From assembly GCF_003334315.1 (NCBI RefSeq), contig NZ_QOWR01000037.1: a stretch of 46,225 bases of DNA; one strand, given 5' to 3'. The notes under the pieces are model-generated. The model was not told the DNA's origin and made no database searches. It worked only from the letters and a program-made list of their open reading frames with translations. This DNA is from Escherichia coli. Its GTDB lineage: Bacteria; Pseudomonadota; Gammaproteobacteria; Enterobacterales; Enterobacteriaceae. The position numbers and the translations under genes are program-made. This document shows, one piece after another, positions 1-46,225 of the stretch; within the stretch, counting starts at the first letter, position 1, and each line of letters begins with the position of its first letter.

Positions 1-9033: not shown

Positions 9034-11850
9034 ATGAGTGACTATAAATCAACCCTGAATTTGCCGGAAACAGGGTTCCCGATGCGTGGCGATCTCGCCA
9101 AGCGCGAACCGGGAATGCTGGCGCGTTGGACTGATGATGATCTGTACGGCATCATCCGTGCGGCTAAAAAAGGCAAAAAAACCTTCATTCTGCATGATGG
9201 CCCTCCTTATGCGAATGGCAGCATTCATATTGGTCACTCGGTTAACAAGATTCTGAAAGACATTATCGTGAAGTCCAAAGGGCTTTCCGGTTATGACTCG
9301 CCGTATGTGCCTGGCTGGGACTGCCACGGTCTGCCGATCGAGCTGAAAGTCGAGCAAGAATACGGTAAGCCGGGTGAGAAATTCACCGCCGCCGAGTTCC
9401 GCGCCAAGTGCCGCGAATACGCGGCGACCCAGGTTGACGGTCAACGCAAAGACTTTATCCGTCTGGGCGTGCTGGGCGACTGGTCGCACCCGTACCTGAC
9501 CATGGACTTCAAAACTGAAGCCAACATCATCCGCGCGCTGGGCAAAATCATCGGCAACGGTCACCTGCACAAAGGCGCGAAGCCGGTACACTGGTGCGTT
9601 GACTGCCGTTCTGCGCTGGCGGAAGCGGAAGTTGAGTATTACGACAAAACTTCTCCGTCCATCGACGTTGCTTTTCAGGCGGTCGATCAGGATGCACTGA
9701 AAGCAAAATTTGCCGTAAGCAACGTTAACGGCCCAATCTCGCTGGTGATCTGGACCACTACGCCGTGGACTCTGCCTGCGAACCGCGCAATCTCTATTGC
9801 ACCTGATTTCGACTATGCGCTGGTGCAGATCGACGGTCAGGCCGTGATTCTGGCGAAAGATCTGGTTGAAAGCGTAATGCAGCGTATCGGCGTGACCGAT
9901 TACACCATTCTCGGCACGGTAAAAGGTGCGGAGCTTGAGTTGCTGCGCTTTACCCATCCGTTTATGGGCTTCGACGTTCCGGCAATCCTCGGCGATCACG
10001 TTACCCTGGATGCCGGTACCGGTGCCGTTCACACCGCGCCTGGCCACGGCCCGGACGACTATGTGATCGGTCAGAAATACGGCCTGGAAACCGCTAACCC
10101 GGTTGGCCCGGACGGCACTTATCTGCCGGGCACTTATCCGACGCTGGATGGCGTGAACGTCTTCAAAGCGAACGACATCGTCGTTGCGCTGCTGCAGGAA
10201 AAAGGCGCGCTGCTGCACGTTGAGAAAATGCAGCACAGCTATCCGTGCTGCTGGCGTCACAAAACGCCGATCATCTTCCGCGCGACGCCGCAGTGGTTCG
10301 TCAGCATGGATCAGAAAGGTCTGCGTGCGCAGTCACTGAAAGAGATCAAAGGCGTGCAGTGGATCCCGGACTGGGGCCAGGCGCGTATCGAGTCGATGGT
10401 TGCTAACCGTCCTGACTGGTGTATCTCCCGTCAGCGCACCTGGGGCGTACCGATGTCACTGTTCGTGCACAAAGACACGGAAGAGCTGCATCCGCGTACC
10501 CTCGAACTGATGGAAGAAGTGGCAAAACGCGTTGAAGTTAACGGCATCCAGGCGTGGTGGGATCTCGATGCGAAAGAGATCCTCGGCGACGAAGCTGACC
10601 AGTATGTGAAAGTGCCGGATACTCTCGACGTATGGTTTGACTCCGGATCTACCCACTCTTCTGTTGTTGACGTGCGTCCGGAATTTGCCGGTCACGCAGC
10701 GGACATGTATCTGGAAGGTTCTGACCAGCACCGTGGTTGGTTCATGTCTTCCCTAATGATCTCCACCGCGATGAAAGGCAAAGCGCCGTATCGTCAGGTA
10801 CTGACCCACGGCTTTACCGTGGATGGTCAGGGCCGCAAGATGTCTAAATCCATCGGCAACACCGTTTCGCCGCAGGATGTGATGAACAAACTGGGCGCGG
10901 ATATTCTGCGTCTGTGGGTGGCATCAACCGACTACACCGGTGAAATGGCCGTTTCTGACGAGATCCTGAAACGTGCTGCCGACAGCTATCGTCGTATCCG
11001 TAACACCGCGCGCTTCCTGCTGGCAAACCTGAACGGTTTTGATCCAGCAAAAGATATGGTGAAACCGGAAGAGATGGTGGTACTGGATCGCTGGGCCGTA
11101 GGTTGTGCGAAAGCGGCACAGGAAGACATCCTCAAGGCGTACGAAGCATACGATTTCCACGAAGTGGTACAGCGTCTGATGCGCTTCTGCTCCGTTGAGA
11201 TGGGTTCCTTCTACCTCGACATCATCAAAGACCGTCAGTACACCGCCAAAGCGGACAGCGTGGCGCGTCGTAGCTGCCAGACTGCGCTGTATCACATCGC
11301 AGAAGCGCTGGTTCGCTGGATGGCACCAATCCTCTCCTTCACCGCTGATGAAGTGTGGGGCTACCTGCCGGGCGAACGTGAAAAATACGTCTTCACCGGT
11401 GAGTGGTACGAAGGCCTGTTTGGTCTGGCAGACAGTGAAGCAATGAACGATGCGTTCTGGGACGAGCTGTTGAAAGTGCGTGGCGAAGTGAACAAAGTCA
11501 TTGAGCAAGCGCGTGCCGACAAGAAAGTGGGTGGCTCGCTGGAAGCGGCAGTAACCTTGTATGCAGAACCGGAACTGGCGGCGAAACTGACCGCGCTGGG
11601 CGATGAATTACGATTTGTCTTGTTGACCTCCGGCGCTACCGTTGCAGACTATAACGACGCACCTGCTGATGCTCAGCAGAGCGAAGTACTCAAAGGGCTG
11701 AAAGTCGCGTTGAGTAAAGCCGAAGGTGAGAAGTGCCCACGCTGCTGGCACTACACCCGGGATGTCGGCAAGGTGGCGGAACACGCAGAAATCTGCGGCC
11801 GCTGTGTCAGCAACGTCGCCGGTGACGGTGAAAAACGTAAGTTTGCCTGA
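9034..11850 (+). CDS. ileS: Isoleucyl-tRNA synthetase (938 aa)
   Basis: Class I aaRS signatures: HIGH-type motif ([12 protein letters not shown]), KMSKS motif, C-terminal zinc-binding cysteines (CPRCWH...CGRC). Confidence 0.98.
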
Positions 11851-12344
11851 TGAGTCAATCGATCTGTTCAACAGGGCTACGCTGGCTGTGGCTGGTGGTA
11901 GTCGTGCTGATTATCGATCTGGGCAGCAAATACCTGATCCTCCAGAACTTTGCTCTGGGGGATACGGTCCCGCTGTTCCCGTCGCTTAATCTGCATTATG
12001 CGCGTAACTATGGCGCGGCGTTTAGTTTCCTTGCCGATAGCGGCGGCTGGCAGCGTTGGTTCTTTGCCGGTATTGCGATTGGTATTAGCGTGATCCTGGC
12101 AGTGATGATGTATCGCTCGAAGGCCACGCAGAAGCTAAACAATATCGCTTATGCGCTGATTATTGGCGGCGCGCTGGGCAACCTGTTCGACCGCCTGTGG
12201 CACGGCTTCGTTGTCGATATGATCGACTTCTACGTCGGCGACTGGCACTTCGCCACCTTCAACCTTGCCGATACTGCCATTTGTGTCGGTGCGGCGTTGA
12301 TCGTGCTGGAAGGGTTTTTACCTTCTAAAGCGAAAAAACAATAA
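11850..12344 (+). CDS. lspA: Lipoprotein signal peptidase II (164 aa)
   Basis: Start overlaps the ileS stop (TGATG); membrane protein with conserved FNLAD motif. Confidence 0.95.
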
Positions 12345-12351
12345 TAAACCC

Positions 12352-12438
<87 letters not shown>

Positions 12439-12468
12439 AAAAATCCTCAAATATAAGAGCAAACCTGC

Positions 12469-12918
12469 ATGTCTGAATCTGTACAGAGCAATAGCGCCGT
12501 CCTGGTGCACTTCACGCTAAAACTCGACGATGGCACCACCGCCGAGTCTACCCGCAACAACGGTAAACCGGCGCTGTTCCGCCTGGGCGATGCTTCTCTT
12601 TCTGAAGGGCTGGAGCAACACCTGCTGGGGCTGAAAGTGGGCGATAAAACCACCTTCTCGCTGGAGCCAGATGCGGCGTTTGGCGTGCCGTCACCGGACC
12701 TGATTCAGTACTTCTCCCGCCGTGAGTTTATGGATGCAGGCGAGCCAGAAATTGGCGCAATCATGCTTTTTACCGCAATGGATGGCAGTGAGATGCCTGG
12801 CGTGATCCGCGAAATTAACGGCGACTCCATTACCGTTGATTTCAACCATCCGCTGGCCGGGCAGACCGTTCATTTTGATATTGAAGTGCTGGAAATCGAT
12901 CCGGCACTGGAGGCGTAA
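12469..12918 (+). CDS. fkpB: FKBP-type peptidyl-prolyl cis-trans isomerase (149 aa)
   Basis: Translation [40 protein letters not shown]...; sits between lspA and ispH as in the conserved operon. Confidence 0.93.
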
Positions 12919-12919
12919 C

Positions 12920-13870
12920 ATGCAGATCCTGTTGGCCAACCCGCGTGGTTTTTGTGCCGGGGTAGACCGCGCTATCAGCATTGTTGAAAACGCGCTGGCC
13001 ATTTACGGCGCACCGATATATGTCCGTCACGAAGTGGTGCATAACCGCTACGTGGTCGATAGCCTGCGCGAGCGTGGGGCTATCTTTATTGAGCAGATTA
13101 GCGAAGTGCCGGACGGCGCAATCCTGATTTTCTCCGCACACGGTGTTTCTCAGGCGGTACGTAACGAAGCGAAAAGCCGTGATTTGACGGTATTCGACGC
13201 CACCTGCCCGCTGGTGACCAAAGTGCATATGGAAGTCGCCCGCGCTAGTCGCCGTGGCGAAGAATCTATTCTCATCGGTCACGCCGGGCACCCGGAAGTG
13301 GAAGGCACGATGGGTCAGTACAGCAACCCGGAAGGGGGAATGTATCTGGTTGAATCACCAGACGATGTGTGGAAACTGACGGTCAAAAACGAAGAGAAAC
13401 TCTCCTTTATGACCCAGACCACGCTGTCGGTGGATGACACGTCTGATGTGATCGACGCGCTGCGTAAACGCTTCCCGAAAATTGTCGGTCCGCGCAAAGA
13501 TGACATCTGCTACGCCACGACTAACCGACAGGAAGCGGTACGTGCCCTGGCCGAACAGGCGGAAGTTGTGCTGGTGGTCGGTTCGAAAAACTCCTCTAAC
13601 TCCAACCGTCTGGCGGAGCTGGCCCAGCGTATGGGCAAAAGCGCGTTTTTGATTGATGATGCGAAAGATATCCAGGAAGAGTGGGTGAAAGAGGTTAAAT
13701 GCGTCGGCGTGACTGCGGGCGCATCGGCTCCGGATATTCTGGTGCAGAATGTGGTGGCACGTTTGCAACAGCTGGGCGGTGGTGAAGCCATTCCGCTGGA
13801 AGGACGTGAAGAAAACATTGTTTTCGAAGTGCCGAAAGAGCTGCGTGTCGATATTCGTGAAGTCGATTAA
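12920..13870 (+). CDS. ispH: 4-hydroxy-3-methylbut-2-enyl diphosphate reductase IspH/LytB (316 aa)
   Basis: Conserved N-terminus [22 protein letters not shown] at 12920 one base after the fkpB stop. I reject the ORF-track start at 12836, which overlaps fkpB. Confidence 0.95.
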
Positions 13871-13896
13871 GTCATTAGCAGCCTAAGTTATGCGAA

Positions 13897-13926
13897 AATG
13901 CCGGTCTTGTTACCGGCATTTTTTAT
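13897..13926 (+). terminator. Rho-independent terminator after ispH
   Basis: 9-bp stem AATGCCGGT / ACCGGCATT with 6-nt loop, followed by TTTTTTAT. Confidence 0.75.
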
Positions 13927-13935
13927 GGAGAAAAC

Positions 13936-14850
13936 ATGCGTTTACCTATCTTCCTCGATACTGACCCCGGCATTGACGATGCCGTCGCCATTGCCGCCGC
14001 GATTTTTGCCCCCGAACTCGACCTGCAACTGATGACCACTGTCGCGGGTAATGTTTCGGTAGAGAAAACCACCCGCAATGCCCTGCAACTGCTGCATTTC
14101 TGGAATGCGGAGATTCCGCTCGCCCAGGGAGCCGCTGTGCCGCTGGTACGCGCACCGCGTGATGCGGCATCTGTGCACGGCGAATCGGGAATGGCTGGCT
14201 ACGACTTTGTTGAGCACAACCGAAAGCCACTCGGGATACCGGCGTTTCTGGCGATTCGGGATGCCCTGATGCGTGCACCAGAGCCTGTTACTCTGGTAGC
14301 CATCGGCCCGTTAACCAATATTGCGCTGTTACTTTCACAATGCCCGGAATGCAAACCGCATATTCGCCGTCTGGTGATCATGGGTGGTTCTGCCGGTCGC
14401 GGCAACTGCACACCAAACGCCGAGTTTAATATCGCTGCCGATCCAGAAGCGGCTGCCTGTGTCTTCCGTAGCGGAATCGAAATTGTCATGTGCGGTCTGG
14501 ATGTCACCAATCAGGCAATATTAACCCCTGACTATCTCGCTACTTTGCCGGAGTTGAATCGCACCGGAAAAATGCTCCACGCCCTGTTTAGCCACTACCG
14601 TAGCGGCAGTATGCAAAGCGGTCTGCGAATGCACGATCTCTGCGCCATCGCCTGGCTGGTGCGCCCGGACTTATTCACCCTCAAGCCGTGTTTTGTCGCG
14701 GTAGAAACTCAAGGCGAATTTACCTCAGGCACGACGGTGGTTGATATCGACGGTTGCTTGGGCAAACCAGCCAATGTACAGGTGGCATTGGATCTGAATG
14801 TAAAAGGCTTCCAGCAGTGGGTAGCTGAGGTGCTGGCTCTGGTGCCGTAA
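13936..14850 (+). CDS. rihC: Non-specific ribonucleoside hydrolase RihC (304 aa)
   Basis: N-terminal [12 protein letters not shown] nucleoside-hydrolase aspartate cluster motif. Confidence 0.94.
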
Positions 14851-15001
14851 CCTGTCACATGTTATCGGCATGCAGTCATTCATCGACTCATGCCTTTCAC
14901 TGATATCCCTCCCTGTTTATCATTAATTTCTAATTATCAGCGTTTTTGGCTGGCGGCGTAGCGATGCGCTGGTTACTCTGAAAACGGTCTATGCAAATTA
15001 A

Positions 15002-15838
<837 letters not shown>

Positions 15839-15890
15839 CCACAAAATATTTGTTATGGTGCAAAAATAACACATTTAATTTATTGATTAT

Positions 15891-15925
15891 AAAGGGCTTT
15901 AATTTTTGGCCCTTTTATTTTTGGT
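15891..15925 (+). terminator. Putative intrinsic terminator after dapB
   Basis: 7-bp stem AAAGGGC / GCCCTTT with 11-nt loop, followed by a T-rich tract (TATTTTTGG). Confidence 0.5.
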
Positions 15926-16243
15926 ATTATGTTTTTAAATTGTCTATAAGTTCCAAAAATTACATGTTTTGTCTTCTGTTTTTGTTGTTTTAATGTAAAT
16001 TTTGACCATTTGGTCCACTTTTTTCTGCTCGTTTTTATTTCATGCAATCTTCTTGCTGCGCAAGCGTTTTCCAGAACAGGTTAGATGATCTTTTTGTCGC
16101 TTAATGCCTGTAAAACATGCATGAGCCACAAAATAATATAAAAAATCCCGCCATTAAGTTGACTTTTAGCGCCCATATCTCCAGAATGCCGCCGTTTGCC
16201 AGAAATTCGTCGGTAAGCAGATTTGCATTGATTTACGTCATCA

Positions 16244-16283
16244 TTGTGAATTAATATGCAAATAAAGTGAGTGAATATTCTCT
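16244..16283. promoter_or_regulatory. Tandem ArgR operator boxes overlapping the carAB arginine-regulated promoter
   Basis: TGTGAATTAATATGCAAA (16244-16261) matches the ARG box consensus TnTGAATwwwwATTCAnw with one mismatch; a second, weaker box follows. carAB is known to carry ARG boxes at its downstream promoter. Confidence 0.55.
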
Positions 16284-16293
16284 GGAGGGTGTT

Positions 16294-17442
16294 TTGATTA
16301 AGTCAGCGCTATTGGTTCTGGAAGACGGAACCCAGTTTCACGGTCGGGCCATAGGGGCAACAGGTTCGGCGGTTGGGGAAGTCGTTTTCAATACTTCAAT
16401 GACCGGTTATCAAGAAATCCTCACTGATCCTTCCTATTCTCGTCAAATCGTTACTCTTACTTATCCCCATATTGGCAATGTCGGCACCAATGACGCCGAT
16501 GAAGAATCTTCTCAGGTACATGCACAAGGTCTGGTGATTCGCGACCTGCCGCTGATTGCCAGCAACTTCCGTAATACCGAAGACCTCTCTTCTTACCTGA
16601 AACGCCATAACATCGTGGCGATTGCCGATATCGATACCCGTAAGCTGACGCGTTTACTGCGCGAGAAAGGCGCACAGAATGGCTGCATTATCGCGGGCGA
16701 TAACCCGGATGCGGCGCTGGCTTTAGAAAAAGCCCGCGCGTTCCCAGGTCTGAATGGCATGGATCTGGCAAAAGAAGTGACCACCGCAGAAGCCTATAGC
16801 TGGACACAAGGGAGCTGGACGTTGACCGGTGGCCTGCCAGAAGCGAAAAAAGAAGACGAGCTGCCGTTCCACGTCGTGGCTTATGATTTTGGTGCCAAGC
16901 GCAACATCCTGCGGATGCTGGTGGACAGAGGCTGTCGCCTGACCATCGTTCCGGCGCAAACTTCTGCGGAAGATGTGCTGAAAATGAATCCAGACGGCAT
17001 CTTCCTCTCCAACGGTCCTGGCGACCCGGCCCCGTGCGATTACGCCATTACCGCCATCCAGAAATTCCTCGAAACCGATATTCCGGTATTCGGCATCTGT
17101 CTCGGTCATCAGCTGCTGGCGCTGGCGAGCGGTGCGAAGACTGTCAAAATGAAATTTGGTCACCACGGCGGCAACCATCCGGTTAAAGATGTGGAGAAAA
17201 ACGTGGTAATGATCACCGCCCAGAACCACGGTTTTGCGGTGGACGAAGCAACATTACCTGCAAACCTGCGTGTCACGCATAAATCCCTGTTCGACGGTAC
17301 GTTACAGGGCATTCATCGCACTGATAAACCGGCGTTCAGCTTCCAGGGTCACCCGGAAGCCAGCCCTGGGCCACACGACGCAGCGCCGTTGTTCGACCAC
17401 TTTATCGAGTTAATTGAGCAGTACCGTAAAACCGCTAAGTAA
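16294..17442 (+). CDS. carA: Carbamoyl-phosphate synthase small (glutamine amidotransferase) subunit (382 aa), TTG start
   Basis: Conserved N-terminus (M)[21 protein letters not shown]; GATase motif [10 protein letters not shown] take the TTG start at 16294 rather than the ORF-track GTG at 16267. Confidence 0.93.
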
Positions 17443-17459
17443 TCAGGAGTAAAAGAGCC

Positions 17460-20681
<3,222 letters not shown>

Positions 20682-20733
20682 TAGCGTGTCATGGCAGATA
20701 TTTTTCATCCGCTAATTTGATCGAATAACTAAT

Positions 20734-20763
20734 ACGGTTCTCTGATGAGGACCGTTTTTTTTT
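20734..20763 (+). terminator. Rho-independent terminator of carAB
   Basis: 9-bp stem ACGGTTCTC / GAGGACCGT (one G-U pair), 4-nt loop, followed by T9. Confidence 0.8.
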
Positions 20764-20942
20764 GCCCATTAAGTAAATCTTTTGGGGAATCGATATTTTT
20801 GATGACATAAGCAGGATTTAGCTCACACTTATCGACGGTGAAGTTGCATACTATCGATATATCCACAATTTTAATATGGCCTTGTTTAATTGCTTCAAAA
20901 CGAGTCATAGCCAGACTTTTAATTTGTGAAACTGGAGTTCGT

Positions 20943-21338
20943 ATGTGTGAAGGATATGTTGAAAAACCACTCTACTTGTTAATCGCCGAATGGATGATGG
21001 CTGAAAATCGGTGGGTGATAGCAAGAGAGATCTCTATTCATTTCGATATTGAACACAGCAAGGCGGTTAATACCCTGACTTATATTCTGTCGGAAGTCAC
21101 AGAAATAAGCTGCGAAGTTAAGATGATCCCTAATAAGCTGGAAGGGCGGGGATGCCAGTGTCAGCGACTGGTTAAAGTGGTCGATATCGATGAGCAAATT
21201 TACGCGCGCCTGCGCAATAACAGTCGGGAAAAATTAGTCGGCGTAAGAAAGACACCGCGTATTCCTGCCGTTCCGCTCACGGAACTTAACCGCGAGCAGA
21301 AGTGGCAGATGATGTTGTCAAAGAGTATGCGTCGTTAA
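20943..21338 (+). CDS. caiF: Transcriptional activator of the cai/fix operons, CaiF (131 aa)
   Basis: Conserved start MCEGYVEKPLYLLIAEWMMAENRWVIAREIS; the ORF-track N-terminal extension from 20838 is rejected. Confidence 0.9.
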   Translation: MCEGYVEKPLYLLIAEWMMAENRWVIAREISIHFDIEHSKAVNTLTYILSEVTEISCEVKMIPNKLEGRGCQCQRLVKVVDIDEQIYARLRNNSREKLVGVRKTPRIPAVPLTELNREQKWQMMLSKSMRR

Positions 21339-21369
21339 TGTCATTTCGATGATACCGTGCGACCTGGTC

Positions 21370-21544
21370 GCCGGATGCGATGCTGGCGCATCTTATCCGG
21401 CTTACGGTTGCTCTCCAGCCGGGTTGGATAAGGCGTTTATGCCGCATCCGACAGCTATCGCCGGATGCGATGCTGGCGCATCTTATCCGGCCTACGGTTG
21501 CTCTCCAGCAGAGTTGGATAAGGCGTTTACGCCGCATCCGGCAA
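21370..21544. repeat. REP/BIME cluster: two tandem ~90-bp REP-containing units between convergent caiF and caiE
   Basis: CGCCGGATGCGATGCTGGCGCATCTTATCCGG...GGATAAGGCGTTTA(T/C)GCCGCATCCG occurs twice in tandem. Confidence 0.85.
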
Positions 21545-21546
21545 GA

Positions 21547-22137
21547 TCACCGTTTAGGCGTCACATCCGTTGTCCCCTGCAAACGGGGGCGATTTTCCTC
21601 CATTTGCCTCAACGGCTGCGTTTCATGTAACGATGCATGATAGCGCCCGACAAGATCCTGATACTCTTTGGTATTCAACCGTTTCCAGTGTAACTCGTCG
21701 TCACTAACACTGCGTACAGCGCGGGCTGGCGTACCCATCAACAACTGGCGTTTCTCGCCGCTAAAGCCCGCTTTGACAAAGCTCATGGCGGCAACAATGC
21801 TCTCTTCGCCAATGACCGCGCCATCCATAATCACGCTGTTCATCCCGACCAATGCATCGCGACCAATCACACAACCATGCAGGATCGCTCCGTGCCCGAT
21901 ATGGCCGTTTTCCCCAACAATGGTGTCAGTGTCGCAGTAGCCATGCATAATGCAGCCATCCTGAATATTGGCTCCCGCTTGCACGATCAACCGCCCGTAG
22001 TCACCACGCAGTGAGGCGAGTGGGCCGATGTAGACACCGGCTCCCACAATCACATCGCCAATCAAGACGGCACTGGGATGGACAAACGCCGTCGGGTGAA
22101 CCACCGGAATTAACCCCTCAAAGGCGTAATAGCTCAC
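21547..22137 (-). CDS. caiE: Carnitine operon protein CaiE (hexapeptide-repeat / gamma-carbonic-anhydrase-like fold), 196 aa with GTG start
   Basis: Hexapeptide-repeat motifs ([14 protein letters not shown]..., [14 protein letters not shown]); GTG start at 22135-22137 gives MSYYAFEGL; the ORF-track start at 22158 would overlap caiD. Confidence 0.9.
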
Positions 22138-22142
22138 GGTTG

Positions 22143-22928
22143 TTAACGTCCTTTCCACACCGGATCGCGCTTCTCGGCAAACGCCAGCGGCCCTTCAATG
22201 GCATCCTCCGAATGCAGAACCGACGGATAGTGTTTCAACACGCCGCTGCGAATATAGCGATACGCTTCTTCTACCGGCATTTCGCTGGTGGTGCGGTAGA
22301 TCTCTTTCAGCGCCGCAATCGCCAGCGGAGCGCTGTTAACCAGCTGCTGCGCCAGTTCGCGGGCGTTATCCATCAGTTCCGCCTGGCTAACCACGCGGTT
22401 GACTATCCCCCAACGCAGCGCCTCTTCTGCGCCCATTCGTCTGCCGGTCATCACCATTTCATTGACGATGGCAGGCGGCAGGATCTTCGGCAGACGCAGC
22501 ACACCGCCGCTGTCAGGAACGATGCCCAGTTTGGCTTCCGGCAGGGCGAAGCTGGCGTTATCGGCACAAACAATAAAATCTGCCGCCAGCGCCAGTTCGA
22601 AACCGCCGCCAAAGGCGTAGCCGTTCACAGCTGCGATAACTGGTTTGTCGAGATTGAAAATTTCGGTTAATCCCGCAAAACCACCCGGGCCAAAGTCAGC
22701 ATCCGGTGCTTCGCCTTCTGCTGCCGCTTTTAAATCCCAGCCCGCGGAAAAGAATTTCTCTCCGGCACCGGTAATAATGGCGACACGTAATTGCGGATCG
22801 TCACGGAAATTTAGAAATACTTCGCCCATTTCAAAGCTGGTTTTTGCATCAATAGCATTCGCTTTTGGGCGATCAAGGGTAATTTCCAGAATTGATCCAT
22901 TGCGGGTCAGATGTAATGATTCACTCAT
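22143..22928 (-). CDS. caiD: Carnitinyl-CoA dehydratase (crotonase superfamily), 261 aa
   Basis: Enoyl-CoA hydratase motifs ([20 protein letters not shown]); start taken at [11 protein letters not shown], not the longer ORF-track start at 23036. Confidence 0.92.
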
Positions 22929-23036
22929 TCCTTTTCTCCATTTTTGCTTTTTCAGGGACGACAACATTCCTGCAAAAAATGCATATTGTTTTAGAGCGTG
23001 ATTATTAGCTGGCAGGGTAGTTCCCTGCCGTTTCAT

Positions 23037-24590
23037 TTATTTCAGATTCTTTCTAATTATTTTCCCCGAGCAATTACGTGGCAGATCTTTTCTGATCTCC
23101 AGATAAGAGGGCACTTTAAATTTCGCCATATTTTGTTCGCAGAAGCGAAAAAATTCCTCTTCGCTCAATGTTTCACCTTCATTCAGCACCACAAATGCTT
23201 TGATGGCTTCATCGCGAATCGAATCTTTAATACCCACAACCACGATGTCCTGAATTTTCGGATGGGTGGCGATGATATTTTCCAGCTCCACGCAGGAGAC
23301 ATTCTCGCCACCGCGTTTGATCATATTGCAGCGGCGATCGACGAAATAAAAAAAGCCTTCTTCGTCGCGGTATCCGGTATCGCCGGTATGCAGCCAGCCA
23401 TCAGCTTCCAGCACTTTCGCAGTGGCTTTCGGGTTGAGAAAATACTCTTTGAAGATGGTTTTCCCTGGTACGCCTTTAATACAGATTTCACCGATCTCAC
23501 CTGCCGGGAGCGGGCAATTGTGATCGTCGCGGATCTCCGCTTCGTAGCAAAACCCCGCTCGACCAATCGACGGCCAGCGTCGTTTATCGCCAGGGCGATC
23601 GCCGATAATGCCCACAATGGTTTCCGTCATCCCATAAGACGTCAGCAAGCGAACGCCGAAGCGTTCACAAAACGCATCTTTTTCCTGCTCCGACAAGTTG
23701 AGATAAAACATCACTTCCCGCAGGCGGTGTTGCCGATCGTTCGCTGAAGGCGGCTGCACCATCAAGGTACGGATCATCATCGGAATACATTCGGTAACGG
23801 TGGCGCGGTACTTCTGTACCTGTCCCCAGAAGGCGCGGGCGCTGTATTTCTCGACCAGCACAAAGGTGGCCCCGGCAGAAAACGCCGCCATCGCCGCAGT
23901 ACACTGGCAATCGATATGAAACGCAGGCATTACCGTCAGGTAGACGTCATCGTCACGCAGTGCACACTGCCAGGCGGAGTAATATCCAGCGAAGCGCAGG
24001 TTGTAATGGGTAATCACCACACCTTTCGGTCGGGAGGTGGTGCCGGAGGTGAAGAGAATTTCCGCCGTATCGTCAGTCGATAGCGGCGGTGCATAGCACA
24101 AGGTGGCAGGTTGTTGATTTTTCAGTTGAGTAAACGAACTCACGCCATCATCAGCGGGAAGTGCCACATCTGTCAGGCAAATGTGCCGCAATTGAGTGGC
24201 ATCTTCCTGCTGAATCTGTTGATACATAGGATAGAATTGCGCACTGGTTACCAGCAGGCACGCCTGGCTATTTTGCAGGATCCACGCGCTTTCCTCGCGT
24301 AACAGGCGGGCGTTAATCGGCACCATAATCGCGCCAATTTTTGCCAGCCCGAACCAGCAAAAGATAAATTCCGGGCAGTTGTCGAGATGTAGTGCAACCT
24401 TGTCGCCTTTGCGAATCCCCAGCGTATAAAACAGGTTTGCCGTGCGGTTAATCTCCTGATTTAACTCAAGATAACTATACCGGTTAACGACTCCGCCGCT
24501 GGATTCACAAATCAGCGCCGTTTTATGACCGTAAACGTCCGCAAGATCGTCCCACATTTGACGTAGATGTTGTCCGCCAATGATATCCAT
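23037..24590 (-). CDS. caiC: Crotonobetaine/carnitine-CoA ligase (adenylate-forming enzyme), 517 aa
   Basis: AMP-binding motif [11 protein letters not shown]; start at MDIIGGQHL (the ORF-track ORF extends 5 codons further, to 24605). Confidence 0.93.
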
Positions 24591-24663
24591 TGCACCTCTA
24601 TCCATTTTTGTTCGTTTGTTATTGGGCGGGCGCTAGTCAGGCAAGCCGACTGACGCCACGCGT

Positions 24664-25899
<1,236 letters not shown>

Positions 25900-25914
25900 T
25901 TATGTAGCGCATGA

Positions 25915-26000
<86 letters not shown>

Positions 26001-26009
26001 CGCACGGAC

Positions 26010-27152
26010 TTAGCGGTATTGCTTCAGCACCGCACGACCCAGCGTCAGGATCTGCATTTCGTCAGATCCCCCGGAGACGCGGTCTACACGCAGATCACGC
26101 CAGAAGCGGCTGATGCGGTGGTTGCCCGCAATCCCGACACCGCCCAGCACCTGCATTGCGCTATCCACCACTTCAAATGCCGCATTGGCGCAGAAGTATT
26201 TGCACATCGCTGCATCGCCAGAGGTGATGGTGCCGTTGTCTGCTTTCCACGCTGCTTCATACAGCATGTTTTTCATGGAGTTTAATTTGATCGCCATGTG
26301 GGCGAATTTTTCCTGAATCAACTGGAAACGACCAATAGCCTCGCCAAACTGCACGCGCTGGTTGGCGTAGCGCGCCGCATCTTCAAAGGCGCACATCGCC
26401 GTACCGTAGTTGGTGAGGGCTACCAGGAAACGTTCATGGTCGAACTCTTCTTTGACGCGGTTAAAGCCGTTACCTTCCCGACCGAACATGTCTTTCTCGT
26501 CCAGTTCCACGTCGTCAAAGGTGATTTCACAGCAGCTATCCATACGCAGACCGAGCTTTTCAAGTTTGGTCACTTTGATGCCCGGTTTGCTCATATCAAC
26601 AAACCATTCGGTGTAGACAGGTTTGTCCGGAGAAGCCCCGTCGCGCGCCATCACCACGATGTACGGGGTGTAGGCGCTGCTGGTAATAAAACACTTACTA
26701 CCATTAAGATAAATCTTACCATTTCTACGGGTATAAGTCGTTTTCAGGCTACCCACGTCGGAGCCCGCGCCCGGTTCGGTAATCGCTGAGTTCCACATCT
26801 GCTTACCGGTGCCGCGGAAAGCCATAATCTTGTCGATCTGCTCTTGTGTGCCTTCGCGCAGGAAGGTGTTGAACCCGCCCGGCAACTGGTACAGTACATA
26901 GGTTGGTGCCCCCAGACGTCCCAGCTCCATCCACACGGCGGCGAGAGTAACAAACCCCGCGTCCAGACCACCGTGCTCTTCAGGGATCAGCAGACTGTCG
27001 ATACCCATATCCGCCAGTGCTTTGACAAAACGTTCCGGGTAGACGCTGTCACGGTCGCACTCGGCAAAATAGGCCTCCCAGTTTTCGCTGGCCATCAGTT
27101 CGCGGATACCGGCGACAAACAGTTCCTGCTCATCATTTAAATTAAAATCCAT
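26010..27152 (-). CDS. caiA: Crotonobetainyl-CoA reductase (acyl-CoA dehydrogenase family), 380 aa
   Basis: Acyl-CoA dehydrogenase fold; N-terminus [20 protein letters not shown]. Confidence 0.96.
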
Positions 27153-27182
27153 CTTTCAACCTCTTGATATTTTGGGGGTTAA

Positions 27183-28700
<1,518 letters not shown>

Positions 28701-28947
28701 TTAATTCCACTGTGAAAACGAATATTTATTTTGCGTTCCCGTTTGTTTTATTTTTGTTAACATTTAATATAATTATTATTAACCTCGTGGACGCGTTAAT
28801 GGCTAACTCATAATGGGTATTCAATAAGCTGTATTCTGTGATTGGTATCACATTTTTGTTTCGGGTGAATAGAGGGCGTTTTTTCGTTAATTTTGATTAA
28901 TAATCAGTTTGTTATGCTCTATTGTGAGTAAAAAAATAACATCTGAC

Positions 28948-29074
28948 TTTCAATATTGGTGATCCATAAAACAATATTGAAAATTTCTTTTTGCTACGCC
29001 GTGTTTTCAATATTGGTGAGGAACTTAACAATATTGAAAGTTGGATTTATCTGCGTGTGACATTTTCAATATTG
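28948..29074. promoter_or_regulatory. CaiF-type activator sites: two inverted repeats (TTCAATATTG-N13-CAATATTGAA) plus a third half-site in the caiT/fixA divergent control region
   Basis: Read directly: 28948-28982 and 29006-29039 are near-identical inverted repeats with 13-bp spacers; half-site repeats at 29064-29074. CaiF is known to bind paired inverted repeats in this intergenic region. Confidence 0.6.
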
Positions 29075-29169
29075 GTGATTAAAGTTTTATTTCCAAATTA
29101 AAGGGCGTGATATCTGTAATTAACACCACCGATATGAACGACGTTTCCTTCATGATTTCTGGAGATGCA

Positions 29170-29940
29170 ATGAAGATTATTACTTGCTATAAGTGCGTGC
29201 CTGATGAACAGGATATTGCGGTCAATAATGCTGATGGTTCATTAGACTTCAGCAAAGCCGATGCCAAAATAAGCCAATACGATCTCAACGCTATTGAAGC
29301 GGCTTGCCAGCTAAAGCAACAGGCAGCAGAGGCGCAGGTGACAGCCTTAAGTGTGGGCGGTAAAGCCCTGACCAACGCCAAAGGGCGTAAAGATGTGTTA
29401 TCGCGCGGCCCGGATGAACTGATTGTGGTAATTGATGACCAGTTCGAGCAGGCACTGCCGCAACAAACGGCGAGCGCACTGGCTGCAGCCGCCCAGAAAG
29501 CAGGCTTTGATTTGATCCTCTGTGGCGATGGTTCTTCCGACCTTTATGCCCAGCAGGTTGGTTTGCTGGTAGGCGAAATCCTCAATATTCCGGCAGTTAA
29601 CGGCGTCAGCAAAATTATCTCCCTGACGGCAGATACCCTCACCGTTGAGCGCGAACTGGAAGATGAAACAGAAACGTTAAGCATTCCGCTGCCTGCGGTT
29701 GTTGCTGTTTCCACTGATATCAACTCCCCACAAATTCCTTCGATGAAAGCCATTCTCGGCGCGGCGAAAAAGCCAGTCCAGGTATGGTCGGCGGCGGATA
29801 TCGGTTTTAACGCAGAGGCAGCCTGGTCAGAACAACAGGTTGCCGCGCCGAAACAGCGCGAGCGTCAGCGCATCGTGATTGAAGGCGACGGCGAAGAACA
29901 GATCGCCGCATTTGCTGAAAATCTTCGCAAAGTCATTTAA
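29170..29940 (+). CDS. fixA: Electron-transfer flavoprotein beta-subunit homolog (256 aa)
   Basis: Start [16 protein letters not shown] (ETF beta family); the ORF-track upstream extension from 29107 is rejected. Confidence 0.93.
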
Positions 29941-29954
29941 TTACAGGGGATGCT

Positions 29955-30896
29955 ATGAACACGTTTTCTCAAGTCTGGGTATTCAGCGATACCCCTTCTC
30001 GTCTGCCGGAACTGATGAACGGTGCGCAGGCTTTAGCTAATCAAATCAACACCTTTGTCCTCAATGATGCCGACGGCGTACAGGCAATCCAGCTCGGCGC
30101 TAATCATGTCTGGAAATTAAACGGCAAACCGGACGATCGGATGATCGAAGATTACGCCGGTGTCATGGCTGACACTATTCGCCAGCACGGCGCAGACGGC
30201 CTGGTGCTGCTGCCAAACACCCGTCGCGGCAAATTACTGGCGGCAAAACTGGGTTATCGCCTTAAAGCGGCGGTGTCTAACGATGCCAGCACCGTCAGCG
30301 TACAGGACGGTAAAGCGACAGTGAAACACATGGTTTACGGTGGTCTGGCGATTGGCGAAGAACGCATTGCCACGCCGTATGCGGTACTGACCATCAGCAG
30401 CGGCACGTTCGATGCGGCTCAGCCAGACGCGTCACGCACTGGCGAAACGCACACCGTGGAGTGGCAGGCTCCGGCTGTGGCGATTACCCGCACGGCAACC
30501 CAGGCGCGCCAGAGCAACAGCGTCGATCTCGACAAAGCCCGTCTGGTGGTCAGCGTCGGTCGCGGTATTGGCAGCAAAGAGAACATTGCGCTGGCAGAAC
30601 AGCTTTGCAAGGCGATAGGTGCGGAGTTGGCCTGTTCTCGTCCGGTGGCGGAAAACGAAAAATGGATGGAGCACGAACGCTATGTCGGTATCTCCAACCT
30701 GATGCTGAAACCTGAACTGTACCTGGCGGTGGGGATCTCCGGGCAGATCCAGCACATGGTTGGTGCTAATGCATCGCAAACCATTTTCGCCATCAATAAA
30801 GATAAAAATGCGCCGATCTTCCAGTACGCGGATTACGGCATTGTTGGTGACGCCGTGAAGATCCTTCCGGCGCTGACCGCAGCTTTAGCGCGTTGA
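29955..30896 (+). CDS. fixB: Electron-transfer flavoprotein alpha-subunit homolog (313 aa)
   Basis: ETF-alpha FAD-binding C-terminal region ([17 protein letters not shown]). Confidence 0.95.
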
Positions 30897-30946
30897 TCCA
30901 CTCTGGCAGGGCTGCATTTTGGCCCTGCCGCTGACAGGGAGCTCTT

Positions 30947-32233
30947 ATGTCCGAAGATATCTTTGACGCCATCATCGTCGGTGCTGGGCTTGCCGGTTCG
31001 GTTGCCGCACTGGTGCTCGCCCGCGAAGGGGCGCAAGTGTTAGTTATCGAGCGTGGCAATTCCGCAGGTGCCAAGAACGTCACCGGCGGGCGTCTCTATG
31101 CCCACAGCCTGGAACACATTATTCCTGGTTTCGCCGACTCCGCCCCCGTAGAACGCCTGATCACCCATGAAAAACTCGCGTTTATGACGGAAAAGTCAGC
31201 GATGACTATGGACTACTGCAATGGTGACGAAACCTCGCCATCCCAGCGTTCTTACTCCGTTTTGCGCAGTAAATTTGATGCCTGGCTGATGGAGCAGGCC
31301 GAAGAAGCGGGCGCGCAGTTAATTACCGGGATCCGCGTCGATAACCTCGTACAGCGCGATGGCAAAGTCGTCGGTGTAGAAGCCGATGGCGATGTGATTG
31401 AAGCGAAAACGGTGATCCTTGCTGATGGAGTGAACTCCATCCTTGCCGAAAAGCTGGGGATGGCAAAACGCGTTAAACCGACGGATGTGGCGGTTGGCGT
31501 GAAGGAACTGATCGAGTTACCGAAGTCGGTAATCGAAGACCGTTTTCAGTTGCAGGGTAATCAGGGCGCGGCTTGTCTGTTTGCGGGATCACCCACCGAT
31601 GGCCTGATGGGCGGCGGCTTCCTTTATACCAATGAAAATACCCTGTCGCTGGGGCTGGTTTGTGGTCTGCATCATCTGCATGACGCAAAAAAATCGGTGC
31701 CGCAAATGCTGGAAGATTTCAAACAACATCCGGCCGTTGCACCGCTGATCGCGGGTGGCAAGCTGGTGGAATATTCCGCTCACGTAGTGCCGGAAGCAGG
31801 CATCAACATGCTGCCGGAGTTGGTTGGTGACGGCGTATTGATTGCCGGTGATGCCGCCGGAATGTGTATGAACCTCGGTTTTACCATTCGCGGTATGGAT
31901 CTGGCGATTGCCGCCGGGGAAGCCGCAGCAAAAACCGTGCTTTCAGCGATGAAAAGCGACGATTTCAGTAAGCAAAAACTGGCGGAATATCGTCAGCATC
32001 TTGAGAGTGGCCCGCTGCGCGATATGCGTATGTACCAGAAACTACCGGCCTTCCTTGATAACCCACGCATGTTTAGCGGCTACCCGGAACTGGCGGTGGG
32101 CGTGGCGCGTGACCTGTTCACCATTGACGGCAGTGCGCCGGAACTGATGCGCAAGAAAATCCTCCGCCACGGCAAGAAAGTGGGCTTCATCAATCTGATC
32201 AAGGATGGCATGAAAGGAGTGACCGTTTTATGA
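30947..32233 (+). CDS. fixC: FAD-dependent oxidoreductase (ETF-quinone oxidoreductase-like), 428 aa
   Basis: N-terminal FAD motif DAIIVGAGLAGSVAALVLAREG. Confidence 0.95.
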   Translation: MSEDIFDAIIVGAGLAGSVAALVLAREGAQVLVIERGNSAGAKNVTGGRLYAHSLEHIIPGFADSAPVERLITHEKLAFMTEKSAMTMDYCNGDETSPSQRSYSVLRSKFDAWLMEQAEEAGAQLITGIRVDNLVQRDGKVVGVEADGDVIEAKTVILADGVNSILAEKLGMAKRVKPTDVAVGVKELIELPKSVIEDRFQLQGNQGAACLFAGSPTDGLMGGGFLYTNENTLSLGLVCGLHHLHDAKKSVPQMLEDFKQHPAVAPLIAGGKLVEYSAHVVPEAGINMLPELVGDGVLIAGDAAGMCMNLGFTIRGMDLAIAAGEAAAKTVLSAMKSDDFSKQKLAEYRQHLESGPLRDMRMYQKLPAFLDNPRMFSGYPELAVGVARDLFTIDGSAPELMRKKILRHGKKVGFINLIKDGMKGVTVL

Positions 32234-32517
32234 CTTCTCCCGTCAATGTGGACGTCAAACTGGGCGTCAATAAATTCAATGTCGATGAAGAGCATCCGCA
32301 CATTGTTGTGAAGGCCGATGCCGATAAACAGGCGCTGGAGCTGCTGGTGAAAGCGTGCCCCGCAGGTCTGTACAAGAAGCAGGATGACGGCAGTGTGCGC
32401 TTCGATTACGCCGGATGTCTGGAGTGCGGCACCTGTCGCATTCTGGGGCTGGGGTCGGCGCTGGAACAGTGGGAATACCCGCGCGGCACCTTTGGTGTGG
32501 AGTTCCGTTACGGCTGA
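32230..32517 (+). CDS. fixX: Ferredoxin-like protein (95 aa)
   Basis: ATGA overlap with the fixC stop; cysteine motif CPAGLY...CLECGTC. Confidence 0.93.
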   Translation: MTSPVNVDVKLGVNKFNVDEEHPHIVVKADADKQALELLVKACPAGLYKKQDDGSVRFDYAGCLECGTCRILGLGSALEQWEYPRGTFGVEFRYG

Positions 32518-32575
32518 TGTTGGTTTGATACGTAACGCCGTACTGACTCTCATTGCAAAAAAACAGGAATAACCC

Positions 32576-33907
32576 ATGCAACCGTCCAGAAACTTTGACG
32601 ATCTCAAATTCTCCTCAATTCACCGCCGCATTTTGCTGTGGGGAAGCGGTGGTCCGTTTCTGGATGGTTATGTACTGGTAATGATTGGCGTGGCGCTGGA
32701 GCAACTGACTCCGGCGCTAAAACTGGACGCTGACTGGATTGGCTTGTTGGGCGCGGGAACGCTCGCCGGGCTGTTCGTTGGCACATCGCTGTTTGGCTAT
32801 ATTTCCGATAAAGTCGGACGGCGCAAAATGTTCCTCATTGATATCATCGCCATCGGCGTGATATCGGTGGCGACGATGTTTGTTTCATCCCCCGTCGAAC
32901 TGTTGGTGATGCGGGTACTTATCGGCATTGTCATCGGTGCAGATTATCCCATCGCCACCTCAATGATCACCGAGTTCTCCAGTACCCGTCAGCGGGCGTT
33001 TTCCATCAGCTTTATCGCCGCCATGTGGTATGTCGGCGCGACCTGCGCCGATCTGGTCGGCTACTGGCTTTATGATGTGGAAGGCGGCTGGCGCTGGATG
33101 CTGGGTAGCGCGGCGATCCCCTGTTTGTTGATTTTGATTGGTCGATTCGAACTGCCTGAATCTCCCCGCTGGTTATTACGCAAAGGGCGAGTAAAAGAGT
33201 GCGAAGAGATGATGATAAAACTGTTTGGCGAACCGGTGGCTTTCGATGAAGAGCAGCCGCAGCAAACCCGTTTTCGCGATCTGTTTAATCGCCGCCATTT
33301 TCCTTTTGTTCTGTTTGTTGCCGCCATCTGGACCTGCCAGGTGATCCCAATGTTCGCCATTTACACCTTTGGCCCGCAAATCGTTGGTTTGTTGGGATTG
33401 GGTGTTGGCAAAAACGCGGCGCTGGGGAACGTGGTGATTAGCCTGTTCTTTATGCTCGGCTGTATTCCGCCGATGCTGTGGTTAAACACTGCCGGACGGC
33501 GTCCATTGTTGATTGGCAGCTTTGCCATGATGACGCTGGCGCTGGCGGTTTTGGGGCTGATCCCGGATATGGGGATCTGGCTGGTAGTGATGGCCTTTGC
33601 GGTGTATGCCTTTTTCTCTGGCGGGCCGGGTAATTTGCAGTGGCTCTATCCTAATGAACTCTTCCCGACAGATATCCGCGCCTCTGCCGTGGGCGTGATT
33701 ATGTCCTTAAGCCGTATTGGCACCATTGTTTCGACCTGGGCACTGCCGATCTTTATCAATAATTACGGTATCAGTAACACGATGCTAATGGGGGCGGGTA
33801 TCTCGCTGTTTGGCTTGTTGATTTCCGTAGCGTTTGCCCCGGAGACTCGAGGGATGTCACTGGCGCAAACCAGCAATATGACGATCCGCGGGCAGAGAAT
33901 GGGGTAA
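32576..33907 (+). CDS. yaaU: Major facilitator superfamily transporter (443 aa)
   Basis: 12-TM MFS-type protein with sugar-transporter-like motifs (GRRKMFLID, PESPRWLL). Confidence 0.9.
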   Translation: MQPSRNFDDLKFSSIHRRILLWGSGGPFLDGYVLVMIGVALEQLTPALKLDADWIGLLGAGTLAGLFVGTSLFGYISDKVGRRKMFLIDIIAIGVISVATMFVSSPVELLVMRVLIGIVIGADYPIATSMITEFSSTRQRAFSISFIAAMWYVGATCADLVGYWLYDVEGGWRWMLGSAAIPCLLILIGRFELPESPRWLLRKGRVKECEEMMIKLFGEPVAFDEEQPQQTRFRDLFNRRHFPFVLFVAAIWTCQVIPMFAIYTFGPQIVGLLGLGVGKNAALGNVVISLFFMLGCIPPMLWLNTAGRRPLLIGSFAMMTLALAVLGLIPDMGIWLVVMAFAVYAFFSGGPGNLQWLYPNELFPTDIRASAVGVIMSLSRIGTIVSTWALPIFINNYGISNTMLMGAGISLFGLLISVAFAPETRGMSLAQTSNMTIRGQRMG

Positions 33908-34014
33908 ATTGTTCAGATTTCTCTCTTTTCTGAATCAATATTATTGACTATAAGCCGCGTGAATATATGACTACACTTTGTGGGAAAACAAAGGCGTAAT
34001 CACGCGGGCTACCT

Positions 34015-34537
34015 ATGATTCTTATAATTTATGCGCATCCGTATCCGCATCATTCCCATGCGAATAAACGGATGCTTGAACAGGCAAGGACGCTGGAAGG
34101 CGTCGAAATTCGCTCTCTTTATCAACTCTATCCTGACTTCAATATCGATATTGCCGCCGAGCAGGAGGCGCTGTCTCGCGCCGATCTGATCGTCTGGCAG
34201 CACCCGATGCAGTGGTACAGCATTCCTCCGCTCCTCAAACTTTGGATCGATAAAGTTTTCTCCCACGGCTGGGCTTACGGTCATGGCGGCACGGCGCTGC
34301 ATGGCAAACATTTGCTGTGGGCGGTGACGACCGGCGGCGGGGAAAGCCATTTTGAAATTGGTGCGCATCCGGGCTTTGATGTGCTGTCGCAGCCGCTACA
34401 GGCGACGGCAATCTACTGCGGGCTGAACTGGCTGCCACCGTTTGCCATGCACTGCACCTTTATTTGTGACGACGAAACCCTCGAAGGGCAGGCGCGTCAC
34501 TATAAGCAACGTCTGCTGGAATGGCAGGAGGCCCATC

Positions 34538-34545
<8 letters not shown>
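34015..34545 (+). CDS. kefF: KefC ancillary protein / NAD(P)H quinone oxidoreductase (176 aa)
   Basis: Flavodoxin-like [18 protein letters not shown]; its 3' end overlaps the kefC start. Confidence 0.94.
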
Positions 34546-37071
<2,526 letters not shown>

Positions 37072-37094
37072 TTTTGTATAGAATTTACGGCTAG

Positions 37095-37130
37095 TGCCGG
37101 ATGCGACGCCGGTCGCGTCTTATCCGGCCT
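37095..37130. repeat. REP element between folA and apaH
   Basis: TGCCGGATGCGACGCCGGTCGCGTCTTATCCGGCC palindromic unit. Confidence 0.7.
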
Positions 37131-37148
37131 TCCTGTATCAGGCTGTGT

Positions 37149-37991
37149 TTAAGACGCCGCCGCTTCGCCCAAATCCTTATGCCGGTTCGACGGCTGGACA
37201 AAATACTGTTTATCTTCCCAGCGCAGGCAGGTTAATGTACCACCCCAGCAGCAGCCGGTATCCAGCGCGTAAATACCTTCCGGCGTACCTTTGCCTTCCA
37301 GCGATGCCCAGTGACCAAAGGCGATGCTGTATTCTTCAGCGACAGGGCCAGGAATGGCAAACCACGGTTTCAGTGGGGCAGGGGCCTCTTCCGGCGATTC
37401 TTTGCTGTACATATCCAGTTGACCGTTCGGGAAGCAAAAACGCATACGGGTAAAGGCGTTGGTGATAAAACGCAGTCTTCCCAGCCCCCGCAATTCCGGT
37501 GACCAGTTATTTGGCATATCGCCGTACATGGCATCAAGAAAGAAGGGATAGGAGTCACTCGATAGCACCGCTTCTACATCGCGTGCGCACTCTTTGGCGG
37601 TCTGCAGATCCCACTGCGGCGTGATCCCTGCGTGGGCCATCACCAGCTTTTTCTCTTCGTCGATTTGCAGCAGAGGCTGGCGCCGCAGCCAGTTAAGCAG
37701 CTCGTCGGCATCCGGCGCTTCCAGCAGCGGTGTCAGGCGATCTTTCGGTTTATTGCGGCTGATCCCGGCAAATACCGCCAGCAGATGCAGATCGTGATTG
37801 CCCAGCACCAGACGTACGCTGTCGCCTAAGGATTTCACATAGCGCAGAACATCCAGCGAACCCGGCCCGCGCGCGACCAGATCGCCCGTCAGCCAGAGGG
37901 TATCTTTCCCAGGGGTAAATTCTACTTTATGCAGCAATGCGATCAGTTCATCGTAACAACCATGAACGTCGCCAATAAGGTATGTCGCCAT
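37149..37991 (-). CDS. apaH: Bis(5'-nucleosyl)-tetraphosphatase, symmetrical (280 aa)
   Basis: Metallophosphatase motifs GDVHGC...GDLVARG...GNHD. Confidence 0.96.
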
Positions 37992-37997
37992 ATTCTT

Positions 37998-38375
37998 TTA
38001 ATGAATGAGTGTGGGAACGGCGAGTCGGAATACGGGAATGTCGATGCTGAAAGGGACGCCATTTTCATCGATCATTTCGTAGTGACCCTGCATGGTGCCC
38101 AGCGGGGTTTCAATGATTGCACCGCTGGTGTACTGGTACTCTTCGCCAGGCGCGATAAGTGGCTGGACGCCAACCACTCCTTCGCCCTGGACTTCGGTTT
38201 CACGGCCATTGCCATTGGTGATCAGCCAGTAACGCCCCAACAACTGCACTGGCGCTCGCCCCAGATTGCGTATGGTTACGGTATAAGCAAAAACGTAACG
38301 TTCATTATCAGGTGAAGATTGAGCCTCAATGTAGACGCTTTGAACCTGAATACACACTCGGGGCGAATTGATCAT
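37998..38375 (-). CDS. apaG: ApaG (DUF525) protein, 125 aa
   Basis: Start [37 protein letters not shown]; the ORF-track 5' extension to 38429 would overlap rsmA and is rejected. Confidence 0.92.
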
Positions 38376-38377
38376 CG

Positions 38378-41471
<3,094 letters not shown>

Positions 41472-41523
41472 ACTTTTTCCATTTCAATTAACCGCACTGC
41501 GGATTACGTGGTAAATCAACAAA

Positions 41524-43878
41524 TCACAAAGTGTTTTGATACGGCAGAATGTTCGAACGCAGCATCTCTTGCGTACCCAGACCGTAGTTGGAGCTCAGGC
41601 CGCGAAGTTCGATGTTAAAGCCGATTGCGTTGTCATATACCGCATGTTGTTTATCGTTATCCCAACCGTTCAGCTTCCGCTCGTAACCGACGCGAATTGC
41701 ATAGCAGCAGGAGCTGTATTGCACACCTAACATAGAGTCGGCTTGCTTGTTCGCATTGGTGTCGTAGTAGTAGGCCCCAACAATGGACCAACGATCGGCA
41801 ATTGGCCAGCTGGCGACAGCACCTACCTGCGAAATACCATTCTTATATTGCTCAGCAGTGGAATAGTACTTAGGCAGCGTAGCCTGAATATATTCCGGGC
41901 TGGCGTAACGGTAATTCAGCTGTACCAGACGGTCTTCATCCCGACGGTATTCAATGCTGGAGTTACTGGTCGCTACGTTATCCAGACGTGTATCGTACTG
42001 AATCCCGCCACGCAATCCCCAACGCTCGGAGATACGCCAGTAAGTATCGCCTGCCCACACCAGTGAACCCGTTTTGTCGTCATTCTCCCATGTTATGTTG
42101 TCATCGCCAGTGCGAGACTCCGTGAAATAGTAGATTTGACCAACGGAAATATTAAAACGTTCAACGGCAGCATCATCATATATGCGAGATGTGACACCGG
42201 TCGTCACCTGGTTAGCGGAGGCAATACGGTCAAGACCGCCGTAAGTCCGGTCCCGGAACAGGCCAGAGTAGTCAGATTGCAGCAGAGACGAGTCGTAGTT
42301 ATAGATGTCGCTCTGATCGCGATACGGCACGTACAAATACTGCGCGCGCGGTTCCAGCGTTTGGGTATAACCCGGAGCCAGCATTTCCATATCGCGTTCA
42401 AAGACCATTTTGCCGTCAACTTTGAATTGCGGCATTACGCGGTTAACGGATTCGTCCAGCTTGGTCGTGTTTCTGGAGTTATACCAGTCAAGATTGGTTT
42501 GCTGATAATGGGTTGCCAGCAACTTCGCTTCGGTATTGATGCTGCCCCAGTTATTAGAGAGCGGCAAATTGATGGTCGGTTCCAGGTGAACACGGGTTGC
42601 TTCAGGCATGTCGTCTCTGGTGTTAACAAAGTGCACTGCCTGGCCGTAAATACGCGTATCAAACGGACCAACATCATTCTGGTAGTAATTAACGTCTAAC
42701 TGCGGCTCTGCCGAGTAGCTACTGGTGTTCTGTTCGCTGAAAACCTGGAACTGCTTGGTTGAAACGGTGGCATTGAAGTTTTGCACCGCATAGCCAACGC
42801 TGAATTTTTGCGTTGCGTAGCCGTCAGTACTGGAACCGTACTTGTTATCGAAATCATTGAAGTAGCTAGGATCGCTGACCTTGGTGTAGTCGACGTTGAA
42901 ACGCCACACCTGATCCATGACCCCGGAGTGGTTCCAGTAGAATAACCAACGACGTGAACTGTCATCGTTCGGGTGTTCATCTTCATAGACTTTATCTGAA
43001 GGCAGATAGTCCAGTTCCATCAAGCCAGCGCCCGCCTGGGAGAGGTAGCGGAATTCGTTCTCCCACATGATGTTGCCACGACGATGCATATAATGCGGCG
43101 TGATGGTGGCATCCATATTTGGCGCGATGTTCCAGTAATATGGCAGGTAGAACTCAAAGTAGTTGGTGGTGGTGTACTTGGCGTTCGGGATCAAGAAACC
43201 AGAGCGACGTTTGTCACCCACCGGCAACTGCAAATAGGGGCTATAAAAGATCGGTACCGGACCCACCTTAAAGCGGGCGTTCCAGATCTCCGCAACTTGT
43301 TCTTCGCGGTCATGAATAATTTCGCTACCTACCACGCTCCAGGTGTCAGAACCCGGCAGACAGGAGGTAAAGCTACCGTTATCCAGAATGGTATAGCGGT
43401 TTTCGCCACGTTGTTTCATCAGGTCCGCTTTACCGCGACCCTGGCGACCCACCATCTGGTAATCACCTTCCCAGACGTTGGTATCTTTGGTGTTCAGATT
43501 CGCCCAGCCTTTCGGCCCTTTGAGGATCACCTGGTTATCGTCGTAATGGACATTACCGAGCGCATCAACGGTTCGTACCGGCTCCGGTTGTCCTGGTGCC
43601 TCTTTTTGATGGAGCTGCACTTCGTCGGCCTGCAGACGGCTGTTACCCTGCATGATATCCACGCTGCCAGTAAACACGGCGTCATCCGGGTAGTCCCCTT
43701 TCGCGTGGTCAGCATTGATAGTCACGGGTAAGTCATTGGTATCGCCCTGTACCAGAGGACGGTCATAGCTTGGCACGCCCAACATGCACTGTGAGGCGAG
43801 GTCGGCTGCCAGTCCCTGTTGACTATAAAGGGCGGTGGCAATCATGGTGGCCAGGAGAGTGGGGATACGTTTTTTCAT
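41524..43878 (-). CDS. lptD: LPS-assembly outer-membrane protein LptD (Imp/OstA), 784 aa
   Basis: Signal peptide [24 protein letters not shown]; large beta-barrel protein upstream of surA in the conserved operon. Confidence 0.96.
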
Positions 43879-44132
43879 ACGTTGATTTTATTGTTCCATC
43901 ATCGGTAACGTTGCGCGTGACAAACGGTCAGAGACTAACGTACTCGTCATCTCTACGCTAGTGTTAATCCTGTCCGAATAGCGTCAGTGGTGTTAGGCAC
44001 GGCATTGAATGACAGGTATGATAATGCAAATTATAGGCGATGTCCCACAATTGACCGCAGCCGGAAAACGGTAAAAGCACCTTTATATTGTGGGAGATAG
44101 CCCTGATATCCGTGTGTCGATTTGGGGAATAT

Positions 44133-44948
44133 ATGCAGTATTGGGGAAAAATCATTGGCGTGGCCGTGGCCTTACTGATGGGCGGCGGCTTTTGGGGCGT
44201 AGTGTTAGGCCTGTTAATTGGCCATATGTTTGATAAAGCCCGTAGCCGTAAAATGGCGTGGTTCGCCAACCAGCGTGAGCGTCAGGCGCTGTTTTTTGCC
44301 ACCACTTTTGAAGTGATGGGGCATTTAACCAAATCCAAAGGTCGCGTCACGGAGGCTGATATTCATATCGCCAGCCAGTTGATGGACCGAATGAATCTTC
44401 ATGGCGCTTCCCGTACTGCGGCGCAAAATGCGTTCCGGGTGGGAAAATCAGACAATTACCCGCTGCGCGAAAAGATGCGCCAGTTTCGCAGTGTCTGCTT
44501 TGGTCGTTTTGACTTAATTCGTATGTTTCTGGAGATCCAGATTCAGGCGGCGTTTGCTGATGGTTCACTGCACCCGAATGAACGGGCGGTGCTGTATGTC
44601 ATTGCTGAAGAATTAGGGATCTCCCGCGCCCAGTTTGACCAGTTTTTGCGCATGATGCAGGGCGGTGCACAGTTTGGCGGCGGTTATCAGCAGCAATCTG
44701 GCGGTGGTAACTGGCAGCAAGCGCAGCGTGGCCCGACGCTGGAAGATGCCTGTAATGTGCTGGGCGTGAAGCCGACGGATGATGCGACCACCATCAAACG
44801 TGCCTACCGTAAGCTGATGAGTGAACACCATCCCGATAAGCTGGTGGCGAAAGGTTTGCCGCCTGAGATGATGGAGATGGCGAAGCAGAAAGCGCAGGAA
44901 ATTCAGCAGGCATATGAGCTGATAAAGCAGCAGAAAGGGTTTAAATGA
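44133..44948 (+). CDS. djlA: DnaJ-like co-chaperone, membrane-anchored, DjlA (271 aa)
   Basis: N-terminal TM segment [30 protein letters not shown] and C-terminal J-domain with HPD ([17 protein letters not shown]). Confidence 0.94.
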
Positions 44949-45242
44949 CCCTGTAAATGATGCTGAGTAACTGCCCACGATTAAAGGTGGCCGCCCTGGC
45001 GGTCACTTCTTTGAGAAAAGGCGTTTACTCAGAATGGTGGACAGGCTCAATGCACGGTTTACGGGAGGGGTTCTGTAGGTTTTATCGCGTTGACCCTGCT
45101 TAAGGTTGAGAGCTTTACGACGAGCGGAATTATATTTTTACGTCTTAAAAATAAAAAACACATACCTGAATGAGCGATTTTTGAAAGTATATTTATTCAG
45201 AACGCGCATCATGAGTTTTTAACTCAATGCGAGGCTATTACC

Positions 45243-46225: not shown

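Follow-up and report, generated by a model that had tools for sequence, protein, structure and literature searches.

Where translation of carA begins, and how its start relates to the regulatory DNA directly upstream, is the question raised by this locus. In the window (the whole stretch of Escherichia coli DNA analysed, 46,225 nucleotides long), the mechanically called open reading frame (ORF) for carA runs from 16267 to 17442 and opens with a GTG codon, 27 nt upstream of an in-frame TTG. The sequence-only reading had correctly identified this GTG as the start of the ORF track, but had preferred the TTG as the initiation codon and had described sequences resembling ARG boxes immediately before it. 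The two genes of the operon are as follows.

16294-17442, plus strand: carA coding sequence, TTG start, 382 codons plus stop (RefSeq, PDB chains, review and alignment)
17460-20681, plus strand: carB coding sequence, ATG start, second gene of the operon

The carAB locus and its identity to K-12

The genes of the window are ordered mokC/nhaA, rpsT, ileS, dapB, carAB, cai, fix, folA, surA and djlA. All 5426 complete E. coli genomes matched a 661-bp query around the carA start, strain 13C1065T being 100% identical, and positions 16240-16330 were identical in 5290 of the 5426. Window coordinates are obtained by subtracting 13357 from those of MG1655 (carA, at 29651 in MG1655, lies at 16294). From 15953 to 16721 the window is the same as K-12 MG1655, base for base, and published experiments on K-12 are therefore directly applicable here. 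Every element of the sequence-only reading is already established knowledge for exactly this sequence; the carAB control region is among the best-studied bacterial control regions, and the submitted finding repeats textbook facts.

Several other features of the window were recorded. The strain departs from K-12 between nhaR and rpsT (approximately 3000-7000), where it carries a hypothetical gene, a truncated fimbrial usher and an espX1 effector gene with a frameshift. There is also a frameshift in yabP, and at its far end the window contains part of a transposase. The features of record L002 used for these strain differences were located at 39251-43221, 1-160 and 332-983, both ends of the window being included. 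The Rfam scan gave matches above the gathering score for the sok antitoxin RNA (CssrC) of the hokC/mokC locus (248-400, minus strand) and for the nucleoid-associated RNA naRNA4 (CssrE) in the caiF/caiE interval (21422-21492, plus strand). A weak, sub-threshold match to DapZ (25 bits, against a gathering score of 56) was obtained at 15842-15922, plus strand, in the region of the 3' end and terminator of dapB, and the dapB terminator hairpin follows this DapZ-like stretch, near 15892-15930.

Evidence for a TTG start codon

The TTG at 16294-16296 is followed by the codons ATT AAG TCA GCG CTA TTG GTT CTG GAA GAC GGA, and RefSeq/PGAP also places the start of carA at 16294, giving a protein of 382 amino acids. 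The E. coli carbamoyl-phosphate synthetase small-chain entries in the PDB all have 382 residues (379 in one entry) and the N-terminus MIKSALL, and a 9-residue N-terminal extension is absent from every one of them. When the ORF product was aligned with chains 1cs0_B and 1bxr_B (E = 1e-261), query residues 10-391 corresponded to chain residues 1-382; this full-length match, with its N-terminus at MIKSALL, identifies the product as CarA, the glutamine-hydrolysing small subunit of carbamoyl-phosphate synthetase. The primary paper on N-terminal sequencing of CarA is reportedly that of Weyens et al. (1985, Eur J Biochem). A review of carAB regulation (Charlier 2018, PMC6245113) gives TTG as the carA initiation codon. 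Direct protein evidence for the TTG start reaches this analysis solely through that review and the PDB sequences. The ribosome-binding site and the upstream codon were located as follows.

16284-16288, plus strand: Shine-Dalgarno sequence GGAGG, 5 nt before the TTG
16267-16269, plus strand: in-frame GTG, start of the mechanical ORF, not a genuine initiation codon

A Shine-Dalgarno sequence was thus found at a functional spacing for the TTG and none for the GTG, and protein conservation begins at the TTG, the frame upstream being unconserved. The assignment of the carA start to 16294 is borne out by RefSeq, by the PDB chains, by the review and by the relatives described below. The sequence-only reading had also warned that this start is easily misannotated, which is true of a naive longest-ORF rule; the current annotation is already correct.

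The ArgR operator and the two promoters

Two 18-bp imperfect palindromes matching the ARG-box consensus WNTGAATWWWWATTCANW precede the Shine-Dalgarno sequence.

16245-16262, plus strand: ARG box 1 (TGTGAATTAATATGCAAA), approximately -16 to +2 of P2, 1 mismatch, 20.2 bits
16266-16283, plus strand: ARG box 2 (AGTGAGTGAATATTCTCT), approximately +6 to +23 of P2, 3 mismatches, 12.1 bits

The span of 16244-16283 initially proposed for the ARG-box-like sequences was therefore right to one base. The TTG, which had been placed within or just after such a box, lies just after (10 nt past box 2) and not within. The two boxes are separated by 3 bp (an offset of 21 bp), the separation typical of enterobacterial ArgR operators (it is rarely 2 bp), by which both boxes of such an operator come to face one side of the helix. 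They also overlap the core promoter that is repressed, the hexamers of which were positioned by inference. At P2, according to the review, two 18-bp ARG boxes with 3 bp between them are occupied by a single arginine-bound ArgR hexamer, and the promoter is repressed about 50-fold; the binding of ArgR and that of RNA polymerase are mutually exclusive, and repression is relieved by operator mutations in the identical K-12 sequence (PMC6245113). The arginine repression of the downstream carAB promoter, which the sequence-only reading had cited as known, is accordingly a published property of this very sequence. The elements of the promoter region are listed below.

16003-16018, plus strand: RutR box (TTGACCATTTGGTCCA) of the P1 control region, given as context, inside the published footprint
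16159-16187, plus strand: carAB P1, pyrimidine-controlled, -35 TTGACT, 17-nt spacer, -10 CAGAAT (promoter scan)
16194-16246, plus strand: P1 start (the G of GTTTGCC) and the 53-nt RNA ES003 (Rfam RF02750, 87.4 bits)
16228-16255, plus strand: putative carAB P2 core, -35 TTGATT (16228-16233), 16-nt spacer, TG-extended -10 ATTAAT (16250-16255)

Two independent sources, the coordinates of the RutR footprint (-268 to -296 relative to the TTG; PMC2952853) and the 5' end of ES003 (MG1655 29551-29603, with an experimentally mapped transcription start; PMC4676190), agree on a P1 start at 16194, which precedes the TTG by 100 nt. The P1 promoter elements at 16159-16187 are suitably placed for this start. 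As the P1 and P2 starts are 67 nt apart (PMC6245113), the P2 start should lie near 16261, and it is from this value that the box positions relative to P2 were derived. The P2 hexamers were not called by the consensus promoter scan and were read from the sequence by eye. The positions of the boxes over P2 match steric exclusion of the polymerase, the exact hexamers and the positions relative to +1 being those that we infer. The review text states that the boxes overlap the P2 -35 element, whereas its 67-nt figure places them over the -10 element and the start point (PMC6245113); the -35 statement is probably loose wording.

ES003 makes up the first 53 nt of the P1 leader. Its reported 3' end (MG1655 29603) coincides with the border of ARG box 1 and the P2 -10 region, and this RNA is reportedly 133-fold less abundant in stationary phase. 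It might arise by processing, or because P1 transcription is partly blocked by ArgR or by polymerase held at P2; such a block would depart from the current view, in which ArgR does not act as a roadblock. The P1 leader folds better than shuffled sequences (z = -2.4), by means of hairpins upstream of the Shine-Dalgarno sequence, and no significant structure was detected by the same comparison in the P2 leader and initiation region (z = -0.41). No Rfam family was found over the initiation region, the only matches nearby being ES003 in the P1 leader and the sub-threshold DapZ at the 3' end of dapB.

Alternative explanations for the boxes and the start codon

The ARG-box-like sequences might be chance matches in AT-rich intergenic DNA rather than an ArgR operator, and the degenerate consensus does lend itself to such matches: 12 sites with no more than 3 mismatches were observed in the window, against approximately 6 expected by chance. 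Single weak matches being common, a weight matrix was built from the best double boxes of eight MG1655 operators (argECBH, argI, argA, argG, argR, argD, artJ and artP; carAB was excluded), the training boxes of which score 9-22 bits. These boxes were chosen with the consensus, so that the matrix is independent of carAB but not wholly of the consensus. Box 1 is the best consensus match within the 46-kb window and ranks first in it by weight matrix. The pair at an offset of 21 bp reaches 32.3 bits, the next-ranking pair in the window having 13.3, and neither the box 1 score nor the pair score was reached in any of 100 dinucleotide-preserving shuffles, for which the maximum pair score was 19.2. 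A formal ArgR scan, the absence of matches in which had been named as grounds for abandoning the proposal, thus recovered the boxes. Their position is, moreover, kept across Enterobacterales and Vibrionaceae, and the sequence is that of the K-12 operator, already footprinted and mutated. A chance origin is refuted by the published footprints, and we give it almost no credence.

Translation from the GTG would make the TTG an internal leucine codon and yield a 391-residue CarA. This start gives the longest ORF, and GTG is generally commoner than TTG as a start codon, but the AT-rich sequence preceding 16267 contains no Shine-Dalgarno sequence, whereas a perfect GGAGG lies ahead of the TTG. The GTG also stands at +7 of the P2 mRNA, with just 6 nt of transcript before it. 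Among the 80 relatives, a GTG is found at -27 in 20, a stop codon occurs at or past that position in 14, and a usable upstream in-frame start is missing in 37 (frame interrupted or startless), with 25 lacking any upstream in-frame start. The MIKSALL terminus of the RefSeq and PDB proteins and the TTG of the review also count against a GTG-only start, which is extremely improbable and already effectively refuted. A variant of this explanation assumes dual starts, with P1 transcripts giving a minor 391-residue isoform from the GTG and P2 transcripts only the 382-residue form. The P1 mRNA does include the GTG, preceded by a 73-nt leader, but the codon is no better provided with a ribosome-binding site there, it sits within the predicted leader hairpin region, and the extension is unconserved even inside Enterobacterales (Kluyvera has GCG at this position, and several genera have stop codons). 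We consider dual starts very improbable, if marginally less so than the GTG alone. The GTG is not used as a start. It occupies positions 2-4 of ARG box 2, and an in-frame GTG is present upstream of carA because ARG boxes carry a conserved TG at positions 3-4. Longest-ORF start calling fails at carA because the in-frame NTG that it selects belongs to the ArgR operator, a DNA-binding site taken for a start codon.

Conservation of the UUG start codon

The comparison of CarA N-termini across species that had been suggested as a check was performed on the best 80 loci from a scan of a one-genome-per-species collection, with CarA proteins 70-99% identical to that of the window. These loci span Enterobacterales, Vibrionales, Aeromonadales, Alteromonadales, Oceanospirillales and Chromatiales, and their taxa include Escherichia albertii, Citrobacter, Enterobacter, Erwinia, Yersinia, Proteus, Photorhabdus, Vibrio, Photobacterium, Aeromonas, Shewanella, Pseudoalteromonas, Colwellia, Rheinheimera, Thiobaca, Endozoicomonas and Nitrincola; Pseudomonas, Xanthomonas and Salmonella are not among them. 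The codon aligned with 16294 is TTG in 80/80 of these best loci (81/81 aligned sequences), GGAGG is present at -10 to -6 in 75, and there is an A at +4 in 76. The conservation of the TTG is not a selection artefact, because the start codon played no part in the search patterns or in the ranking.

Synonymous positions of the same genes are far from invariant. At 88 four-fold degenerate sites in conserved columns, the frequency of the major nucleotide ranged from 0.28 to 0.77 (median 0.45), and each of the 88 sites displayed three or four different nucleotides. Codon entropy was about 2 bits at the leucine positions 6, 7 and 9, versus 0 bits at the start codon. The carB start is ATG in all 68 relatives in which it could be located. 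We found no significant indication of an additional constraint on the first carA codons, such as RNA structure or a small RNA site, and this idea was dropped: normalised synonymous codon entropy was 0.74 over codons 2-13 versus 0.82 over the remaining codons (Mann-Whitney p = 0.19).

Conservation of the ARG pair, at -47 to -51 from the TTG (box 1 at -49), is confined to Enterobacterales and Vibrionaceae. Other lineages, including Shewanella, Pseudoalteromonas, Rheinheimera, Colwellia, Thiobaca, Endozoicomonas and others, keep the TTG and GGAGG without it. An origin of the TTG as a mere consequence of the ArgR operator was therefore rejected, as the TTG and GGAGG persist where there is no ARG pair at that position.

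A different element was observed in Rheinheimera, Alishewanella, Arsukibacterium and Pseudoalteromonas, in which an AAACGGG...CCCGTTTTTT hairpin with a T-run replaces the ARG boxes, directly before the Shine-Dalgarno sequence. It is present in ten of the loci (L049, L050, L057, L059, L060, L062, L067, L071, L075 and L076), approximately 15-55 nt upstream of the TTG, and its interior varies between genera. It looks like a carA-leader attenuator or terminator; a simple terminator scan of the hairpins that precede carA made no call in either Rheinheimera or Pseudoalteromonas, although folding does give a hairpin.

Further organisms were drawn from chromosomes mislabelled as plasmids in PLSDB. The carA start is TTG in Amphritea and in Acinetobacter baumannii, for which it is also stated in the literature (PMC12525168), GTG-TTG with no ATG in Ralstonia, and ATG in Neisseria, in Legionella, in the alphaproteobacteria Sphingomonas and Sinorhizobium, and in the Firmicutes Bacillus and Clostridioides difficile. 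The metagenomic representatives had TTG (one), ATG-TTG (one), GTG (two) and ATG (three) at this position, the ATG-TTG occurring in a gammaproteobacterial-like locus with dapB upstream. Among L101 (Ralstonia syzygii), L097, L098 and L096, the betaproteobacterial-type carA genes begin with GTG or GTG-TTG, with no ATG. Non-AUG initiation of carA may thus extend outside Gammaproteobacteria. Many PLSDB "plasmid" records turn out to be entire chromosomes, 2-5 Mb in length (E. coli, Klebsiella, Proteus, Aeromonas, Acinetobacter and Neisseria; hits H24-H26, H31-H34, H38-H40, H44-H45 and others), a contamination issue for plasmid statistics.

Proposed mechanism and meaning of the UUG start

We conclude with high confidence that ArgR, bound to the two ARG boxes, blocks P2, and that the UUG at 16294 initiates the 382-residue CarA, with the GTG unused; none of the results contradicted this explanation. 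Under this mechanism, an arginine-bound ArgR hexamer would occupy the boxes at 16245-16262 and 16266-16283, and RNA polymerase would be excluded from P2 because the boxes cover its -10 region, its start point and the first 23 nt. Transcripts from P1, which start 67 nt upstream, would continue across the operator. Ribosomes would bind GGAGG at 16284-16288 on either mRNA and start with fMet at the UUG. The sequence features, their significance, the identity to K-12 and the conservation come from the present analysis, and ArgR binding, repression and the UUG start are taken from the literature.

That the UUG is so deeply conserved goes modestly beyond the original finding. Genome-wide, AUG is favoured and UUG is selected against (PMC5622118), and the retention of UUG at such depth despite this general disfavour argues for selection for UUG at carA. 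The carA UUG might thus be a trait under purifying selection rather than a quirk of E. coli, hinting that CarA synthesis is subject to a translational set-point or control not yet described, a suggestion that we advance tentatively and regard as rather unlikely to be correct. The UUG might prevent an excess of the glutaminase subunit over CarB, or it might tie initiation to the state of the initiation machinery. The most economical inference concerns dosage: a strong Shine-Dalgarno sequence combined with a slow start codon would set the output of CarA relative to that of CarB. With UUG kept in carA and ATG in carB, carA offers a clean natural case in which to study why a weak start codon and a strong Shine-Dalgarno sequence can together be the optimum. 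A literature search retrieved no report of carA UUG conservation, within a coverage that excluded older primary papers and most papers in subscription journals.

Comparison with known systems

The carA motif RNA of Polynucleobacter and other betaproteobacteria, a riboswitch candidate (PMC8632094), resembles the E. coli arrangement in being a cis element just upstream of the carA ribosome-binding site and start. It is, however, a structured RNA in hosts without tandem promoters, unlike the E. coli P2 leader, with its z of -0.41 and lack of an Rfam match.

Closer at hand, rpsT (ribosomal protein S20; 7458-7721, minus strand) shares with carA a TTG start, at 7721-7719. These two are the only genes with a TTG start among the 38 intact annotated genes in the window, and yabQ, caiE and nhaA start with GTG. 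Translational autoregulation of rpsT is said to involve its UUG codon (Parsons, Donly and Mackie, 1988). For carA, in contrast, translational control has not been described, the regulation known being transcriptional and allosteric (PMC6245113).

Outside Escherichia, an orthologous carAB operon is that of Salmonella typhimurium (Kilstrup et al. 1988; Lu et al. 1992, cited through PMC6245113), and Citrobacter, Enterobacter, Kluyvera and Leclercia share the layout of the window. The closest counterpart is carAB of E. coli K-12, for which the P2 operator and the UUG-initiated carA were described by Piette et al. (1984) and Charlier et al. (1988, 1992), as reviewed in PMC6245113. The strain of the window is not K-12 (its closest record is 13C1065T), and its dapB-carA segment differs by 10 substitutions, but the locus, the boxes, their spacing, the Shine-Dalgarno sequence and the TTG are the same, and the control region does not differ at any position.

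Follow-up and report, generated by a model that had tools for sequence, protein, structure and literature searches.

The gap between the convergent genes caiF and caiE in this stretch of Escherichia coli DNA (46,225 nucleotides, here called the window) holds a two-unit BIME-2, in which each 90-bp unit pairs a z2-type REP with an inverted y-type REP across a short linker. We make this identification because Rfam assigns the y and z2 elements and because the structure matches the published definition of BIME-2, a z2 REP and an inverse y REP joined by a short linker, with tandem copies that are alike within a locus and variable in number among strains (PMC3333891). Taken jointly, the best explanation, to which we assign a probability of roughly 85%, is a two-unit BIME-2 that originated by local duplication and that functions by analogy with other REP arrays. 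The array is a known kind of element, from a known family with known behaviour, and it is found in well-studied strains.

The first-pass annotation of this DNA had described a tandem duplication of a REP-containing unit of about 90 bp with few differences between the copies, and several analyses bear this out. A repeat search returned two direct 86-nt copies (21368-21453 and 21458-21543; 94% identity, start-to-start spacing 90), and Tandem Repeats Finder reported 21368-21540 with a period of 90, 1.9 copies, 95% matches and a score of 318. The units differ at five sites (21402/21492, 21420/21510, 21422/21512, 21440/21530 and 21451/21541, which are unit positions 35, 53, 55, 73 and 84), with 81 of the 86 positions identical. 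The self dot-plot of 21340-21560 that had been proposed as a check reveals the tandem structure as 42 direct matches at a word length of 10, all of them at an offset of 90. The 34-nt exact direct repeat found here is the longest in the whole 46-kb window; in 20 shuffles of the window the longest was at most 17 nt. The extent given previously, 21363-21545, started 5 nt too far to the left and ended 2 nt too far to the right, and its other coordinates were correct. The placement between convergent caiF and caiE also stands, given the positions and strands of the two stop codons (listed below); the gap measures 208 bp, of which the repeat takes up 176 bp. The window is 100% identical to several RefSeq chromosomes over 701 bp and 99.2% identical to BL21(DE3) over 38 kb, and BL21 coordinates for the locus are those of the window plus one. 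The features of the locus are as follows.

20943-21338, + strand: coding sequence of caiF, 131 amino acids, stop codon TAA at 21336-21338 (list of open reading frames, and annotation of 100%-identical RefSeq matches)
21368-21457, no strand: BIME-2 unit 1, 90 bp, comprising z2 REP, tail-to-tail linker, inverted y REP and the 4 nt GCTA
21370-21405, + strand: z2-type REP of unit 1, hairpin at 21370-21401, tail TTAC (pattern search, fold)
21406-21422, no strand: S-type tail-to-tail linker of unit 1, GGTTGCTCTCCAGCCGG (sequence)
21423-21452, - strand: y-type REP of unit 1, in inverse orientation to z2, RNA dG about -11 kcal/mol (aligned by Rfam with the Y half of RF02564, all pairs standard)
21422-21492, + strand: y-linker-z2 module across the unit junction (Rfam RF02564, 70.7 bits)
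21453-21459, no strand: head-to-head linker AGCTATC, the unit junction (sequence)
21458-21543, no strand: BIME-2 unit 2, 86-nt repeated part (Tandem Repeats Finder, repeat search)
21460-21495, + strand: z2-type REP of unit 2, hairpin at 21460-21491, canonical tail CTAC (Rfam, pattern search, fold)
21496-21512, no strand: short tail-to-tail linker of unit 2, GGTTGCTCTCCAGCAGA (sequence)
21513-21542, - strand: y-type REP of unit 2 (Rfam, fold)
21370-21379 and 21533-21542, no strand: outer perfect 10-nt inverted repeat that flanks the whole array, GCCGGATGCG and CGCATCCGGC (repeat search)
21547-22137, - strand: coding sequence of caiE, stop codon TGA at 21549-21547 (list of open reading frames, and annotation of 100%-identical RefSeq matches)
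21349-21630 (+ strand), 21380-21640 (+ strand) and 21286-21537 (- strand): spurious open reading frames (list of open reading frames)

Read on the + strand, a unit begins with a 32-nt hairpin, GCCGGATGCGATGCTGGCGCATCTTATCCGGC, continues with CTAC (TTAC in unit 1) and a 17-nt linker, and ends with a second hairpin of 30 nt in the opposite orientation, GTTGGATAAGGCGTTTA[T/C]GCCGCATCCG[A/G]C. The z2 hairpins of the two units have the same sequence; Rfam aligns that of unit 1 with the Z2 half of RF02564 (model positions 45-76) at 29.8 bits, which is below threshold. The tetranucleotide at the foot of the REPs (GTAG, or CTAC on the other strand) is canonical only in the z2 REP of unit 2: the TTAC of unit 1 is one mismatch from CTAC (GTAG on the minus strand), and the tails of both y REPs are degenerate, with GTTG where GTAG is expected. 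REP consensus patterns in a variable-gap search match 21374-21401 and 21464-21491; elsewhere in the window they match three intergenic sites (12357-12434, 25921-25994 and 37100-37132), and shuffles yielded none. The CTAC tail and the y hairpin are 17 nt apart, a spacing comparable to those of the window's two other REP pairs (16 and 12 nt). As RNA, either strand folds into z2 hairpins of about -20.7 kcal/mol and y hairpins of -11 to -13 kcal/mol, and the fold of the whole gap has z-scores of -5.1 (+ strand) and -4.7 (- strand) relative to shuffles. Unit 2 is identical over 86 nt (0 differences) to the single unit of one sequenced O157:H7 allele, that of TX 265-1. A BIME-1 or IHF site was considered and rejected: z1 and the long linker are absent, and the IHF core motif was found on neither strand of the array.

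Comparison of copy number across strains, also suggested in the first pass, shows that the number of units differs (remnant, one, two or three) among the 5,426 complete E. coli genomes, all of which contain the locus. Among 60 evenly spaced rows from these genomes, the locus spans 278 bp in 21 (the K-12-type allele), 311 bp in 28 (one unit) and 401 bp in 9 (two units); one row has an unrelated insert within the span, and the remaining row comes from a plasmid, with a short match that lies outside the locus. The estimated shares among complete genomes are about 35% for a K-12-type decayed remnant, about 47% for one unit and about 14% for two units. A 40-mer from unit 2, with the tail-to-tail linker at its centre and confined to this locus in E. 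coli genomes, occurs at 2,755 places in 2,011 genomes, with up to 3 per genome. These counts give about 742 two-unit genomes (about 14%), a figure that presupposes the detection of both units in each two-unit genome, and some one-unit alleles with a diverged linker fall below the E-value limit of the count. The two-unit genomes include E. coli B (BL21 and REL606), ATCC 8739 and UMNK88. We rejected the idea that the two-unit allele is an assembly artefact, as about 740 independent complete genomes share it, and also that of a dispersed mobile 90-bp unit, given the confinement of the linker to this locus.

A synthetic three-unit query identified three units in one genome, EH10-18-47 (L006, locus 290-587), which is a single assembly. 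Its middle unit resembles unit 2 at its start (CCTAC) and unit 1 at its end (CCGGG, TATG and GACAGCTA); judged by this chimaeric make-up, it is the exact product that would be expected from a misaligned exchange between unit 2 and unit 1. The CaiF and CaiE proteins of EH10-18-47 have the same accessions as those of BL21, and the three-unit allele therefore comes from a two-unit lineage. At the other end of the series, the gap of the K-12 allele measures 85 bp. A degenerate z2 hairpin survives in it, along with a linker trace (CCAGGTC), and the y REP is reduced to its head (GCATCCGGCA); the allele looks like a decayed single unit. The K-12 z2 hairpin carries two symmetric G-to-A changes that break two pairs. 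The third stem pair of the first-unit z2 REP is C-G in the window, T.G in M19 and NU14, and T-A in CX12, a compensatory path along which the hairpin is kept. In the insert allele, found in about 1 of the 60 sampled genomes, the z2 hairpin loop contains the initial ~100 nt of IS1397. In CNREC_004-43 (L003, about 319-418) this consists of the left end of IS1397 and the start of its first open reading frame, abutting the right arm of the REP, and GN06156 has the same allele class. IS1397 inserts specifically into REPs (PMC1525189), and the fragment looks like the remnant of a REP-targeted insertion that was followed by deletion.

The sequence at the junction of the two units bears on how the duplication arose. 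A scan of one genome per species with a pattern for the C terminus of CaiF identified 24 loci. In E. whittamii, which has one unit, the sequence after it is GACAGCTATCGCTTTGG; here CTA corresponds to the stop codon of caiE (TAG) and TCG to its last Arg codon. The 12-nt junction GACAGCTATCGC (window 21450-21461) is identical to the y-head and caiE stop-codon region of E. whittamii, and TCGC is present at both ends of the duplicated segment. Because the junction matches the E. whittamii stop region exactly, we favour a local duplication at the TCGC microhomology, in which a single pre-existing unit would have been copied together with the last codon and the stop codon of caiE, between the two TCGC sites. 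As the stop codon was duplicated along with the unit, the junction keeps the older stop region and appears to fossilise an older 3' end of caiE. The event would have taken place in an ancestor with a whittamii-like flank, with the caiE-proximal copy diverging later, and units may now be gained and lost when they undergo replication slippage or unequal homologous exchange with one another. Two units with a period of 90 are also present in SCPM-O-B-8794 (labelled E. coli; 93.9% identity to the window over 12.6 kb), with a nearly identical junction, CAGTGATCGCC; the presence of two units in a lineage that is ~6% diverged means that the two-unit state is either old or recurrent. Paralogous units within the genome have 5 differences, and orthologous units of the window and SCPM-O-B-8794 have 7-8. 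As to the direction of evolution, concerted evolution or independent duplication would also be compatible with the unit differences.

Several other accounts of what made the array, or of what it encodes, have to be weighed against a locally duplicated BIME-2. The duplication could have been made by a REP-associated tyrosine transposase (TnpA-REP/RAYT), through cleavage at CT and strand transfer rather than homology-driven exchange. This enzyme cleaves BIMEs in vitro at CT dinucleotides in the iREP and the linker and recombines them, the published RAYT models yield one added BIME unit (PMC3333891), and the junction, AGC followed by TATC, holds a CT. However, RAYT binding requires GTAG and a stem mismatch (PMC3333891), and GTAG is kept in only one of the four REPs, the z2 of unit 2, which has it on the minus strand together with an unpaired stem position; the minus strand of the unit 1 z2 reads GTAA, and both y REPs have GTTG. 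The TCGC common to both ends of the duplicated segment and the three-unit allele, which is the exact product of a homologous misalignment, also speak against the transposase, and we consider its involvement improbable; the window itself does not contain the transposase gene. Protein coding by the repeat is another alternative, and one to which we give next to no credence. Three frames are simultaneously open (93, 86 or 83 amino acids): the two that the first-pass annotation had already called artefacts of the repeat, and a third on the minus strand (21286-21537) that it had not named. By coincidence, the insertions and deletions found here (90 and 33 bp) are divisible by three, so that related frames are open in several alleles. 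Against a protein, all three frames are open together and their length tracks the number of units (30 amino acids more per unit), the start codon ATG is TTG in many alleles, and the frames are interrupted in GPEC1035 and SCU-301. None of the 13 RefSeq records inspected has an annotated coding sequence (PGAP) across the repeat, and NCBIfam has no family for these open reading frames; they are artefacts, as had been proposed, and stem from stop-free GC-rich palindromes. The module at 21422-21492 (+ strand) might alternatively be read as a gene for an HU-binding, nucleoid-associated small RNA similar to naRNA4. It is the only match to RF02564 above the gathering score (70.7 versus 59.5 bits), is full length and has only standard pairs, and above-threshold matches are confined to alleles with at least two units, their number being that of the units minus one (two in the three-unit allele, one in two-unit alleles); one-unit alleles score 34-40 bits, and K-12 has no match. 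naRNA4 itself has been reported to bind HU and to condense DNA through two hairpins (PMC4550694). However, the model was built on the Y-l-Z2 repeat of REP325, its first half corresponding to y and its second to z2, and it describes one BIME-2 unit, so that any y-linker-z2 junction scores. In addition, the linker here is 6 nt shorter than that of the model, and a scan found no promoter-like site in or before the array besides that of caiF itself. The nucleoid role of naRNA4 was not reproduced in a 2026 preprint, in which REP325/naRNA4 had no effect on nucleoid compaction and formed no stable ternary complex (bioRxiv 10.64898/2026.03.23.713779). Because the model recognises any y-linker-z2 pair, the match is structural recognition of a BIME-2 junction and not evidence of a small RNA gene, which we find hardly credible at this site.

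What the array does to the transcripts is approached here by analogy. The convergent caiF and caiTABCDE transcripts would both run into the array, and each RNA would thereby gain four stable hairpins that would block 3'->5' exonucleases and would give leaky attenuation of transcripts that read on antisense into the opposite gene. REP325, a BIME-2 of six units, stabilises the upstream mRNA, attenuates downstream transcription and yields a ladder of hairpin-ended RNAs, or leaky stops; its partial dependence on Rho is seen with the full 12-hairpin array only and is not detectable in fragments with 2-4 hairpins (bioRxiv 10.64898/2026.03.23.713779). The same preprint reports that REPs do not uniformly prolong mRNA half-lives, that both genes of convergent pairs with a REP are more highly expressed, and, in its supplements, caiF and caiE in differential-expression tables only; a literature search for terminator data on caiF and caiE found none. 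An efficient bidirectional terminator that ends both transcripts inside the gap would be a stronger version of the barrier. The hairpins are stable on both strands, REPs are present in ~30% of E. coli convergent pairs, 78 REPs lie within 306 published bidirectional terminators, and REP325 cuts downstream expression ~8-10-fold. However, the array hairpins lack the form of a Rho-independent terminator (a GC-rich hairpin and a U-tract), as there is no U-tract in the 12 nt after any of the four hairpins on either strand; a terminator scan found no site inside 21339-21546, terminator-like sites nearby are no more numerous than in shuffles, and the stops of REP325 are leaky, with fragments of 2-4 hairpins showing no Rho dependence. 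We regard an efficient terminator as unlikely. The 'bidirectional transcription barrier' of the first-pass annotation is thus retained, by analogy with REP325, as leaky attenuation and an exonuclease block, and is unlikely as a true terminator; the array would at best be seen as a two-way exonuclease block combined with a leaky attenuator. The nearest terminator-like hairpins with T-rich tails are in the 3' end of caiE (21574-21589, + strand) and in the 3' end of caiF (21257-21239, - strand); if these sites are real, the two mRNAs overlap by ~350 nt across the BIME.

The two genes differ in their distance from the array. In the caiE mRNA, the y hairpin of unit 2 begins 4 nt past the stop codon, and on the other side the first REP hairpin begins 31 nt past the stop codon of caiF. 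REPs at most 15 nt from a stop codon are reported to stall ribosomes and to lower translation of the upstream gene (cited in PMC12306157). With its y hairpin 4 nt from the stop codon, caiE belongs to the class of genes with a REP at most 15 nt away, and this rule could apply to caiE and not to caiF. At least 12 of the 24 caiF-caiE loci (those read by eye; L014-L037, from Citrobacter, Pseudocitrobacter and Escherichia spp., compared over the first ~120 nt after the caiF stop codon) have a GC-rich palindrome ending in ...CCGGC at 4-5 nt from the caiE stop codon. What lies inside the palindrome varies by taxon and can be a BIME, a simple hairpin or one y-like REP that has GTAG. From these sequences, the hairpin next to the stop codon seems to be the feature that is conserved across taxa. 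At the level of DNA, BIME-2 elements are enriched in sites of gyrase cleavage, most of which fall in y REPs (PMC6379681), and the y REPs described here would be preferred sites of gyrase binding or cleavage.

Compared with a single unit, the array has two more hairpins, one more y REP and a head-to-head junction. Because both gene-proximal junctions are the same as before, the effect of the duplication itself is probably small. The extra unit may even be a neutral by-product of repeat instability, with one, two and three units equivalent and only the gene-proximal hairpins of consequence, a reading that we place a little below even odds. Besides the untouched gene-proximal junctions, it is favoured by the fact that the copy-number states and the decayed K-12-type remnant are common in healthy lineages, and by the hairpin 4-5 nt from the caiE stop codon being the sole feature shared with Citrobacter and Pseudocitrobacter; conversely, hairpin number altered the transcript pattern in REP325 constructs, and the two-unit state persists also in the ~6% diverged lineage. 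A bolder proposal, which we consider a long shot, is that the number of units tunes the carnitine regulon from strain to strain, by setting the stability or read-through of the caiF and cai mRNAs and, from two units upwards, by providing a releasable HU-binding y-linker-z2 small RNA. Were this so, the one-, two- and three-unit alleles would be regulatory variants and not neutral length polymorphisms.

Other parts of the window yielded observations of their own. The minus strand at 248-400 matches the Rfam family of the sok antitoxin (RF01794, 119.8 bits), pointing to a hok/sok-type toxin-antitoxin locus just upstream of nhaA, and 16194-16246 (+ strand), upstream of carA, matches the small RNA ES003 (87.4 bits) and is identical to the model consensus. 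An IS1 that is present in BL21(DE3) (L013 5863-6630) is absent here, at window ~6630-6637, where the alignment blocks share 8 nt. At 24664-25881 (- strand), caiB is an intact open reading frame of 405 amino acids, unlike its BL21(DE3) counterpart, for which RefSeq records a frameshift. The source of the window is thus a relative of E. coli B in which the cai operon is intact. The last ~1.3 kb of the window (44947-46225) has no alignment of at least 300 nt to the collinear BL21(DE3) stretch. This part includes an open reading frame of 266 amino acids (45243-46043, + strand) where K-12 has the split yabP/yabQ, and in BL21 the djlA-rluA interval is only 117 bp.

In annotations, BIME-2 or REP array is the appropriate label for the element, and the open reading frames across it should not be called genes. 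This one locus displays a BIME life history, with duplication at a microhomology that left a fossil stop codon, expansion to three units, decay in K-12 and capture of IS1397. E. coli B (two units), O157 (one) and K-12 (a remnant) constitute a natural allelic series in which effects of hairpin number on convergent transcripts could be studied. The junction fossil, the chimaeric three-unit allele and the allele frequencies are small additions, with little import beyond annotation.

Among known systems, the IS1397 target sites are matched in that some strains carry the IS1397 left end in the z2 loop of this locus, which is what a REP would lead one to expect, although the window itself has no insertion sequence and the insert elsewhere is a ~100-nt remnant rather than the full element. 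As in naRNA4/CssrE (RF02564), there is a 71-nt y-linker-z2 module above the gathering score, likewise with two hairpins; however, that family was defined from REP325 transcripts and stands for a discrete HU-binding RNA of ~77 nt, whereas the module here is known from its sequence and exists only where two units abut. Intrinsic bidirectional terminators are likewise GC-rich palindromes that fold on both strands and lie between convergent genes, but the array lacks the flanking A/T tracts that would give a U-tract on either transcript. BIME-1, or RIP, which combines y and z1 with a long IHF-binding linker, is also an intergenic inverted REP pair; here, by contrast, the second REP is of z2 length, the linker is short, neither strand has an IHF core and the pair is tandemly repeated. 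The array differs from REP325 (yjdM-yjdN, six units) in having only two units, a 7-nt head-to-head linker that is 6 nt shorter, a degenerate y REP tail and convergent rather than tandem flanking genes. With REP325 and the BIME-2 family as a whole it shares the alternation of inverted y and z2 hairpins, the short tail-to-tail linker, the head-to-head joining of units, near-identical units within the locus, a unit number that varies among strains and an extragenic position in the 3' UTR.

Follow-up and report, generated by a model that had tools for sequence, protein, structure and literature searches.

The stretch studied here is the control region that the divergent operons caiTABCDE and fixABCX share in E. 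coli. It lies in a window, i.e., the whole stretch of DNA that was analysed, of 46,225 nucleotides. An earlier note on this DNA had read it as a divergent caiT/fixA control region, and the RefSeq annotation, with caiT on the left and fixA on the right, bears this out. A 473-base query over the intergenic stretch finds matches in 5392 of 5426 complete E. coli genomes. The genome that carries these caiT-fixA boxes also encodes CaiF, whose residues 5-61 match the Pfam family CaiF_GrlA PF07180 (E = 2.1e-06). The genes and sites to which we refer are the following.

20943 to 21338, plus strand: caiF (131 aa), the activator recognising the boxes; open reading frame with Pfam CaiF_GrlA PF07180
27183 to 28697, minus strand: caiT, first gene of the cai operon; open reading frame, RefSeq annotation of the identical stretch
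28837 to 28852, unstranded: perfect CRP site TGTGATTGGTATCACA, also FNR-like, at -41.5 of the inferred cai start; 0 mismatches to TGTGA-N6-TCACA
28948 to 28982, unstranded: CaiF site F1, TTTCAATATTG-N13-CAATATTGAAA, a perfect palindrome that matches the published consensus
28958 to 28973 (centre 28965.5), unstranded: weak CRP-like sequence GGTGA-N6-AAACA inside the gap of F1; 3 mismatches to TGTGA-N6-TCACA
29005 to 29039, unstranded: CaiF site F2, TTTCAATATTG-N13-CAATATTGAAA, a perfect palindrome that matches the published consensus
29015 to 29030 (centre 29022.5), unstranded: weak CRP-like sequence GGTGA-N6-TAACA inside the gap of F2; 2 mismatches to TGTGA-N6-TCACA
29057 to 29085, plus strand: best candidate fix promoter of the sigma-70 type, GTGACA (29057-62), 17-bp spacer, TAAAGT (29080-85); consensus match with the top PWM score
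29064 to 29078 (K-12 42297-42311), plus strand: lone third box TTTCAATATTGGTGA, a conserved exact copy of the CaiF left half-site plus GGTGA, without a right half
29085 to 29092, plus strand: conserved block TTTTATTT, 6 nt past the lone box; identity 0.90 over 15 genera
29170 to 29940, plus strand: fixA, first gene of the fix operon; RefSeq annotation and FixA scan

Two substitutions and one additional A separate the window from K-12 MG1655 in the intergenic region, and all boxes are identical. The differences lie at approximately 28921, 28930 and 29094, and the extra A sits in a run of A. A more drastic change is seen in E. coli strain SFE8 (NZ_CP051219.1; L066 2741 onward), where IS26, a bleO gene and a Tn3 fragment are inserted just before F1, at about window position 28938, and displace the fix side of the control region. 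A search of positions 28600-29300 against Rfam gave no match, and the fix leader folds no better than its shuffled versions (z = 0.53).

Repeats of the control region and the published CaiF sites

The 15-mer TTTCAATATTGGTGA occurs three times without mismatch on the plus strand, at 28948-28962, 29005-29019 and 29064-29078. When up to two mismatches are allowed, four matches are found where 0.16 are expected, and none of 100 shuffles yields four; the additional match is a copy with two mismatches on the minus strand (29025-29039). The three exact copies, each of which contains the 11-bp half-site TTTCAATATTG unchanged, form a family of direct repeats whose starts are 57 and 59 bp apart, and within the 46-kb window the 10-mer core TTCAATATTG is found in exact form solely at the five places of the repeats. 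The first two copies belong to the perfect inverted repeats TTTCAATATTG-N13-CAATATTGAAA at 28948-28982 and 29005-29039, an arrangement that did not arise in any shuffle. They share a common unit of 51 nt with 75% identity.

These counts are in good agreement with the three motif copies described in the earlier note, and both of its inverted repeats with 13-bp gaps are indeed perfect; the second begins at 29005 and not at 29006. Its placement of the third half-site immediately before fixA did not hold, since the box ends 92 nt upstream of the ATG at 29170.

The note had also compared the arrangement with known CaiF sites, and this comparison is correct. The CaiF sites F1 and F2 are described as 11-bp inverted repeats 13 bp apart, 5'-TTTCAATATTG-N13-CAATATTGAAA-3' (PMC12083890; PMC3680233; both citing Buchet et al. 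1999). Both palindromes match this consensus. Locus and sequence are identical, the first two copies are these very sites, and the core of the finding is thus already known. In these two papers, F1 and F2 are the only CaiF sites named and the only ones for which CaiF binding is reported; the third copy is absent from the sites named there (PMC12083890, PMC3680233). It differs from F1 and F2 in that it has the left half-site alone and lies inside the core fix promoter. At the position where a right half would be expected after N13, E. coli has TATTTCCAAA, which deviates from CAATATTGAAA in 6 out of 10 positions. This makes the third copy a lone box instead of a full CaiF site.

Promoter frame with CRP-like and FNR-like sites

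A 1998 abstract by Buchet is said to place CRP site 1 at cai -41.5 and sites 2 and 3 at fix -69.5 and -126.5, with the two transcription starts 289 bp apart. We take the CRP-like centre 29022.5 to be the site at fix -69.5 and the centre 28965.5 to be that at fix -126.5. A single pair of starts, 28803 for cai and 29092 for fix, reconciles these four numbers with the sequence. From these mutually consistent numbers we infer a fix start at approximately 29092 (K-12 42325) and a cai start at 28803. Given the extra A and the substitutions relative to K-12, the two starts would be 289 bp apart in the window and 288 bp apart in K-12. The same abstract reportedly states that cai transcription depends on a 50-bp sequence across the fix mRNA start; this segment could not include F2 and would probably include the lone box.

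The predicted fix start agrees with the promoter signals, as GTGACA-17-TAAAGT is the sole sigma-70-type match on the plus strand of the region and likewise points to a start at about 29092. Within this frame, F1 is centred at approximately -127 from the fix start and -162 from the cai start, and F2 at approximately -70 from the fix start. The lone box covers positions -28 to -14 of the inferred fix promoter and thus falls into its 17-bp spacer, in the clade of Escherichia, Citrobacter and Salmonella; CAATATTG is a segment of the lone box, distinct from the GTGACA and TAAAGT hexamers. Further support comes from the FNR-like sites. One of them, GTGATTGGTATCAC (2 mismatches), shares its centre with the perfect CRP site at 28837-28852, and a second one is found at 28887-28900. 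They fall at cai -41.5 and -90.5, which are the positions given for FNR sites in PMC3680233.

The two weak CRP-like sites have the same centres as the F1 and F2 palindromes in which they are nested. Matches to TGTGA-N6-TCACA at this level of mismatch are no more frequent in the whole window than chance would have it (127 found, 157 expected). At both F1 and F2, the tail GGTGA of the 15-mer forms the left half of the CRP-like site nested there, and this is why the repeat unit measures 15 bp and not 11. The arrangement resembles CRP-dependent promoters with tandem upstream sites, with CRP-like sequences at fix -69.5 and -126.5 and a perfect site at cai -41.5, but the fix-side sites are weak and lie nested in the binding sites of a second activator.

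The lone box itself carries the same GGTGA. As a CRP site it was rejected, since GGTGA-N6-TTTTA has 4 mismatches. TGGTGA...TTTT and TAAAGTTT were also considered as sigma-54 or sigma-28 signals and discarded by eye, because the -12 GC and the GCCGATAA partner are missing at the right spacing. GGTGA is nevertheless conserved at the lone box although a CRP site is absent there, and none of the readings considered in this study explains this invariance. One of them takes the 15-mer as a composite element for CaiF together with CRP, or with another factor that reads GGTGA, such that the lone copy would recruit a CaiF-CRP pair through a CRP half-site. The invariant GGTGA and its role as the left half of the CRP-like sites at F1 and F2 would fit such an element. 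The 4 mismatches and the lack of a CRP right half at the lone box argue against it, and CRP is not known to bind single half-sites stably. We consider this composite quite unlikely.

Two other repeated or conserved elements were seen around the promoters. A third conserved block, TGnTAnnT (TGATATCT, 29108-29115), lies in the fix leader, 43-50 nt beyond the first base of the lone box; its TG is kept in 13 out of 15 genera, its TA in 13-14 and its final T in 14. A reading of this block as an extended -10 element was dropped, as the -7 position varies across genera. It is overlapped by one copy (29099-29121) of a direct repeat, TAGAGGGCGTTTTTTCGTTAATT / TAAAGGGCGTGATATCTGTAATT, whose other copy (28870-28892) is located upstream of the cai promoter; the two copies are 229 bp apart and show 74% identity.

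Conservation of the lone box across genera

Variation within Escherichia is uninformative because the whole stretch from F2 to fixA is almost invariant. A FixA scan with one genome per species provided 63 loci. The 45 Enterobacterales loci among them were analysed, giving 46 sequences from at least 15 genera when the window is included. caiT lies divergently upstream of fixA in all analysed loci but one, which ends 394 nt upstream of fixA. Conservation was compared over the fix-proximal half of the intergenic region.

The 14-mer of the lone box, TTCAATATTGGTGA, is exact in 40 of the 46 loci (at least 15 genera), carries one or two substitutions in five and is unrecognisable in one (Entomohabitans). 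Among 15 genus representatives its mean pairwise identity amounts to 0.96, with positions 29065-29078 invariant or nearly so, compared with 0.37 for the 24 nt before the box and 0.50 for the six bases after it. The adjoining block TTTTATTT (29085-29092) again reaches 0.90, and the 14 nt following that block drop to 0.39. The lone box is thus the best-conserved element of the fix-proximal half in at least 15 genera. Its geometry is similarly stable: it is found 102-108 nt from the fixA ATG in 42 of 46 loci, and the distance from the left box of F2 is 59 bp in 39 of 44 loci and 58-61 bp in the others. A right half was sought for the lone box in every genus (46 loci), and the corresponding positions show 4-7 mismatches out of 10 throughout. 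A reading of the box as a decayed full site was given up accordingly, as the right half is found in no genus.

The full CaiF sites vary much more than the lone box. F2 is present in 44 of 46 loci and degenerate in Providencia. F1 occurs in Escherichia, Citrobacter, Salmonella, Phytobacter, Proteus and others, and is absent from several genera. Upstream of the lone box we count two full sites in Escherichia, Citrobacter and Salmonella, one in Pluralibacter, Atlantibacter, Trabulsiella and Cedecea, three in Proteus and none in Serratia sp. H1w. Whatever this number, the lone box is the final unit before fixA. It also keeps its GGTGA, while F1 and F2 drift to GTTGA in some lineages.

The locus of Serratia sp. 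H1w (L036) combines a lone box and a TATTATTT block with no recognisable full CaiF site; here the box is situated 272 nt upstream of fixA, far more distant than in other genera. A scan of the Shewanella cai-fix loci for CaiF boxes found none. In this genus caiT and fixA are divergent as well, 0.57-1.15 kb apart, with several copies of a different palindrome between them, CTAATA-N4-TATTAG / TATTAG...GCTAATATTA (L040 1952-2189, L044 2085-2163), which suggests a different regulator. Without CaiF boxes and with different repeats, Shewanella offers no test of the box architecture.

The earlier note had left room for a vestigial third half-site and had named a lack of conservation in related genomes as evidence against its view. 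Conservation in at least 15 genera and the contrast of 0.96 with 0.37 in the flanks speak for the site and against a vestige. A functionless, decaying remnant of a third tandem F-site unit of about 57-59 bp would account for the missing right half, and the 75% identity of the F1 and F2 units over 51 nt does resemble a tandem duplication. Such a remnant would hardly be exact in 40 of 46 loci next to DNA with identities of 0.37-0.39, nor would it keep a fixed spacing to both F2 and the fixA ATG. The absence of the right half in every genus moreover points to a half-site state that is ancient and maintained. We regard decay as extremely improbable; conservation across many enteric genera indicates that the lone box is probably functional rather than a relic.

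What is conserved might still be promoter DNA, and a hexamer-weight scan for fix promoters bears on this point; its hits are consensus matches, not mapped start sites. GTGAC(A/T)-17-TAnnGT, whose spacer contains the box, is the best promoter in Escherichia, Citrobacter, Salmonella, Pseudocitrobacter and Phytobacter, and is tied for best in Intestinirhabdus. In Pluralibacter, Atlantibacter, Providencia, Trabulsiella, Cedecea and two further genera the recurrent candidate is TTCAAT-17-TATTTT, with the box at -35; variants are TTCAGT in Atlantibacter and TATTAT in one further genus. Outside the Escherichia clade, the hexamers that flank the box as -35 and -10 lack conservation, and the candidate -10 TATTTT is supplied by the TTTTATTT block, 17 bp past the TTCAAT of the lone box. 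The spacer position therefore holds for the consensus-match promoter GTGACA-17-TAAAGT and its six genera, and in the others the box is at -35. In both registers, the lone box lies inside the candidate core promoter. The missing right half is presumably explained by the -10 and start region (TAAAGT, TTTTATTT), which occupies its position.

This situation suggests a CaiF-free explanation, according to which the box is conserved as a -35-like TTCAAT or as a spacer shaped for RNA polymerase, and owes its likeness to a CaiF half-site to duplication. It draws on the TTCAAT found 17 bp before a conserved TATTTT outside the Escherichia clade, on the adjoining TTTTATTT block, which is conserved too and is unlike a CaiF box, and on F1 and F2 being the sole CaiF sites named in PMC12083890 and PMC3680233. 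Yet neither a -35 hexamer nor a spacer needs 14 invariant bases. The Escherichia clade has the same 14-mer in the spacer instead of at -35, where it is equally invariant, and the 14-mer is still identical to the left boxes of F1 and F2 while its flanks are randomised (0.37). Conservation as mere promoter DNA is thus unlikely.

Proposed role of the lone box

With F1 and F2 known, our best explanation is that the lone box serves as a promoter-proximal docking place for CaiF in the fix core promoter and aids activation there; we would put the probability of this reading at roughly 0.6. CaiF binding at the lone box is likely. In each F site a distance of 23 bp separates the two boxes, and a CRP-like site occupies the interval; this suggests that each box docks one CaiF protomer independently. 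If so, one box could function by itself. CaiF occupancy and the mode of activation are the parts that we infer; the sequence, the identity with published sites, the conservation and the geometry are observed.

A CaiF protomer on the lone box would assist RNA polymerase at fix, and CaiF at F2, fixed 59 bp upstream, would help this protomer. For Escherichia, Citrobacter and Salmonella this would place the protomer within the 17-bp spacer; other genera have a box that overlaps the candidate -35. CaiF at the lone box may also be part of a larger CaiF/CRP complex needed for cai. As F1 and F2 are the only sites named in the secondary literature consulted, purified CaiF may not protect the lone box alone.

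The role as a promoter-embedded docking site has a counterpart in GrlA, a recognised CaiF homologue within Pfam CaiF_GrlA. At LEE1 P1 of EHEC/EPEC, GrlA reportedly activates from the stretch that separates -35 from -10, and its target there is not dyad-symmetric (Islam et al. 2011, as described in PMC4730234 and PMC10877973). We confirmed the LEE1 P1 sequence upstream of ler. Since GrlA is reported to bind a promoter spacer, a promoter-embedded CaiF protomer appears the likeliest role of the lone box, which is likewise without a dyad partner and positioned in a spacer. The parallel is one of position only: a comparison by eye of the LEE1 P1 spacer with the CaiF box found agreement at about 6 of 17 positions, and a likeness was not seen. 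There are differences as well. The spacer of LEE1 P1 has a suboptimal length of 18 bp, that of fix measures 17 bp; the fix promoter, unlike LEE1 P1, has upstream CaiF/CRP sites; and binding to LEE1 P1 is reported for GrlA, whereas CaiF occupancy of the lone box is deduced from sequence.

Activators of the MerR family likewise have their target between -35 and -10. They belong to a different protein family, however, and their targets are dyad-symmetric with 19-bp spacers, whereas fix has a single asymmetric box and a 17-bp spacer. The over-long spacer (18-19 bp) of GrlA- and MerR-style activation is thus not found at fix. With its spacer at the optimal 17 bp, untwisting by the activator would not obviously be needed.

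A site across -28 to -14 could, on the other hand, be a brake, since overlap with the core promoter is typical of repressor sites. CaiF would then compete with RNA polymerase or keep the promoter closed until the inducer is present. This is at odds with the reported co-activation of cai and fix by CaiF (PMC12083890 and PMC3680233), with the fix promoter serving as a positive biosensor that depends on CaiF, and with the homologue GrlA, which activates from the spacer position. We hold a repressing role to be very unlikely.

A bolder form of the docking-site reading would turn the hierarchy of the sites around. The lone box, and not F1 and F2, would be the ancestral and indispensable CaiF target, occupied by one protomer inside the fix core promoter in the manner of GrlA at LEE1 P1. 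F1 and F2 would be auxiliaries of variable number, shared with CRP, that feed the lone box and reach the cai promoter. We put this forward tentatively, as a possibility rather doubtful at present. If true, binding within the core promoter would be the mechanism common to the CaiF/GrlA family.

The cai/fix control region is annotated at textbook level, and the main finding, the two palindromes, adds nothing new to it. It is a known system with a modest new detail, namely a conserved third box embedded in the promoter. If CaiF binds this lone box, the accepted two-site model of CaiF action would be incomplete, and carnitine biosensors built on the fix promoter would be tunable through the box. 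The spacer binding of GrlA, the sole mechanistic clue that exists for the family, would then apply to CaiF as well.
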